Source: a virus (lineage: Duplodnaviria > Caudoviricetes). From it: a DNA stretch of 64,000 bases. Numbering within the stretch: position 1 is the stretch's first letter; the number at the start of each line of letters is the position of its first letter. Below, one piece after another: positions 1 to 64,000 of this stretch. The notes beneath the pieces are model-generated. The model was not told where the DNA came from. It worked only from the letters and a program-made list of their open reading frames with translations, and made no database searches. A program made the position numbers and the translations under genes. The DNA lies in IMG/VR virus record IMGVR_UViG_2902759955_000002, positions 96,001 to 160,000 of that record; one strand, written 5' to 3'.

Positions 1-7
1 GGGGGGG

Positions 8-478
8 TTATGCCTGAACGGTACCCCAGTTGTGCAGGAGTTGGCCGACGTCTTGCGCCATCTTGCCTTCATCGTCATAACGCATCCACTGAGGCATGAC
101 GGACACAACACGAGCTCCCAACCCCCGAACGTCCCTGGGTTCATGCAAGGTCTTGATGTTGACCTCCACGCCCAAGTCCAACGGACGGTTGCGCCAGATA
201 GCGCGGCTGATATACACCGGGAAACGGAGGGCGGCGTCGTCGCTCGAGAGCTCCAGGATCTTGTTCAGCTTGTGCAGCATTTCGCCGTTGATTTCCTGGG
301 GAGCCTTGAGTTGCGCCGAAAGCGAAGCAAGGAACAACAAACGCTTCATACGTGCGGATAAACGTCGGTCCAGAAATGACGAGCAACGCGCACGAATGAC
401 GCTGTTGACACGATACATTGAAGAACTCCGTAATGACGCAGCACTACGCTGAGCGTGTGGTGTGGTGGTTGTTTGCAT
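8..478 (-). CDS. conserved jumbo-phage hypothetical protein
   Basis: ORF directly downstream of RNase H on the same strand; start taken at MQTTTTPH; no recognisable motif. Confidence 0.6.
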   Translation of the reverse strand: MQTTTTPHAQRSAASLRSSSMYRVNSVIRARCSSFLDRRLSARMKRLLFLASLSAQLKAPQEINGEMLHKLNKILELSSDDAALRFPVYISRAIWRNRPLDLGVEVNIKTLHEPRDVRGLGARVVSVMPQWMRYDDEGKMAQDVGQLLHNWGTVQA

Positions 479-515
479 AGCGCTTTTGTGCGTCTTGAAA
501 AGGATGAAGATGAGG

Positions 516-2117
516 TTACGCGACAATCCTCAAGTTGCTGTAGACGCCCGCATAGATCCCGACATCCCCTTCCGCTTCCACGACCGTGGCGTAGCGAAAT
601 GCCTGAGGTGACTCGGGCCAGGTGATGAGGGTGACTTTCGGCAAGCGTTTTTCCAGCCGCTTGAGAGAGTTCCGGTTCAGCAGATCGATGCTCAGAGTCA
701 ACGTCACCGGGACCTGCGCAATTTGATCTCCGACTTTGCGGTTCGCCTGTACTTCCAGAGCGGCAAACCCGACCACAAACTGCGGTCGCAATTCGTAGGT
801 CAAGACGGTCTCACCCTTTTTGCCAACAGGTTTTTCACGCGCCTCATAAAGAATACCGGTCAGATCGGTGCACGTAACGAACGCATCTCCCGACTTGTAC
901 ATATCCAGCTTGTCGGCCAGATCGGAGAGCGCGTTCACAGCACGCATGGCGATACGCTCGGGTCGCAGCTCGCGCAGGAGTGGCTTGCGTCGCCCCCCAG
1001 CACCCGGTTCTTCATCGAGGCAGTTGAGATCCAGCCGGCTATGTTTCTCACGCGGCATGGCGATATCGCCATAGCGCATCAGTTCCTTATGGGTGCCGCC
1101 TGAGAAGAGCTGATCGAGCCGCAACATCACGAGCGAGTCCATCCCGCTGGCCATCCGGGTGACGTGGTCTCGGACAAGCTCGATCGCAGGATCCGGCTCC
1201 TGAATTCGCACCACCGAATAGGCGCCATCGCTAATGCGCTTGCCCAGCATTTCGTCTTCGGTGCCGTGCTCCCCCAGATAGTACTCACCCGGCTTGTGAT
1301 ACTCCGCCAGTGTGTTGAAGTACATCCGGCGGCTCGCGATCATCGGATGGCGATCAGCGTCGTACTTCCAGTAGCCTTCCGGCACGGTCGTCGTGATGTC
1401 CGAGCGTGAGATGTGTTGCTGCGCAAGCTCCACACCGATCGTCGCCGACTTGTCCGCGTCTTCGTTGCCGAGGTGACCGTTGTGACCTTTCACCCACGCA
1501 AACTTCACCTCCACGCCCCGGTCGAGCAAGCGCTGACGCACCTCGTAGATATCTTTCCAGAGTTCCACGTTGGAGGGCGCCTCACCGTTGGCCTTGAGCC
1601 ATCCATTGCGACGCCACCCATCCATCCAACCTTCCATGCCCTTGCGGACATACTCGCTGTCGGTGGTGACCAGCACACGTTTGAGGTCGTAGTTGAGGGC
1701 GTGTTCGAGCGCGCGTGTGGCAGCCATCAGTTCACCGACATTGTTCGTCGGTTTCTTCGCCTGGTCCAGCACGAGGATAGAACCGTACCCATCCACGTAA
1801 TGGATGGGCGTGACCTCCACGACGTTCGTCCGCTTGGCTGCCTCGCTCTTGGCAAGGTAGCCTTTGGCAGTCAGGATCCAGTTCGGATTGCCTGCGCCTT
1901 TCTTCGGTTTCTCGTCCGAATAAAGAAAGCCGTGAATACCCCAGCCACTTGGGCCGGGGTTGGGTTTGGCTCCGCCGTCCGCGTAAAGGGCCATGCCGCA
2001 CGTAGCGACCGGTGTTTCGGGCAGCGCGATACCGCTGAGCTTTCCCTTGCCTGGGGCTAAGATCTGCTCGACGAACGCAGGGACACCCAACCCGATCTGG
2101 ACGCTCGCGTCCTCCAT
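516..2117 (-). CDS. rnhA: ribonuclease HI with long C-terminal extension (phiKZ-like)
   Basis: RNase H motifs YADGGAKPNPG, TNNVGELMA, TDSEYV, WVKGHNGHLGNEDAD; start uncertain (the ORF is open to 2252). Confidence 0.9.
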   Translation of the reverse strand: MEDASVQIGLGVPAFVEQILAPGKGKLSGIALPETPVATCGMALYADGGAKPNPGPSGWGIHGFLYSDEKPKKGAGNPNWILTAKGYLAKSEAAKRTNVVEVTPIHYVDGYGSILVLDQAKKPTNNVGELMAATRALEHALNYDLKRVLVTTDSEYVRKGMEGWMDGWRRNGWLKANGEAPSNVELWKDIYEVRQRLLDRGVEVKFAWVKGHNGHLGNEDADKSATIGVELAQQHISRSDITTTVPEGYWKYDADRHPMIASRRMYFNTLAEYHKPGEYYLGEHGTEDEMLGKRISDGAYSVVRIQEPDPAIELVRDHVTRMASGMDSLVMLRLDQLFSGGTHKELMRYGDIAMPREKHSRLDLNCLDEEPGAGGRRKPLLRELRPERIAMRAVNALSDLADKLDMYKSGDAFVTCTDLTGILYEAREKPVGKKGETVLTYELRPQFVVGFAALEVQANRKVGDQIAQVPVTLTLSIDLLNRNSLKRLEKRLPKVTLITWPESPQAFRYATVVEAEGDVGIYAGVYSNLRIVA

Positions 2118-2214
2118 CGATACTTCTACATCTGCAATGATTTCGCTCACGTTCGTGGACCTATGGTGTCTTTGACTACACCATTCGCGGCGCACGTCAA
2201 AAAATGCCGGAGCC

Positions 2215-2694
2215 TTATTTGGGCAATGGGGCAGGTGCTTTCTGGAAGTCATCGCAGCGTTTCAGGTAAGCCCGATACGCCTTGGTCTGAGCGACGCTTT
2301 CAGCGCGCACGTACTCCTGCAGCGCTGCGATATAGCCACGCTCAATGTCATTGATGGCCTTCGTGTCATCCGGCCGGGTTGCCTGCAACTGGGCAAGCGG
2401 CGCGATGGGCTGCACGGTGGGGGTGGGTGGACGGTAGGCCGGGCAAACTCCCGCAGTGCGCTCCGGTACCGGCACGATCACCGGGACAGGGGTTACTGCA
2501 GGCTTCGCATTCGGGTCGACGATCTGATCTTTGGGGATGAGTACGATCACCCCACTCAGGTGATTTCCGTCCACGCCCTTGACAGTGCTCAGCTCATCGG
2601 GGGTCAGCCCTACGTAGCGCGAGCCGTTGAAGCTATTGCAGCCCGAGAGACTGAGCAAGCCTACGGCCAAGACGGTCTGGATGAATGTCTTCAT
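2215..2694 (-). CDS. lipoprotein (possibly o-spanin-like)
   Basis: signal peptide with lipobox LSGC, Pro-rich linker, two further Cys. Confidence 0.65.
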   Translation of the reverse strand: MKTFIQTVLAVGLLSLSGCNSFNGSRYVGLTPDELSTVKGVDGNHLSGVIVLIPKDQIVDPNAKPAVTPVPVIVPVPERTAGVCPAYRPPTPTVQPIAPLAQLQATRPDDTKAINDIERGYIAALQEYVRAESVAQTKAYRAYLKRCDDFQKAPAPLPK

Positions 2695-2718
2695 GGTGGA
2701 ATTCCTGAAAGTTGGTTT

Positions 2719-3141
2719 TCAGTGCTTGACTGGCTTCGCGCCAAAGAGGGACTCAAGACCTTGGTAGTTCTCCAGCTGCGCGTTGGTGGCCGCGTCCGAA
2801 GCCGGCTGCACGGCGCTGGCGCTTGCAGGGACCGTGGGTTCCGCATCGTCGTCCTCAGCATCGGGCTCGCCGCGCGTGTCCTGAGGCAACTGCTTCTGCT
2901 TGGAGAGATGGTCGTAGGCGTTCTGGAGCTGCACATATTTATCCAGCAGCGTTACCAGACGAATGTCAGACCAGATATTGAGGACGTTGAAGGTGATGCT
3001 CGCCATGACGGCGATGCTGAAGATAGCGCGCCGGCGATTGGCGCGAAATGCTTCGCGCAAGCTCTTGCCTTCCAGCACCATTTCTTTGACGAAGGGCCAT
3101 GCGCTCCATACGAGCTTAAAGATGAACTCGATAAGGTTCAT
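2719..3141 (-). CDS. membrane protein (holin- or i-spanin-like)
   Basis: hydrophobic segment AIFSIAVMASITFNVLNIW after RRR, then a coiled-coil-like stretch; paired with the lipoprotein. Confidence 0.55.
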   Translation of the reverse strand: MNLIEFIFKLVWSAWPFVKEMVLEGKSLREAFRANRRRAIFSIAVMASITFNVLNIWSDIRLVTLLDKYVQLQNAYDHLSKQKQLPQDTRGEPDAEDDDAEPTVPASASAVQPASDAATNAQLENYQGLESLFGAKPVKH

Positions 3142-3236
3142 AGGTCGACCCCGTAGTAGGTAATTTTATAGTCTGGATGCAACTATCGAGATGGGCTTAC
3201 CCCCATCTCAGCGCGATCTCACGGAGAGAGAACACG

Positions 3237-4652
3237 ATGTACACGCTTAAAGGCTTTATCAATAACGCGGCGTTTGTGAACAACACGCCAGGCTCGACTG
3301 CGGTCATCGGGGAACTCTCAACGCAATCGAGTACGTACTCGCTCAGCAAGGGCTATTACTCGGATGACAGCGTCGCGGATCTCTCGCTCGTGAGTTTCTT
3401 GAGCCAGGATTCCGCCACGGGTGCAATCGAAGCGCCTGCCGACATCGCGCTGCAGGTGCTGCAGATCGCAGCGTTTGTGTATGCGCAGACGCAGGCCACA
3501 CCCAATCCCGGTCAGATCGCCTCCACCACGCTGCTTGCGAGCCTGCTCGCGCAGTTTCAGACGAGCGCAGGCAACTTCACCTGCGGCACGATGGTGACGG
3601 ATGGAACCTACTGGGTACCACAGTGGCTGGCGTGGGAGAACACGACCGATACGACGTACGGGTCTGTCGCCACGAGTGATGCGAATTCGAACGAGATCAA
3701 GATCTGGTTCACGGACGCAGCGTTCAACGCCCAGTACGATGAATACGACATCGTGGTCGTGCCGCCGATGGCAACGCTCGACAATTTCTTTACGACCGCG
3801 TCGAATGTGAATGCGTTGCTGAGCGCGCAGACCTTCGTCGACACGATGACGCTGATCCAGACGGCAAAGGGCAACAACCCGGAGTCGCTCCTGGAAGCGG
3901 AGTCATACAACTACGTCGATCCGACGGACGCGACGAATTTGATTGCGACGAACTGGACGGTGCTGATTTACGGCATTGCCGGCAACACGGTGGACGCGAT
4001 TGCTGAAGCCATCATCGACTACGTCCTCGCGAACAGCTCGCACACGCAGGCAGAGTGGACGGCGATTCTGCCGGACCTTTTCAAGCGCACCGAGTTCACG
4101 CTCGTTCCGATGTGGGACCAGACAGCGATCGCTGCAAAGACAGGTGGACTGCCGGTGTATTCCCCGGTGGCCAATCCGTCCCGCGCGCTGGCGATGATGA
4201 CGGAAGTGGCAAGCACGTACACGGATGATCATATTAATTCCAATACGTGCGTCCAAACGTTCCCCTACAACAACATTGCGCTGATCAGCTGCGGCTCGCC
4301 GAACAACGCCAATGCGGCGTATCAGCTCGAAGATGTCTTCCCGGACATCCTGTCTGTGTCTTCCCAAAGCCTCGATTTCGGACGTCAGGCGGTGACCACG
4401 CAGGACTTCGTGCTGCTGGTGGCCAGCATGTTGGCCGCCGCAGAAACCATGACGGAATACGGCAGTCCCCCGACGGGCATGACCACGCTCACGCGGAACA
4501 ACATCCTGTATCTGGTTGCGACCTACGACGCGATCAACTACCTGATGGTGGTCAAAGCCAACTTCCCGCTGGCCAATGTATCGACCTTCGGCGCCGATGG
4601 TGTCTACGTGGCACCGACAACAGACGGCAGCAGCACAACAACCACGAGCTAA
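3237..4652 (+). CDS. virion structural protein (phiKZ-like core)
   Basis: long ORF, GGAG RBS before MYTLKGF, acidic and Thr/Ala-rich, structural-gene context. Confidence 0.7.
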   Translation: MYTLKGFINNAAFVNNTPGSTAVIGELSTQSSTYSLSKGYYSDDSVADLSLVSFLSQDSATGAIEAPADIALQVLQIAAFVYAQTQATPNPGQIASTTLLASLLAQFQTSAGNFTCGTMVTDGTYWVPQWLAWENTTDTTYGSVATSDANSNEIKIWFTDAAFNAQYDEYDIVVVPPMATLDNFFTTASNVNALLSAQTFVDTMTLIQTAKGNNPESLLEAESYNYVDPTDATNLIATNWTVLIYGIAGNTVDAIAEAIIDYVLANSSHTQAEWTAILPDLFKRTEFTLVPMWDQTAIAAKTGGLPVYSPVANPSRALAMMTEVASTYTDDHINSNTCVQTFPYNNIALISCGSPNNANAAYQLEDVFPDILSVSSQSLDFGRQAVTTQDFVLLVASMLAAAETMTEYGSPPTGMTTLTRNNILYLVATYDAINYLMVVKANFPLANVSTFGADGVYVAPTTDGSSTTTTS

Positions 4653-4667
4653 TAGAACAGGGCTACC

Positions 4668-6629
4668 ATGACGACCCCTTTGACTCCGAATCTCAACTCA
4701 TCGGGTAGCTGGAACCTGACTGCGCCGTTCGCGGCACTCCTGACATCGAACGTCTCGTACAAGTGCGTTGCCATCCGCTCATTGAGCGACCTGATTGCTG
4801 CCGGCGCTGATCCGTATTCGCTTTACTACTCGGCGAACGGTTTGACGCAGGCGGACTATCAGGCCGACGTCACGGCTGGCGCGTCCATCGTCTCGTTGCA
4901 GTCCTCGAGCGGGAGTTGGGTGTATGTGCCGACGACCTACATCAGCCAGATGCCGGGCCAGAACAACATCTCCTGCACGTCCATCGTGCTGGGGGTGAAC
5001 CTCGGGCCGCTACCGGATTCGCTGGACCTCACGTTTGTGAAGACGCAGGTGGCCAATGCGGTGACCGATTCGCTGGGGGTGTCCAACCCAACCGTGGTGG
5101 GCCTGGCGGTTTCCGCCAAGACGCTGATCAGCTCCGCGGAAGCGGCTGCGGCCGCGGCGGCACGTCAGGCGGTGATCAACTCCATCGGTACGCCGACGGC
5201 GCAACTCATTGCCGCGCAGAAGACCGTCACCACGCAACAGACGGTCATCACGTCGCTTTCGGAGTACATCCAGACGCTGATCACGTCAGGTGTCATCCCG
5301 TCGGCTCAGATACCCGTCTCAGGCAGTACGCCCACGGTTCCCACCGTCACTGCGATGATCGACGCGAGTGTTCTGCCCAGTGGGATGACGCTCGATTCGA
5401 CGAATATGGTGGTCACCAGCACCGAGAACGCCTGGCAAACGGCGCGAACAACGTACGCACAGTCGATCGGCCTCTACTACGCAGAAGCCACGATCACCCG
5501 GCTGGCGGGGGCGATCGGCTTTGGGTTGTGCAACCAGAGCGAAGCCGCAGACGGCGAACTGGGTGCCGATTCGAACGGCATCATGATGTTCAACAACATC
5601 GCCAACGTGACCAGTGGTGTGTTCTATCTGGGCGGGGTGGTCGACACCATCGGCGACCAGGCGCCGCCGCAGGGCACGACAGTGGGGATCGCGGCGAACC
5701 TGACGTTGGGTCTGGTCTGGTTCTGGAACCCAGTCACCCAGCAGTGGAACGGCGACTCACTGGCCAATCAGGACCCGGCAGGCAGCGTCGGAGGGATCGA
5801 CATCACCAGCATCTGCCGATCCGGTTCGAATGCCGTCCAGGTCTATCCGGCGATCTCACTCTGGCAGTTGACGGACTCGGTAACGTACAACCCGGGCAGT
5901 AGTGCGTTCTCGAACACGATTCCGGATGGCTACTCGGCGTGGAACACGGATGCCAGCGCCACGGTGTCGACAGGTAGCACCACGACGACGACCCAGGTCG
6001 CCACGCTCGATCCGGTGAATTCGGGTACGGGCGGCACGCTCTCCAACAGTAACCTGACCTTTACCTCGTCCGGGGGCTGGCTGGTATCGCGCTCGACGAA
6101 CGCGCAGAATGCTGGCAAATACTACTTCGAAGTCACGGTGAACAACATCGCCGGCGGGGTAGCGATCGGTGTAGCGAATGGGCTGGCGAATCTGGGGCAG
6201 TCGCTTGGTCTCGACGCAAACAGCATCATTGCCTACGACGAGCTGACGTATGAGCCCGGGTCCGGGATCTTTGCCAACAATGCATACGTGACGGGCACCA
6301 TGGCGACGGAGGGCGAGTTCGCGATGGCTGCAGGGGCGGTGATCGGCGTGGCAGTCGATCTCACGAATGAGCTGATCTGGTTCTGGAATCCGGCAACGAG
6401 CCAGTGGAACTGTGACGTGATCGCCAATCAGGACCCGAGTACGGGTGCGGGTGGGATCAGTATTGGCGGTCTCACCGGCGTGGCCTATAACGGTTACGTC
6501 TACGCAGCCGTCTCTTGCTTCAGTACGGGCGACTCCGTGACGGCCAATCTTGGTGCGGCGGGTTTCACCAATCCGCTCCCGGCGGGATTCAGTGCGTGGG
6601 ACACATTGGTGCTGACCGTATCGACCTAG
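4668..6629 (+). CDS. virion protein with two tandem SPRY/B30.2-like domains
   Basis: TLDP...LSNSNLT...GKYYFEV...IGVA...VIGVAVDL pattern occurring twice; WFWNPxTxQWN and ANQDP duplicated. Confidence 0.7.
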   Translation: MTTPLTPNLNSSGSWNLTAPFAALLTSNVSYKCVAIRSLSDLIAAGADPYSLYYSANGLTQADYQADVTAGASIVSLQSSSGSWVYVPTTYISQMPGQNNISCTSIVLGVNLGPLPDSLDLTFVKTQVANAVTDSLGVSNPTVVGLAVSAKTLISSAEAAAAAAARQAVINSIGTPTAQLIAAQKTVTTQQTVITSLSEYIQTLITSGVIPSAQIPVSGSTPTVPTVTAMIDASVLPSGMTLDSTNMVVTSTENAWQTARTTYAQSIGLYYAEATITRLAGAIGFGLCNQSEAADGELGADSNGIMMFNNIANVTSGVFYLGGVVDTIGDQAPPQGTTVGIAANLTLGLVWFWNPVTQQWNGDSLANQDPAGSVGGIDITSICRSGSNAVQVYPAISLWQLTDSVTYNPGSSAFSNTIPDGYSAWNTDASATVSTGSTTTTTQVATLDPVNSGTGGTLSNSNLTFTSSGGWLVSRSTNAQNAGKYYFEVTVNNIAGGVAIGVANGLANLGQSLGLDANSIIAYDELTYEPGSGIFANNAYVTGTMATEGEFAMAAGAVIGVAVDLTNELIWFWNPATSQWNCDVIANQDPSTGAGGISIGGLTGVAYNGYVYAAVSCFSTGDSVTANLGAAGFTNPLPAGFSAWDTLVLTVST

Positions 6630-6645
6630 ACCCCGCCGTAGGCAA

Positions 6646-6686
6646 GCGGCATACAGGCCAGGGCAATGCCCTGGCCCTTATGTCCG
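6646..6686. terminator. bidirectional hairpin with CATA/TATG flanks
   Basis: GCGGCATAC-AGGCCAGGGC-AAT-GCCCTGGCC-CTTATGTCCG between convergent genes. Confidence 0.7.
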
Positions 6687-7661
6687 TTAGTTGTATTGGA
6701 GGTTCGGCGCAGTGATCGATGTCGTCGCATTGATGGACGTGGCCGTCACCGGACCCACCACATTCATGCTGCCTTGAAGCGTCGCATTGCCGGCGATCTG
6801 AATCTGCCCCGTACCCTGTGAGCCAAAACTGCCGGAGTTGGCCGCAGTCACCATATCGCCATTCAGCCCGAACGCGCCGTTCTCGGTGAAATTGCCGTTG
6901 TGCGTGGTCTGGGTCGACTGGATCGTGGACTGCGTCGCGGTGACATTCCACGTGGTCAGATCCATCGTCAGCGTCTTGGTCTTCATGGTGATCGAATCGG
7001 GGATCGTCATGGTGAGCGTCGTGCCCATCATCTGCAAGACAGACTGGTCCCCGTTACCCAACTCCCAGCGGTTCTGGGTGGAGTCGAGCGTCAGGTAGTT
7101 CCCCATGCTGTCCTGCAGTTGCACCTGACCGCCTTTCGCATTGATCTGGAAGTCGTAGGTGGCAAATTCACCGTTCGCTTTGGACGTGTGCAGGGTGATC
7201 GACCCGGTGTGCGTCGAGACTTCGAGGAAGTAGCTGTTGTCCGCGGTGGTGCTCGCGCCTTCTTCCTGGGTGCCACTGAACGCATAGATCACCGTCTCCA
7301 GCTTACGCAGGTTCGAGTCATCCATCAGCGTCATCCAGAAATACTGGTCGGCGTCCGCAAACTGGTAAACCGCTACGTATGCGCCGCGCCGCACATCCGG
7401 CGATGTCTTACGGTTCCCGACACCCTGCTTGAACCACGTCGCCTTGATGGTGTTGGACGTGGCAACAGAGGTGTTGTAAGCCGTGCCGGTTGCATCTGTG
7501 CCGGTCGCGGTTTGGGTTGTGCCAGCGTCCGTGATAGCCCCGTTCAGAAAGGGCAAGTGTTCGATGGGAGTGACCTCGATGACGTCACTGGAAAGCGACT
7601 TGTTGGCAGCCACAATCCCCACGCTGTAGAACTTCAGCATAGAGGCTTTGATATCAGGCAT
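6687..7661 (-). CDS. baseplate central spike protein (phiKZ gp164-like)
   Basis: N-terminal OB-fold-like region (NRKTSPDVRRG...DQYFW) followed by beta-helix-like repeats; lies next to SbcC as in phiKZ. Confidence 0.65.
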   Translation of the reverse strand: MPDIKASMLKFYSVGIVAANKSLSSDVIEVTPIEHLPFLNGAITDAGTTQTATGTDATGTAYNTSVATSNTIKATWFKQGVGNRKTSPDVRRGAYVAVYQFADADQYFWMTLMDDSNLRKLETVIYAFSGTQEEGASTTADNSYFLEVSTHTGSITLHTSKANGEFATYDFQINAKGGQVQLQDSMGNYLTLDSTQNRWELGNGDQSVLQMMGTTLTMTIPDSITMKTKTLTMDLTTWNVTATQSTIQSTQTTHNGNFTENGAFGLNGDMVTAANSGSFGSQGTGQIQIAGNATLQGSMNVVGPVTATSINATTSITAPNLQYN

Positions 7662-7752
7662 AGCGTGCTCACAGACCGCGTGCTGCTCCGCGGATAAAAG
7701 TTATCTCACACGATTATTCTCTGTGGGCAAAACCGGGAAGAGAGACAACGCT

Positions 7753-10272
7753 ATGCGCTATGCCGAATTGCTGCTCAAAGGCTATAAACGCTTGCAGCTC
7801 AATCAGGTCGAGACATTCATTCTTCGACCCACCCAGATCGTGCAGCTGATCCTGGGTACGAATGGTTCGGGCAAATCTTCCCTGCTCAGGGAATTGACAC
7901 CGCTACCAGCCAACTCTGCCGATTTCGCCAAGGACGGTAAAAAGGCCATCACCATCGAAGACCGGGGACACACATACGTGTTGACCAATGACTTCGGTGC
8001 AGAGAAGAAACACAGCTTCATCAAGGACGAAGAAGAACTCAATCACGGCGGTACGGCCGCGGTCCAGAAGGAATTGGTCAAACAGGAATTCCAGATTACC
8101 AACGACACACATGAGCTGGTGACGGGGCTGGAAATCTTCACACAGATGAGTCCGTCGCGCCGTCGCGAGTGGTTCACGCAGCTCTCGGATGTCAACTACG
8201 ACTATGCGATCTCACGCTACAACCGGTTGCGTGAAGAGTTCCGCAATGTGTCGGGTGCGCTGAAGCTCGACAAGAAGCAACTCGTGGTGGAGCAGTCGAA
8301 GGTCATCACGGAAGAGGAGCAGCAGCGCCTCATTCAGGAAGTCCGAGCACTGCACGTGGAGATGACCCGGCTCATTGAGATGCGCTCGCCGATCGAGCGA
8401 CCCATCGAACAGGTGGATCGGGATCGACTGGCGGCCGAAGAACAGTTGCGCCTTCTCTCGGAGCGCCTCCTGCGCCTTCGAGTTGAAGCGCCAATGAGCA
8501 TGGTGCGCAATGAGTGGGGCGAATTGCAGCGCGCGACGTTCGCTTCGGTCGGGGCAGTCGACCAGCACGTGGAAAACATCCGGCATCAGATCACGGCGCA
8601 GGAAGCCGTGCTCAGCAAGAGCGTAACGGATCACGAAAAGCTCAAGGAGAATGCAGACATCCTGAAGCGCCGTGGGACCGATGGCGTGAAGTCCGTACAG
8701 CTTCGCATCACCGCGGCGCGCGAAGCCCGCGACGAGCTTCTAAAGGGGCGTCAGCTGGGGTTGGAAGGGTTCGACCCGCGCGCTGCGCTCAAAGCGCTTG
8801 ATTCGGTGGACCGGACACTCGAAGGGCTGCTCATGGAGCTGCCCGTCAATGAGGATCAGCGGTTCAGTTCGGCAAAACTCAACGAGCAGCGCGAGATCTC
8901 GGGACAGGTCAAACAGCAGCGTACGGCGAAGGCCGCCGAAGTGGCGCATTGGGAAGGCAAGAAGCAGCACCTCGAACAGCACAAGGCAAACGGTCGCACC
9001 GAGTGTCCGAAATGCCACCATGTTTTCACGCAAGGGGTGAGCGAAGAAGCGTTCACCGTGCTCACCAATCAGATCGAGAAGGCGAAGGCAGAACTCCGCG
9101 GGCTCGATGAAAGGCTTGCCGGTCTGGACGAGGTGATCGGGACCAACCAGTCCTATGGTGAGCTTTTCCGGGAGGTGCAGCTGACCTTGCGCGGGACGCC
9201 GGCGCTCAGTCCATTCTGGGATCACGTCCTGGAAACGCGCTTCCTGCAGAGCGCCCCGAAGCGAGTCGTGACCTTGCTGCATGCCTTGCGGCAGGACCTC
9301 GAACTGGAACTCAAGGCGCAACGCCACATCGACGAAATCGGCGAACTCCAGAAGCTCCTCGTGCAATCCGAAGAGCTTGGCGACGCCTCGCTCGCCGAGG
9401 TGACGCAGCAACTGGGTGAGGCGTCGCTCGTCATCGAGTCGCTCACGAAGGCGCTAGCTGGTGCCCGCCAGCAGTTGCACGCGTTTCAGACGTATCGCCG
9501 TCAACTGACCGAGGCTTTTGAGCTGCAGTTCAAGATCGAACAGACGGTCAAGAGCTTTGAGACCTTCACCCACCATCAGGTGGAGACACTGCGTCGCATG
9601 GCGATCCAGCGCTGCCTGGAGCAAACGCAGAGTGCACTTGCGCGCAAGGAAGAGATCCTCAACGTCCTCAACCAGCAAAAAGCGATTGTGGCAAATCTCA
9701 CGCTCACGATCGCGCGTCGCACGCTGGAAGAGGAAGCGCTCAAGATGACTGTGCGCGCGCTCTCGCCCACGGATGGTCTGATTGCTGATGGCCTGCTCGG
9801 TTTCATCAAGAGCTTCACGCAGCAGATGAACCAGCTGATCCGCAAGATCTGGGCGTACCCGCTGGAGATCCTGCCGTGCGGGATGAGCAGTGATCGGGGC
9901 ACGGAACTCGACTACAAGTTCCCGTTGATGGTCGGCACGCGCAGCAACGTCGTTGATGACATCAAGCGCGGCAGCAGCGGGATGCAGGAGATTGTCGATC
10001 TCGCTTTCAAGGTGGTCGCGATGAAGTATCTGGGGCTCGATCACGGTGCGCTCCCCCTCGATGAGTTTGGCAAGACACTCGACATGGAGCACCGCACGAC
10101 GGCCATGCAGGCGGTCAAACAACTGATGGAGACGCGTCCCTTCACACAGTTGTTTTTAATAAACCACTACTCCGAGCTTTACGGATCGTTCACGAACGCC
10201 GAAGTCTGCGTGCTCGATTCACGCAATATCGCTGTACCGCAAACCTACAACACGCATGTGACGATGCATTAA
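7753..10272 (+). CDS. sbcC: SbcC/Rad50-type SMC ATPase
   Basis: Walker A GTNGSGKS, coiled coil, Zn-hook CPKC, signature GSSG, Walker B LPLDEFG, H-loop LINH. Confidence 0.92.
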   Translation: MRYAELLLKGYKRLQLNQVETFILRPTQIVQLILGTNGSGKSSLLRELTPLPANSADFAKDGKKAITIEDRGHTYVLTNDFGAEKKHSFIKDEEELNHGGTAAVQKELVKQEFQITNDTHELVTGLEIFTQMSPSRRREWFTQLSDVNYDYAISRYNRLREEFRNVSGALKLDKKQLVVEQSKVITEEEQQRLIQEVRALHVEMTRLIEMRSPIERPIEQVDRDRLAAEEQLRLLSERLLRLRVEAPMSMVRNEWGELQRATFASVGAVDQHVENIRHQITAQEAVLSKSVTDHEKLKENADILKRRGTDGVKSVQLRITAAREARDELLKGRQLGLEGFDPRAALKALDSVDRTLEGLLMELPVNEDQRFSSAKLNEQREISGQVKQQRTAKAAEVAHWEGKKQHLEQHKANGRTECPKCHHVFTQGVSEEAFTVLTNQIEKAKAELRGLDERLAGLDEVIGTNQSYGELFREVQLTLRGTPALSPFWDHVLETRFLQSAPKRVVTLLHALRQDLELELKAQRHIDEIGELQKLLVQSEELGDASLAEVTQQLGEASLVIESLTKALAGARQQLHAFQTYRRQLTEAFELQFKIEQTVKSFETFTHHQVETLRRMAIQRCLEQTQSALARKEEILNVLNQQKAIVANLTLTIARRTLEEEALKMTVRALSPTDGLIADGLLGFIKSFTQQMNQLIRKIWAYPLEILPCGMSSDRGTELDYKFPLMVGTRSNVVDDIKRGSSGMQEIVDLAFKVVAMKYLGLDHGALPLDEFGKTLDMEHRTTAMQAVKQLMETRPFTQLFLINHYSELYGSFTNAEVCVLDSRNIAVPQTYNTHVTMH

Positions 10273-10285
10273 CTGAGATAGGACC

Positions 10286-11161
10286 ATGAAACACAAAGAC
10301 TTGACGGAGGCACTCACCGCCCTGAACCTGCGCGCCGGTGAGTTGCAACGCGACACGCTGCGGTTAAGCCTGCGCTTGCAGAGCGAAGGGATCGAGCCCG
10401 ATGCGAGCGAAGGGGTCGCCGATCGCGATGCACCGACCGCCGTGCAGCCCGGCACCGGAAGCAGCGACGGCATGGCGGAACTGATCGGCGAGATCGATCA
10501 TGTGCGCACAGAGCTGTTGTCGCACACCCCCTCGGCCGAGGAAGCGCTCACCAAGGCCAAGGATATCTTCCGCAATCAGGCCGAGCGGCGCGGCCAGTCC
10601 CATCTGGTCGGTCTGATCGATAAGGTCACGCTCGACGATCTGAAGGGGCGCTTACCCGCGAGCGGCACGGTGGTGCACGGCATTCAGGACAGAAGTACTG
10701 CCGCGCCTTCGGAACCGGTCGAACCGGGTCCCACACCGATCTACGATGCGAAGTCGCTGGAGAGCACGGGACTCGAAGGCTTGATCGGTCCAGGCAGCAT
10801 CTTCCTGAAAGAACTCGACAGCATGACGATCACGGGCGGGTGCGGACGTGTGGGTCTGAAGACGCCGGCGTTCTCCCAGCACTGGGACAACGACGTTCTC
10901 ACCATCGTGCAGTCGCGTCTGAAGAAGTGGCCGTCGGGCTTCTACCGCGACGAGAAGACCAAAGCCCGCCAACTGATGATCAAGACGGAACACTTCGCGA
11001 TCGTCCTCGAAGGCTTGCCGGCCAACAATGCCACGCCACAAGTCCTGTGGTTTGGTCGCGAGGGCGGTTTCCAGCCGGTGAATGCTTATCCGGTGCAGGA
11101 TCGCCAGCGTGTGTTCAACCTGACCAGTATCGCGCTGCGCCAGCTGGCCGTTGAATCCTGA
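10286..11161 (+). CDS. hypothetical protein
   Basis: AGGA RBS, 291 aa, directly follows sbcC. Confidence 0.7.
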   Translation: MKHKDLTEALTALNLRAGELQRDTLRLSLRLQSEGIEPDASEGVADRDAPTAVQPGTGSSDGMAELIGEIDHVRTELLSHTPSAEEALTKAKDIFRNQAERRGQSHLVGLIDKVTLDDLKGRLPASGTVVHGIQDRSTAAPSEPVEPGPTPIYDAKSLESTGLEGLIGPGSIFLKELDSMTITGGCGRVGLKTPAFSQHWDNDVLTIVQSRLKKWPSGFYRDEKTKARQLMIKTEHFAIVLEGLPANNATPQVLWFGREGGFQPVNAYPVQDRQRVFNLTSIALRQLAVES

Positions 11162-11170
11162 TCAAGCTGC

Positions 11171-11220
11171 CGTCATAGACGCCAGAGAGAGCGCAAAGCT
11201 CTCTCTGGCGCTTATGCCGT
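11171..11220. terminator. bidirectional hairpin with CATA/TATG flanks
   Basis: CGTCATAGA-CGCCAGAGAGAGC-GCAAA-GCTCTCTCTGGCG-CTTATGCCG. Confidence 0.75.
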
Positions 11221-11224
11221 CTGG

Positions 11225-12478
11225 TTAGCTACCCGTGGTATTCAGGTCGCACCCGATCTGGAGCATGAATGCAGGGCTCAGGCACTGGGGCAACATCGGA
11301 ATCCGTGCGCTACTCAACGTGGTCTGTTCCCGAGCATTCACGGTGCGCCAGAGGAAGTTATCCTTGAGCGAGTCTTCCACGGCCAGACTCCACTGCCCGG
11401 CATCGAAAGTCGACCAATACTCCGAGACCTTTCCATACCCCAGCACGAGCGGATAGTCTGGCTTGACATAGCTCACGTATGCATTCGGCCACGGAGCAGT
11501 CTGTACCGGAACCTGGTTCGTGAAGATCTCCGTGTTATCCAGCAGCACGATAAAGGACTGCGAGAGCGTAAGCAGGGCCTCGATGGTCGCGTCGGACAAC
11601 ATCTCACTGACGGTGAACGCTTCCGGGTTGTTCGGGTTCGGTGTCAGCGGTAGGCTCGACAGGTCAATGAACTTCTTCGACTCGACGTAGCGCTCAAAGA
11701 GCGGGTAGTTGTTGAAGTCGATCATGATCGATTGGGAGCCGACCAAGCGAAAGGTTTTCGTATCCAGCACATGTAGATAGCCACCGATCACGAGCATCAC
11801 GGTCTTGTCCGTCAGGTCCTGCCCGACGTTCAGATAGGCGTGGTTGCAGTAGGACTGCTCGCTCGTCTGTTTGTAGAGCATGCTGCTCGTGATCGGGATG
11901 TAGGTGAGTGCGCCCAAATCCTCGAACGAGACGATCCCCAGCTTGTTCTTCCCGCACTGCACGGCGGACTTCATGCCGTTGATCACCCAGATACCGGTTT
12001 CATTGTCCGTCTCGAGCAGATGGAAGAAACCGTTGACCGAGACCATGCAGCTCTCAAAGAAAGTCTCGTAACTGATCCCGTCTTTCGTGAGTAACAGATC
12101 CGGCTTCGTTGCGGTGACCGCAGGACTGGAGAGCGAAGCCGTGTCCGAGATCGGCTGGATTGTGTAGCCCGCGCGGACGCCATCCTGATAGCGCGCGTAT
12201 TTCGATTCGAGCGTGGGGATGGTGGTGGACGTCGGTAAGGCCGTGTTGGCCAGCGCCGTCAGGTACGCATTGAACGTTTGCGTCTGATCCGTGATCGTCG
12301 ACAGGATGTCATTTAAATCGAGGCTCACTTCCCCCGTCACGAACGGGTTGGTCAAGACCGCATAGACCTTGGAGTAGCTTTGCGAGATGGTGAGAAACGT
12401 CATGTCGCCCAGATCAATGGCGCTCCACTGCTGGCTACCAGTGAGCGATTTTCCGATTGCGGAGACGAGCGTGTACAT
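11225..12478 (-). CDS. virion structural protein (phiKZ-like core)
   Basis: GAGG RBS before MYTLVSAIG; CMVSVNGFFH and LVIGGYLH segments; divergent from the fibre cluster. Confidence 0.7.
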   Translation of the reverse strand: MYTLVSAIGKSLTGSQQWSAIDLGDMTFLTISQSYSKVYAVLTNPFVTGEVSLDLNDILSTITDQTQTFNAYLTALANTALPTSTTIPTLESKYARYQDGVRAGYTIQPISDTASLSSPAVTATKPDLLLTKDGISYETFFESCMVSVNGFFHLLETDNETGIWVINGMKSAVQCGKNKLGIVSFEDLGALTYIPITSSMLYKQTSEQSYCNHAYLNVGQDLTDKTVMLVIGGYLHVLDTKTFRLVGSQSIMIDFNNYPLFERYVESKKFIDLSSLPLTPNPNNPEAFTVSEMLSDATIEALLTLSQSFIVLLDNTEIFTNQVPVQTAPWPNAYVSYVKPDYPLVLGYGKVSEYWSTFDAGQWSLAVEDSLKDNFLWRTVNAREQTTLSSARIPMLPQCLSPAFMLQIGCDLNTTGS

Positions 12479-12667
12479 GGGTTTTCCTCTTCGGAAATCG
12501 AGTCTGTAGATAGCGTGTTTTCGTGCGACCCTTGATGCCGAATGCCCCTGTTTCAATGCCGTTTTATGCACTGTTAGGAGTCCCTAGCGGGCTAGAGCGG
12601 CGTACATCGTATAGTCAAGTCGACACAACCATACGATGGGCTTTCCGGATTTTCGGGGGTTTCAAGC

Positions 12668-14956
12668 ATGACCACATCTTCAACTCTTTCGTATCCGTTC
12701 GATCCGACGGGTTCGTTGGCGTCGAATCTGATTTCGGGAGAGCAACAACAGTTGGTTGCTCAGAATTTCCGGGATCAGCACTTCATCGTTCCGCAGTTCG
12801 CCCCGTTCTTTTCGGATTCGCTGCAGATCACGTATCAGGACACGTCCGGCACCGTCAAGACCTTGGTCGAGGGTGTCGATTATTACGTCACGCACTGGTT
12901 TATTTCGGCGTCGCGCTCCTGTGCGATGCCGGTTTATGGCTCGATCAGTTTTATCGATACCGCCCTCGCTGGGCTTGTGTCGCTGAACTATCAGACCGTG
13001 GGCGGCGACTGGACCGTCTCTGCCTCCCAGATCGCCACCATCCTCGCCGATACCACGGACAATCCGCGCGTCACTGCGTGGGAGCAGGTGAGTGGTACGC
13101 CGTACGCGTTCCCGCCCGAAGCGCATAGCTGGGACATCACAGACCTCGTCGGGATGAGTGATGTCGTGACAGCGCTGGGTGCTATCCAGTCCACGCTGCA
13201 AACGACCGGTGGAGCAGGCCTCGCTGCGCACGAAGCTGATCACGATAACCCTCACGTCGTGACCGCGGCACAGGTAGGGCTGGGGAACGTCCAGAACTAT
13301 GCCGTCGCCGCAGACTCCGACGGCGCCATGGGCACGTCGAGCACGCTCTACATGACGCCCGCGTCAACCGCCGCAGCCATTCAGACGCAGGTGCTGGGAC
13401 TCATCGAAGGGCACATTGCCAACTACGATAACCCGCACCAGACCGATGCGGACCAAGTGGGTCTTGGCAACGTGCAGAACTACGGCGTGGCTGCCGACAG
13501 CGATGCGGCAAGCGCCACGTCAACGACGCTCTACATGACACCGGCCACGACGGCGGTGACCGTGAACACGCTGGTGGGTAACACGTTGTCCGCGCACATC
13601 CTGGACTACGACAATCCCCACGAGACGACGGCCGACCAGGTCGGCCTCGGACTGGTGCGTAATCTCACCACGGCCACGAACGACGACGCCGCGGCAGGGA
13701 CGAGCAACGACCTGTACATGACACCCGCCACCGTGATGGCGGCCATTACCTCGACCGGTACCGCGGGCGCGCTGCAGGCGCACATCACCAACTACGACAA
13801 TCCGCATGAAACCACGGCGGATCAGGTAGGGGCGTTCTCGCAGGACGAGATCAACACGATGTTGCAGGGCTACGTGAGCACCACGGGCACCGCAGCGAAT
13901 TCCACTTTGGTCTACAGCCTCACCCAGTCTGAGCTGACGTCGGCCATTCTCGCTGGCACCGCCAACAACGCGGCGAACTTCGGGGGATTGACACCCGCAC
14001 AGTGGCAGACCTACCTGCTGGGCCAGACCTCGGCGAACTCGACGCTCTTTGGCGACATGAGTGTCGACGACTGGCAGACCTACATCGCCAACGCCACTGT
14101 GGCCAACGCCACCCAGTTTAACGGGATGACGGCTTCGGCATGGACGGCGCAAATCGCCGGCATGACGGTCGCCAATGCGACGACGGTTGGTGGTCTGAGT
14201 GTAATTGCGCTGACGACGCAGATCCTCGCCGGGTCCGCGGCAAATGCGAACCTGGCTTATGGCCTCACGCAAGCGCAACTCACGACGGCGATTCTCTCGG
14301 GCACGGCGAACAACGCCACGTCGCTGGAAAACCTCACGGTCAACCAGTTGCAGGCGCAGTTCATCACGGCGTCGAATGCACAGCTCTGGACAGCAGGCAC
14401 GGCCGCGGCACAGGAAACGGTCCCCGCGAGCACGGACACAACGGACGCGACGATCTGGACCGCACTGGGCAAGCTGAACATGCCGGGCTCCGCGCAATCG
14501 CAGAAGAACTTCCCGGACGTGCAGTGGATCGTCGTTGGGGGAGAGGCGAGTACAGACACGCAAAGCGGCGCATGGCTTGTGCGCTGCTCGGTACGCGATA
14601 CGACGCAGACCAATAACGTCAACCTCCAGGTGATTAGCCTGATGGGTATCAACACGACGACGACGGTCTTCGGCTACACGATCGATAACTCGGTCGCAAA
14701 CGCACCCGTACTGACCATCTGGACAAGCGCGCCTGGCGGGACCAACCCGATCACGGTGACGTCGCTCTCGGAGAACAGCAGCGAATTCCAGGCAAGCATC
14801 GCCACGGTCGTTGCGGAGCCGAGCGGCATCGTCTACAGCACCGCCGATACGTTTGCGCTCGCCTCCGAGATGAGCAACATGCTCACCCAGTTGACCACGG
14901 CGTTCACCGCCCTCGCCAATGCCGTCAATGGCACGAGCGACGGCACCAGCAGCTGA
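12668..14956 (+). CDS. tail fibre/baseplate-associated protein with NPH repeats, paralog 1
   Basis: N-terminal YPFDPTG..SNLISGE domain; 4 HxxxxxNPH repeats; ANNA..FxG repeats. Confidence 0.75.
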   Translation: MTTSSTLSYPFDPTGSLASNLISGEQQQLVAQNFRDQHFIVPQFAPFFSDSLQITYQDTSGTVKTLVEGVDYYVTHWFISASRSCAMPVYGSISFIDTALAGLVSLNYQTVGGDWTVSASQIATILADTTDNPRVTAWEQVSGTPYAFPPEAHSWDITDLVGMSDVVTALGAIQSTLQTTGGAGLAAHEADHDNPHVVTAAQVGLGNVQNYAVAADSDGAMGTSSTLYMTPASTAAAIQTQVLGLIEGHIANYDNPHQTDADQVGLGNVQNYGVAADSDAASATSTTLYMTPATTAVTVNTLVGNTLSAHILDYDNPHETTADQVGLGLVRNLTTATNDDAAAGTSNDLYMTPATVMAAITSTGTAGALQAHITNYDNPHETTADQVGAFSQDEINTMLQGYVSTTGTAANSTLVYSLTQSELTSAILAGTANNAANFGGLTPAQWQTYLLGQTSANSTLFGDMSVDDWQTYIANATVANATQFNGMTASAWTAQIAGMTVANATTVGGLSVIALTTQILAGSAANANLAYGLTQAQLTTAILSGTANNATSLENLTVNQLQAQFITASNAQLWTAGTAAAQETVPASTDTTDATIWTALGKLNMPGSAQSQKNFPDVQWIVVGGEASTDTQSGAWLVRCSVRDTTQTNNVNLQVISLMGINTTTTVFGYTIDNSVANAPVLTIWTSAPGGTNPITVTSLSENSSEFQASIATVVAEPSGIVYSTADTFALASEMSNMLTQLTTAFTALANAVNGTSDGTSS

Positions 14957-15068
14957 CCTGTAGCACAACCACCAGCGTAAGCGACCTGCGGGGTGCAGTA
15001 CTGCCCTGCAGGTCGTCTATTCCTTGTGCTGAACCTTTCTGATTCGGCTCAAGCCGGAGTTTTAGAAC

Positions 15069-16478
15069 ATGACGACAACCGCGATCACGCTTGCGCTGGA
15101 TAAGACTGGCACGGCTGCAGCAAATCTGATCAGTAACGAGATTCAGGCGATCGGCACACGCGAGATTCGCGCGTTCCCGGTCAACTACGGTCTTTTTTTC
15201 CGTGAATCGCTGGTAGTGACCGATGCCGCCACCGGCGCGGTGCTTACGGAAGGCACGCAGTACTACCCGACACAGATGTCATATAAGGAGTCGCTCGATT
15301 GCGGCGCCGAGATTGACTCCGTGGTGGTCATCGTTGACCAGACGGTGAGCGCCAGTGTCTCGGTGACCTATCAGGCACTGGGTGGCATCAACAATGTCTC
15401 CCAGGTCGCGCTCGATAGCGCGATCGCGTCGCTCGATCTGAATGACGGCGCAGTGACCTGGTCGGAAGTGACGAACAAGTGGTCGAAGTATCCGGTAGCA
15501 CCGCACCAGCATATTGGTGCCGATCTGTACGGGCTGGAATTCATGGTGAGTGCGCTGACGCGACTCTCCAGTTCGATCCTCATTGGGCAGGGCGCAGCAC
15601 AGGCCCAGTTGCAGGACTATGCGCAGGATGTCATCGCGGAGCTGGAGGCAGCCATCGCGGCGGCCAACGCGACGCTCACCGCGCATGAAACGAATTACGA
15701 CAATCCGCACGAGACGACCGCCGAGGAGATTGGCGCGTACACGACCGAGCAGACCACGGCGGCCATTGCCCTCGAAGCAACGAACCGCACGGCAGCCGAT
15801 AACGCGATCCAGACGACACTCACGCAGCACGAGGACAACGACGATAACCCGCATGAGGTGACGGCACCGATGCTAGGTGGCTATTCGACGACCCAGAGTG
15901 ATGCGGCGATGGCCACGATGAAGGCGGCAGTGACCGCGAGCATTGTGGCGAACGAAACGCTGATGTCTTCGCACTTCAGCAATTACGACAACCCTCACCA
16001 AACCACGACCACCTCGATCGGTACGTGGACAGCCAGTCAGATCACCAGCGCCATCACGGCGGCGGCGACGCCTGCGCAGGCATCGGTGACGTCGTACGAG
16101 ACCAACCTGAAAGCGCACGAAGCGGACTACAGCAATCCACACGACGACACGGCCGCGGACGTCGGGACGTGGACGTACGACACGATCGAATCGACGATTG
16201 TCACGCCGTACGCATCGCACGCGAACAACATGAGCAACCCCCATGACGTGACTTATACGGAATTGGGTGCGTACGCCACAGCGACGATCAACAGCTCGAT
16301 CTCGTCGGCCTACACAAACATCGTGAATCAGGTCACGGCGCTCAACAGTGAGCTAAGCGCGCATGAGACGAACTACAGCAATCCCCACCAGGACACGCTG
16401 GCCAACACCGGTGCCTCGGGGTACACCGCTGCCTATCTGCAGGCGCTGATCGTCGACACGCTCCACACCCCGACTTGA
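15069..16478 (+). CDS. tail fibre-like NPH-repeat protein, paralog 2
   Basis: LDKTG..ANLISNE N-domain, YQALGG motif, 6 NPH repeats. Confidence 0.75.
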   Translation: MTTTAITLALDKTGTAAANLISNEIQAIGTREIRAFPVNYGLFFRESLVVTDAATGAVLTEGTQYYPTQMSYKESLDCGAEIDSVVVIVDQTVSASVSVTYQALGGINNVSQVALDSAIASLDLNDGAVTWSEVTNKWSKYPVAPHQHIGADLYGLEFMVSALTRLSSSILIGQGAAQAQLQDYAQDVIAELEAAIAAANATLTAHETNYDNPHETTAEEIGAYTTEQTTAAIALEATNRTAADNAIQTTLTQHEDNDDNPHEVTAPMLGGYSTTQSDAAMATMKAAVTASIVANETLMSSHFSNYDNPHQTTTTSIGTWTASQITSAITAAATPAQASVTSYETNLKAHEADYSNPHDDTAADVGTWTYDTIESTIVTPYASHANNMSNPHDVTYTELGAYATATINSSISSAYTNIVNQVTALNSELSAHETNYSNPHQDTLANTGASGYTAAYLQALIVDTLHTPT

Positions 16479-16499
16479 TCGCGATATGAGAGAGATGAG

Positions 16500-17906
16500 A
16501 TGACTCGCAACATTTATCGATATCCGCTGGATGTCACCGGCACGGCGCAGAGCAACTACGTGACGGGCGAGGAGCACGCCATTGGCGTTGCACCGAATCG
16601 AGCGATTGCGCCGACCTACGGCGCGTTCTTCGATGAGAGCGTACAGATCGTTGATCTCAACACGCTCGCCACACTCAATCGCAATCAGTTCCAGTTTCAG
16701 AATCTGCACACGGAAGCCACGTCGCTGACCGGGATGGCCGTCTGGGCGATTGTGGTCATCATCGATCCGAACGTGAGCCCGAACGTCAGCTTGACGTACC
16801 AGGCATTGGGCGGTGAGCACGGCATGCCATTGGCGGCCATTGCTAACCAGATCCAGACGCTTTCAACCGATGCGCGAACAGTTGCGTTTAGCAACATCAC
16901 CGACAAACCCAGTACGTACACGCCGGTGCTGCACATGCACGCGATCGGTGACACGTACGACTGGGATTACGTCGTGACGGCGCTGGAGATGTGTCTGAAT
17001 GCCGTGCAGTTGGCCGAGGCTTCGACCTACGACACGACGCTCGCCTACATCGATGCGCAAGTGGCGATGCGCAATGCCGACATCGCGACGTTTCTGCAGC
17101 AGTTGAATACGCACATTGCGAATTACAACAATCCGCACCAGACGACGCTAGCGCAGGTCGATGTGTTTGCGACGACCACGGTGCAAAGCCTGATCGCACA
17201 AGAGGCAGCGAGCCGACTGGCAGAAGACACGACGCTCACCAATGAGATCGTGGCCCATGCGACGGACTACAGCAATCCGCACAAGGACACCGCCGCAAAC
17301 ATCGGGGGTTACACGTCGGAAGAAGCCGATGCGAATCTCACAGCGATTTCCACTGCGCTCAATACCACGCTGACAGCAGACGCGGCAACGATGGCGGCAC
17401 ACGTCGCCAACGATGACAACCCGCACCAGGTGACAGCAGACCAGATTGACGGGATGAGCACGGCCGAGATTAACGCGGCAATCAGTGCAGCGATCACGCC
17501 GATCGCGACACAGCTCTCGACCGATGAGGCGTCCATGAACGCACACATCGCGAACACGGAAAACCCACACGAGTTGACCCTTGCTCAGATTGGTGCGTGG
17601 GACAGCGCTGACATTGCCACGGTCCAGAGCGAGATCAACGCGCACATCGCCAATACGAGTAACCCGCACCAGGACACCGCGGCGCTCGTGGGAACGCTGA
17701 CGTCGACGCAGATCACAACGGCGATCGCCAACAACTATGTCACACCCGCTGAGAGCTCGTATCTGACGCCTCAGACAAGCAGCTTCAACGCACACGCTGC
17801 CAACACGAACAATCCGCACGGTGTCACACCCGCGCAATTGGGAGGCTGGACGTACGCGCAATGGCAGGCGGCGGTGGCGGCGCAAGTCGCGGCGCTGTCG
17901 TGGTAG
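16500..17906 (+). CDS. tail fibre-like NPH-repeat protein, paralog 3
   Basis: YPLDVTG..SNYVTGE N-domain, YQALGG motif, 6 NPH repeats. Confidence 0.75.
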   Translation: MTRNIYRYPLDVTGTAQSNYVTGEEHAIGVAPNRAIAPTYGAFFDESVQIVDLNTLATLNRNQFQFQNLHTEATSLTGMAVWAIVVIIDPNVSPNVSLTYQALGGEHGMPLAAIANQIQTLSTDARTVAFSNITDKPSTYTPVLHMHAIGDTYDWDYVVTALEMCLNAVQLAEASTYDTTLAYIDAQVAMRNADIATFLQQLNTHIANYNNPHQTTLAQVDVFATTTVQSLIAQEAASRLAEDTTLTNEIVAHATDYSNPHKDTAANIGGYTSEEADANLTAISTALNTTLTADAATMAAHVANDDNPHQVTADQIDGMSTAEINAAISAAITPIATQLSTDEASMNAHIANTENPHELTLAQIGAWDSADIATVQSEINAHIANTSNPHQDTAALVGTLTSTQITTAIANNYVTPAESSYLTPQTSSFNAHAANTNNPHGVTPAQLGGWTYAQWQAAVAAQVAALSW

Positions 17907-17944
17907 TGGACACGCCGCTCTAGGCGCTAACGGGATTTTTAACC

Positions 17945-19957
17945 ATGTCAGACATTTTGACTTTGCCGCTCGATGCAACGGGCGCGGCACCGACAAATCT
18001 GATCACGAACGAGAGTCAGAGCATCGGGACCGATCCGGTGCGGGCATTTGCACCGGACTACGGCGCCTATTACACGTCCAGTCTAAAGATCACGGACGGA
18101 CTGACGGGTGCCGCGCTCACAGCGGATCAGTTCTTTCTGGCGGCGAGGATGGATCTCCCGACCACGAAGTACGGTGCGCCGCTCGGCACGAAAGTCGCCA
18201 CCTTGGTGGTCATCACTGACGCCACCGTATCTGACACAGTGCTCGTAGAGTATCAGGCCCTTGGAGGCGGGTACGCCACGCCGCAAACAGCGCTCGCGAA
18301 CGAGGTGGCCACCTACGAGCCCGCCACGCGGAGCACGGCGTGGCCGTCGGTGATCGATAAAGAGATTGACGCGCCGTCATCGGAAGACCTGCATGACGAG
18401 GGTCAGGAGGGGTTGATCACGTTTGAATACGTGGTCCACGCGATCGACCGGATTTCACAACTCGTGCTGATGGGCGATCCGGTGTCCCAAGGCAATGTGC
18501 AGACCTACGCCAACGATGCGGAGAATGCATCGGACGCGACGCTGGATGCGGGCATTGCAACGATGGATGCGCACATCGCGAATACCGACAATCCCCACGA
18601 GCTCACGCCCGCGCAACTGAGCGCGTGGACGAAGGCCCAGCAGGATGCCGCGATCCTCGTGGAGACGAACAATCGGGAGAGTGCGGACACGACCGTGACC
18701 GCGCAGCTGACCAGCCACACGACCAATTACAACAATCCCCACCAGACAACCCTTGTGCAGGTTGGGATGTATTCGGTTGCGCAGGCAAACGCGCAGATCT
18801 CCACCGCGCTGACGGCTTTGAACGCGACGGTGAGCAGCAACGCGACGGCGATCAATGCCCACATCAACAATCTCGACAATCCCCACAAAGACACAGTGGC
18901 GGACGTAGGGACACTGGCGGTGGCGGACATCCAGGCGGCAATCGCGGCCGCAGCTTCACCTGTGAATCAAAGCGTGGCGAGCGCAGCCAGCACGCTGGCA
19001 AGTCACGTTGCAAACGTGAGCAACCCCCACCAGGTGACGCCCGCGCAACTGGGGACGTGGACGGCGGCAGCGCTGCAGACGCTCACGAATACGCTCACGG
19101 CACACGTGGCCAATACCAGCAACCCGCACGAAACAACCCTTGCTGATATTGAGGCGATGAGTGAAGCGCAGTTCACGGCAGCGCTGGCTGCAGCGAACAC
19201 CACCACGGCGGCACTCTACAACAGTAATGCAGCGGCCATTTCGGCACATATCGGGAACTACAATAATCCACACGACACGTCAGCAGAGACGATCGGTTGT
19301 GTAGGGTCGTGGTCCCCGCTGAGCACTGACTTGGCTAATGCACAGGCGCAGATCAACGCGTCTGGCTACCAGATCGTCGAGTGCGGTACGCAGTATTACG
19401 ACATCAACTACTCGGGCTCGAACGCCACCAACTTCGGTACGTCGCTCTACATTGGCCAGGCTGTGGGCGTGTTTGCCCAGTCGGGTGGTGATAACGATGT
19501 AGTGGGGACCTGGACGAACCAGCCTTGCCCGGGTGGCGGGACCATCGCGGGACTGTATCGCTACGGTCCTTACCTCAGCATGTACGTGTATGAAGGTTCG
19601 CTGCATGGCGTGATCTTCCAGTCTTCATTGGGCGATTACGTGGAGTTCAGCAACGGGAGCTCGTACACCTTCATCTCGGGCTGGACCGTCTACTGCGTGC
19701 AGACCCAGGTGAGTCAGCTCAGTGCCTGTACGAGCTACGCCTGGCGGCTCATCGGTTCGCCCACAGAAGCACAACCGCCGTACGGTTACATCAACGGTGC
19801 GGCGCCTCCTCCACCCCCGGCCACAGATGGTGGTGGTGGCGATGGCGGTGGTGACACCGGTGACACTGGCGACACTGGTGACGATGGCGATGATGGTGAC
19901 GATGGTGACGGCGATGGTGACGGCGATGGTGATGGCGATGGTGGTGATGGCGGTTAA
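17945..19957 (+). CDS. tail fibre-like NPH-repeat protein, paralog 4, with C-terminal globular domain and Gly/Asp tail
   Basis: LPLDATG..TNLITNE, YQALGG, 6 NPH repeats, Tyr/Cys-rich domain, PPPPP followed by GD repeats. Confidence 0.75.
   Translation: MSDILTLPLDATGAAPTNLITNESQSIGTDPVRAFAPDYGAYYTSSLKITDGLTGAALTADQFFLAARMDLPTTKYGAPLGTKVATLVVITDATVSDTVLVEYQALGGGYATPQTALANEVATYEPATRSTAWPSVIDKEIDAPSSEDLHDEGQEGLITFEYVVHAIDRISQLVLMGDPVSQGNVQTYANDAENASDATLDAGIATMDAHIANTDNPHELTPAQLSAWTKAQQDAAILVETNNRESADTTVTAQLTSHTTNYNNPHQTTLVQVGMYSVAQANAQISTALTALNATVSSNATAINAHINNLDNPHKDTVADVGTLAVADIQAAIAAAASPVNQSVASAASTLASHVANVSNPHQVTPAQLGTWTAAALQTLTNTLTAHVANTSNPHETTLADIEAMSEAQFTAALAAANTTTAALYNSNAAAISAHIGNYNNPHDTSAETIGCVGSWSPLSTDLANAQAQINASGYQIVECGTQYYDINYSGSNATNFGTSLYIGQAVGVFAQSGGDNDVVGTWTNQPCPGGGTIAGLYRYGPYLSMYVYEGSLHGVIFQSSLGDYVEFSNGSSYTFISGWTVYCVQTQVSQLSACTSYAWRLIGSPTEAQPPYGYINGAAPPPPPATDGGGGDGGGDTGDTGDTGDDGDDGDDGDGDGDGDGDGDGGDGG
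19826..19954 (+). repeat. low-complexity GGY/GAY tandem repeats encoding a Gly/Asp tail
   Basis: ggtgacact/ggcgatgat/ggtgacggcgat reiterations. Confidence 0.8.
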
Positions 19958-20092
19958 AGCGTCCTGCCTGCGTATCTGAACCAGCGCATTCATGCGGCCC
20001 GTGCGGGAGCAATCCTGCACGGGCTGTATGCCCCCTTTTTCTTATGAGGCAGACCACCATAACCCGACCCGAAAGTCGAAGGACCACCCGCT

Positions 20093-20611
20093 ATGCCGGC
20101 CCCATGCACCCCGCTCAACAAGTCCGCGCAAGATCTGCTGCGCGATCGAATTTTCCACTCCAATGGCTTCCTTGTGCCAAAAACCGGGATGCTGTACGGG
20201 GTGCCCAAGGCCGTGACGCCACTCCCTGCGGATGTCTACGAGCGCGATACGGTGATCCGTGTCAGCGTGGATCCGACGGTGCCGTTCCAGCGGTATCGGG
20301 GCGAGAAATGCTTCCTCTATAAGCGTACCGATCTCTCAACCCTGACTGCAGTCTCCAGCACACCCACACCGATTGCGGTGGCCAGTTATCCCACCACCAC
20401 GTATGCCTTGCTGGTGCAGATCAATGCGTACTACGGTCTGCAGCTGACCGAGGATGATGTACAGGACATCACGTACGCGTCGTCTCTCTCACCGATCATG
20501 GCAGCAACCACAACGTCCCTGAACTATACGGGCAACCTCACCCTGAACCTGACAGGCACGTCGAGCGTGAGCAGTGACGGTGTTTCCGCCTCCGATGGGG
20601 TGACGGCATAG
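20093..20611 (+). CDS. virion/tail-associated protein
   Basis: YKRTDL and LLVQINAYYGLQLTEDDV..SLNYTG pattern typical of jumbo-phage tail-associated domains. Confidence 0.6.
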   Translation: MPAPCTPLNKSAQDLLRDRIFHSNGFLVPKTGMLYGVPKAVTPLPADVYERDTVIRVSVDPTVPFQRYRGEKCFLYKRTDLSTLTAVSSTPTPIAVASYPTTTYALLVQINAYYGLQLTEDDVQDITYASSLSPIMAATTTSLNYTGNLTLNLTGTSSVSSDGVSASDGVTA

Positions 20612-20652
20612 AAGCCAGAGAGACCGACCGGGTCTCTCTGGCCTTATGTCCG
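20603..20652. terminator. bidirectional hairpin with CATA/TATG flanks
   Basis: GACGGCATAGAA-GCCAGAGAGACC-GACCG-GGTCTCTCTGGC-CTTATGTCCG. Confidence 0.75.
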
Positions 20653-21621
20653 TTACTTGGTAATGGTCGTGCTCACAATGCCTGCGTGTGTGAACTGCGA
20701 CCCGGTGCTCGCGGCCGTGGTTCCTTTGCCCGCAGGATTGGGGACCTGGTAATGCTGACCCGCGACTTCCATGGGAACGCTCGCCGGTGCACCCAGCTGC
20801 GCTTTTGCGTGCGCCTCCGCATGGGTCAGATAACCAAGCCCTTCAGGCATGTAGACCGAACGGGCACCCATCGCTTGCGTTTGCGCGGTCGCAAGGGGGT
20901 AGGGGTCGGTTACTCCCGCCGGGCGGGCACCCGATGCCACCACGCCGGTTGGCGCAACCGCGGAGTAGAGGTTACGCGTGAGGAACATGGTGTCGTAGAG
21001 CGAGCGCACCAAGGTTTCCTCTTCTTCATTGCGCGCGCCGGTCTGCGTGACAATCCACTGCAGTGCTTCGAAGGGGAATGGCGGGAACTCGATTTCACTG
21101 GAACGCAGGGGCGAGACGAACTGCTTTACTTCCAGATCGATCTTGACCCACGGGTGATAGCTGCCATCCGGCTTCAGGAAGAAGTCACATTCCCAGACCA
21201 GCCCCTTCCCCATGCCGGTCGGAACATCCTTGTCGGCGATCGGATAGCTGTAACGGTCCTTGATCATGCCGCGGTCCGACAGCACGCGAAACAGGTCGAA
21301 GTTCGCCTCGGTCGCAGCGATCGGACACTCGTCGTTCGCACCATCCGGGTGGCGGACCTTGGTGGTCATGACGTAATCGGGCTTACCCGCCTTCTTGCCT
21401 CGCAACTCCACCGTCTTACGGATACGGATACCGCCCTGACCACCATTCTGCTCGGACTTCGGGATTTTCAACTCCCACTGCTCCTGATGCTCCACTACGG
21501 CGTTATAGCCCGGCGGCACATCGACCGGCTCGGCGAGCCGTGCATAGAGGACGTATTCCTTCTCGTCGAACTTCTTGCCATGCGCCGCTTCTTCCAGCGC
21601 CAGTTTGAGCAGTGACTGCAT
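20653..21621 (-). CDS. CYTH/triphosphate-tunnel-like protein with N-terminal ALE site
   Basis: EKEY, IRIRK, MTTK, KDRY, WECDFF and IDLEV appear in the CYTH motif order. Confidence 0.6.
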   Translation of the reverse strand: MQSLLKLALEEAAHGKKFDEKEYVLYARLAEPVDVPPGYNAVVEHQEQWELKIPKSEQNGGQGGIRIRKTVELRGKKAGKPDYVMTTKVRHPDGANDECPIAATEANFDLFRVLSDRGMIKDRYSYPIADKDVPTGMGKGLVWECDFFLKPDGSYHPWVKIDLEVKQFVSPLRSSEIEFPPFPFEALQWIVTQTGARNEEEETLVRSLYDTMFLTRNLYSAVAPTGVVASGARPAGVTDPYPLATAQTQAMGARSVYMPEGLGYLTHAEAHAKAQLGAPASVPMEVAGQHYQVPNPAGKGTTAASTGSQFTHAGIVSTTITK

Positions 21622-21633
21622 TGCCGCTTCCTT

Positions 21634-22131
21634 TTATCCCGTTTTCAGATCGAGCCAGAGTTCGACGATCTGTTTAGCTGTGTCGAGCATGCCGCTCAGT
21701 GCTTGTCCCGAAGAGAGCACCCCCATGTGAACCGCCGTGGCCAAGACCAGGCCGATCATCACGGCAAAGAGGAAGAAGACGAACGCACCACCTAACCAGT
21801 AGATCTGGCGTTGCAGCGACTTCGTCTTTTCCTTGAGGACCTTCGGGTCGTACTCGTTCGGGGTGGTCAGATCCTTGGTCGCCTTGCTGTACCGCGCAAG
21901 GATGGCGACCTGTTGTTCAGGGTCGAGTGACTTGATGGCGTCCTTCAGGTCACGACCAGTGGAACGCGCATCGAGGTTACGCAGATCCAGGCGCGGGACC
22001 GACAGCGCACGGTACGCCAGCACCACCTCGGTAAGCGGGGAAGGGCCGGCGATCTGCCGATCGAGGAGCGACTCGTCGTCGATCCCGCAGAGAATACTGT
22101 CGACCAGGTTGCTGGTTTCTTCGTCCATCAT
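21634..22131 (-). CDS. membrane protein in lysis cassette (holin-like?)
   Basis: long C-terminal hydrophobic segment; ATGA overlap with the o-spanin. Confidence 0.55.
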   Translation of the reverse strand: MMDEETSNLVDSILCGIDDESLLDRQIAGPSPLTEVVLAYRALSVPRLDLRNLDARSTGRDLKDAIKSLDPEQQVAILARYSKATKDLTTPNEYDPKVLKEKTKSLQRQIYWLGGAFVFFLFAVMIGLVLATAVHMGVLSSGQALSGMLDTAKQIVELWLDLKTG

Positions 22132-22514
22132 GAGCTTGTCTTCGTCCCCGGGGCGCTGGCTGCAGCGGGTGCGACAGCGGTGGCCGGTTGGTTTGCGGCG
22201 TTCGCTTTATCGACAATGGCTTTCTGTTGCGTCCACCAGCTACGCAGTTGCGCCTTGTCGATGTTGCAATTGCCGACGTTGACCGTCTGGGCCGAGTACG
22301 AGTGGTTCCAGGCGTCTTCCTTGCCTTCGGCCGTCATCGTGGTGTACGCCGTCTTGTCGGGTGGGGGTGCGACCGGACACGGGGTCGTCAGGGTCGACGG
22401 CAAATCCGGCATCCAGTTGTTGTATTTGGTCTGCAGCGTGGGCAGGCTCGCCGGACATGCCGTGAGCGAGAGTAAGGCGGCGATGCAAAGCGCTAAGCGC
22501 AAGATGTGCTTCAT
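22128..22514 (-). CDS. o-spanin (Rz1-like lipoprotein)
   Basis: lipobox LTAC, LTTPCPVAPPP, CNIDKAQLRSW. Confidence 0.75.
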   Translation of the reverse strand: MKHILRLALCIAALLSLTACPASLPTLQTKYNNWMPDLPSTLTTPCPVAPPPDKTAYTTMTAEGKEDAWNHSYSAQTVNVGNCNIDKAQLRSWWTQQKAIVDKANAANQPATAVAPAAASAPGTKTSS

Positions 22515-22553
22515 GGTGTTCCTCGTAAGGTTTTGTGTGGGTCCGGAAATGGG

Positions 22554-23093
22554 CTAGGGTGCCGCGCTCGTAGTGGACGTTGGTGGGCTGGTACTCATCG
22601 CAGGGGTGCTGGCAGGCGTCGTGCTCGCCGCGGTGCAGCCCGCTGTGCCCGCTGGCGTGTTGTTGCAATAGGTTTGCCATGCGGCGTCGATTTGTATCGT
22701 GCTAATCGCAGTTTCTTCAGCCTGCTGATCCTGCGTAGAGAGGACCTGTGTGGTTCCCTGCGGCTGGTAGTGTTTCTTCACCGCGATGATCTGTGTCTGG
22801 GTGCTCGCGTTCACCGCGACTTGCGTCGTATTCGCTGTCGCTTTCTGTGTGGTGTCGGCTGCAGCCACCTGGTCATTCACCTTGCCCGACTGCTGTAGCG
22901 TCTTGATCTGTGCAGTCAGGTTTTTGTTCGAGTTCGTGAGGTCGGTGATCTGCTGTGTGGCCTTCCCGGCCTGAGAGATCAGAGACTTGACTTGATGGGC
23001 TTCGTAAAGGCCGTACCCACCCAGGCCAAGAATGGCCGCGACGACAAGCGTCCCGATGATGAGGGTGGCATATTCCTTGATCGTGTCTAACAT
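22554..23093 (-). CDS. i-spanin (Rz-like)
   Basis: N-terminal TM, coiled coil, C-terminal Cys; upstream of the o-spanin. Confidence 0.7.
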   Translation of the reverse strand: MLDTIKEYATLIIGTLVVAAILGLGGYGLYEAHQVKSLISQAGKATQQITDLTNSNKNLTAQIKTLQQSGKVNDQVAAADTTQKATANTTQVAVNASTQTQIIAVKKHYQPQGTTQVLSTQDQQAEETAISTIQIDAAWQTYCNNTPAGTAGCTAASTTPASTPAMSTSPPTSTTSAAP

Positions 23094-23665
23094 GCTTGTT
23101 CCTTGAATTGTTTCCAGACGGTGAGCGCGACGGCCAAAGCGTCGATCGAGTGCTCGTCCAGGTTGTCGAGGGGGATATCCCCGCTGTAACGCAAATCCGG
23201 CAAGAGCATCAGCTTTGCCTTGACGCCGTCCTTATCAGCATTGCCTGCTGCACCGACGGCGTTCTTCACCGTGGGTGGATCGAATACGTACAGCTTCTTC
23301 CACGCGTCATAACGCATCACTGCATTGCGGATACCGCACATCACCTCTGTGAGTGCAAGTCCGGCCTGCGGGAAACGTTTATTGATGAAGGGGGCTTCTG
23401 ACCCGATGAGGAAGGGCTGTGTGAAGAGGAACGTGCCGAGCAGTTCTTCCTCGAGTGCGGCAATGCGATTGAGTCGATCACCAAACATCGTGCTGGTCCA
23501 GGACTCCCGGTAGTACCGGTCACCCTGCAAGGTGCGAGCATCGCTAGAGACGATCTGAAAATTCGAGAGATCGACCCAGATCGTGCCCACACCCAAGGTG
23601 TTACTACCTGGATCGATGCCGATGATCGCTGCGATGGACGACGCCCCGTGGGGCATCGCTATCAT
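23087..23665 (-). CDS. ruvC: RuvC-type Holliday junction resolvase
   Basis: IIGIDPG, SEAPF, VKNAVG...ADK, DEHSIDALAVA. Confidence 0.88.
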   Translation of the reverse strand: MIAMPHGASSIAAIIGIDPGSNTLGVGTIWVDLSNFQIVSSDARTLQGDRYYRESWTSTMFGDRLNRIAALEEELLGTFLFTQPFLIGSEAPFINKRFPQAGLALTEVMCGIRNAVMRYDAWKKLYVFDPPTVKNAVGAAGNADKDGVKAKLMLLPDLRYSGDIPLDNLDEHSIDALAVALTVWKQFKEQAC

Positions 23666-23667
23666 GG

Positions 23668-24516
23668 TCAGCTCGTCGAAGTCAGGTTGTACAGCGGTTC
23701 GGTCGAGCCGGTATTCAGGTCGATCGTCACGCCGTTGTTCAGATATTTCATCGGATAGAACGCATCGATGAAGGAGCAGATCTGCGCACAGATCACTTCG
23801 GTCATGTTGTACGAGCCCGACGAGCCAGTGACGGTCGTGACCTGATCGACACCCGAGACCAGACCGATCTCGGAGATGATGGCAAGTCGTGCGTCGCCAT
23901 AGATGATCGTCGCGCAGTTGACCAGCTCCGTCGCATCCTGCGCACTGAACGTCAGCCCCACGACCGACGCGGTCGAGATGTAGTCGCCCGAAACGACGTT
24001 GACGGAGTCACTCGAGACAGCCGGTGGCGTCGGATTCAGGTTCGAGGTGGTCGCCGCGTACGGCGTCGTGGTGGTCACGCCCGCCGACACGGTATTCATC
24101 GTGATTTCGGCTTCGACGTCGGTGAAGTCCATACGCCGCAGGTAATAGCAGGCGTACTGGATGCCGCCGTACGTCTCCACCTGACGCAAAGCATATTGAG
24201 CCTGTTGCGTCGTGGTCAGATCGCTTGTGACCGGACGCATGATGAAGGGCAAATGCTTGAAGAGCGTCGAATCCGTTGCTTCGTGCTGCAGCTCATCCGG
24301 CGCCGGAATGTTGTCCGCGCCGACTGCCAGACCATGCGCGCCATTGCCGATGCAGTAGTAGCGCTGTGCCGGATAGATACCGGCCGCTGGCGCGACCCCC
24401 GAAAGCACATCGAACTTCTCGTTGAGCGTCGTGTCCGTCATCATCGTGAACGGCAGCTGCTGCAACAAGCAGGTCTGCAGATACGCGCCCCAGGCGGTCC
24501 GAGTAGTGGTTTCCAT
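23668..24516 (-). CDS. virion structural protein (baseplate-type, phiKZ-like core)
   Basis: TLNEKF, YYCIGNGAH, LPFIMR, AIISEIGLVSG segments. Confidence 0.7.
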   Translation of the reverse strand: METTTRTAWGAYLQTCLLQQLPFTMMTDTTLNEKFDVLSGVAPAAGIYPAQRYYCIGNGAHGLAVGADNIPAPDELQHEATDSTLFKHLPFIMRPVTSDLTTTQQAQYALRQVETYGGIQYACYYLRRMDFTDVEAEITMNTVSAGVTTTTPYAATTSNLNPTPPAVSSDSVNVVSGDYISTASVVGLTFSAQDATELVNCATIIYGDARLAIISEIGLVSGVDQVTTVTGSSGSYNMTEVICAQICSFIDAFYPMKYLNNGVTIDLNTGSTEPLYNLTSTS

Positions 24517-24606
24517 CTTGTATTCCAGTACGAGAGAAGTGTTGAGACGCGCGTCACCCTCATGGATGGGCATCCCATGACACAGGATTTAGAAGCGAAG
24601 GTTTTC

Positions 24607-26925
24607 TTACTGCGATGTGGGCGGCGTATAGACCAGACCACTCAGCGTGGAGACCGGAAACACGTCGGTGATCTGCGCAATGGGCGTGTTGGCGGTGTTG
24701 TAGTTGGGGGAATAGACATCCACCAACGATTCAATCTGCTGCTCGGGCGTGAGCGCGAGCCACAGGTCCAGCCCCAGAACCGGGCGCAGCCCCCGGCTAT
24801 TCGTCGGCAGGGGCGTGGCGGGACGCACTCCGATGCTCGCGATCGGCGCAATGCTGGTGACAAACGTGGGATGTTTGACGGGCCAGACTGTGTTCGCCAC
24901 CGGGTGGTGAATCGTCGTGACGGCGGACGCACCAAGCATCTCGTTTGTCGCGGAGTTGATGTCGTAGCTAAGCTCGACTGAGCCGGTCACCGTCTCACCA
25001 ATCACATCCGCGGTCGTGTTGCCGTCGTAAATGACCGCCCCGGCTTCCGTATCCACATCCCCCACGCGCACCATCGGCCAGTCGATGTCTTCGATGGTCG
25101 AGGTATTGATCGAACTCAGGTATTGCACGGAGTAGCTGGAGAGCTTCTCCATGATCCCGAGCATCGCCGCCTGGATGTTGGCAAGGGTCGTCGCGGAGTC
25201 GAGCGTCAGACCCGTTGCCGCTTCGATGAAGCTCTTGTAGAGCGACTCGTAATCGGCCGCCCCGAATGTCGACACGTCGATGTTGCGTGAATCGAACCAC
25301 TCAGCGTACGTCTGGCCCGCACTGTCGCCCATCTGAATCCCGCAATCAGCGTAGATGCGCTCCACCATCCCGTAGACCATCCCACGGCGAACGTAGTGCT
25401 CCTGGAGGGCAACATAGCCGCGCTGATTGTTGGCCGCTGTCCAGATCTGGCTTGCTGCCGCATAGAACGACGTCACCGAAATCATCGGCACGATCGCGGG
25501 CGTCCAGCTCAAGACGTCCTCAGCCATATCTTGTGTCACGAGACTCGTGTCGACCACGGACATCAGGTCGGACACACTGGGGGTCGGTATGCGCTGCACG
25601 CGCTTGGCGGTTACCAATGGCACCGGCTCGTCGGTCAGGTCGATCCCAAACGACTGGCAGTAGCAGTACCACATGAAGACGTAGCCGTCCTTCGCATTCA
25701 TCGGGACGATGGCATCGCCCGTCACCGGGTTGTCCACGACGATATAGGCCGTGTAGAGGCCCTGGCTGCTGAACCAGAGCCAGTGATGCAGAAGGATGTC
25801 CTCGAGCTTGTAAGGCGTCGAGTCCGACTCATCGATCATCTGCGAGCTGAGCACCTTCGTCTGGAGCGAGTTCGATTTGCTGTTCTGCATCGCGAACTGG
25901 ATATCTGACTCGACGAGGGTTTGAATGGTTGCGTTGTCGGTGGCTTCACCTGCCTCGTTGGTGAGCATCGTGTCGAGCGTCCACGTCGTATCCGGCACGA
26001 GGTTGTAGCCGAGATTGAGCGGGGTTGCCTCGAAGGTGATGGTCGGCACCAGTGAGGTCGTCGGCATTAACGACAGATCGTGCTTCATCAGGTACGCCGC
26101 AAGGGGCACATTGCGTGGCGTCAGGATCTGGGCGATCAGCGTCTGGAACGTCTCCTGACGCCCGCAGTTGCGCTCCAGGTAGTTGATGTTCCGGTAAAGC
26201 CACATCGACTGCGAAAGCGTGAGCTGCGGGATGTATTCATCCAGCCCTAGGTGCGAGGCGAGGTATTGCTGCACGTGATAGCTGTGTGCTTCAGCCGTCC
26301 CGCAGGCTTCAAGTCGGAACGTCATGATGGCCATGAACAGGCCGAGATACATGTTGGCCAACTGGATCGTCGGGTAAAGCGCGTCACTGATCGCGTACTG
26401 CGGATTGATCCAGCGCTGCTTGAACCCTGTCACCCAGTTTTGCAGCTTCGCAATGAGGCTGTATTCATTCTCGTCCACATAGGTGGATGGATAGCCGAGG
26501 ATCGTGCCGTCATCGGCGTCGATCGCCGTCGTGATGTCCACGGGATAGATGATCCCGAGAATCAGCGATACCTGCGCCGGATACATCGCCACTAGCGCGA
26601 GGTATTCACGCGTGCCGTACACATAAGCCGCAGCCGTTGCTGTGTGAATCGTCAGGTTCGCCACCGTGAAGTCAATGACCTCCATGGTGTCGAGTGACGT
26701 GACCGTCATCATCGTGTCGGTGAAATGGTACTGCCCCGAGATGTTCATGTAGTACTTCCATGTCGTCGGGTCGGTTTCGTCCACGTAGGACGCTCCGTAG
26801 TAGTCCGTCACGTATTGATTGAGGCCATCCACACTCTCCTGCGACTTGATGGCCATTGTTGCAGCCAGGCTCTGGCAGTCACTGACATAGAGCGAATAAA
26901 CGTTACTGGAATTGGTGGATGCCAC
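24607..26925 (-). CDS. virion structural protein (phiKZ gp128-like, baseplate wedge-type)
   Basis: WKYYMNISGQYH..D..M.VTSLDT, HSYHVQQYLASH, WLYRNI; divergent from the portal gene as in phiKZ. Confidence 0.7.
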   Translation of the reverse strand: MASTNSSNVYSLYVSDCQSLAATMAIKSQESVDGLNQYVTDYYGASYVDETDPTTWKYYMNISGQYHFTDTMMTVTSLDTMEVIDFTVANLTIHTATAAAYVYGTREYLALVAMYPAQVSLILGIIYPVDITTAIDADDGTILGYPSTYVDENEYSLIAKLQNWVTGFKQRWINPQYAISDALYPTIQLANMYLGLFMAIMTFRLEACGTAEAHSYHVQQYLASHLGLDEYIPQLTLSQSMWLYRNINYLERNCGRQETFQTLIAQILTPRNVPLAAYLMKHDLSLMPTTSLVPTITFEATPLNLGYNLVPDTTWTLDTMLTNEAGEATDNATIQTLVESDIQFAMQNSKSNSLQTKVLSSQMIDESDSTPYKLEDILLHHWLWFSSQGLYTAYIVVDNPVTGDAIVPMNAKDGYVFMWYCYCQSFGIDLTDEPVPLVTAKRVQRIPTPSVSDLMSVVDTSLVTQDMAEDVLSWTPAIVPMISVTSFYAAASQIWTAANNQRGYVALQEHYVRRGMVYGMVERIYADCGIQMGDSAGQTYAEWFDSRNIDVSTFGAADYESLYKSFIEAATGLTLDSATTLANIQAAMLGIMEKLSSYSVQYLSSINTSTIEDIDWPMVRVGDVDTEAGAVIYDGNTTADVIGETVTGSVELSYDINSATNEMLGASAVTTIHHPVANTVWPVKHPTFVTSIAPIASIGVRPATPLPTNSRGLRPVLGLDLWLALTPEQQIESLVDVYSPNYNTANTPIAQITDVFPVSTLSGLVYTPPTSQ

Positions 26926-26959
26926 GAGGTTGTCCCCAGGAATACAAAAGAGGTTTGCA

Positions 26960-29900
26960 ATGACGTCAAATGCTTATAAAAGCGCCATTGAATTGGCGGG
27001 AAGCGGTAAGAAGTTTCCCGTCATGCAGATGGTTCGGCAGGACCCGGGGATGGCAGCAACTATTGCCAAGCTAGTGCCGTCGCAGCACCCCACGCAGTAC
27101 GACAACGCGGGTAACCGTGAGGTCACGCAGCCCAATCTGTACAACTTCCGCAATACCGCTGAGCAGACCGCGCAGAACGTCAACGACGCTGAAACGGTCA
27201 TGCAGTTGCTGCCGGACATGGAGCTGGCCCAACAGATTCTGGTGTCGAGCGTGGGCTCTCCCAAGGACATGATGTCGTTGGAGTTGACCTACACACCGCC
27301 AGAGGGGCTGATGGCCTCCGATGTCAGCTCGGCTTTAATCGAGCGATATCGGCAGCACTTTGAACAAGTCCATAAAATAAAGCCGCTCATCCCCAAGATG
27401 CTGCGCGATATGCTGTTCGCAACCGGCTCGTATGCGATCGCCGTCATCCCGGAAAACTCGGTCGACGAAGTGATCAACGGGCAGGTGCGGCTGTCGATGG
27501 AGTCCCTCGCGGATCATCTGTATCCGGACGGTACGGTGAAAACCGTGGGGCTGCTGGGACCGGTACAAACCGAACAGCCCACTGAGACACGGCGCGCCGT
27601 GGGTGTCTCGATGGAGTCCTTCACGGACTACCGTTACGACACCAACAAGGACGTTGGTCAGGTGCGTTTTGAGAGTTCGCTGAAGTCGCCGCTGCACACA
27701 AGTGACGTGTTCCTGACCGTCACGGACAATCCGACGGTGCTCAAGGTCCCGCAGATCAATGCGAAGATCCGCGAGCAACGCATCATGCAAGCGATTGGTT
27801 CGAGTGCGCTGGAGTCGATCGGTTTTGGCCAGCAGTCGCTGACCAAGATGAACGACCGGGAACTCACAGGTCTGCTCTATCGCAACAAGACCTATGGTTA
27901 CCAGCCAGTGGCCACCGTCAAGACGCAGGAGCAGCTGTCGCGCCGGATGATCGGCAACCCGATGGTGCTGCACATCCCGTCAGAAGCAGTTATCCCCGTG
28001 CATGTGCCGGGTAGCCCGAAGCATCAGATTGGCTTCTTCGTCTTGCTGGACGTGGATGGTCATCCGGTCGTGCGTCAGGAAATCACGGACAACTACCAGC
28101 AGATGGGGCAGCGCATGTCGACGAGCGGGAATTTCCCCTCGGCCATGCTCACGAAGGTCAAGAGCCAGATGCAGGGCTTTGACATCGGCAACAAGGACCA
28201 CCTGGACTTCAGCTCGCGCGTCTACGGCGAGATGGTGGAGCAGGATCTGTTGGCGCGGCTGCGTAACGGGGTGTACGGACAGGGTGTGGAGTTGGCAAAA
28301 CGCGAAGAGATCTACCGGATCATGTTCTCGCGGGCCTTGGCCAAGCAGCACACTCAGATGCTCTTCATTCCGGTCGAATTCATGACCTACTTTGCGTTGC
28401 GCTTTAGCAAGGACGGGATCGGCGAATCACTGCTCGATGAAATGAAGGTGCTGAACAGCCTGCGCACCATGCTGCTGTTTGCGAACGTGATGGCGGGGAT
28501 CAAGAACTCGATCGGGCGCACGGAAGTGAAGCTCAAGTTCGACGAGGACGATCCCAACCCGGAGAAGACGGCCGAGATTGCGCAGGCTGAAATCATCCGC
28601 AGTCGCCAGAACTTCCTGCCGCTGGGGGTGAATTCACCAGCCGAGTCCGTGGACTTCATCACGCGTGCCGGGTTTGAGTTCACGTACGAAGGGCACCCAG
28701 GCATGCCTGATGTGTCGATTGACTTCGGCGAGAAGAACACGAACTACACACGACCGGATACCGATCTGGAAGATAACCTGCGCAAGCGGGCGATCATGAA
28801 GACGGGTATCCCCCCTGAGACGGTGGATGCGGCCTACCAGCCGGAGTTGGCGACGTCGGTGGTCACCAACAACATCCTCCTGTCCAAGCGCGTCATGCAG
28901 ATCCAGGATGAGTTCCACCCGCAGCTGGCCACCCATATGCGGATCCACGCCATGAACTCCGAGCAGCTCATGACGGATATGAAGGAGATCTTGCGGCAGA
29001 ACTTTGCCAAGATCCGCTTCTCGCGTGAGGACCATGCGACCGCGCGCAATGGTGCGGTCCCCAGTGCAGACACGAAAGTGCATGCGCCGGTGATCGAGGA
29101 AAAGCGCAAGACACCACAGATCAACGATGACCAGAAGGAGTTTCTGATCCAGCAAACGCTGATCGAATTCCTGATGAACATCGAGGTGTCGCTGCCGCGG
29201 CCGAACAGCTCGACGCTGGAAAACCAGGTCACAGCCTTGGAGACGTATATCAAGGCGCTCGACATGGGGTTGGAGGCATGGTTGTCCGAGACCTTCTTCA
29301 CGACGGATACCGCCGGAGATATCGCCGAAAAGATCCAGCCGTTGAAGGAAACGGCCAAGTCATACTTCATCCGGCAGTGGATGTCGGAAAACGGCATGTT
29401 GAGCGAGCTTGCGCAGCTCACGACCACCGGCGAAGATGGCAAGCCGCTGATGGACGTGTTCAAGATCCAGGGCGAGCACATCGAACAGTTGAGCAAGACG
29501 TTCGGTGCGTTCTTCAAGGACATCATGCCACGCATCAATTCGACGAACGCTGAGTTCAAGAAGGTCGAGGACAAGAACACCACGCAGGGCGGTGGCGCTT
29601 CCTCGGGCGGTGGCGACGGAAACAGCGGCGGCGGTGGCGACGACATGTTCGGCGGTGGCGACCAAGGTGGTGAAGGCGGCGGTGGTGATGGCGGCCTCGG
29701 CGACATGCCAGACTTTGGTGGCACGGATGACACGTCCACAGGCGGTACGGGCGAAGAACCGGCGGCAGGCGGCGAAGGAGGCGGGAATGAAGGTGCCAAT
29801 TCGGGTTCGGAAGGGAACGACAACTCGACGAGTGAAAACACCAGCAAGCCCGACAACAACGCCGAAGGCAGCAACGACAGCAATGATGGTGGTGGCGAAG

Positions 29901-30034
29901 GGAACAACGACGCCAACAACGAAGAGCAGTCGCTGAACGCAGGGACGGATGACGAAGACGAGAAGGATAAGGACAAGGACGAGAAGGACAAGGACGACAA
30001 GTCCAAGTCCGACAAGGCCTCGCCGAGTCTCTAA
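26960..30034 (+). CDS. portal protein (phiKZ gp129-like)
   Basis: GAGG RBS; LLPDMELAQQILVSS..SPKD, PSEAVIPVH.PG, IGFFVLLD; long acidic/Gly tail. Confidence 0.75.
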   Translation: MTSNAYKSAIELAGSGKKFPVMQMVRQDPGMAATIAKLVPSQHPTQYDNAGNREVTQPNLYNFRNTAEQTAQNVNDAETVMQLLPDMELAQQILVSSVGSPKDMMSLELTYTPPEGLMASDVSSALIERYRQHFEQVHKIKPLIPKMLRDMLFATGSYAIAVIPENSVDEVINGQVRLSMESLADHLYPDGTVKTVGLLGPVQTEQPTETRRAVGVSMESFTDYRYDTNKDVGQVRFESSLKSPLHTSDVFLTVTDNPTVLKVPQINAKIREQRIMQAIGSSALESIGFGQQSLTKMNDRELTGLLYRNKTYGYQPVATVKTQEQLSRRMIGNPMVLHIPSEAVIPVHVPGSPKHQIGFFVLLDVDGHPVVRQEITDNYQQMGQRMSTSGNFPSAMLTKVKSQMQGFDIGNKDHLDFSSRVYGEMVEQDLLARLRNGVYGQGVELAKREEIYRIMFSRALAKQHTQMLFIPVEFMTYFALRFSKDGIGESLLDEMKVLNSLRTMLLFANVMAGIKNSIGRTEVKLKFDEDDPNPEKTAEIAQAEIIRSRQNFLPLGVNSPAESVDFITRAGFEFTYEGHPGMPDVSIDFGEKNTNYTRPDTDLEDNLRKRAIMKTGIPPETVDAAYQPELATSVVTNNILLSKRVMQIQDEFHPQLATHMRIHAMNSEQLMTDMKEILRQNFAKIRFSREDHATARNGAVPSADTKVHAPVIEEKRKTPQINDDQKEFLIQQTLIEFLMNIEVSLPRPNSSTLENQVTALETYIKALDMGLEAWLSETFFTTDTAGDIAEKIQPLKETAKSYFIRQWMSENGMLSELAQLTTTGEDGKPLMDVFKIQGEHIEQLSKTFGAFFKDIMPRINSTNAEFKKVEDKNTTQGGGASSGGGDGNSGGGGDDMFGGGDQGGEGGGGDGGLGDMPDFGGTDDTSTGGTGEEPAAGGEGGGNEGANSGSEGNDNSTSENTSKPDNNAEGSNDSNDGGGEGNNDANNEEQSLNAGTDDEDEKDKDKDEKDKDDKSKSDKASPSL

Positions 30035-30058
30035 GCGTCTCTGAAACCAAAAAAAAGT

Positions 30059-30103
30059 GACGGCATACGGCCCACACCCGAAAGGGTGTGGGCTTTATGA
30101 CGA
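30059..30103. terminator. bidirectional hairpin with CATA/TATG flanks
   Basis: GACGGCATACG-GCCCACACCC-GAAA-GGGTGTGGGC-TTTATGACG. Confidence 0.8.
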
Positions 30104-30112
30104 TTGCTTGGC

Positions 30113-30517
30113 TTACGCGGCGACGTCTTCGAACTCCACGTCGGTCACATCGTCGGGCAGCGGGGCATTGGCTTCGATGATCTCTTCCACCACGGCCGGG
30201 TCGGTGCCATAGACAACGCTGGCGATGCCCAGCGTGTCCGGATGGTCCACCGCGAAGGCCACGACCTCTTCGGGCGTGGCGATCTGCTTCACAGCGATCG
30301 GTGTGTCGAAGAGCGCCGGGCGTTCGGTGCGAACGAGATCCAGCAGACTCGGGATCTGGCTCACGTTGGCTTCGGTGTCACCTTGGGGCGACTCCACCGT
30401 GATGTCGGTAAAGCCAGCTTCCGTCAGGGCGTTCTGCACGACGCCGTAGACGAGGGCGCTGGTCTCGACGTCGCCGCCTTGGACCAGTACTTCGAGCGGT
30501 GCGTGTTGATTCGACAT
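30113..30517 (-). CDS. acidic hypothetical protein
   Basis: AAGGA RBS, 134 aa. Confidence 0.7.
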   Translation of the reverse strand: MSNQHAPLEVLVQGGDVETSALVYGVVQNALTEAGFTDITVESPQGDTEANVSQIPSLLDLVRTERPALFDTPIAVKQIATPEEVVAFAVDHPDTLGIASVVYGTDPAVVEEIIEANAPLPDDVTDVEFEDVAA

Positions 30518-30614
30518 GTTGCGTTTCCTTGTGGTGATGACAGCTAGGTTGATAAGAAAGACAGGGGCGTCCTTCTGTTGATAAAGGCGTGCAGTAGGAA
30601 TTACCTACCGTCCA

Positions 30615-31001
30615 TCAGGCATCAGTGAGCTGGACATACTCCATCCACTTCTCACCTGAGGGCAGGCTTCGGAAGAATCTGGCAGATTCACGTTCATGCG
30701 GTTCGAGTTCGATGTGTCCCCCGCGCAAGATCGCACCAAAGAGGTAGAAGACGTCGCCCTGTACGGGTGCGCCGTGAGACTCTTCGATGCCGGCGAAGGT
30801 CTCGGTCGATGCCAGCACTTCGTCGTAGAAGAGGGTCGCGAGCCGTCCGCGCTCGGCTTGGATGTGGGTGTGTCGAATACCCGATTGCACGAGTTTCGTG
30901 GTTTCTTCAACGTCGTCTGGCAATGTCACGCCTTTGATGATGTCCAGATCGAGCATCAAATTACTAACGTCTTGCTGGAAGTCACTGCATGAATAAGTCA
31001 T
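30615..31001 (-). CDS. hypothetical protein
   Basis: AGGAGG RBS, 128 aa. Confidence 0.7.
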   Translation of the reverse strand: MTYSCSDFQQDVSNLMLDLDIIKGVTLPDDVEETTKLVQSGIRHTHIQAERGRLATLFYDEVLASTETFAGIEESHGAPVQGDVFYLFGAILRGGHIELEPHERESARFFRSLPSGEKWMEYVQLTDA

Positions 31002-31052
31002 TGGGCCTCCTTCTGGGCATAAAGCGGAGAGCCGAAGCTCCCCGCATCCTGA

Positions 31053-33029
31053 TTACTTCAACAGGCGGATCACGAACAGCTCGTCGCCCAGGAAGCCCAC
31101 GTCGGCTTCGAGGATCTTGCCATCCAGCGTCTGGATCAACACACGGTCAACCGTCGCACTGAACGACTGCGCTTCTTCCACAGCATCCTTGATCACCTGA
31201 TAGAGCACAGGCGTCTGGCTCTTCAACAGCACGGCCGGGATATCCTTCGCGAATTCGATGGACAACTGATGCGACAGGCAGTTGAGATACGTGAAGCTCA
31301 CGTTCGAGACCAGGAACGTCAACTTTGGCTTCTTGCCCTCGATTTCCGCTTCGCCCAGGATCAATTCCGTCAGGGCGTTGTGCGTGTCTTCGCTTACTGT
31401 TTCGAAGATGCCGCGAATCAGCGTGCGCTGGTTCTGCACGAACGCCTTGAAGATCAACTCGCCCATCGAGTCGTTCAGATACGCGAGCAGATCTTCGATG
31501 TCGTGCGTGAAGGAATCGATGGACACTTCGGTGACGCTCATGTTCAGCGCGAGGACGCGGTTGACCATGTCCGTTGCACGCTTGTTCGCGCGATACCACA
31601 GCGCCGGCGAGACGTCGCCGAATGCATTGTTCAGCGCTTCCTTCAGTTCCAGGAATGTCTCTGCGTCGCGGAAGTTGTCCACGAAGGCCGATTCGTCCTC
31701 CAGACCCACTGCCGCTTCGGTTACCTGAGCGTAGAGGCGGAAGATTTCCGGCTTGACACCGTTCTCGGTCGAGTTGGCCCACTCGACTGCGCCCTTGAGC
31801 CAGCAACCCGCGACCGAGACATCCGCGTACCAGGCTTCACGTACACGCGTGGTGAGCTTGGCCGGGAGTTCTTCCGTGCGTTGCACGCGCTCCTGCTCGA
31901 TTTCGACGACACCGCGGTTCAGATTTTTCATGATCTGATCGGTGTTGGTGAGATCGAGTGATGGGGCCATCGGTCCGAAGGCGCTGCTTGTTTTGTGACG
32001 ATCGTAATCCATGATGTCCTTGCGTTGCGTGACGAACGCGTTGACCTGCCCCGAGGCCAACCGTTGATAGAAAAGCTGGTGCGTCACCGGGTTGTAAGAC
32101 GGGTGGTATGGCTGGTGTTCCGATGGCGTCCACTTCAACTTAGTCGTCTGTGCGTCTTCCAGCGGCCCATCAGTGGGTTCAGCGATTGCGTTCACGGGTG
32201 TTCTCTCCTGGACTGCGTGTTGGACCGGCGAAGGGGCCTCCTGTGCTGCGGCGTAGCGGGGGGTAACCATGTTCGGCAGTTCGGCCGAGGAATAGCGATC
32301 CCCCATCGTGCGACCCTGTGGGTTCGCGGGCACTTGCTGCTGACCATTCGTGAATGGCGAATTCGCACCACCAGCGGCGTAACCCATGCGTTGCTGCTGC
32401 TGCTGGCCGCCGCCGAAGCGGGGATCACCCCCGGGATGACGCTGTTGATAGCCGTTATAGCCACCTCCACCGCCATTGCCGGCGTAACCACCCCGCTGTT
32501 GGTTGCTGTACTGCTGCTGAGGCGGATACTGGAGATAGCCGTTTTGCTGACGGAAGCGCTCGATGCGCCCAGACAGATTCTCGAAGCCGTAGATCAGGTT
32601 GTCGATCGGTTGGGATGAGTTCGGATTGATGTAGCGGCGCAGGCCCCGATAGAGCTTGAGCATGGTGGCCACCAGCATCTCGATGACTTCCGGCACCGCA
32701 CCCTCGATCACGTTTTCCATCTGGCGATGCGGCTGTTCGCACACCGTCATCACGGAAAAGTCGATGATCGCCTGAACCAGATTCGTGAACTCAGGGTTGT
32801 TGAACTGGTTTTGCGCCATCAGGTTGAAGAAGAACTTACGGAGCGGGTTCGACTCGGCGGTGCGCTGAATCTCGTCTGCTGCGAGGCCCGCCACTAGCGG
32901 GACGTAGTTCCCCATCCAGTTCTCGATGGTCAGCTGCCCGACCATCGGCGGATTCTGCGGACCGAGATTCAGATACGGCCATTGCAGCTGATCGGCGCTG
33001 ACGGGCAGGTTGTCCGTATTGTTGTACAT
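31053..33029 (-). CDS. conserved phiKZ-like protein (gp124 position) with Q/G/Y-rich low-complexity linker
   Basis: synteny after the nvRNAP subunit; AAGGA RBS. Confidence 0.7.
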   Translation of the reverse strand: MYNNTDNLPVSADQLQWPYLNLGPQNPPMVGQLTIENWMGNYVPLVAGLAADEIQRTAESNPLRKFFFNLMAQNQFNNPEFTNLVQAIIDFSVMTVCEQPHRQMENVIEGAVPEVIEMLVATMLKLYRGLRRYINPNSSQPIDNLIYGFENLSGRIERFRQQNGYLQYPPQQQYSNQQRGGYAGNGGGGGYNGYQQRHPGGDPRFGGGQQQQQRMGYAAGGANSPFTNGQQQVPANPQGRTMGDRYSSAELPNMVTPRYAAAQEAPSPVQHAVQERTPVNAIAEPTDGPLEDAQTTKLKWTPSEHQPYHPSYNPVTHQLFYQRLASGQVNAFVTQRKDIMDYDRHKTSSAFGPMAPSLDLTNTDQIMKNLNRGVVEIEQERVQRTEELPAKLTTRVREAWYADVSVAGCWLKGAVEWANSTENGVKPEIFRLYAQVTEAAVGLEDESAFVDNFRDAETFLELKEALNNAFGDVSPALWYRANKRATDMVNRVLALNMSVTEVSIDSFTHDIEDLLAYLNDSMGELIFKAFVQNQRTLIRGIFETVSEDTHNALTELILGEAEIEGKKPKLTFLVSNVSFTYLNCLSHQLSIEFAKDIPAVLLKSQTPVLYQVIKDAVEEAQSFSATVDRVLIQTLDGKILEADVGFLGDELFVIRLLK

Positions 33030-33099
33030 CGCTTCATTCCTTGTTTGTTTGTCGGGCGCTGATGCGGCGCCCGATTATTAATGACTAATGCTTGGTCTT

Positions 33100-34743
33100 T
33101 TACCGCTTGCGTCGCGTATCTTCACTGTATCGATCGAGCATCGGCGCGAGGCGTGGGTCGCGTAGCACCAGGCCGGAGTGATCGAGCTTCAGGCGCTGGT
33201 TGATCCGGGAGCCGCCGGTCGGAGCGGACTTCGGCAGATTGCTGTAGCCACCCACTTCCGCGAACGAGACATGCAGGAACTGCGTCGGGTCGTTCAGGTT
33301 CGCGCGCTCTTTCAGGTTGCCCTGACGTGAGCTGCTGGACTGCGGCACGAGTACGTTCGTGATCTTCAGCGCCTTGTTGTCGCCCGAGCTGGCAATTGTG
33401 GTCACCTCGTTGTGCTGCTTGGTGATACGGAAGATCAAGCCCGTGCTGATGGTCTTGTTCATCCGGTCCACGATGTCCTTCTCGGTCAGTTCCTTTTTGG
33501 AGGCTGCCTTGAGCTTGAAATACAGCTTGAAGATTTCGGTGGTGATGTCCTTCAGCACGAAGTAGAGGATGGACAACTCTTTGTCGTACATGCTGTTGAC
33601 CTTGTCCGCCGCCACGAACAGCCAGTCGGTGATCTTCTCGATGATGATCCCGAAGAACTGATACAAGTCCGTGGCCGGGATGCCGATCTCGATGAACTTC
33701 TTGAGCACGAGGCTATCGATGTATTCGTCAAGCGATCGGATGTGATCTTCCACATCGTCCGCAAGACGCCCTTCCGGCAGGTTCCCTGAGAAGAGCACGT
33801 GACCCATCAGGATGATCCAGGTACGCGTGTTGTCCATGTACTGCGGCAACGTGTTGTTCACGTACTCCGGTTTCACGCGTGTCGGGAAATGGTCGACGAC
33901 ATAGAAGAGACCGGCGATCATATTTCTTACCATCGTGCGCTCGTAGTCGACTCGCTTCACAGCGATTCGCAACGTCGAGGGCTCGTACAAACCACGGCCG
34001 AATCCCTTCGGCTTCACCTGTGTGCTGCTGCAGACGACCCATTGATCGGACGGGTACGTGTCTTCGTTGATTTCCTTGCCGCCCAGGATAGGGGTGCACT
34101 GGGCAAACATCTCGAAGGTTTTCATCAGCCCGTACTTACAGAACAGGTAATGCACCATGGTCGAATGCGCGCGCACCGTCGGCTTGATCTTCCGCATCTT
34201 GGCCGACTTGTGATAAATCATGGCCCACGCAACGTTCGCCTGTTCCCGATGACCGTTCACATTGAAGTTCTGCGTGACCCGCTCGAACGTCAGCACGTCG
34301 CGTAACAACCGTACGAACACGGTATCGGTGCCCACGCTAATCACACGGTCGGAGAGGACCGGCGAAATAAAGAAGCGCGAACCACTAATCGTGATCGAGC
34401 CTGCCTCCGATACGAAGGGCAGGTACATGTACCGCACAATCTCCTTGCCCTTGAAGTTGAAGAAATACTTCACCATGTAGAGGTAGGACACAGCGACATC
34501 GAACATGCGCTTGTTATTCCCCTTCTTGCGAGATGCCTCGTTGAGTTCCTCCATCGGCGTGCATCGTCGCCAGCCGGCATAGGTCAGTCCTTCCGGAAAG
34601 CCACGCGCTGCCGAACGAAACACCGAATCGATGTAGTTCAGCACTTCCGCTTCTTGAAGATGAGTGACAGCGAGACCATTTGCAATCAATGGGTTTAACT
34701 GCGCGCAATTGACATCGATGAGCCGCTCGATTTCGTGATCCAC
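33100..34743 (-). CDS. non-virion RNA polymerase beta-like subunit (phiKZ gp123-like)
   Basis: YMYLPFV..G.ITISGSRF..SPVLSDRVIS, VRLLRD; three genes downstream of the major capsid gene. Confidence 0.8.
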   Translation of the reverse strand: MDHEIERLIDVNCAQLNPLIANGLAVTHLQEAEVLNYIDSVFRSAARGFPEGLTYAGWRRCTPMEELNEASRKKGNNKRMFDVAVSYLYMVKYFFNFKGKEIVRYMYLPFVSEAGSITISGSRFFISPVLSDRVISVGTDTVFVRLLRDVLTFERVTQNFNVNGHREQANVAWAMIYHKSAKMRKIKPTVRAHSTMVHYLFCKYGLMKTFEMFAQCTPILGGKEINEDTYPSDQWVVCSSTQVKPKGFGRGLYEPSTLRIAVKRVDYERTMVRNMIAGLFYVVDHFPTRVKPEYVNNTLPQYMDNTRTWIILMGHVLFSGNLPEGRLADDVEDHIRSLDEYIDSLVLKKFIEIGIPATDLYQFFGIIIEKITDWLFVAADKVNSMYDKELSILYFVLKDITTEIFKLYFKLKAASKKELTEKDIVDRMNKTISTGLIFRITKQHNEVTTIASSGDNKALKITNVLVPQSSSSRQGNLKERANLNDPTQFLHVSFAEVGGYSNLPKSAPTGGSRINQRLKLDHSGLVLRDPRLAPMLDRYSEDTRRKR

Positions 34744-34780
34744 AGTTGCTACTTCCTTAGATGTTGTTCAGGTCTTTGTT

Positions 34781-35974
34781 TCATTTTTTGTTTGCGCTAC
34801 TGGAGTTCATCTGAGCCGTCTTGTACGCGAGGTACGCCACGCCCAGTGCGCCCAGAATGGCCGGCAACTGTTTCAGCCATTCCGAGGTCTCCTTTGCTTC
34901 TTTCTTACGTTCCTGGGTGGCCTTCGCATCGAGCATGAGGCGCTCGTAGTGGGCTTTCATGCGGTCGAGTTCCATCTTTGCCCGAAAGGCTTCCTCCGCG
35001 AAGGCGGCTTGGGCACGCTCTAGCGCCTGCTGGATCCGCGTTTTCTCGACTTCCCACTCATGCTGTTCGCGCATCTGCGCCTGCTTAGCTTCAGCAAGTT
35101 CGCCCTTTGCTTTCAGGAGCGATTCTTCTTTGGCGAGGAGTTCCTGCTTGCGCTTTGTCTCTCCATCGCCACAGTGTTCCGCCTCTACGTAAGTTTTGTA
35201 CAACTCCAGGATGTCGTCGGCCTCTTCCAAGGTGTAGCGATGCCAACCCACAGTCGAGGGCAGTCGCGTGTTTTCAAAGGGTTTGTTCCGGATTACCCAG
35301 ACGCCATCCTCACGGGTGGCATCCGGAGTCGCAGAGATGCGATAGATGCTCCCGTTACGGTTGATAAAGCGGTCCCCGAACCGGCCCGCGTTATCAACGA
35401 TCTTGATGGCCTCGTTGAAGGCTTCCCGCTCACCTCGCGCGACACTCTGGTCGAGTAAGGCCAGTGCGCGCCCCATTTCACTGAAAGGGTGCGGCCCAGC
35501 CTCGATACCGCGGAAGGTTGAGACGACGATATCGTGGTGATGGTCATAAATCTCGAACTTATGCTGGCGTAACTCCTCGTGGGTAATGGTCTCCTCTGTG
35601 CGAAACAGCATGTGCTGCTCAAGAGGGCCGAGCTGATGTTGGGTAACAATTTCCCGTAGGTCCCGAATCTGCTTCGATTCGTTTTCCCGTACCATCTTGA
35701 TCCAGTTGATAAACGCCTGATGCATGGATCGGTGCACACGCCAGTCCGTGCGGATGACGAACGCCGAGCGCATCGGATCAGGGATCGAAGGAAATTCCCA
35801 CTGCAACCCGTTACGTTCTATGACAGTAACGACGCATGGCAGGAAGTTGAAGTACCGGGTTCGGACCTCGAGAAGATCGTCGCGCTGGTTGGCACTCAGG
35901 TGTGCGAGGCCGAGCTGCGTGATCTCTACCCGCCCGTAATGAGCATCGGGTAGGAAGTGGTCCATCACGTTCAT
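34781..35974 (-). CDS. conserved phiKZ-like protein with coiled coil and C-terminal TM anchor
   Basis: long E/K coiled coil followed by LPAILGALGVAYLAY. Confidence 0.7.
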   Translation of the reverse strand: MNVMDHFLPDAHYGRVEITQLGLAHLSANQRDDLLEVRTRYFNFLPCVVTVIERNGLQWEFPSIPDPMRSAFVIRTDWRVHRSMHQAFINWIKMVRENESKQIRDLREIVTQHQLGPLEQHMLFRTEETITHEELRQHKFEIYDHHHDIVVSTFRGIEAGPHPFSEMGRALALLDQSVARGEREAFNEAIKIVDNAGRFGDRFINRNGSIYRISATPDATREDGVWVIRNKPFENTRLPSTVGWHRYTLEEADDILELYKTYVEAEHCGDGETKRKQELLAKEESLLKAKGELAEAKQAQMREQHEWEVEKTRIQQALERAQAAFAEEAFRAKMELDRMKAHYERLMLDAKATQERKKEAKETSEWLKQLPAILGALGVAYLAYKTAQMNSSSANKK

Positions 35975-36109
35975 ACGTACCGTCCATTTTCATTGCGAGC
36001 GAAATGGATCGCTTGAAAATCATGACTTTACCGAGTCAACTAATCGTCAAACCGCATCGCCTCCAAAGTTTCATCGTCAGGGATCGATCCCTTTTTACTG
36101 CTCATTACG

Positions 36110-36123
36110 ATGATATATGTCTC
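36110..36123 (-). promoter_or_regulatory. putative phage early promoter
   Basis: GACATATATCAT, resembling the phiKZ early TATATTAC motif; shared with four other sites. Confidence 0.5.
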
Positions 36124-36303
36124 AAACTGGATTGACGGTTTGTCAAGAGGCGATAAATAAAACAGATGGCATAAAAGCCCACTTGAGATACCCCGGAGGG
36201 CATCCCAAGCAGGCTTTCATCCCAGGGTACAACTCTCTCCCCACTGTCAACGCTTGGCAGAGACAGGTTTTCACCCGCTCTGCTATCGCGTCGAACCCGT
36301 CGA

Positions 36304-38580
36304 TTAAACGGTGTGGAAGTCGACCGGCACCTTGTTGTAGGCGATGTTGCTGATGCCCGTCACGTTGATCACGCCCAGCACCGGCAGGTTCGTCACGTGC
36401 AGGTACGACGGCTGCACGGTCAGTTCCTTCGATTGCGCGCCGTTACGGATCATCGGCAGCACGACGGTCATTTCCGGCTTCCACGCCATGTTGCCGAAGT
36501 GCAGCGGATTGGGCACACCAGCGCGTTCGGCCGAGAAGTCACCGAACGACAGGACGATCTTGCCGCTCATGCGCTTGTTCAGCGTCGAGACGATCTTCAC
36601 GTCGAACTGACCACCCAGCGTGCGCAGGTCGCCCGTCACCATCAGGTAACGTGCGATGTACGGATCGGTACCGATGATGACCGTCGGAACCGGAGCCACG
36701 CCACCAGCCAGTGCGTCAGCACCTGCCTTGTAGCCCGACTGCACGTACAGCGTGTACGAGATGTCGCGCAGCGCGTTCACCAGGGTAGCCTGGATGTCCG
36801 CAGCACGTTGATGCGCCGACAGCGAGTCGGTTTGCGTATCGACGGCCAGATCCTTCTCGATGTAGGCCGGCTGGATCACGAAGCGCGACACACCCATGAT
36901 CTGCGGCGTGTCTTGCGGATCGTTCGGTGCGGCCAGCGTGTTCAGCGCGCTGGTCGTTTCCGCCAACAGGTCTTGCACGCGCAGCAGCTCGTCGACCGCG
37001 CTGTTCGACGTACGGATACGCGTCGTCGTGATCAGGGCTGCCAGATCGCTCGAGTCGTTTGCATCACCAACTGCCATCGGACGCGGGATCGTGATCGGAG
37101 CCAACAGCGGCACCGTGTAGATCTGGTTGTAGTAGTTGGTGTTCAACAGCTGACCGCGTTGACGGCGGTTGGTGTTCGTGCGACGTGCATCGAGGTCGTA
37201 GCCGATCACGACAGCGCCGTCGAAGAGGGCAGCCAGCGTTGCAGCGGTACCCGAGCTCGTGTCCAGCGCGCTGTCCGAGCTGTTCTTCAGCGACGTCAGC
37301 GAGACGCTCGAAGCGTTGATTTCGGTGTTACCCAATTCGAGGTTCACCGAACCGAACATCGACAGACCGATGCGCGCTTCGTAACCACCCGTGACGATCG
37401 GCGCCAAGATTGCCGAAGCCGCACCGTCGGCCTGCAGGGTGTTCGGACCAACCAGCAGCGTGTCGGTCTTGTACTGCAGGTTCATCTGACGGTAGACGTC
37501 TTGAACTGCGTAGTTGAACGTCGCCAGCGGCAGGTTCTTCGTGTTGAACTTCACGACTTCGGTCGTCGTCACGTCGTTGACCGTCTGCGTGAACTGCACG
37601 TACACAGCCGCCAACGCGAGTTGCGTGTCGATTGCATCGGTGATGTCCAGCAAGCCGGTTTCCAGCAACGCTTCCGTTTGCGAGATCGCGAGCAGCGAGA
37701 ACTTCGCGCCGACCTTCAACGGTGCGGTCGTGACCGACGTGTCGTCCGACAGCAATTCAGCGTACGGCTCGACAGCCGACGAGGACACGAAGTACTTCGC
37801 GCTTTCGTCACGCACGACCGGGATGATCTTCGTCTGGTCGTTGCGCAGGATCGTCGGATCGATCACGGCTTGCACGATGTTGCGACGGTCGAAGTTCTTC
37901 GTCGGGTCGCCCGAGATCGGACGCTTCGGTTCGTTGTACGCTTCGATCAGGCGGATCGACACCGTGTAACCCACTTGGTCCGGTGTGACCACGACTGTCG
38001 GATAGAACGCTTCGCCGAATTCATCCTGGCGTGCGGCGTTCAGGTTGTACGCGACGGAATACACCACCGCGTTCTTGTTTTCCTTCTCGTCGTACGCTTC
38101 CAGCGCGGGCTTGACGCGCTCGAACATACGGTCTGCGCCGGTTTGCGGCGTGATGAACTGCATGCCTTCAACCGAGACACGGTCGTGCTTGACCGGTGCC
38201 TTCAGGTAGCCGGGAATGTCGCCCGTGATGGCGGCCATCGCGGTGGCCGCTGCCAATTGCGCGTCGGTGTACACCGGGTCGAACTTCGCACCGTGTGCGC
38301 CGTCGTGTTGACCTTCGACAGCGATGTGACGAGGTGCATGTTCCTTCACGATGCTGGCCAGTGCGCTGTGCAAATTCACAACGGACGAATCCAGATCTTG
38401 CTGCAGCATCGGGTCGATCGACTCGAGCGACCATGCGGCGCGCGATACCGAATCGGACACGAACGTGCCGCCTGCGTTGCGGCTCGTTTCTTCGCGCAGG
38501 GAGGCTACGACCTTATCCAGGATCGTCGCCGGCTGAGCCCCGATACGGCTTTTGTTTTGGAACAGGGAAGGGGTGGTCAT
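36304..38580 (-). CDS. major capsid protein (phiKZ gp120-like)
   Basis: ALEAYDEK...YN..AARQDEFGEAFYPTVVV.PD, RTNTNRRQRG, PLHFGNM; strong codon bias. Confidence 0.9.
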   Translation of the reverse strand: MTTPSLFQNKSRIGAQPATILDKVVASLREETSRNAGGTFVSDSVSRAAWSLESIDPMLQQDLDSSVVNLHSALASIVKEHAPRHIAVEGQHDGAHGAKFDPVYTDAQLAAATAMAAITGDIPGYLKAPVKHDRVSVEGMQFITPQTGADRMFERVKPALEAYDEKENKNAVVYSVAYNLNAARQDEFGEAFYPTVVVTPDQVGYTVSIRLIEAYNEPKRPISGDPTKNFDRRNIVQAVIDPTILRNDQTKIIPVVRDESAKYFVSSSAVEPYAELLSDDTSVTTAPLKVGAKFSLLAISQTEALLETGLLDITDAIDTQLALAAVYVQFTQTVNDVTTTEVVKFNTKNLPLATFNYAVQDVYRQMNLQYKTDTLLVGPNTLQADGAASAILAPIVTGGYEARIGLSMFGSVNLELGNTEINASSVSLTSLKNSSDSALDTSSGTAATLAALFDGAVVIGYDLDARRTNTNRRQRGQLLNTNYYNQIYTVPLLAPITIPRPMAVGDANDSSDLAALITTTRIRTSNSAVDELLRVQDLLAETTSALNTLAAPNDPQDTPQIMGVSRFVIQPAYIEKDLAVDTQTDSLSAHQRAADIQATLVNALRDISYTLYVQSGYKAGADALAGGVAPVPTVIIGTDPYIARYLMVTGDLRTLGGQFDVKIVSTLNKRMSGKIVLSFGDFSAERAGVPNPLHFGNMAWKPEMTVVLPMIRNGAQSKELTVQPSYLHVTNLPVLGVINVTGISNIAYNKVPVDFHTV

Positions 38581-38636
38581 GAGCAATCCTAACCTTAACA
38601 GTGGAAAAAGAGAGTTACTGGCGGGACCAGTGAGGC

Positions 38637-39182
38637 TCAAACTGTCAGCTGTTTGGCAGACAACAATCCGAGATAACGCTTAAACAGAGGCGTCGACGAC
38701 ACCTCGTGGCATGCGCTGTACGCATACAATACCTTTAGGATTGCTACGGTTAAGGCCGTGCGATACCCATCGGCACCGGCTTCTTCAGTGAAGAAACCAG
38801 GGTTCACCACGACGCCTACTGCTTCACGCGTGATGTCATAGATATAAAAGGGTTCTTTGTGGTGCGGGAGGCGCGACTCCGGTGAGAACAGCCGCGCGCG
38901 CAACTCTTCGTCGAAGGTAGGATTTTCCAGCAGCGGGAGAATAGTTTGCGAGAGGAACGTTTTGTTCTGACCTTGCGCGCTGTTCAACCACGCATCCAAC
39001 AGATAGAGGCTCCACGTTCCGTGGGGTTCTCCCACCATTCGCCCCATCAACACCTGCGCGCTTAAAAAGCAGAGCAGGTCATTGGTGCTGGATACCGGGC
39101 GCAATTGCTCAAAGTCGAGACAGGCGGACAAAGGAAGCTTGTGGCGAGCGAGTGTCTCATGCACCCAATAAGGGATGAGCAT
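38637..39182 (-). CDS. conserved protein (phiKZ gp119 position)
   Basis: lies between the major capsid gene and the helicase. Confidence 0.6.
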   Translation of the reverse strand: MLIPYWVHETLARHKLPLSACLDFEQLRPVSSTNDLLCFLSAQVLMGRMVGEPHGTWSLYLLDAWLNSAQGQNKTFLSQTILPLLENPTFDEELRARLFSPESRLPHHKEPFYIYDITREAVGVVVNPGFFTEEAGADGYRTALTVAILKVLYAYSACHEVSSTPLFKRYLGLLSAKQLTV

Positions 39183-39310
39183 CACCTGCTTGAGTGGACG
39201 GGCAGCGGACACGAATCTTTGCTCCAGCAATAAGGGAAGGAAGTAATAAAAAGAAAACGACGTTTTCTTCTATGTCCCGAGAAATCAAATTCTTCACACT
39301 ATTTATCAAG

Positions 39311-40516
39311 ATGAACCACAAACTGCTGCTGGTGAAGTGCATTACGCTCCTGTTCCGTGAGAGCCAGCTGCCGGGGGGTCATGAGAATTCCGCCACCTTG
39401 GTGCGCAACGTCATTGCGAATATCAAGGAAGCTCAGATCTCTATCGGTCTGGATCACGAACGCGAAGTCACCATCGCACTCAAGAAAATGGCGATCACCA
39501 TGTGTGAGACGCCCCCTGATCACGAACACGATGTGGACGAAGCGCTGCAGCAACTGAAAGTTGCGTGCGGCGAGGATGAAACGCTTTTTGATTCGTTTCG
39601 CGAAGGGATCGAAAAGGAACTGACTGAAAACCGCACGAAGAAGATGGCGCTGAATCTGCGCCGCTCTTTGAACGAGTATTTCCGCGAGGAGAAGATCCAG
39701 GAGATCATCTTCAACGCGTCGAACAAGCTGCGCTTTAACCGCGGGCAGGTCATGAACATGAAACAGTTCGTGGCTGAAACCGTGGCGCTTCTCGAGCCGT
39801 ATCAGGTCGACAGCGAAACGAAGGATCCGGCGATTGTCGCTTCGGTCAATCTCGCCATGGCCGAAGAGGTCAAAACGATCTTCAAGAATGTGCAGAAGGC
39901 CGAGCAGGGCGGGGGGATTCTGCGCACGGGATGGCAAGGCGTGAACCGCATGTGGCGGGGTGGCTTTCGCCGAGGTCAAGAAGTGGTGATCGGCGCGCTG
40001 CAGCACAACTTCAAAACCGGCTTCTCGCTCGGGGCCTTTATCGGCGTGGCACTTTTCAACACGCCCGAGACAGCATTCCCGGAAATCCTCACACCGAAGA
40101 AGCCGCTGCTCTATCGGGTCTCCTTCGAAGACGACCTCGAGCTGAACTTCCAGTACATGTACGAAGTGCTCATGGCCTACGACGGGCGTGAGAACGAGAT
40201 TGTCGTCAAGACGAAGGAAGACTTCGAGGCGATGACCGCCGAAGAGCTCGAAGGCTATATCGACAAGATCTCGGCGTACGTGATGGAGCGCATGCGCGTC
40301 AATGGCTTCGAAGTGATCATGGAGCGCGTGAATCCGTCGAACTGGACGTACATGCATCTGTGCAATCGGATGCTCGAACTCGAATCCGACGGCTACGAAG
40401 TGTTCATGTGCATGGCGGATTACCTACCCATGTTGCCGACCACGGGCTGTCTGCAAGGTCCGGCCGGCACGGACATGCAGGACATGTACCGTCGTATCCG
40501 TAACTTCATGTCGGCT
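39311..40516 (+). CDS. dnaB: DnaB-like replicative helicase, exon 1
   Basis: RTGWQGVNRM..GGFRRG, variant Walker A GALQHNFKT, SFEDD, MADYL; interrupted after RNFMSA. Confidence 0.88.
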
Positions 40517-40896
40517 TAAAGTAATTTGAAAAACTTGTCAAGGGATTCGAATTCCAGGCCCTCGTGTAGGAAACTACACAAGTAAAACTCTTTGAATTGA
40601 CGGGAAACCCCTGAGAGCTCTTCCTACCAAACGCATGGAGCAATTCATGCGCGGCCAGCGTAATGACCTGGGTACGGTAACAAAGGAAGAGATTGGGCAA
40701 TCCGCAGCGAAGCTTCTCTGTGAGAAGAACGTTCAACGACTATGGCGTGACTGCCAGTACCGAGCAAGCGCTTGGGAAGTGAAGAGCACCTGACCGGCCA
40801 CTGCCGAAGGTGAAGATATAGTCTGCTCCATTGGGAAAGCCAATGGCGGGTGTCATCGCACACCGGCTCCGTCTAGCGAACGGAGTGGACAACAGG
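40517..40896 (+). ncRNA. group I self-splicing intron without an ORF (probably subgroup IA)
   Basis: P AATTGACGGGAA 40595, Q AATCCGCAGC 40699, R GTTCAACGACTA 40731, S AAGATATAGTC 40813; U before the 5' site, terminal G; removal restores the frame. Confidence 0.9.
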
Positions 40897-41274
40897 AAGA
40901 AGATCGCGTTCCCGACCCCGCACCAGCTCTCGACCGACGCCAAGCAGATGATCCGCGATGGCAAGAGCGACTTCGTCAAGGAGTTGCCGGGTAAGGGCTA
41001 TTACAAGGGCTGCAAGCAGATTGATCAAGAGGTTGATCTGGAGACGTATATCCACATCGAGAAATCGAACAACGAATCGTTCCTGACGATCCAGCGGGGC
41101 AAGCATCGGCTTATCGGTCAGACCAACCCGAAGGATCTCTACTGCGTGCTGCCTTTCACGAAGTACGGTTTGGCGTTTGATGTGGATCGTGCCGACACCA
41201 CGCGCAAGAAGGTGGGCGGCGGTCCGATCGGCAGCAACGAAGAAACCCCGTTCTGGGAAACGATGGAAGCGTAA
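40897..41274 (+). CDS. dnaB: DnaB-like helicase, exon 2
   Basis: KKIAFPTPHQLS, IDQEVD, QRGKHR (C-terminal helicase motifs). Confidence 0.88.
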   Translation, partial: KKIAFPTPHQLSTDAKQMIRDGKSDFVKELPGKGYYKGCKQIDQEVDLETYIHIEKSNNESFLTIQRGKHRLIGQTNPKDLYCVLPFTKYGLAFDVDRADTTRKKVGGGPIGSNEETPFWETMEA

Positions 41275-41419
41275 CGCGGCTCCGGGTCGCGAACTAATCT
41301 TGTGTAACAAACGCCCGCCAGTAACACCGGGTCTGCTCAGGAACCCTGGCTCCACGAGGGTGTCCTGAGCCGTTCCTTTATGCAGTCTCCTTACCCTCCA
41401 CCCCGTCGGCGCAAAAAAA

Positions 41420-42622
41420 ATGAATACCGCCCCTACTTTTGACGTCCCTGCTTACAACGAAACCGATAACGACGCCCTGAGCACGGAGCTGTCGCACTTC
41501 GTCCTGGATCACGCTGATCATGAGCACAGCGTTCAGCTAATCGGCGAGATCGACGAATACCACACCCATGTCCTGCGGGCAGAGTCCGAGCTTCACCAGC
41601 TCCTCGTGCCGGCACTGGAGTCGGATGGCCAGACGATCGCGCGGGAAAACTTCATCGATACGCTGGGCGAGTACTGGCAGAAATTCCTGGCTTTTCTCAA
41701 GCAGCTTTGGGAGAAGATCGTCCAGTTCTGCATGCTCCACTTCACGATCCTCGGCCGCCGCCAGCTGTACGTGAAGCGCATGATCAAGCAGGTCAAGTCG
41801 CTCAGTACGAACCCCGAGGTCTACCAGCGGCTCCAAAAACAGGGCGATTTCACGATCGACGAAACCGCGGCGAAGTACTTCTGCTTCGAAGGCCACTACT
41901 GTTCGAACTTTGGTGAGCTCCAGCACGCGCTCGCCAAGACGGGGGAAGTCGTCACGTTCCTGACGGGCGACTATCCGAAGCGGGTCATCGCCTGTGGTGC
42001 GAAGATTGAAAACGCGATCCGCAGCGCCACGGTCGAAAACGCCAACGAGACGATGCAACAGCTCAAGGGCGAGCTGACTCGTATCGGCTATCACCGGATC
42101 GATGCCGGGATGCTGGGTGATGTGAGGGTGCGCTCCGGTTATACGGAGAACGAGCAGGGCGAAGATGCGAAGCTGACCGGACGGCAGGTGGTCTTCACAC
42201 AGGGCGACGCAAAAATCACGGGTGCCAGTTTCAAGCCCATGACGATCGAAGAGCTTGCCCGCATCTTCACGTCGATGGATCTGATGCTTGCCCAGATCGA
42301 TACCTTCAAGGGCGGACTGTACAAGGAAGTCGTCCAGCACTCCAGCTCGATGATTTCGGCCACGGACAAGTTCGTGAACATCGTCACGTCCTATCTGAAG
42401 TCGAACAAGTCGGAAGATGGGCAGCCCGGCAACGCCACGACGTACCGCGAGATCATGGGCCTGAACCGTCAGTATTTGAGTTGGGTGAAGGTGCCCCTAA
42501 CCGATCTCATCACCAATCTCACCGCTATCTGTCACGGCGTGAGCACGGGGATGGAAAAGAACATTCAGATGTACGCCCCCGAGCCCGCACAAAACCTCTT
42601 CACGGTCATCGGCATTGTCTGA
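41420..42622 (+). CDS. internal head/ejection protein
   Basis: acidic propeptide, PALES/ARE sites, amphipathic WQKFLAFLKQLWEKIVQF helix. Confidence 0.7.
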   Translation: MNTAPTFDVPAYNETDNDALSTELSHFVLDHADHEHSVQLIGEIDEYHTHVLRAESELHQLLVPALESDGQTIARENFIDTLGEYWQKFLAFLKQLWEKIVQFCMLHFTILGRRQLYVKRMIKQVKSLSTNPEVYQRLQKQGDFTIDETAAKYFCFEGHYCSNFGELQHALAKTGEVVTFLTGDYPKRVIACGAKIENAIRSATVENANETMQQLKGELTRIGYHRIDAGMLGDVRVRSGYTENEQGEDAKLTGRQVVFTQGDAKITGASFKPMTIEELARIFTSMDLMLAQIDTFKGGLYKEVVQHSSSMISATDKFVNIVTSYLKSNKSEDGQPGNATTYREIMGLNRQYLSWVKVPLTDLITNLTAICHGVSTGMEKNIQMYAPEPAQNLFTVIGIV

Positions 42623-42640
42623 CGCCTTCAGAACAAAGGA

Positions 42641-43318
42641 ATGAAAATGTCTCGTTCATTACTGGGCTTCGCCCTCTCTTCCATTGCGCTGGAGGAGGTC
42701 ATCAATGGTCGTCAGGCCAGCACGCACTTCACCGATGATTCGGTTCTGGCCGGCTCAGGCGGTGCCTGTGTTTTTGTCTTCTCGCAGATGTGCAAGCTTC
42801 GGTGCGGCGTCTTCCTCCGTGAACACAAGGACGGTATCCAGCAGGCGCGGGAAAGCAACAATCCCGGTCTCGTGAAGGAAATCGGACAGGTGATCAAGAC
42901 GCCTGCCGACACCTACCTGATGCTCTTCAGCAACGAGCTTCGCTCACGCCTGGATGCGGCCGAATTTGAAGCTGTCTATCAGCACGAGTGCGGACACATC
43001 TACCATCGCCACCTCGAGCAACGCCAGCAAGGTACGTACGACGAGTTCATTTCGCGCGAGCTGGAGGCGGATGCACATGCCGTCAAGACGGTGGACCCGG
43101 GCGTGATGATGTCGGGGCTGGAAAAGGCGCTCACATTCGGCACGGAGCAGCAGGTGTTGTGGTCCCAGGGCACGTCGAACTCTTTCATCCGCAAGCTCTT
43201 CGATAGTGACATTATCGACGCGCTCACGTTCAAGACCGTTTATGCGATGAACAAGGCGGCGCACATCCGTCGGTTCAAGACGCTTGAAGCCTTGAAGAAG
43301 CAAAAAAATAAGGAATAG
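42641..43318 (+). CDS. HExxH zinc metallopeptidase-like protein with N-terminal ALE site
   Basis: AVYQHECGH...RELEADAHA; SSIALEE. Confidence 0.7.
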   Translation: MKMSRSLLGFALSSIALEEVINGRQASTHFTDDSVLAGSGGACVFVFSQMCKLRCGVFLREHKDGIQQARESNNPGLVKEIGQVIKTPADTYLMLFSNELRSRLDAAEFEAVYQHECGHIYHRHLEQRQQGTYDEFISRELEADAHAVKTVDPGVMMSGLEKALTFGTEQQVLWSQGTSNSFIRKLFDSDIIDALTFKTVYAMNKAAHIRRFKTLEALKKQKNKE

Positions 43319-43351
43319 CGCAGTGCGGGGATATCCCCCCGCGCCGCGATG

Positions 43352-43501
43352 TCATTCCTTATCGTCACTCTCTTCCTTCCTTTTTTCTGCCGGCTCTGCA
43401 TGGTCGCCCGTTTCCGGGTTTTGCACGATGTAGTCCGGTCTGAAACCCAACGACTTTTGATACTGGAACCACCTTTCAAGTAGTAACGCTTTGAGGGACA
43501 T
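43352..43501 (-). CDS. 49-aa small protein absent from the ORF track
   Basis: MSLKALLLERWFQYQKSLGFRPDY...; GGAG RBS, upstream promoter motif, downstream hairpin. Confidence 0.6.
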   Translation of the reverse strand: MSLKALLLERWFQYQKSLGFRPDYIVQNPETGDHAEPAEKRKEESDDKE

Positions 43502-43559
43502 GATCCGACTCCGGTGAGGTTCATCAACTTAGTGATATGTATCTTCAAAAAGTTGAGAT

Positions 43560-45665
43560 ATGTTTTCTGCACTCAGAAGGTTAATTGGCCTCATCGAGGT
43601 CAGCGAGCAAGGCGATCTCATCAAGGTCTCCGGTCTGCCTGGCGACTCGGTCGCGGCGACCATCAATGAAGTCTGGGGCACGAGCAAGATCGTCGCCAAT
43701 ATGTTCTCGAAGGTGTCAGCCTCCGACATCACGTTCAACAAGTGGTTTGCCCCGGACGTGGTCTATTGCTTCGCGCGTATTGTCGCCGAGAAGCGCAAGG
43801 GCCACAACATCCGCGCGCTGAAGAAGGTCATCACCGGCATCTACGAAAACACGTGGATGAAGCAGACCCTCATCAAGCACCCAGATATTCTGGACTTCAA
43901 CCAGCTACACCAGCTGGAGTGGAGCCCGCTTGATCACCAGATGAACTTCTTCAAGTGGTTCAACGAAATGCTGCCGCGCTTTGGTCTGAAGGGCGCAATG
44001 TTGGGTGCGGGTCCTGGTACAGGAAAGACCTTTATGGGCATTGCATTGAGCCTGATGCTCCATGCCGATGTTGTCATCATCGTCTGCCCAAGCCGGGCGG
44101 TGAAGAAGGTTTGGGAAGACACGATTTCTACCCAGTTCAAGCGCATCCCCAAATACTGGCACTCGCAGATGGGGACGGCGCCGACTCCTGGCAAGCAGTA
44201 CTACATCGTGCACTACGATTCGCCCGAATCGCTACAGCGCTTCATGGTGTTTGCCAAGACCCAGCACTGGCACCGGCCGGTGATCCTGCTTGATGAGTCG
44301 CACGGCATGAATGAGGAGATGGCGCTGCGTACGGACCTCTTCATCCAGCTCGTGGTCCAGACGCGCTGCCAGTATGTGCTGTGGGAGTCAGGGACGCCAG
44401 TGAAGGCATTGGGTGGGGAGATGGCGCCGCTCTTTCGCACCATTGATGCGATGTTTGATCCAGATGCCCAGGAGCGCTTCCGGGCGATCTACGGCAAGGC
44501 CAGTTCGCGCGCGAACGACATCCTCTCGCACCGTCTGGGGAAGGTCACCTACAAGGTCGACAGCAACCAGGTCGTGACGATTTCGACGCACCACCATCCA
44601 ACACCGGTGGTGATTCCGAACGGCAACGACTATACGCTCCAGTCGATCAGGAACGAGATGCGGGCTTTCATTGCGGAGCGGGTCAAGCACTATTCGGGGA
44701 ATATGCGGCAGTACGAGCGCATGTTCGAAGGAGCGTTGAGCCACTTCTACCGGTCGCTGGTGACTTCGCAACAGAAGGATGACTTCAAGCAGTACGAGAA
44801 GTACATCAAGATGATCAAGCGGGGCTATGACCCGAAGCTGCACAAGGCCGAAGCCGCGTGGTGCAACAAGTACGAGAAGCAGGTCATCATGCCGGGCCTG
44901 CCCAAGCCGTACCGGGAGGAATTCAAAGAGTCGAAGTCGGTGGTCAAGTATTACAAGTTGAAAGTGCAGGGCGAAGCCTTGGGCCAGATCTTGGGTCGCA
45001 AGCGGGCCCAATGCATCATGGACATGGTGCCGCACATGGGGCTTGAGAAGATCATCGACGATGGCTTGAAGAAGACCCTGATGTTCACGAGCTACGTCGG
45101 CGTGGTCGATGCGGCCGCCGACTACCTGAAGCAGCGCGGCTACAAGCCGCTTCGGGTCTACGGCGAAACGAATAACGAGCTGGCCAGCATGGTGACCGAG
45201 TTCGGCCGCGATGAAGATGCCAACCCGATGATCGCCACCTATCAGTCGCTTTCATCCGCTGTTCCGCTGGTCATGGCCAACACCATGGCCATGGCCAACT
45301 CCCCGTTCCGCTCCTTCGAATACGACCAAGCGGTCGCCCGCTGTAAGCGTCTGGGGCAGGACGAGGACGTGAACGTCTTCGACATGGTGCTCGACACCGG
45401 CCAAGAGCCCAACATCTCCAGCCGCACGATCGACATCATGAACTGGAGCCGGGAGCAGGTCGATGCCTTACTGGGCTTCGAGAACACGCCCCTGATCGCA
45501 GCAGAAAGCGCTGACGGAATCATCGCCCTCTTTGAGCACCACATCGCTCACGAGGACATCGTGGATCAGGAGTTCGACGAGGAGATGATGGCGCTTGAAG
45601 GGGTGCAGGACTACACCTATTCGATGCGTCGGGAGCCCGCTTGGGCGCAATGGGCGAGCCGGTAA
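43560..45665 (+). CDS. SF2 (SNF2/DEAD-like) helicase
   Basis: GPGTGKT, LLDESH, SGTP, QAVARCKRLGQ. Confidence 0.88.
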   Translation: MFSALRRLIGLIEVSEQGDLIKVSGLPGDSVAATINEVWGTSKIVANMFSKVSASDITFNKWFAPDVVYCFARIVAEKRKGHNIRALKKVITGIYENTWMKQTLIKHPDILDFNQLHQLEWSPLDHQMNFFKWFNEMLPRFGLKGAMLGAGPGTGKTFMGIALSLMLHADVVIIVCPSRAVKKVWEDTISTQFKRIPKYWHSQMGTAPTPGKQYYIVHYDSPESLQRFMVFAKTQHWHRPVILLDESHGMNEEMALRTDLFIQLVVQTRCQYVLWESGTPVKALGGEMAPLFRTIDAMFDPDAQERFRAIYGKASSRANDILSHRLGKVTYKVDSNQVVTISTHHHPTPVVIPNGNDYTLQSIRNEMRAFIAERVKHYSGNMRQYERMFEGALSHFYRSLVTSQQKDDFKQYEKYIKMIKRGYDPKLHKAEAAWCNKYEKQVIMPGLPKPYREEFKESKSVVKYYKLKVQGEALGQILGRKRAQCIMDMVPHMGLEKIIDDGLKKTLMFTSYVGVVDAAADYLKQRGYKPLRVYGETNNELASMVTEFGRDEDANPMIATYQSLSSAVPLVMANTMAMANSPFRSFEYDQAVARCKRLGQDEDVNVFDMVLDTGQEPNISSRTIDIMNWSREQVDALLGFENTPLIAAESADGIIALFEHHIAHEDIVDQEFDEEMMALEGVQDYTYSMRREPAWAQWASR

Positions 45666-45677
45666 GCTGGCCGTCAG

Positions 45678-45989
45678 CTACTTCTTGCCCTTGGCTAACA
45701 CCAGGGTGGTGAACACTGCCGTGGCGATGGTGGTGCCCACCTTCAGCGCCGCCTTGCCCACCTCTGCCGCGACATTGCCGGCCGTCTCCGTGCAGTCAGG
45801 GCACAGCTCGTGATCGTAGACCGCGGTTCCCTTGGCAAAGTCGTGACATCCGGGTGTGCGACAGACATAGAGGGGCTCACTGCATTCGGGGCATTTCAGC
45901 TTGTCCCGACGCACGGTGTTTTCTTCCACGATCTCAGGCGTCACGGCCTGATTGCAGAATGGGCATTTTCCTTTTTGTTTCGTTGGCAT
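45678..45989 (-). CDS. zinc-ribbon protein with C-terminal hydrophobic helix
   Basis: CPFC, CPEC, CRTPGC, CPDC. Confidence 0.7.
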   Translation of the reverse strand: MPTKQKGKCPFCNQAVTPEIVEENTVRRDKLKCPECSEPLYVCRTPGCHDFAKGTAVYDHELCPDCTETAGNVAAEVGKAALKVGTTIATAVFTTLVLAKGKK

Positions 45990-46210
45990 GGTCGAACCCG
46001 CGAATGGATTTTGTTGTTTTGGACCGGTCTATTAGCGCCGGCGCCTCGGTCCGGAATATACACGAGAGACGCACCACCATAACGACAGTCTTGGCGCTTT
46101 CTTTAAGACGCCAAGTTACCACGCATAACTTTACGAATCGCCTTCGGACTCGGTTAATTCTTTGAGCGTTTCGTCTCATCCATTCAACGAAATCCCGGAA
46201 CCCAAAAAAA

Positions 46211-47557
46211 ATGAATATCTTGCGTATGGCGCTGGAAAGCAGCGACAAGCCCGTCGACGAAACGCTCGACATGAGCGTGCCCGAGGGCGACGATCAGTGG
46301 CTGGCGGCCAATGCGGCCGCAGTGGACGATGCGTTCGAAGCGAACGAAGACGTGGCGATCGCAGCGGAAGCCATTTTCGCCTATCACGACCAGTTGGCCG
46401 ACATGGTTGCTGCCAAGAAGACCAACCCGGTCGTGACGGGTCTGATCCTGCACGGCGTGAACCGTGAACTGACGTCGCTGGGTCTGGAAGCGATCGCCTT
46501 GCCGGCACTGGAAAGCGAATCGGAACTGGACGCGCAGAAGCAGGCAGAGCTGGCGTTGGAAGGGATTGCCACGTCGCTGAAGACCTACTTCTTCCAGGAC
46601 GTCGTGATCCACTTCAAGCACTGGAAGGACATCGTGCTGGATTCGTTCAAGGGTATCGGCTCGAAGGTGTCGAAGTACGAGCAGAAGACGGCCGAGAACA
46701 AGCGCGAATTCGAAGCGAAGCGCCACGAGTTGCGCGGCGGCACGGAAGTGAACCTGCACGGTCTGTGGTACTTCTTCACGACCCAGCAAGGTCAGCCGGG
46801 CAACTTCATGGGCGCACTGTCGAAAGACTTGGGCATGTCGACCTACGTGTTGACGAAGTACCCGGTGGCCGTGATCCAGGAAATGGAAAAGCTCGCACAG
46901 GCTGTGCGTTCGGGTAGCGCCAAGTCGCCGGCCAGCATGCAGCAGCTGGTGAAGAAGGTCGAAGCCCTGAAGTCGCCGACCGAACTGTTCGAGTCGTCGT
47001 TCCTCGGTGAAGGCAAGTTTTTCAACGTGACGGGCCTGCATAAGGGCGAGCACGCCGTCGGTGGTTCGCGTCTGGATCAGATGAGCCGCCACGGCGCTGT
47101 CACCATGAAGACTTCGGGTTCGCACAAGCTGGCCAAGGGCGCGATGTTCGCGATGCGTCAGGTGGGCAAGGGCGTGGGTATCGGCCCGCTGAATGTCAAG
47201 CAGATCGCCAACATCAGTTCGGTCTCGGCCTCGGAAGAAGTCAAGCTGTCCGAGCGCGATGTGGCCGACGTGTTCGATGCGGCGCAGACCTACTGTGACA
47301 ACGTGAAGTTCTACCTGGGTCTGGACGACAAGTTCGCAAAGGCAACCGACAGCCTCGGTGCTGCGATGGCTGCGCTTGCGCAAACCGCCGGCGACAACCA
47401 CGATCGGGACACCGCGATGCTGGGTGAACGAATCGAAGCGTATGGTCGCACCCTGACGCGCGCGTTCCAGAGCCCGGCCCTGCAGGAAGCGTCGCGCTCG
47501 CTGCGCGGTAGCAAGTACTGCAACTACTTCGGCCTTCGCGCCATCTTCAACGCGTAA
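46211..47557 (+). CDS. internal head protein (phiKZ gp93-97-like)
   Basis: acidic propeptide with MALES, PALES, LALEG. Confidence 0.72.
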   Translation: MNILRMALESSDKPVDETLDMSVPEGDDQWLAANAAAVDDAFEANEDVAIAAEAIFAYHDQLADMVAAKKTNPVVTGLILHGVNRELTSLGLEAIALPALESESELDAQKQAELALEGIATSLKTYFFQDVVIHFKHWKDIVLDSFKGIGSKVSKYEQKTAENKREFEAKRHELRGGTEVNLHGLWYFFTTQQGQPGNFMGALSKDLGMSTYVLTKYPVAVIQEMEKLAQAVRSGSAKSPASMQQLVKKVEALKSPTELFESSFLGEGKFFNVTGLHKGEHAVGGSRLDQMSRHGAVTMKTSGSHKLAKGAMFAMRQVGKGVGIGPLNVKQIANISSVSASEEVKLSERDVADVFDAAQTYCDNVKFYLGLDDKFAKATDSLGAAMAALAQTAGDNHDRDTAMLGERIEAYGRTLTRAFQSPALQEASRSLRGSKYCNYFGLRAIFNA

Positions 47558-47575
47558 ATAACGCGTGGTCCATCC

Positions 47576-47611
47576 AGGGAGACAGGGGCTTCGGCTCCTG
47601 TCTCCTTTTTC
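47576..47611 (+). terminator. intrinsic terminator
   Basis: GGAGACAGGGGC-TTCG-GCTCCTGTCTCC-TTTTT. Confidence 0.85.
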
Positions 47612-47629
47612 ATTTGTCTGGGAAAAGCA

Positions 47630-48898
47630 ATGAACACACAAACCGTGTCGGCCGACAGGGAGCTGTTGGCGTTGGAGGGCGAGATTGGCACGCTGCTGGC
47701 GGTCCGGTCCCAGATGCTCGCGCAGGGCTTCACGACCCACTTGGCACTCGAAGCCGACCAGCATCTTGGCGGCAGCCAGTACGCAAGCCTCGCCTTCTCG
47801 GGCAAGACCCGAAGCGTGAAGCTCCAGATCGCCATCGAAGGGATCACCACCACGGTGTGGGACGGCATCAAGAAGATGTTCCGTAAGCTGAGCGAGCTGA
47901 TCAAACGCTTCGTTGCCTGGTTCAAGGGCGATGGCAAGAAGTTCGATGCTGCGCACCTGCAAGGTGTGGATGCTGCGGCCAAAGCCGTGTCGGACAGGAT
48001 CCTGCAGCTGGACCGCATCATCAAGTCGCCGGAGCTGCGCATGCGCTTCGAAGAGACGCTCAATAGCGAACTCTCGGGCACGATGCCGCAGTCGGTGCGT
48101 GCCATGCTCGATGCGAACTCGAAGTACAGCGAAGCCATGACGGCGCTCTCGGGCGCCTTCGATCAGGGCGACTATTTGCAGATCGTCGAGAAGGGTGTGG
48201 CAGAAGTGATTGCGTGGTTCAACAGTCACCAGTCCAAGGCCCAGACCATGGATGCGACTACCGAGACCAGTCACAACGATCTGGAAGGCTTCGCGAAATC
48301 CATCCAGTCGATGGGAGGGGCTGCTGAGACCGCTGAGAACCCGCTACCAGCCCGCGGCGCGGGTCAGTCACTGCAACTTACCAAGTCGCGGTACGAAGCG
48401 CTCAAAGAGGCCAAAACCTCAATCAGTAGCGGTCAGTATGCAGCCGTGCCGCGCGAGATCGGTGGCTTGCTCAAGGTGGTGCTGGAAGCCCAGGGTCGTA
48501 TCAAGATCACGGCGGCCGCCAATGTGATGCGCACTGCGCAGAACACGCTCGCCGACATGCAGAAGCATCTGGACACGATCAACCAGTCAGCCGAACGGCT
48601 GGCCGGGGAAGCAGGCGATGGCAAACATCACGGCGCCCAGATTGCATTGACGCACGCCTACTCCGCGCACCTGCGTGAACTGATCAGCCAGTTCCACACG
48701 GTGCTCTCCGCCCACGACTTCCTCTACGAGGTCTGGATCGAGACGCAGAAGGAAAGCCTCAAGATCTGGACGCAGATCTTCAAGATCTACGACAGCGTCG
48801 TGCCCGATGAAGCCATGTCGGATGCCGCCCGCACGGACCGTGCCGAAATCGAGAAGCAGGCCAAGGCCTCGCTGAAAGTGTTCGCTTCGGCGATCTAA
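47630..48898 (+). CDS. internal head/ejection protein paralog
   Basis: ALEG, ALEAD, AIEG, then WDGIKKMFRKL..LIKRFVAWF. Confidence 0.72.
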   Translation: MNTQTVSADRELLALEGEIGTLLAVRSQMLAQGFTTHLALEADQHLGGSQYASLAFSGKTRSVKLQIAIEGITTTVWDGIKKMFRKLSELIKRFVAWFKGDGKKFDAAHLQGVDAAAKAVSDRILQLDRIIKSPELRMRFEETLNSELSGTMPQSVRAMLDANSKYSEAMTALSGAFDQGDYLQIVEKGVAEVIAWFNSHQSKAQTMDATTETSHNDLEGFAKSIQSMGGAAETAENPLPARGAGQSLQLTKSRYEALKEAKTSISSGQYAAVPREIGGLLKVVLEAQGRIKITAAANVMRTAQNTLADMQKHLDTINQSAERLAGEAGDGKHHGAQIALTHAYSAHLRELISQFHTVLSAHDFLYEVWIETQKESLKIWTQIFKIYDSVVPDEAMSDAARTDRAEIEKQAKASLKVFASAI

Positions 48899-48908
48899 GG
48901 GGAAACAC

Positions 48909-50228
48909 ATGCTACCGGTATTAGCAACAGGTGAGTTTCTCGCGCTCGAGGCGGAGATCCAGACACTGACGCAGGTGCGGGAGCGTCTGGTGACGGCGGG
49001 CGGCTTTGACATGCGAATCGCCATGGAGGCAGACGCATTGATGGGCTCGTCGGATCTAACGCGTTTGGCGTTCGAACGACGGCATAAGTCCGAGAAGCTG
49101 CGTGTGGCGCTGGAAGGAATCGGTGCCCGGATCTGGGAGGCCATCAAGGCGTTCTTCAAGAAGATCGGGGAATGGATTCGGAAGGCCATCGACTTCCTCT
49201 TTGGCAAGCGCGGCGTGAGCGAAGAGAAAGTCAAGGAGTTCGAGCAGACAGCTGAGGAATTCGAAGCCGGTATGAACGAGTTCAACGACGGGCTTCAGCA
49301 GATGACGCGCGAGGTTCACGCGGACAACACGACGGACGACCTTCTGAAGGAAGCCATCGCTTCGTTTGAGTCCGGCATGTCAGGTCCGATCAAAGCAGTG
49401 ATTTCCGGCGGACCGGGAGTGCTGAGCCCCTACAACAAGGCAGTGTTGCATCTGGTGATCAGAATGCGAGACGATCCTGTTCAGATGGTCGGAAAGAGGC
49501 TCCGGTACATGGAGGAGTGGCTGGAGAAAGCGTGGCAGGTAGCGAGCAAATACGACGCGGATGTCGACGGACTTTCGTCTCCGTCAAACAGCGAGACCGT
49601 AACGGACGCCATCAACCACCTGAAGAAGGTCAACGACGCCGCTATCCGAGCCGACTACAGCCACGATGTCGGCCGCGGGTTGCTGAGCGATCCTGAGCTC
49701 GTCAAAGAGGAGATCAAGACGATCGGGGACATCCGGTCGTCGCCGCCAAGCAACGCTTCTGGCTCCCTGCGTGGGAACGTGAAGATTGTTACGCGCCGCA
49801 TTGCTGAGATTCTGGAGGACGCGTACGTCAAGCTCGGAGGCAACCTCGACAAGACGCTCGCGGAGTTCAAGCGACTCGGAGCCAATTTCGATAAGTTCAA
49901 GGATCGCCTCGAGAACAAGCTGAAAGAAGCGCAGGCGGACCAGCAGCATGCTGCGCGGGAGAAAGTCGTCAACCTGTTGATGGATGGCTGCCGGAAGTTC
50001 GCCGAGGAAGTGCAACTGATCACGGCAGCTCTCATGACCATCACGACGCACTACCGGGACTCGCTGGATGCCGTCCTGGCATTGCAGAAGATGCTCATTG
50101 AGACCTTCGGTAAGGCTCTTTCCCATACCGACGTGAAGGGCACGAAGTTCGCTGCCGGCCTCGAAGAGAAATTGGGCCGCGCCAAGGCGGCGCATGCTGA
50201 AGCCCAGAAGATCCGCGCCAGTATCTAG
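48909..50228 (+). CDS. internal head/ejection protein paralog
   Basis: ALEA, AMEAD, ALEG, then WEAIKAFFKKIGEWIRK; N-terminal ~100 aa align with the previous gene. Confidence 0.72.
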   Translation: MLPVLATGEFLALEAEIQTLTQVRERLVTAGGFDMRIAMEADALMGSSDLTRLAFERRHKSEKLRVALEGIGARIWEAIKAFFKKIGEWIRKAIDFLFGKRGVSEEKVKEFEQTAEEFEAGMNEFNDGLQQMTREVHADNTTDDLLKEAIASFESGMSGPIKAVISGGPGVLSPYNKAVLHLVIRMRDDPVQMVGKRLRYMEEWLEKAWQVASKYDADVDGLSSPSNSETVTDAINHLKKVNDAAIRADYSHDVGRGLLSDPELVKEEIKTIGDIRSSPPSNASGSLRGNVKIVTRRIAEILEDAYVKLGGNLDKTLAEFKRLGANFDKFKDRLENKLKEAQADQQHAAREKVVNLLMDGCRKFAEEVQLITAALMTITTHYRDSLDAVLALQKMLIETFGKALSHTDVKGTKFAAGLEEKLGRAKAAHAEAQKIRASI

Positions 50229-50247
50229 GCCAAAAAAAGAAAGACGA

Positions 50248-50286
50248 ACATAGTGCCCAGCCCCTGAAGGGCTGGGCTTTATGCTG
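50248..50286. terminator. bidirectional hairpin with CATA/TATG flanks
   Basis: ACATAGT-GCCCAGCCC-CTGAA-GGGCTGGGC-TTTATGCTG. Confidence 0.75.
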
Positions 50287-50405
50287 CATTGCAACGTAGA
50301 TCATTTATTTTACGTCAAATTGAAGGTGTAAGTAATACAACGTAAAACGGTAGATTCCTACCGTTTTACGAGGGCAACACGACATTACTCGGATAATGTC
50401 GGGTA

Positions 50406-51263
50406 TCAAGCGGCTTCCTGCATCGTCGACCGCGCAGGGGTCGGCGCAGGGTCTTTTTCCTTGAAGGACCCGATGCCATCCAGCAATTGCCTGAACGTCT
50501 TCTCCATCCGGCGCTGCTGCAGCTTCTTGGGCCAGCCCGCTATGAAGAACGGCGGGGTGTACCAGGTGTCCCATTGCTCGAGCGTCAGGGCGTTGCCGTG
50601 GACGATCGTGGCCGCCACCCCCAGTAGCGAAAGCTGGACGTAAGCCATGTGGACACAACGGGGATCGATGTCGATACAGACGGCGTGCATGTGTTGCGGG
50701 TAGTTGAGACCGACCTGATGCATGGCGTCGGCCGTGGCCACCACCATGCCGGCCGATCCACAGGCAGGCTCATGCAGTTCGATGAAACCCTGCTCGCGGA
50801 TGCTCTTGCCGTCCCCGATCGTCATCTGGGCCATCATGAAACTCACCGTGTACGGGGTGAAGAACTGACCCGCCCGGTCACTGCCGAGCTCCAGTTCCAT
50901 GTAGATCTCACCCAGCACGTCCCCCAGCCCCTGCATCCGGTACTTGGCCATCCCTGGCTGCCCGTTCTGTTCGATGCGGTCCTGATAGAGCTGCTGCAGG
51001 TGCGCAAACATCTTCGCGAGCCGGTTCAGTTCCTCCTTGGTGTACTTGCCGATGATTTCGAAGTAACGCTTCTCCCGCCGATCGAACTCACTCAGGTGGA
51101 ACTTGTTGGAGAGCGCGATCGCCGAAATCTCGATGAAGTCACTGAAGACATTGAAGAGACTGTGGCGAAGGGAGAATTCCCGCATGGCCTTGATCAGCTC
51201 GCCGCGGTGCGGCTCCACCCAGTTACGAGAGGCGCTGAGCTTCTGTTTGGCTCTTTTGCTCAT
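50406..51263 (-). CDS. N-6 DNA methylase-like protein of the ICE/plasmid type
   Basis: DVLGEIY, GQFFTPY, EPACGSAGM, DIDP, HGNAL; no NPPY/F motif. Confidence 0.75.
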   Translation of the reverse strand: MSKRAKQKLSASRNWVEPHRGELIKAMREFSLRHSLFNVFSDFIEISAIALSNKFHLSEFDRREKRYFEIIGKYTKEELNRLAKMFAHLQQLYQDRIEQNGQPGMAKYRMQGLGDVLGEIYMELELGSDRAGQFFTPYTVSFMMAQMTIGDGKSIREQGFIELHEPACGSAGMVVATADAMHQVGLNYPQHMHAVCIDIDPRCVHMAYVQLSLLGVAATIVHGNALTLEQWDTWYTPPFFIAGWPKKLQQRRMEKTFRQLLDGIGSFKEKDPAPTPARSTMQEAA

Positions 51264-51555
51264 GGCTGATCTCCAGGGGTTTCGACAGACGCTCACAGAT
51301 CGCGAGCAGGTCGCCGTAGGTCGAGAGGGTGGAATCGAGTTCGTGCGTCTTGCAGAGGAAAGCCATCTGGTGGACGATCAGCCGAATGGCCGGGTCATCG
51401 CAGACGCCCTGCGTGCCGAGGCTTTCCTGATGGCACTGGTTGATAGCGCGCACGAGAGCGCGGGATACCCCACTGAGGTTGCTGGCGCCGGCCGTGATGG
51501 CCAAGGCGTCTGAGTGCCGATTGCGCGCGACAATCGACATGTCGTTGATGCTCAT
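51223..51555 (-). CDS. hypothetical protein
   Basis: GAGG RBS, 110 aa. Confidence 0.6.
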   Translation of the reverse strand: MSINDMSIVARNRHSDALAITAGASNLSGVSRALVRAINQCHQESLGTQGVCDDPAIRLIVHQMAFLCKTHELDSTLSTYGDLLAICERLSKPLEISHEQKSQTEAQRLS

Positions 51556-51567
51556 TGTGTTTCCTCG

Positions 51568-51978
51568 CTAGTTGCTGAGCGTCTCGTAGATCGGCTCAGC
51601 GAGAAAGGCATAGCACTGGTCTTCAGTGACGATCTGCGCGCTCTCCCAGAGATGTCGCGCATCCGAAATGAACTCCGCGGCTTCGTCACCAAAGAGTGCG
51701 ATGTCCGGACCGATACTCACCACGTCCCGCAGCTCATCCACTTCGACACTGACCCGCCGCATGCGCCAAGCGCCAATGCGAATGAGCTCGTCGAGGGGAA
51801 TGCCTTGGCGTTTGAGGTGCAGGCTGATGCGGCGCTTGGCGGCCGCTTCAGTTTTGCTGCGTATGGCGGCGTACCCCGGTCCTTCACGGTCGAGTAACAG
51901 CGCCTGCCAGTACGTTTGTTCGGGGGTGAGTACCTGCTGGACCTGATGCCCTTTGTAAGGGATCGTGCGGATGATCAC
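51568..51978 (-). CDS. hypothetical protein
   Basis: GTG start overlapping the upstream stop (GTGA). Confidence 0.55.
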   Translation of the reverse strand: MIIRTIPYKGHQVQQVLTPEQTYWQALLLDREGPGYAAIRSKTEAAAKRRISLHLKRQGIPLDELIRIGAWRMRRVSVEVDELRDVVSIGPDIALFGDEAAEFISDARHLWESAQIVTEDQCYAFLAEPIYETLSN

Positions 51979-52367
51979 GCAGCCGCTCGCTCTTCGTAGT
52001 AGACGTCCTCGACATCTTCCACGTCGCCAGAAAGATCGATGAACCATGACTTCGGCATGTTCGACCCATCGATCTCTTTCATGCGATGGTTCGCCTTGAA
52101 CTGGCGGCTGCCGATCTCGATCATCGAAACATTGGGCACGTCCTTCTTCCACATGTTCGGGATGAGGCTGTAGGGCATGGAAATGTAAAAGCCCGTGAAC
52201 TCCCCCTCGCGCATGACGCGATAGCGAAGTCGGCCCTCGTAGCGCATATTGGTCAACGGGGGCGTCTTGCGGGGGGCTTTGAGCGGCAGGTCGAGTTTGG
52301 GCGTGCGTGCTACGACCTTGAGCGGTAAACGCATACGCGTCGCGCTCCGAGCACGATTCGGAATCAT
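51975..52367 (-). CDS. hypothetical protein
   Basis: AAGGAGG RBS, 130 aa. Confidence 0.65.
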   Translation of the reverse strand: MIPNRARSATRMRLPLKVVARTPKLDLPLKAPRKTPPLTNMRYEGRLRYRVMREGEFTGFYISMPYSLIPNMWKKDVPNVSMIEIGSRQFKANHRMKEIDGSNMPKSWFIDLSGDVEDVEDVYYEERAAA

Positions 52368-52454
52368 GGAGCCTCCTTGAGGCGAAAAGGGGATGCGGCA
52401 ATATGAGAAACAACCGAGATGCGGGAAACCCGCTGGGATAAGCAGAGTGTTTTC

Positions 52455-52706
52455 TTAGGGCTGATTGATGTAAGCAAGAATGTGGCGCTTGACATCCAGC
52501 ACGTCGGGCTTGGTGTTCCTTGCCTCAACGGTAAAGCGATCGAGTTCCTGGGACTCGCTATAGGGACGGACACGAACAACGACGGTTTTGGAACCACGTT
52601 GCCATTCGAAGTGCGCGCTGCAGTGGGTCGCAAAGTAGAGGGTGTGGATGGCTCCTTGACGAGATTCCCGGGAAACGTTGATGTAATGCATGCGCATGCC
52701 GGCCAT
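52455..52706 (-). CDS. hypothetical protein
   Basis: ATG immediately after the upstream stop; fills the operon gap. Confidence 0.45.
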   Translation of the reverse strand: MAGMRMHYINVSRESRQGAIHTLYFATHCSAHFEWQRGSKTVVVRVRPYSESQELDRFTVEARNTKPDVLDVKRHILAYINQP

Positions 52707-52707
52707 G

Positions 52708-53172
52708 TCACACAACGCGATTGGTGAACATATGCACATTGCGCGAGCCAACGGCCTTGGGCAGCTGGTAGTTGCGCCGGATGCCCCATTGCTTGGTGCT
52801 CGACGGCATCTCCTGCATCAGCTTTTCGTAGTTGGCCAGCAACTCATCCGTGAAGAGGCCCACAGTGGCGTCCTCTCCCCGGTAGACGATCGCTTTGGCT
52901 TCCATCCGTAGGAGCGCGAACTCGGCAAGCTGTCTGAGGCTGTGGCGATGGAGCATGAAGCTACCGATCGCGGGTTCATCCTTGACCCGTGCGTTCCACG
53001 GCCGCGAGACGATGCCTTGTGGCGGAAGGCCGAAGTAATCGAGCAGCAAGGCACACCCTTCCGCGTTCACGTCGCAGAGGATCCGGGTGCTATAGGCGCA
53101 GGCCTCCCCAGTAAGTGCGTTGATGCCGAAGTGTTGCAGGTCCTGCCAGTTGTTGATGTGAATGGAGTCCAT
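52708..53172 (-). CDS. hypothetical protein
   Basis: GINALTGEACAYSTRILCD; first gene after a terminator. Confidence 0.6.
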   Translation of the reverse strand: MDSIHINNWQDLQHFGINALTGEACAYSTRILCDVNAEGCALLLDYFGLPPQGIVSRPWNARVKDEPAIGSFMLHRHSLRQLAEFALLRMEAKAIVYRGEDATVGLFTDELLANYEKLMQEMPSSTKQWGIRRNYQLPKAVGSRNVHMFTNRVV

Positions 53173-53273
53173 AGAGGCGATTGGATGAAAAAAGGAGAAA
53201 CGACATGGCATAAAGCCAGAGAGGACCGAAGTCCTCTCTGGCGCTTGAAAAGAAGGGATGTGGGGACTGCGGA

Positions 53274-53636
53274 TTACGCTGCGACAGGACTGCCGGAGAA
53301 CGTGTAGCTATACGTCTGGACCGTGGAGACATCAGCAACGTAGATGTCGTCGTTCACATTCAGACTCACCGTCACCGCCGCGTCCCAGTGATTCATGTAG
53401 GTAGCCCCGCCCCGATAAAGACTCACCTGCAGCACCCAGGCACCGGCGAGCGTCTGATAGGCCCAGACGGCGAAGTGCACGGTGTCCGAGGGGTAGGCAG
53501 CCTGCACGGTCGTGAGGGCTGCCTGGATCGCTGCATTGAGTGTCGCAGCGTCCGCACTGTTCGCAGTAAGCTGCGGGGTGACTGCATCCTCCACCTGCGA
53601 GAGGTTGCTGAAATTCTGTCTCGTCGATAAATCCAT
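53274..53636 (-). CDS. hypothetical, Lys-free, possibly virion-associated protein
   Basis: AAGGA RBS; composition resembles the outer virion proteins. Confidence 0.6.
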   Translation of the reverse strand: MDLSTRQNFSNLSQVEDAVTPQLTANSADAATLNAAIQAALTTVQAAYPSDTVHFAVWAYQTLAGAWVLQVSLYRGGATYMNHWDAAVTVSLNVNDDIYVADVSTVQTYSYTFSGSPVAA

Positions 53637-53653
53637 AACTTGTCCTTGTCGCG

Positions 53654-54232
53654 TTAGGGCGATCCGAGTGCTGCGCGCACGATGTCGATGGGGTTGCGAT
53701 AGGCGGCCCGGATGCGTATGCCGTTCTTGTCTGCGTGGAGATCCACCGCAAACCGTTTGCTTCTGAGGGCCTGGAGTTCTTTCGCAGCGTCAAGCAGCTT
53801 ATTGAGCGCTGCTTCTTCGGCGGCGTTCGTGCGCCAGTTGCATTCCCGTGCCTTCTGAGCCACAGGTGTTTCGTCTGGCAACGACAGCGTGATGGCGCCG
53901 TCGGCCGACTCGTTCAGTTGCATGGACAACTCACTGACCACCCGGCCGGTGTGGTGATGTGTGCCCGGTAAGACGATTTGGATTTTCACCAGCGCGTGCC
54001 CCGTCTTTGGATCCACGGCGCAACCGAAGGTGTAGCGCGGCGAGAACGCTTTGCCGCCGTTCAGCACAAGCGAGCGTTCGTAAAGCTTGTCGAGCCGCCT
54101 CACGACTTCGTTGACCGTATCCTTGGCCATGTAATCCGCCAATTCACCCCGCAGGAACCAGCTACCTGTCACGGACAGGGCCAGCAGCTTGCCTAACGCA
54201 CGTCGGTCTACAACCAAACTGCTGTTTGCCAT
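53654..54232 (-). CDS. hypothetical protein
   Basis: AGGAG RBS, 192 aa. Confidence 0.65.
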   Translation of the reverse strand: MANSSLVVDRRALGKLLALSVTGSWFLRGELADYMAKDTVNEVVRRLDKLYERSLVLNGGKAFSPRYTFGCAVDPKTGHALVKIQIVLPGTHHHTGRVVSELSMQLNESADGAITLSLPDETPVAQKARECNWRTNAAEEAALNKLLDAAKELQALRSKRFAVDLHADKNGIRIRAAYRNPIDIVRAALGSP

Positions 54233-54366
54233 GATCAGTCTCCTGTCATCGGGTCAATTAGGTTAACGAAAAGAAAGGCCTTCAGGACCGCCCCTCATAC
54301 GAAGAGGGGCGGGAAGAAATTACTGAAGTTCGGGAGTTTTATTTCTGATGGTGGACGTGACGACGC

Positions 54367-54816
54367 CTACCGGAACAGCCTGTTTCTGCGGTCAGAGACG
54401 TAATGCAGCTCTGTGTGAAAGAGCAGCGAGTTCTCGACGATAAATACTGATTCTTGTTGATCAGGCTTCTCGAGCATGGCGCTCGCAGTGAGGACATCGT
54501 GGTTGGGGTCGACCGCGATGATCTGACTACGAAAGCGGATATTGATGGTGCACGAGCGCCCGTTAGGCAGATTCGGAATACGCTCCAGTCCCGTGAAACT
54601 CACGGTAAAGAGTGGGGTGTGCGTATCGATGACCCGGAGTTCTTGTGGATCCCGGATCTGGCTGCGAATCGCCTGTTCAAATTCACCTGCTTTCTCGTAG
54701 CTGCCCCGAAATGCAGGGACCACGAGGTTGCCGATTCCCTTGAGGGAGAAGGTTGTCAGCGCTTGCGCGGTCTCGATCCACGTACCAGGAGGCTGGATGG
54801 GGTTCAAGTCGCGCAT
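54367..54816 (-). CDS. hypothetical protein
   Basis: AAGGA RBS, 149 aa. Confidence 0.6.
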   Translation of the reverse strand: MRDLNPIQPPGTWIETAQALTTFSLKGIGNLVVPAFRGSYEKAGEFEQAIRSQIRDPQELRVIDTHTPLFTVSFTGLERIPNLPNGRSCTINIRFRSQIIAVDPNHDVLTASAMLEKPDQQESVFIVENSLLFHTELHYVSDRRNRLFR

Positions 54817-55050
54817 GGGGTGTTCCTTTCAGTTCGTGTTGTGTTTGTGATGGGTGTGCGTGCTGCGGTCCTACGTCGACGGCCTCGGAGCCGTCGTCCA
54901 GCGTGTCCTGCATTCAATCCTCCGAACGGACATAAAAAAAGAGGAGCCAAAAGGCTCCTCAAAGTCGGGGTCAAACTAAAGCAAGTTGGACGTTTTGACG
55001 GTCCATACTAAGGACTGAGCGCATTAAAATTGCCCAGGTCCACAGTGCGT

Positions 55051-55635
55051 TCAGCGCCAGCGCGGCACCATCGGGGACACATAGCCGCCTGCGGGGAACA
55101 CGCCAGCACCAGCGAGTGCGCCCGCGTATCCAGGCATCGACATCGCATGGACTGTGCTTTCGTCGAGCGCTGCGCCGCTATCGAGCCACTCACGGAACTT
55201 TTCATCGATGCAATATCGAACGACGGTCGGACACTGACTCGCTGAGATCGGCAGATAGATGCCCGGACGGTTGCGCAGGCTCATATAGCCCTTGCTCTCG
55301 AAGAAAGCATCGGCGAACCGGAGCAGATCATCTGCGCCTTCTGCGATCACGTCGCTGGAGAATTCGAAATGCTCGCGCAACAAAGGAGAGATGCCATCAC
55401 CGCAACGCAAGAACTCCGAGGGCTGCACATTGAAGACGCGCGCAACATCCACGAACTGGTCCAAGGTGATCTCGCTCGCGCCTGACTCGAGCTTGCTCCA
55501 CCACGAGGGTGACCTATCGAGTTGCTCAGCGAGAAAGGCCTGCGTGAGACCGCGCTCCAGTCGCACCTCTTTTATCAGGACACGATAGACGGAGGAGACG
55601 TTCGTTTGCAGCTTGGCCTTTGCTTCATTGCTCAT
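55051..55635 (-). CDS. XRE-family HTH protein
   Basis: IKEVRLERGLTQAFLAEQLDRSPSWWSKLESG; AAGGA RBS. Confidence 0.82.
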   Translation of the reverse strand: MSNEAKAKLQTNVSSVYRVLIKEVRLERGLTQAFLAEQLDRSPSWWSKLESGASEITLDQFVDVARVFNVQPSEFLRCGDGISPLLREHFEFSSDVIAEGADDLLRFADAFFESKGYMSLRNRPGIYLPISASQCPTVVRYCIDEKFREWLDSGAALDESTVHAMSMPGYAGALAGAGVFPAGGYVSPMVPRWR

Positions 55636-55807
55636 GGTGTTTTCCTTGTGACTTCGTTGGTGTAGTAAAGACTCGACACACATCTTCAGGAGAGTGATGT
55701 GTGCCTGAGATTGGTTTGGATCAGGTATCGCGTGAATCGGGACGAAAAAAAGCCGACCTCTTTCGAGACCGGCTTTCTACTTCTTCAACTATCTTCCCGT
55801 TACAGCT

Positions 55808-56131
55808 TTACAGAATGGCTTCGAGGCCCTTGCGGTCCAGCAGGTTCAGCAGCTTCGCCGCCGTACCCGTCGGTTTCTTATCGCCGCCTTCCCACGCCCG
55901 AACGCTCGACGCGCTTGCGTTGATTGCATCGGCGAGCACCGCTTGGCTCACATTCAGCTTTTTGCGAAGTGCCTTCACCGCGGCCGCGTCGTATTCCGGC
56001 ACCGGCACGAGACACAGCTCATCGTACTCAGCCATCCGGCGCTTACTGATCACGCCACTCTTGTGCAGGTCACTCGCCAACTCATGCATTTCTGCCGCCA
56101 TGCGACTGCGCGGCTTGGCCTTAACAGTCAT
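55808..56131 (-). CDS. higA: HigA-type HTH antitoxin
   Basis: ALRKKLNVSQAVLA..INAS.SSVRAWEGGDKKP. Confidence 0.85.
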   Translation of the reverse strand: MTVKAKPRSRMAAEMHELASDLHKSGVISKRRMAEYDELCLVPVPEYDAAAVKALRKKLNVSQAVLADAINASASSVRAWEGGDKKPTGTAAKLLNLLDRKGLEAIL

Positions 56132-56498
56132 TGCAAATCTCCTTGAAAGTTCCGTTTTCAATCTCGAGCTCAAGCGCTCTGGTCGTCATGGTCAGCACAT
56201 CCCGGGCTGCTTTCTGAATGATCTTCAGGTCGGCCGAACTGATATTGTCCCGTTCGTTCTTCTCAAACCCAAACATGAAGAACCACCGGGAGCCCCGGTT
56301 GGTGGCCAGCAAGGTGCGGGCGCTCCCACTCTTGCCACGCCCGGGTAATGCGACCCTTTTTTTCACGACGTTGCCGCCTAGGTCGGCGTCAATCAGCCCG
56401 GCGATCATTTCGTCGACTGCCAGACACAGCGCTTCGTCGGTCAGCTCGGTCTTGCGCATCCAGCGCCCAAACGTTCGTGTTTTGAATACCCGTTTCAT
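56121..56498 (-). CDS. higB: RelE/HigB-type toxin
   Basis: FKTRTF.RW...DADLGGNVVKKRVA..GRGKSGSAR...FEKNERDNI; overlaps the antitoxin gene. Confidence 0.88.
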   Translation of the reverse strand: MKRVFKTRTFGRWMRKTELTDEALCLAVDEMIAGLIDADLGGNVVKKRVALPGRGKSGSARTLLATNRGSRWFFMFGFEKNERDNISSADLKIIQKAARDVLTMTTRALELEIENGTFKEICNDC

Positions 56499-56503
56499 CG
56501 TCT

Positions 56504-56534
56504 AAACTATACCACTAAGAAGTATATTTTGCAT
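56504..56534 (-). promoter_or_regulatory. sigma70-like promoter with palindromic TA operator
   Basis: ATGCAA-17 nt-TATAGT; inverted repeat TATAC..GTATA; toxin ATG 7 nt after the -10 box. Confidence 0.55.
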
Positions 56535-56628
56535 TGAGGGGGTCCGGGATGATGTTAGAGGAATCGGTGCGGTTTTTTCTAGACGACATAGGGGCCCGGG
56601 GAGGAACCCCGGGCCTTATGCCGCTTGC

Positions 56629-58164
56629 TTACTTGTTGAACATGTTGCCAACATCGCGACTGAAAGCGCGCAGCGCTCCGACCAGATCGTTCAGCTCTTC
56701 GCGGGTGAACTGGGTGCCCTTGATGGTGTAGCTAGCCTCGACCAGCGTCGCCGTCTTGGGTGCGTTCTCGCGGAATCCTGCATCCACAAGTTCGCGATAC
56801 AGTTGCTTGAGTTCCTCGAAACCGTAGGCGACGCCCCGGATTTCGATCTTTGCCACAAAGAGGGGCACGGGGGCGACTTCGGTCGGCACGACCTTCAGGA
56901 GCGTGCCGGTTGTTGCGGTGGGAGCGGACATGGTGGTTTCTTCTTCCTTGTGTTGGACTTGGTTGAGGGGGAGGTCAGCTTGGGGCTGCGATTCCTGCCG
57001 TGGTTCGTGGACAGTCGCCGGAGCAGCGGCGCTCGCTTTCGATCGCGGCTGCAAATCGTCGGGCATTTCGAGACGCTTCAAACGGTAGGTGTAGACAGGC
57101 TGGTTCCGCTCGTTCACTTCGGTGCGACGCGTTGTGTAGCCTGCCTGGTAGAAGCGCGTCATCGTGCCGGAGATCGATCCGGGCTTGAACCCGAAATCGG
57201 CCAGTAGGATCGTCACTTCGCCCGCGGTGTATTCCTCACCATCCGCCATTAACTTCCAGATCGCGACCATCACGTGATCAGTGCTGGCGATGGGGTCGTA
57301 CTTCGGCTTGGCCGGCTCCTGCGTTAAACCCAGGCGGTCCAGCTCCGACTTGATGGCAGTATCCAGATCGTCGAGCATACGACCGCCGGCATCGGTCGTC
57401 GGGTCGCTGTGGGCATAGTCGAAGCACGCGCTCGGCTCCTCGTTTGCGGTCGTGACCGCCGGCATCGGGATATGCGCCTTCAGCTTGTAGAGCATGTTCC
57501 TGCCGCCGTTGCGCCGATCGAAGAAGCGATTGCTGTGAATGCGCCCATCGAGATGACGAGCGGCCTGCTGGTGATCGAAACCGAACTCCCGTAACAGTGC
57601 GTCCATCTCCTTCGAGGTGCGTTCCTTCCCGTCGCTCATGATCTTCCAGAGCGCGACTGCAACGCCCTCCTCAAGGCGGATCTGCCCTTTGGGATCGGGT
57701 ATGTGCGCGGCCGCGATCTTGAAAGCCTTCGGGTCGGTTTTCTTCCTTGGTTTGATTTTTAGATCGTCGAGGGTGCGACCGCGACGCATGTGGTAGCAGG
57801 GGTTGCCAGCAACCACAGACGTTTCAAACCAACCCTGCGCGTGGAGCACGAGCATGGCGGGTTTGATGGATTCGGCCGAGTCGGCAAAACCACGGTTCAT
57901 CAACTGCTCGCACACTTCGTCTGTGGTGTAGCTCCGGCTATCCATCATCAGCTTGATAATGGCGACTTCAACCGCGTCTTCATCTGTGATGGTGGATGCC
58001 AGATCGTCTGGAACCGTCGTTGGCAGAAGCGCTTTCTTCATTCCGAACTTACCCCTATTACTCTTAGCTCTGTAGAGATTGCGCAGGTCGCGCAGGTGAT
58101 CGCCACGTGTCCCTTGGTCATTCAGCATTGCTAAGCCTCGTTTATTGGTTATAGATAGAGTCAT
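56629..58164 (-). CDS. protein with three winged-helix-like repeats
   Basis: three copies of VA(I/L)xKxMxDxxxxTxxE..L...GF. Confidence 0.7.
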   Translation of the reverse strand: MTLSITNKRGLAMLNDQGTRGDHLRDLRNLYRAKSNRGKFGMKKALLPTTVPDDLASTITDEDAVEVAIIKLMMDSRSYTTDEVCEQLMNRGFADSAESIKPAMLVLHAQGWFETSVVAGNPCYHMRRGRTLDDLKIKPRKKTDPKAFKIAAAHIPDPKGQIRLEEGVAVALWKIMSDGKERTSKEMDALLREFGFDHQQAARHLDGRIHSNRFFDRRNGGRNMLYKLKAHIPMPAVTTANEEPSACFDYAHSDPTTDAGGRMLDDLDTAIKSELDRLGLTQEPAKPKYDPIASTDHVMVAIWKLMADGEEYTAGEVTILLADFGFKPGSISGTMTRFYQAGYTTRRTEVNERNQPVYTYRLKRLEMPDDLQPRSKASAAAPATVHEPRQESQPQADLPLNQVQHKEEETTMSAPTATTGTLLKVVPTEVAPVPLFVAKIEIRGVAYGFEELKQLYRELVDAGFRENAPKTATLVEASYTIKGTQFTREELNDLVGALRAFSRDVGNMFNK

Positions 58165-58185
58165 CCTGGATGGATGCTCACCCAC

Positions 58186-58197
58186 GTTATATAGGTC
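58186..58197 (-). promoter_or_regulatory. putative phage early promoter
   Basis: GACCTATATAAC. Confidence 0.55.
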
Positions 58198-58257
58198 CCA
58201 AATCTTTTTCGATTGCAAATACGCGGCATAAGGGGAGGGCCGAAGCCCTCCCTAATG

Positions 58258-58749
58258 TCACCAGTCGAGATACGAGGGGCGTTGCTTTTCGTCGTCGTCG
58301 AAGTTGAACGACAGGCGCTTGGTCGCAAGCCACAGGTGCAGGTCAATCTGCTCTTGCATGCGGATGCCGGCCGAGATGGTGGATTGCGTCTTCCATTCGG
58401 TCAGGAGCTTGTTGTGGGCGTTGTCGTTCTTCACCCACTCGTCCTGCTCGAGGTTCGTGATCGTGTACAGATAGATCTCGAGCGTTTCCATGTCGCTGCG
58501 CGCAGGAATGCGGTTCTCCGGCACGCTCAGCTCGATCACGTTGCCATGCGCCTTGTAGCGCGTGATACCGCGAACCTTTTCCATCATGGAAGCGAAGGCC
58601 TGACCGATGGCTTCCTGCTTGTCGGTCGTCGCATAGAGCCACTCATTGGACTCGGTCTTGTCCCATCGGACGATCACACCGGAGCGCTTGAAGCCCGGCA
58701 TGAGTTCTTTCTGGTTGTAGCCAGAGCCGTGGTAGAGGATCGGTCTCAT
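58258..58749 (-). CDS. putative ADP-ribosyltransferase-fold protein
   Basis: LYHGS...LMP...WLYATT...A...TEW; ATGA overlap with the upstream gene. Confidence 0.45.
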   Translation of the reverse strand: MRPILYHGSGYNQKELMPGFKRSGVIVRWDKTESNEWLYATTDKQEAIGQAFASMMEKVRGITRYKAHGNVIELSVPENRIPARSDMETLEIYLYTITNLEQDEWVKNDNAHNKLLTEWKTQSTISAGIRMQEQIDLHLWLATKRLSFNFDDDEKQRPSYLDW

Positions 58750-59270
58750 GCGGCACTCGTGCGCTGGGCGAGGTAGTTCTCGATCGTAGCCCGTGCGGCC
58801 TGCGTGAGGGCACTGCCATGTGGCGGGTGAACAAGCCGGCTCAGCATGGTCAGACCCAGGCCCTGTTCGAGCAGATTCGCAGCTTCGATGGCCACGAGAT
58901 CGGTCCGGTCTAACTCCGTGATAACGAGCGTCTCGTTCGTATGGCGATGAACCATCGTGAGCGATCCCTGCGCATCCAGAATCGCCTGCGGCCGCTTGGT
59001 CACGCAGAACAGGTAGGCCAACCATTCGGCGCGCTCGCCGATCAACTGCTGGACCACTTCGCGCTCGCCGAGCCGTACGCCGTCAAACTTGAACGCGTTC
59101 GTGCCGTAGATCGAATGGAAGAGACCCGCCAGCTGCACCTGCTCCGGATAGCCCCATTCAGCCAGCAACTTCTCGGTGCCCAGCAGATGCATGATGAACG
59201 CGCGACCGGTGTGACGCGTCATGCCGGTGCCGCGCTCACGCAGGAAAGAGAGGATGAGTTCGCGGTTCAT
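58746..59270 (-). CDS. DUF6817-like (HD-related) protein
   Basis: HTGRAFIMHLLGT..LL..W...AGLFHSIYGT, R..VQQLIGERAE.L.YLF. Confidence 0.7.
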   Translation of the reverse strand: MNRELILSFLRERGTGMTRHTGRAFIMHLLGTEKLLAEWGYPEQVQLAGLFHSIYGTNAFKFDGVRLGEREVVQQLIGERAEWLAYLFCVTKRPQAILDAQGSLTMVHRHTNETLVITELDRTDLVAIEAANLLEQGLGLTMLSRLVHPPHGSALTQAARATIENYLAQRTSAA

Positions 59271-59872
59271 GCTGCCATTCCTTTCGGAACGACCAACCGA
59301 GGCGCCACCTGCGATTTGAAAACGACACACTGACGCAACTCCGGACACTCGCGTGTCGGCGCGTTCGCTTTGTGCGGGATGTGTCCCGGGAAGCTCACGG
59401 CGCGGAACGGCATCGCCGGGACCGCCTTCAGGATGTCGCGCTCGCCAAAGTCGAAGAACAGCGTCTCGCCGCCCCAGGAACCCTTCCACTGGTCGGCCGC
59501 GTAGATGATCGTCGAGTAGTAGTTTTCCGTGTCCTTGTTGTCGACGTGCACGTAACCTTCGATGCCGTACGTGTGGGCATTGGCATAAACGCGCAGCGGC
59601 TCATGCCCCTGCAGAATGGTCTTGGACAGCAGGTCCCACAGTCGCGCGATAGGGACGGCGTTACGGTTGTTGGCCAGCTCGTCCGCACAACCGGTCCGGT
59701 TGTTGTGGTCGCCACCAGCGAAGTGCGCATGCCAGAACTGGAACCGGTCGTTCTTCGAGTTCGACTTCCAGCCGTACCGCCAGATGTTGCGCTTGAGCAA
59801 GGCAAGGATGGATGCCTTGAGTTCTTCGGGCACGAAGTTATCGTGCACAGCTATGCGTTCGGCCAGCGACAT
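59267..59872 (-). CDS. 2OG-Fe(II) dioxygenase (prolyl-hydroxylase-like)
   Basis: RVYAN, HVD, WGGET, FPGHIPH, R..VVFK. Confidence 0.85.
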   Translation of the reverse strand: MSLAERIAVHDNFVPEELKASILALLKRNIWRYGWKSNSKNDRFQFWHAHFAGGDHNNRTGCADELANNRNAVPIARLWDLLSKTILQGHEPLRVYANAHTYGIEGYVHVDNKDTENYYSTIIYAADQWKGSWGGETLFFDFGERDILKAVPAMPFRAVSFPGHIPHKANAPTRECPELRQCVVFKSQVAPRLVVPKGMAA

Positions 59873-59879
59873 TTGTTTG

Positions 59880-60548
59880 CTCGTTTCTGAGGGTTCGGGT
59901 TTTACCGCATCCCGCAAAGCACTGTAGTGAACCAAGGCCAATTCCCTGCTCTGATGGAGAAACAGCAGAACAAGGAGGGCACAGGGGACCAGCGTCACAC
60001 AAGACACTGACTCTTACGCACGAGTGTCTCCGAGGAAACACGCGCATGCGCACAGAACCGCAATGCACTGCAGGCTGCGCACTGAGAGCGGTGGCTCGAT
60101 CAGTGGCATGTGCCTTGGCACACGCACTTCGCACAACTTCCTGGTGACATCTTCAAAGCCAGGCGTACCGATGAAGGGGACATTGCGTCAGCCTTCGCAG
60201 TCCGTTCTTCCGCCCAAGGAGAACGTTGGCCATAATCGGTGATAGATAGGCGACCGTGACCAAGACGACTTAAACAACGAGAAGGGTTTCAAGATGGTCC
60301 ATCAAGGAATGCGTCACTCGCTGTCTCCCGACAGTGATCGCGCCCGCGCGCGGGTGACATACTCTGGCTTCTCGTAACTACCCGGGATGCGGTCCCAGTG
60401 TCGTCAAGGTTTCGCAGGCCTTTCACCTGGGTGAGGCGACTGGATACGCGGCATTGCACCACGCACCAACCCACTGGGGACTCGAACCCCTCATCAGACA
60501 GTTTCCAAGCGATGGCTGGCATCGCTCGCATACCATTACGTACAGGGT
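59880..60548 (-). ncRNA. candidate large structured ncRNA or leader
   Basis: ~670 nt with no credible ORF, many hairpins (GNRA loops) and long-range complementarities. Confidence 0.5.
60469..60548 (-). ncRNA. tRNA-like module (pseudo-tRNA-Leu(CAG)-like)
   Basis: D arm CGTA-ATGGTA-TGCG, anticodon arm GCGAT-GCCAGCC-ATCGC, long variable arm, T arm GGGG-TTCGAGT-CCCC; weak acceptor stem, no CCA. Confidence 0.55.
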
Positions 60549-60553
60549 AATTC

Positions 60554-60742
60554 TTACTGCAACAGTCGCATTACTTCGCGCAGGCGTTCGTAGGTCAGCC
60601 CCGCGTTCGCTCGCGCGGTGCCCGGCGGACAAAGCAACAGGTAATCCGTCCAGGCGGAGGCGGCTGCATCGAGCGAACGCTGTGCGCGCACGCGCGCCAT
60701 CTCGATGGCGTCTTCTTCGCTCAGAAAGTTGTCGTGAACCAT
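60554..60742 (-). CDS. small hypothetical protein
   Basis: 62 aa, follows the membrane protein gene. Confidence 0.5.
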   Translation of the reverse strand: MVHDNFLSEEDAIEMARVRAQRSLDAAASAWTDYLLLCPPGTARANAGLTYERLREVMRLLQ

Positions 60743-60756
60743 GGTGGTCTCGATAG

Positions 60757-61197
60757 TTATCGGGGTGCGTGAGGTCCCGGTGCACCATCTCCATCGCTAC
60801 CGTCGCCATCCCCATCGCCGCCGGCGCCAGGGTCAGGTGCAGGGGGTGGAGGCGCAACAGCGGGAACATTCGGGAACGGCGCTTCTGCGTTCTGCTTCAG
60901 TCGCACGCCCGCGGCCGCCGCGATCATCTGGACGGCGAGGGCGCTTGCCCCGGTCGCAAAACCCATCTGATTGAAGACGTGGTGAACGTGCGTATCCCAG
61001 ATCGACATCCAGAGAAACGCCAAGCCGTAAAGCAGGATGAGCGCATACACTAGCCGGGCCGGGTCGAAGTCGCCATTCCAGTTGGTAAAGCAGTCGGTAC
61101 AGACTTTCCAGATGGTGTGTCGAATGCGTTTGAGCGTAATGATGGCTTTGGTCTTTCGCCAAAGCCGCTTTTGCCATGAGATGGGCTTTTGCGTCAT
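60757..61197 (-). CDS. two-TM membrane protein (holin-like)
   Basis: basic N-terminus, DPARL, two TMs, Pro/Gly/Asp tail. Confidence 0.65.
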   Translation of the reverse strand: MTQKPISWQKRLWRKTKAIITLKRIRHTIWKVCTDCFTNWNGDFDPARLVYALILLYGLAFLWMSIWDTHVHHVFNQMGFATGASALAVQMIAAAAGVRLKQNAEAPFPNVPAVAPPPPAPDPGAGGDGDGDGSDGDGAPGPHAPR

Positions 61198-61294
61198 AGG
61201 GGGTCCCCGTAGATAACGTGTTGCACAGGATTGCCACCCGGACTGCGAGGAACAAAAAAAAAGAGGGATCCTCTCCTCTTTTGTGCCTGATCAC

Positions 61295-61453
61295 TCAGGC
61301 GCCAGCGTCGATACTATCGATCAGGTTCGTGGCCGTAAGACGCTCGCGATCACTCATCGTCATGGCGATCTCACGCATCTGGCGAAATAGCCCATAAGCC
61401 TGTTCCCGCAGCTCATGGATCTGATCCATCTTTTTCTGATCGTCGTCGTTCAC
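61295..61453 (-). CDS. 52-aa hypothetical protein
   Basis: GTGA overlap with the upstream stop; MNDDDQKKMDQIHELREQ... Confidence 0.5.
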   Translation of the reverse strand: MNDDDQKKMDQIHELREQAYGLFRQMREIAMTMSDRERLTATNLIDSIDAGA

Positions 61454-61635
61454 GAGTGGGTACCCTGTTCTGCAGCGAGTCGCCGACGGGCTTCGTCGGA
61501 GATGCTGACGGTGTAATCGAGGCCGGGCGTGCGGGGTGCTTCAACGACCGCCTTGAATCGCCCCATCTCCTGGCAATTCAACTGGCGGGACGTCTGCCAA
61601 CAAAGTGGCACGATAGGGGTGATCGGTGTTGTCAT
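61450..61635 (-). CDS. small hypothetical protein
   Basis: ATGA-coupled; YTVSISDEARRRL resembles the host 'VSLSxEA' motif. Confidence 0.5.
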   Translation of the reverse strand: MTTPITPIVPLCWQTSRQLNCQEMGRFKAVVEAPRTPGLDYTVSISDEARRRLAAEQGTHS

Positions 61636-61937
61636 GCGGTCATGGGTTCCAGTACGGGATCCGGCAGGAGATGCAGCTTTGAGGGGCGTTCATCGCCGGT
61701 GAACTTGTTGAACAACCCCTCCCAGAAAAACTCACTGAACCCAGGCTCTGCGAGGCGCACGACGCCACTACCCAGATCGACATAGGCGCAGGAGCGATGC
61801 ATCAACTGCGGCTCGCCACCGCGGCGGGAATACCGCGTGAACTTGTTGTAGGCATTCGCCAGTCCCACGCCGAGCGTGATTGCGGAAGGCGCTATGAAGC
61901 AGAGCGCGATGACCATCAGCGAAAAGTTGGTATGCAT
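61632..61937 (-). CDS. small membrane protein
   Basis: N-terminal TM. Confidence 0.55.
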   Translation of the reverse strand: MHTNFSLMVIALCFIAPSAITLGVGLANAYNKFTRYSRRGGEPQLMHRSCAYVDLGSGVVRLAEPGFSEFFWEGLFNKFTGDERPSKLHLLPDPVLEPMTA

Positions 61938-61958
61938 GAGATAGCTCGGTGAAGTAGA

Positions 61959-61986
61959 AAAATAAAAGGACACCCGAAGGTGTCCT
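61959..61986 (-). terminator. intrinsic terminator
   Basis: AGGACACC-TTCG-GGTGTCCT-TTTATTTTT. Confidence 0.8.
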
Positions 61987-62017
61987 GAATAGTTGGGGCG
62001 CAAAACGACAGGCGGTG

Positions 62018-62116
62018 CTACTTGCGACTGACCTTTTCGTCAAAGACAGCCTTGAGCGTCAGGCCAAAGAGAAAGCCCATGCCGACGTATCCTGCGGCCT
62101 TTAAAAATCTGTCCAT
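62018..62116 (-). CDS. 32-aa membrane peptide
   Basis: AAGGAG RBS; MDRFLKAAGYVGMGFLFGLTLKAVFDEKVSRK. Confidence 0.55.
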   Translation of the reverse strand: MDRFLKAAGYVGMGFLFGLTLKAVFDEKVSRK

Positions 62117-62118
62117 GG

Positions 62119-62271
62119 TTACTCCTTAGCGGGTTGGGTGGGTTCAGCGGGCTTGGCTTCCTTGCCGACCTTCAGGGCAATCGGCAAGGCGATGGCGAGC
62201 GCTACGCCCGCGGCGAAGAGACACATGGCAGCGCCGTTGCTGAGCGGTGCGGTGTCTTCGGATTCGTACAT
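62119..62271 (-). CDS. 50-aa membrane peptide
   Basis: GAGGA RBS; MYESEDTAPLSNGAAMCLFAAGVALAIALPIALK... Confidence 0.55.
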   Translation of the reverse strand: MYESEDTAPLSNGAAMCLFAAGVALAIALPIALKVGKEAKPAEPTQPAKE

Positions 62272-62286
62272 GGTGATGTCCTCGAT

Positions 62287-62610
62287 TTAGAGCGTGACCA
62301 ACATGGCGCTGAGTTGGTCGATGCGATGGTGATACTCAACCACGCGTTGGTAATCCTCGTGATCGTTCGGTGCGAAGGCGAGCGCCATCGCGTCGTTCCA
62401 CAAACGCGTACCGGCAAACTTATCGAGCAGGGCGTGGAGTTCGTTCAGGACGAGTTCTGCTTCGTCCATTGCCTTCTTGGTGTGCTCCGCACGATCGAGT
62501 CGTTGCTGGAGTGATAGTGGTCCGACCGGCTTGGCCTGCTCGTCAAACTTCTCAAGCGTGGCGCGTGCGATGTGAACAGTGCGAAGCAGTGCGTGGTGTT
62601 GGTTGTGCAT
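62287..62610 (-). CDS. helical hypothetical protein
   Basis: GAGGA RBS, 107 aa. Confidence 0.6.
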   Translation of the reverse strand: MHNQHHALLRTVHIARATLEKFDEQAKPVGPLSLQQRLDRAEHTKKAMDEAELVLNELHALLDKFAGTRLWNDAMALAFAPNDHEDYQRVVEYHHRIDQLSAMLVTL

Positions 62611-62716
62611 GATGTCCTCAGGGAGTCAGTTGCGTACCGTTTGGAGAGCCCGCGCGGCGAAAACGGGTTCTCCGAACGGCACACGGGGCGGATGCCCCAC
62701 GTGTCGCCGGATGGCC

Positions 62717-62884
62717 TTAGGCTGCTGCCGAGCTGGAGGCACCCGTGGCTTGCGCTGCGGTCTTCTCGACCGCTTCCTGCTCGCGCTTGTTCAGGTACTT
62801 CTCGATCGCGACGACCGCCTTGTAGCCAGCGTAGAGACCGACGACGGTGCCAGCTGCGGATGCTGCAGACTTGAAGAATTGCAT
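62717..62884 (-). CDS. 55-aa membrane-associated peptide
   Basis: AAGGA RBS; MQFFKSAASAAGTVVGLYAGYKAVVAIEKYL... Confidence 0.55.
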   Translation of the reverse strand: MQFFKSAASAAGTVVGLYAGYKAVVAIEKYLNKREQEAVEKTAAQATGASSSAAA

Positions 62885-62940
62885 GATGTTTCCTTGTGAT
62901 GAAATTGGATGGATGACTTACTGCGACAGGGTGTTGGCAA

Positions 62941-63402
62941 TCAAGCGGCTTGCTGCTCGCTTTGCTTCTGCGCGTTTTGCGCTTCAGCGCTCAGGCGCGC
63001 TTCTTCTTCACGTGCTGCATCGAGCAGGGCTTGTGCGGAACGGACACCTTCCTCCAGGGCTTCACGACATTCACGTGCTGCCTCGGCGGCCGTCTTCGGC
63101 GCTGCAGGTGCGGCTGCTGCTTGGGGTGCCGCTGGCTGAGCAGCGCTCGGCGTAGCGGTTTGGGGTTGTGTGGCTTCGGCTGCCGGCGTGGTGGCCGGTG
63201 CTGCAGCCTCGGTCTTGGCTTCGCCCTTACGGGTCGAGACGTAGACCGCCGCGCCAGCGCCAACTACGACGAGACCGAGGCCGGCGGCAATCAGCATTTC
63301 GTTGTTGGTCATGAAGGGGCTCTTGGTGCTGCCGGTTTCAGCAATCGTGTCAGCGTTGTTTTGCGCTGCGTCGAGGGCCATCGAGAACAGGGACTTGAAC
63401 AT
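62941..63402 (-). CDS. single-TM Ala/Pro-rich protein
   Basis: AGGAG RBS, TM LIAAGLGLVVVGAGAAVYV, coiled tail. Confidence 0.7.
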   Translation of the reverse strand: MFKSLFSMALDAAQNNADTIAETGSTKSPFMTNNEMLIAAGLGLVVVGAGAAVYVSTRKGEAKTEAAAPATTPAAEATQPQTATPSAAQPAAPQAAAAPAAPKTAAEAARECREALEEGVRSAQALLDAAREEEARLSAEAQNAQKQSEQQAA

Positions 63403-63470
63403 GGTGTTGCTCCTAAAAGGTCGTAGATAAGTGGGTTAATCAATTCCATTCGTGGTCTTGATTCAGCGTG

Positions 63471-63482
63471 GTCATATAGGTC
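63471..63482 (-). promoter_or_regulatory. putative phage early promoter
   Basis: GACCTATATGAC with an upstream A-tract. Confidence 0.55.
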
Positions 63483-63554
63483 TGTCTTTTTTTAGAATCG
63501 TGGTTTGGGCGGGGCAGACGGCATAAAGGCCAGAGCTTTCGCCCTGGCCTAGGT

Positions 63555-64000
63555 TCACGCAGAGGTGTGGGTGCCGTTTGCTTGCGCGTTGATCCGCTCG
63601 GCGATCTCGTGGTTGGAGACGAAGTGTCCTACCGGGACCTGGTCGACCAACCAGACGTTGTTGTCGGACAGGTAGAAGACGAAGCCATTCTTCGCCATGG
63701 TGAGCGCATCGATAATGAGCACCACCGGCTTGCCGTGTCGCGCACCGACACTCTTGGCGGTGTCGAACGTCTCCGACAGATGCACGTGATGTCGACCGGC
63801 AGGCTTGATCCCTTCCTTGCGGATCGAGTCCATGAAGCGTTCCGCGGTCCCGTGATAGAGATACTCGGGCGGCAACTTCACCGCATAAGTCATCTCGACG
63901 GTCTGGGTCGAATGACCCTGATTTGCCCGAACGCGTAAGCCGTCTTCGGAGATGGCGTATCGCTGCTTGTCGCAGGTAGCAACCACGTGGTCCAGTTCCA
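63555..64000 (-). CDS. kptA: RNA 2'-phosphotransferase Tpt1/KptA (5' end outside the window)
   Basis: DKQRY, RANQGHS, PPEYLYHGT, RHHVHLS, VGARHG, NNVWL. Confidence 0.92.
   Translation of the reverse strand, partial: ELDHVVATCDKQRYAISEDGLRVRANQGHSTQTVEMTYAVKLPPEYLYHGTAERFMDSIRKEGIKPAGRHHVHLSETFDTAKSVGARHGKPVVLIIDALTMAKNGFVFYLSDNNVWLVDQVPVGHFVSNHEIAERINAQANGTHTSA

What the first reader, a model, noticed from the sequence alone, without database searches (positions are those of the whole stretch)
59880..60548. Candidate ~670-nt structured non-coding RNA
Seen: the longest gap without a convincing gene in the window, packed with minus-strand helices: CAGGT-GAAA-GGCCTG (60415-29), CTGTC-GGGA-GACAG (60321-34), CGTTCTCC/GGAAGAACG (60203-25), GTGTGC-CAAG-GCACAT (60108-23), GTGTTTC-CTCG-GAGACAC (60024-41) and CCTTGTTCTG/CAGAGCAGGG (59944-75). 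Long-range matches include ACGAGAAG/CTTCTCGT (60368-75 with 60277-84), GACGAC/GTCGTC (60400-05 with 60264-69) and a non-nested GGGACC/GGTCCC (60391-96 with 59985-90). G.U pairs and GNRA loops favour the minus strand. I cannot assign it to a known family. Inference: a large phage ncRNA, conceptually like tRNA-associated GOLLD-type RNAs, or a complex leader.
Basis: partly seen in the sequence, partly recalled or inferred. Interest (0 to 1): 0.78.

Follow-up and report, generated by a model that had tools for sequence, protein, structure and literature searches.

The report
Hammerhead-led large structured RNA, jumbo phage
The gene-free stretch is a conserved, highly folded RNA of giant phages whose front end looks like a self-cutting hammerhead ribozyme built in an unusual way, with two tRNA-style loops where a simple hairpin normally sits.

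Summary
Window 59873-60553 (minus strand) has no conserved ORF. It aligns end to end with six other loci, most of them from jumbo-phage contigs. Its 3' 270 nt folds far better than shuffles (z -4.25; plus strand -0.57). It also shows strong covariation: 93.5% of cells paired and 29 pairs with double changes, against 2-6 in slid controls.

The new point is that the 5' 250 nt has every core element of a type I hammerhead ribozyme. These are stem I, CUGAUGA, CGAAA, a long stem III, then U-C followed by stem I again. The predicted cut lies between C60258 and A60257.

Stem II is replaced by two 7-nt T-loop hairpins. One position in each loop co-varies without exception in 23 members.

Rfam 15 finds no family here or in relatives. 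Five literature searches found no description.

Cultured relatives carrying the element are Ralstonia phages RSF1 and RSL2 and Burkholderia phage FLC6.

Cleavage itself and the role of the 3' domain are untested.

The parts
60508..60532 (-). 5' flank: conserved UAUGCG (60532-60527) followed by a hairpin (60526-60508)
   Evidence: UAUGC is invariant in all 7 group A sequences and the sixth base is G in 6 of 7 (A in L047). A hairpin of differing sequence follows in each. The window hairpin appears in the fold.
60498..60502 (-). Hammerhead stem I, 5' strand (ACUGU)
   Evidence: Pairs with 60257-60253 (ACGGU, one G-U). Across 19 members, 95 of 95 cells are paired with 9 different stem sequences; slid controls give 22-40 of 95.
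60491..60497 (-). Core strand CUGAUGA (C3-A9)
   Evidence: Invariant apart from position 7 (U, A or C) in all members. L002 and L003 were found through a neighbouring protein, not through this motif, and they also carry it.
60476..60490 (-). Hairpin A: 4-bp stem with 7-nt loop UUCGAGU, matching the tRNA T-arm consensus
   Evidence: 76 of 76 cells paired and 9 different stems. The loop-closing pair is G-C in 19 of 19.
60431..60474 (-). Variable hairpin inserted between hairpins A and B
   Evidence: Folds as one long hairpin. The linker is 3-13 nt in compact members and 36-59 nt in extended ones.
60415..60429 (-). Hairpin B: CAGG-UGAAAGG-CCUG, a second T-loop-like 7-nt loop
Evidence: 74 of 76 cells paired, with A-U/G-C and C-G/U-A/U-G exchanges. 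Loop position 6 co-varies with loop A position 2.
60410..60414 (-). Core strand C-GAA-A (G12 A13 A14 A15.1)
   Evidence: Invariant in all members, though the search patterns required it. It is unpaired in the free fold.
60400..60410 (-). Stem III, 5' strand (ACC-UU-GACGAC)
Evidence: Pairs with 60269-60259 (GUCGUC-UU-GGU). 0 of 300 shuffles of the downstream sequence give as good a site.
60270..60399 (-). About 130-nt structured insert inside stem III, holding the conserved hairpin CUGUC-GGGA-GACAG (60334-60321) and the helix ACGAGAAG/CUUCUCGU
   Evidence: The hairpin is conserved in 7 of 7 group A sequences, 5/5 pairs in 6 of them. The insert is absent from compact members and from group E.
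60259..60269 (-). Stem III, 3' strand, ending in U16.1
60257..60258 (-). Predicted cleavage site: C17 (60258), then the scissile bond, then A1.1 (60257)
   Evidence: Position inferred from hammerhead geometry. Cleavage itself was not tested.
60253..60257 (-). Stem I, 3' strand (ACGGU)
60174..60252 (-). Linker after the cut, with local hairpins; poorly conserved apart from an ACCGAUUA-like motif
59906..60173 (-). 3' domain of 12 helices. It includes the hairpin plus GGAAGUUGU motif (60169-60130), and a long closing helix starting CGCAGCCUG (60079-60062 with 59923-59906) that encloses a multi-branch core.
   Evidence: 69 pairs, 93.5% of cells paired, 29 pairs with double changes against 2-6 in slid controls, 0 of 500 shuffles. 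z -4.25. Helix coordinates.
59267..59872 (-). Downstream gene: 2OG-Fe(II) oxygenase-like protein, starting 33 nt after the RNA
   Evidence: PF13640 weak hit (E 0.0015, below cut-off) and phrog_274 at 6e-20. Relatives carry three tandem paralogues, or different genes, at this place.

Best explanation
The gap encodes one conserved RNA of about 640 nt, read from the minus strand of a phiKZ-like jumbo phage. It has two parts.

(1) A type I hammerhead ribozyme (window 60502-60253). Stem II is replaced by two short hairpins whose 7-nt loops fit the T-loop consensus. These loops appear to dock on each other much as the T and D loops do in a tRNA elbow. In the window, stem III also carries a 130-nt insert. 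I infer that the ribozyme cuts its own transcript between C60258 and A60257.

(2) A 3' part of about 350 nt (60257-59906) that the cut releases with a 5'-hydroxyl end. It is a multi-helix domain closed by a long helix.

Shown here: conservation, covariation of all four ribozyme helices and of the 3' domain, presence of every canonical core nucleotide, and covariation between the two loops.

Inferred: cleavage itself, the loop-loop contact, and that the 3' domain is the functional product, meaning a stable phage ncRNA with the ribozyme as its 5' processing device.
For: Homologues:
- L002 and L003 were found through the neighbouring protein. They carry the same element at the same syntenic place.
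- Seven group A sequences align over the full length at 58% mean column identity, with many indels that are not multiples of three.

Core and helices, in 19 members:
- Stem I: 95 of 95 cells paired, 9 different stems.
- Hairpin A: 76 of 76. Hairpin B: 74 of 76.
- First 4 pairs of stem III: 68 of 76. Slid controls give 22-40 of 95 and 17-39 of 76.
- A15.1-U16.1 in 19 of 19. Position 17 is U 7, C 6, A 6, G 0.

Site significance: 0 of 300 shuffles match the window's site. The same holds for L007, L059, L012, L009 and L022; L023 gives 1 of 300.

Free folding of the isolated 250 nt returns exactly the hammerhead layout, with both core strands and C17 unpaired.

Loop-loop covariation:
- Loop A position 2 against loop B position 6 is U:G 10, G:C 10, G:A 3 in 23 members, with no other combination.
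- At least four within-group switches occur: the window against L007/L059; L012 against L018; RSF1 against RSL2/FLC6; L006 against L013-15.

3' domain: covariation and z-score. The CGCAGCC closing helix and the AAGUUGU motif recur in groups B and E.

Discrete product in group C: the part after the cut is about 215 nt and ends in a covarying hairpin plus U-run.

Specificity: the strict core pattern hits 20 IMG/VR contigs, 13 of them over 200 kb. It hits once in the 7.68-Mb assembly.
Against: - No cleavage assay and no RNA data. No RNA run was listed.
- Rfam's hammerhead models do not score any member, even the compact ones, at E up to 10.
- A defining hammerhead feature is not met: a single stem II joining A9 to G12 through a 10.1-11.1 pair. 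Position 10.1 covaries with the 3' end of hairpin A, not with the C before GAAA.
- There is circularity. Most members were collected with patterns that demand the core. My site search required U16.1, a non-G at position 17 and at least 4 stem I pairs, so those counts are partly by construction.
- The shuffles were mononucleotide shuffles. Support there is weak for L002 (32 of 300) and L003 (17 of 300). The control is invalid for compact members, whose site lies in the unshuffled part.
- The 5' domain is not unusually stable (z -0.97). The hammerhead-constrained fold of the whole RNA is 16.8 kcal/mol above the free minimum.
- G:A is not a Watson-Crick pair, so the loop contact is a geometric guess.
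- In groups A and E the RNA ends 25-40 nt before the next start codon, which also fits a leader.
Confidence: 0.7

Rival explanations
1. The whole element is a cis-acting leader. The ribozyme trims the 5' end and the 3' domain controls translation or stability of the next gene, perhaps as a ligand- or factor-sensing switch.
For: In the window the closing helix ends 33 nt before the oxygenase ATG. In L002 and in group E the next start codon follows within about 25-40 nt. In L005 the predicted near cut lies just before a GGAGG and ATG.
Against: The downstream gene is not conserved. It is oxygenase paralogues in win, L002, L003, L031 and L047, a phrog_13483-like gene in L007, a 251-aa ORF in L059, and other genes in groups B, C and E. 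In group C a covarying terminator-like hairpin plus U-run separates the RNA from the next ORF. In L013, L016 and L017 the ribozyme is followed by about 1 kb without long ORFs and then by tRNA genes.
Confidence: 0.2
2. The hammerhead-like core is a structural relic. The RNA is a large structured ncRNA that does not cleave itself, and the conserved core nucleotides serve folding or protein binding.
For: Stem II is non-canonical and no Rfam hammerhead model scores. The large inserts in stems II and III could hinder the active fold.
Against: Every catalytic-core position is kept, and only position 7, the one free position of the hammerhead consensus (recalled), varies. Position 17 is never G. The A15.1-U16.1 pair is kept in 19 of 19. 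These last two counts are partly by construction.
Confidence: 0.08
3. The stretch is coding, a decayed gene, or a phage attachment site holding a tRNA fragment.
For: It holds ORFs of 80 and 98 aa on the minus strand. Relatives have extra oxygenase paralogues next to the element. Hairpin A looks like a tRNA T-arm.
Against: There is no protein-level conservation of the small ORFs. tblastn with the paralogues finds nothing in the gap at E up to 10. ARAGORN finds no tRNA. Nothing elsewhere in the host assembly matches the stretch beyond chance: the best match is 34 nt at E 0.1. Covariation fits RNA helices.
Confidence: 0.02

Closest known systems
Hammerhead ribozyme, type I topology (Rfam Hammerhead_1; name recalled)
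   Same: Strand order is CUGANGA, then GAAA, then the cleavage site. It has stems I and III, the A15.1-U16.1 pair and a non-G at position 17, and stem I is open.
   Different: Stem II is not one hairpin. It is two T-loop hairpins, with an optional third hairpin between them, and one extra C lies before GAAA. Stem I is only 5 bp, without the usual loop that contacts stem II. In the window, stem III holds a 130-nt insert. No Rfam hammerhead model scores it.
tRNA elbow and T-loop modules (T-arm/D-loop contact in tRNA; paired T-loops of T-box stem I and RNase P; recalled knowledge)
   Same: Loop A fits the T-loop consensus U-[U/G]-C-R-A-N-N closed by G-C. In the window, loop B ends in GG like D-loop G18 G19. 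Loop A position 2 co-varies with loop B position 6.
   Different: The two hairpins sit inside a ribozyme junction rather than a cloverleaf. There is no acceptor or anticodon arm, and ARAGORN calls no tRNA. The contact is inferred from covariation only.
GOLLD and ROOL, large ornate RNAs often found in phages near tRNA genes (recalled)
   Same: It is several hundred nucleotides long, many-helix, phage-borne, and lies near tRNA genes in 9 of 16 related loci scanned.
   Different: It matches no Rfam model of these families in the window or in the related loci scanned. This RNA starts with a hammerhead core. As far as I recall, those families have none.
Discontinuous hammerheads with long inserts in one stem (mammalian examples; recalled, no call)
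   Same: An intact core whose helix encloses more than 100 nt.
   Different: Here the insert is in stem III (and stem II) of a phage RNA, and the insert is itself conserved.

Membership tests
Hammerhead ribozyme | Core strand C3-U4-G5-A6-N7-G8-A9 | tested here: met
   CUGAUGA at 60497-60491. It is invariant except N7 in all 23 members, including L002 and L003, which were found without the motif.
Hammerhead ribozyme | G12-A13-A14 followed by A15.1 paired to U16.1, then a non-G at position 17 at the cleavage site | tested here: met
   CGAAA at 60414-60410, U60259 and C60258. 19 of 19 members have A-U; position 17 is U 7, C 6, A 6. The search criteria partly forced this.
Hammerhead ribozyme | Stems I and III flank the core and covary | tested here: met
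   Stem I has 95 of 95 cells paired with 9 stem types. Stem III has 68 of 76 in its first 4 pairs. Slid controls are far lower. Shuffles: 0 of 300 for the window.
Hammerhead ribozyme | A single stem II joins A9 to G12 through the 10.1-11.1 pair | tested here: not met
   Two hairpins and a spare C lie between A9 and G12. Position 10.1 pairs with the 3' end of hairpin A (A-U, G-C, C-G, U-A), not with the C before GAAA.
Hammerhead ribozyme | Scores at or above the gathering threshold of an Rfam hammerhead model | tested here: not met
   No hammerhead hit in the window, in 16 related loci, or at E up to 10 in the compact L013 and in L127.
Hammerhead ribozyme | Site-specific self-cleavage giving 2',3'-cyclic phosphate and 5'-OH ends | not testable with these tools
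   No RNA run was listed. Needs a bench assay.
GOLLD / ROOL large RNAs | Match to the family covariance model | tested here: not met
   cmscan of the window at gathering score and at E up to 10 found nothing in the gap.
tRNA or tmRNA | Cloverleaf, or tRNA-like domain with tag, found by ARAGORN | tested here: not met
   0 genes in the window and in L002 and L003.
Group I intron | Match to Rfam Intron_gpI | tested here: not met
   The model finds the intron at 40537-40846 (80.7 bits) but nothing in the gap.

The most novel reading that the evidence does not exclude
This is the founding example of a new class of ornate RNAs (0.3-0.7 kb) of phiKZ-like jumbo phages. They would be matured by a new hammerhead subclass whose stem II is a built-in tRNA-elbow mimic. 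The elbow would be more than a folding brace. It would be read by machinery that recognises tRNA elbows, such as RNase P, T-box-like RNAs or ribosomal sites. That would tie cleavage or use of the RNA to the phage's tRNA programme.
Probability: 0.2. Interest if true: 0.9.

Novelty: new variant of a known kind. Interest (0 to 1): 0.8.

Why it matters
Hammerheads are the best-studied small ribozymes, and their active fold is thought to depend on a contact between stems I and II. A natural subclass that swaps stem II for two docking T-loop hairpins would be a new solution to that folding problem. It would also be missed by current family models.

The attached 3' domain is a large covarying RNA with no known family. 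It occurs in cultured jumbo phages (Ralstonia phages RSF1 and RSL2, Burkholderia phage FLC6), where the place is unannotated or only in part covered by a short hypothetical ORF. That makes its function directly testable. Large structured RNAs of phages are few, and their roles are mostly open.

Tried and rejected
- Rfam at gathering and at permissive thresholds on the window, 16 loci, L013, L127 and L012 gave only tRNAs, one group I intron elsewhere, and noise.
- DNA search of the GenBank phage set with the gap and flanks found no match. With the 5' core it found only RSF1. With group B it found none.
- No match among relatives: 0 of 40, and 0 of 400 family genomes by pattern.
- No paralogue in the assembly.
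- A pattern for the 3' domain gave 62 stretches. Four were already-known group A loci, and nhmmer found no new member among them.
- The loose pattern used in the metagenome and genome scans gave 37 stretches. Only 6 were members (L030, L031, L035, L047, L053, L059). The rest were coding-sequence chance hits or a tRNA-like stretch.
- L010, L011, L019 and L021 were dropped as chance hits without hairpin A.
- L005 was left out of the 19-row counts because its cleavage site is ambiguous: a 2-bp stem III nearby, or a site 351 nt away.
- L053 was left out because it is cut off after 76 nt.
- For L018 the script picked a wrong site (184 of 300 shuffles). I used the site read by eye.
- In one search three rows (L123-L125) were off by one base. 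One search corrects them.
- RNAalifold on the MAFFT alignment of the 5' domain could not recover stems II and III, because the inserts are misaligned. The evidence there is per sequence.
- nhmmer of the 3' domain reaches group A only. Links to groups B, C and E rest on short shared motifs and a helix read by eye.
- Sequencing runs: no RNA holder was listed.
- Paper supplements were closed. The supplementary figures of PMC3088659, which show hammerhead variants, were not seen and could hold a similar form.
- Literature searches listed no paper on a hammerhead with T-loop hairpins or on an ncRNA in RSL2 or RSF1. What I read: PMC3088659 as passages; PMC10085705 as abstract, outline and section 17; PMC5737381 as passages. 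All others were seen as search listings only.

Full report
**Context.** The window is bases 161115-225114 of a 286-kb contig (C11) in a 7.68-Mb bacterial assembly. The whole contig runs at about 58% G+C, against 62.9% for the assembly. It encodes a phiKZ-type major head protein, virion proteins and phiKZ-like internal head proteins. It is therefore most likely a jumbo-phage genome assembled along with its host. Four tRNA genes lie on the minus strand about 7.8 kb upstream of the finding.

**The observation.**
- The gap 59873-60553 lies between minus-strand genes. Upstream are a 62-aa ORF (60554-60742) and a membrane protein. Downstream is a 2OG-Fe(II)-oxygenase-like gene at 59267-59872.
- The small ORFs inside the gap have no protein-level conservation in homologous loci.
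- The minus strand folds better than shuffles: z -4.16 for the whole gap, and z -4.25 with 0 of 200 shuffles for the 3' 274 nt. The plus strand does not: z -0.91 and -0.57.
- Rfam finds nothing in the gap even at E up to 10. ARAGORN finds no tRNA.

**Homologues.**
- A search with the oxygenase protein found two IMG/VR jumbo contigs, L002 and L003. There the same membrane-protein gene is followed by about 580-600 nt without ORFs and then by three tandem oxygenase paralogues.
- The paralogues do not match the window's gap, so the gap is not a decayed copy.
- The start of the gap aligns with the ORF-free stretch.
- Pattern scans built from the conserved blocks brought in more members.
- Seven sequences align with the window RNA over its whole length at 58% mean column identity, with many indels that are not multiples of three. 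These form group A: the window, L002, L003, L007, L031, L047 and L059. L059 is a contig of a Caballeronia arationis assembly.

**The 5' domain is a hammerhead in all but stem II.** Read 5' to 3' on the minus strand, the window has the following elements (coordinates):

| Element | Window coordinates |
|---|---|
| ACUGU (stem I, 5' strand) | 60502-60498 |
| CUGAUGA (core) | 60497-60491 |
| Hairpin A, GGGG-UUCGAGU-CCCC | 60490-60476 |
| Long variable hairpin | 60474-60431 |
| Hairpin B, CAGG-UGAAAGG-CCUG | 60429-60415 |
| C-GAA-A (core) | 60414-60410 |
| Stem III, ACC-UU-GACGAC with GUCGUC-UU-GGU | 60410-60400 with 60269-60259 |
| C17 | 60258 |
| ACGGU (stem I, 3' strand) | 60257-60253 |

That is the strand order and core of a type I hammerhead. 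The consensus CUGANGA, GAAA, A15.1-U16.1 and non-G 17 is recalled from established knowledge.

- The isolated 250 nt folds freely into exactly this layout, with both core strands and C17 unpaired.
- In 19 members the helices covary. Stem I has 95 of 95 cells paired with 9 different sequences. Hairpin A has 76 of 76 and hairpin B 74 of 76. The first four pairs of stem III have 68 of 76. Slid controls give 22-40 of 95 and 17-39 of 76.
- For the window and five other long-stem members, 0 of 300 mononucleotide shuffles of the downstream sequence give an equal site. L023 gives 1 of 300. L002 and L003 are weaker, at 32 and 17 of 300.

Caveats:
- Most members were gathered with patterns that fix the core.
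- My site search required U16.1, a non-G at position 17 and at least 4 stem I pairs.
- L005 (ambiguous site) and L053 (truncated) were left out of the counts.

**What differs from known hammerheads.**
- Between A9 and G12 there is no single stem II. Hairpin A starts right after A9, and its first base covaries with its own 3' end. Hairpin B follows after 3 to 59 nt. One C then precedes GAAA.
- Both loops are 7 nt, begin with U, have A at position 5 and are closed by G-C in 19 of 19 members. That is the T-loop pattern (recalled). Loop A reads like a tRNA T-loop.
- Loop A position 2 and loop B position 6 occur only as U:G (10), G:C (10) or G:A (3) in 23 members. The pair switches together at least four times within close groups.
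- I read this as a contact between the two loops like that of the T and D loops in a tRNA elbow. It would brace the ribozyme in place of the usual stem I-stem II contact. This is inference.
- No Rfam hammerhead model scores any member, including the compact L013 and L127.
- Five literature searches found no description. Supplements could not be read.

**The 3' domain.**
- From 60173 to 59906 the seven sequences support 12 helices. These hold 69 pairs, with 93.5% of cells paired. 29 pairs have changes on both sides, against 2-6 in slid controls. 0 of 500 shuffles reach the observed values.
- The signature features are a hairpin followed by GGAAGUUGU, and a long closing helix that begins CGCAGCCUG.
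- Both motifs recur in the same order in group B (L012, L018) and group E (L126-L129). There CGCAGCC again pairs with a distant GGCUGYG-like strand. This was read by eye.
- nhmmer does not connect the groups.

**Group C in cultured phages.** Group C includes Ralstonia phages RSF1, RSL2, FLC4-4C and RsoM3USA and Burkholderia phage FLC6.
- The element fills a stretch of about 500-630 nt between annotated genes; in RSL2 and FLC4-4C a short hypothetical ORF overlaps its end.
- The part after the predicted cut is about 215 nt. It ends in a covarying hairpin plus U-run before the next ORF. That argues for a discrete RNA.

**Distribution.**
- The strict core pattern hits 20 IMG/VR contigs, 13 of them over 200 kb.
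- It hits once in the host assembly.
- It hits 0 of 400 other genomes of the host family.
- tRNA genes lie on the same strand within about 1.3 kb in 9 of 16 related loci scanned. In L020 a tRNA ends 13 nt before stem I. In L013, L016 and L017 about 1 kb without long ORFs separates the ribozyme from a tRNA array.

**Mechanism, as far as it goes.**
- Most likely (about 0.7): the transcript cuts itself at C60258/A60257. This separates the upstream message, which keeps the bulky ribozyme at its 3' end, from a structured RNA with a 5'-OH end.
- The role of the 3' domain is unknown. I favour a stable phage ncRNA over a gene-specific leader, because the downstream gene differs among relatives and group C has its own terminator-like end.
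- In the window, however, the RNA ends 33 nt before the oxygenase start codon, so a leader role is not excluded.
- No expression data could be obtained.

**Verdict.** It is a conserved large RNA of jumbo phages led by a hammerhead of a form not present in Rfam 15.

Noticed in passing
window 40537-40846 (+): A group I intron (Rfam, 80.7 bits) splits a divergent DnaB-like helicase gene. The ORF at 39194-40519 matches profile positions 2-238 of PF20307, and the ORF at 40831-41274 matches positions 239-350.
   Followed up: partly
contig C11 of the assembly (window = C11:161115-225114): The whole 286-kb contig has about 58% G+C against 62.9% for the assembly, and it carries phiKZ-like head genes. 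It looks like a complete or near-complete jumbo-phage genome inside a bacterial assembly. Four tRNA genes (Gln, Ser, Asn, Tyr) sit at C11:229472-229840 on the minus strand.
   Followed up: partly
L002 2753-4597; L003 2711-4591; also L031 and L047: Relatives carry three tandem paralogues of the 2OG-Fe(II)-oxygenase-like gene after the RNA, where the window has one.
   Followed up: partly
L016 3945-4997 (also L013, L017): About 1 kb with no ORF over 91 aa lies between the compact hammerhead and an array of tRNA genes. This may be a much longer non-coding RNA in that phage lineage.
   Followed up: no
L020 3735-3826: A tRNA gene ends 13 nt before stem I of the hammerhead. The near-identical L018 has a different upstream sequence, with its tRNA 320 nt away.
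   Followed up: no
window 61259-61282: A terminator-like hairpin with U-runs on both strands lies upstream of the membrane-protein gene. It may mark the start of the transcription unit that holds the RNA.
   Followed up: no
window 60554-60742 (-): The 62-aa ORF just upstream of the RNA has no Pfam or PHROG match and no match in the six group A loci. In those loci the membrane-protein gene (L002, L003, L031, L047), or another upstream ORF (L007, L059), ends 55-95 nt before the ribozyme. The ORF may be spurious or specific to this phage.
   Followed up: partly
window 55051-55683 (-): A CI/Cro-type helix-turn-helix protein (HTH_31, HTH_3) is encoded in a phiKZ-like jumbo phage.
   Followed up: no
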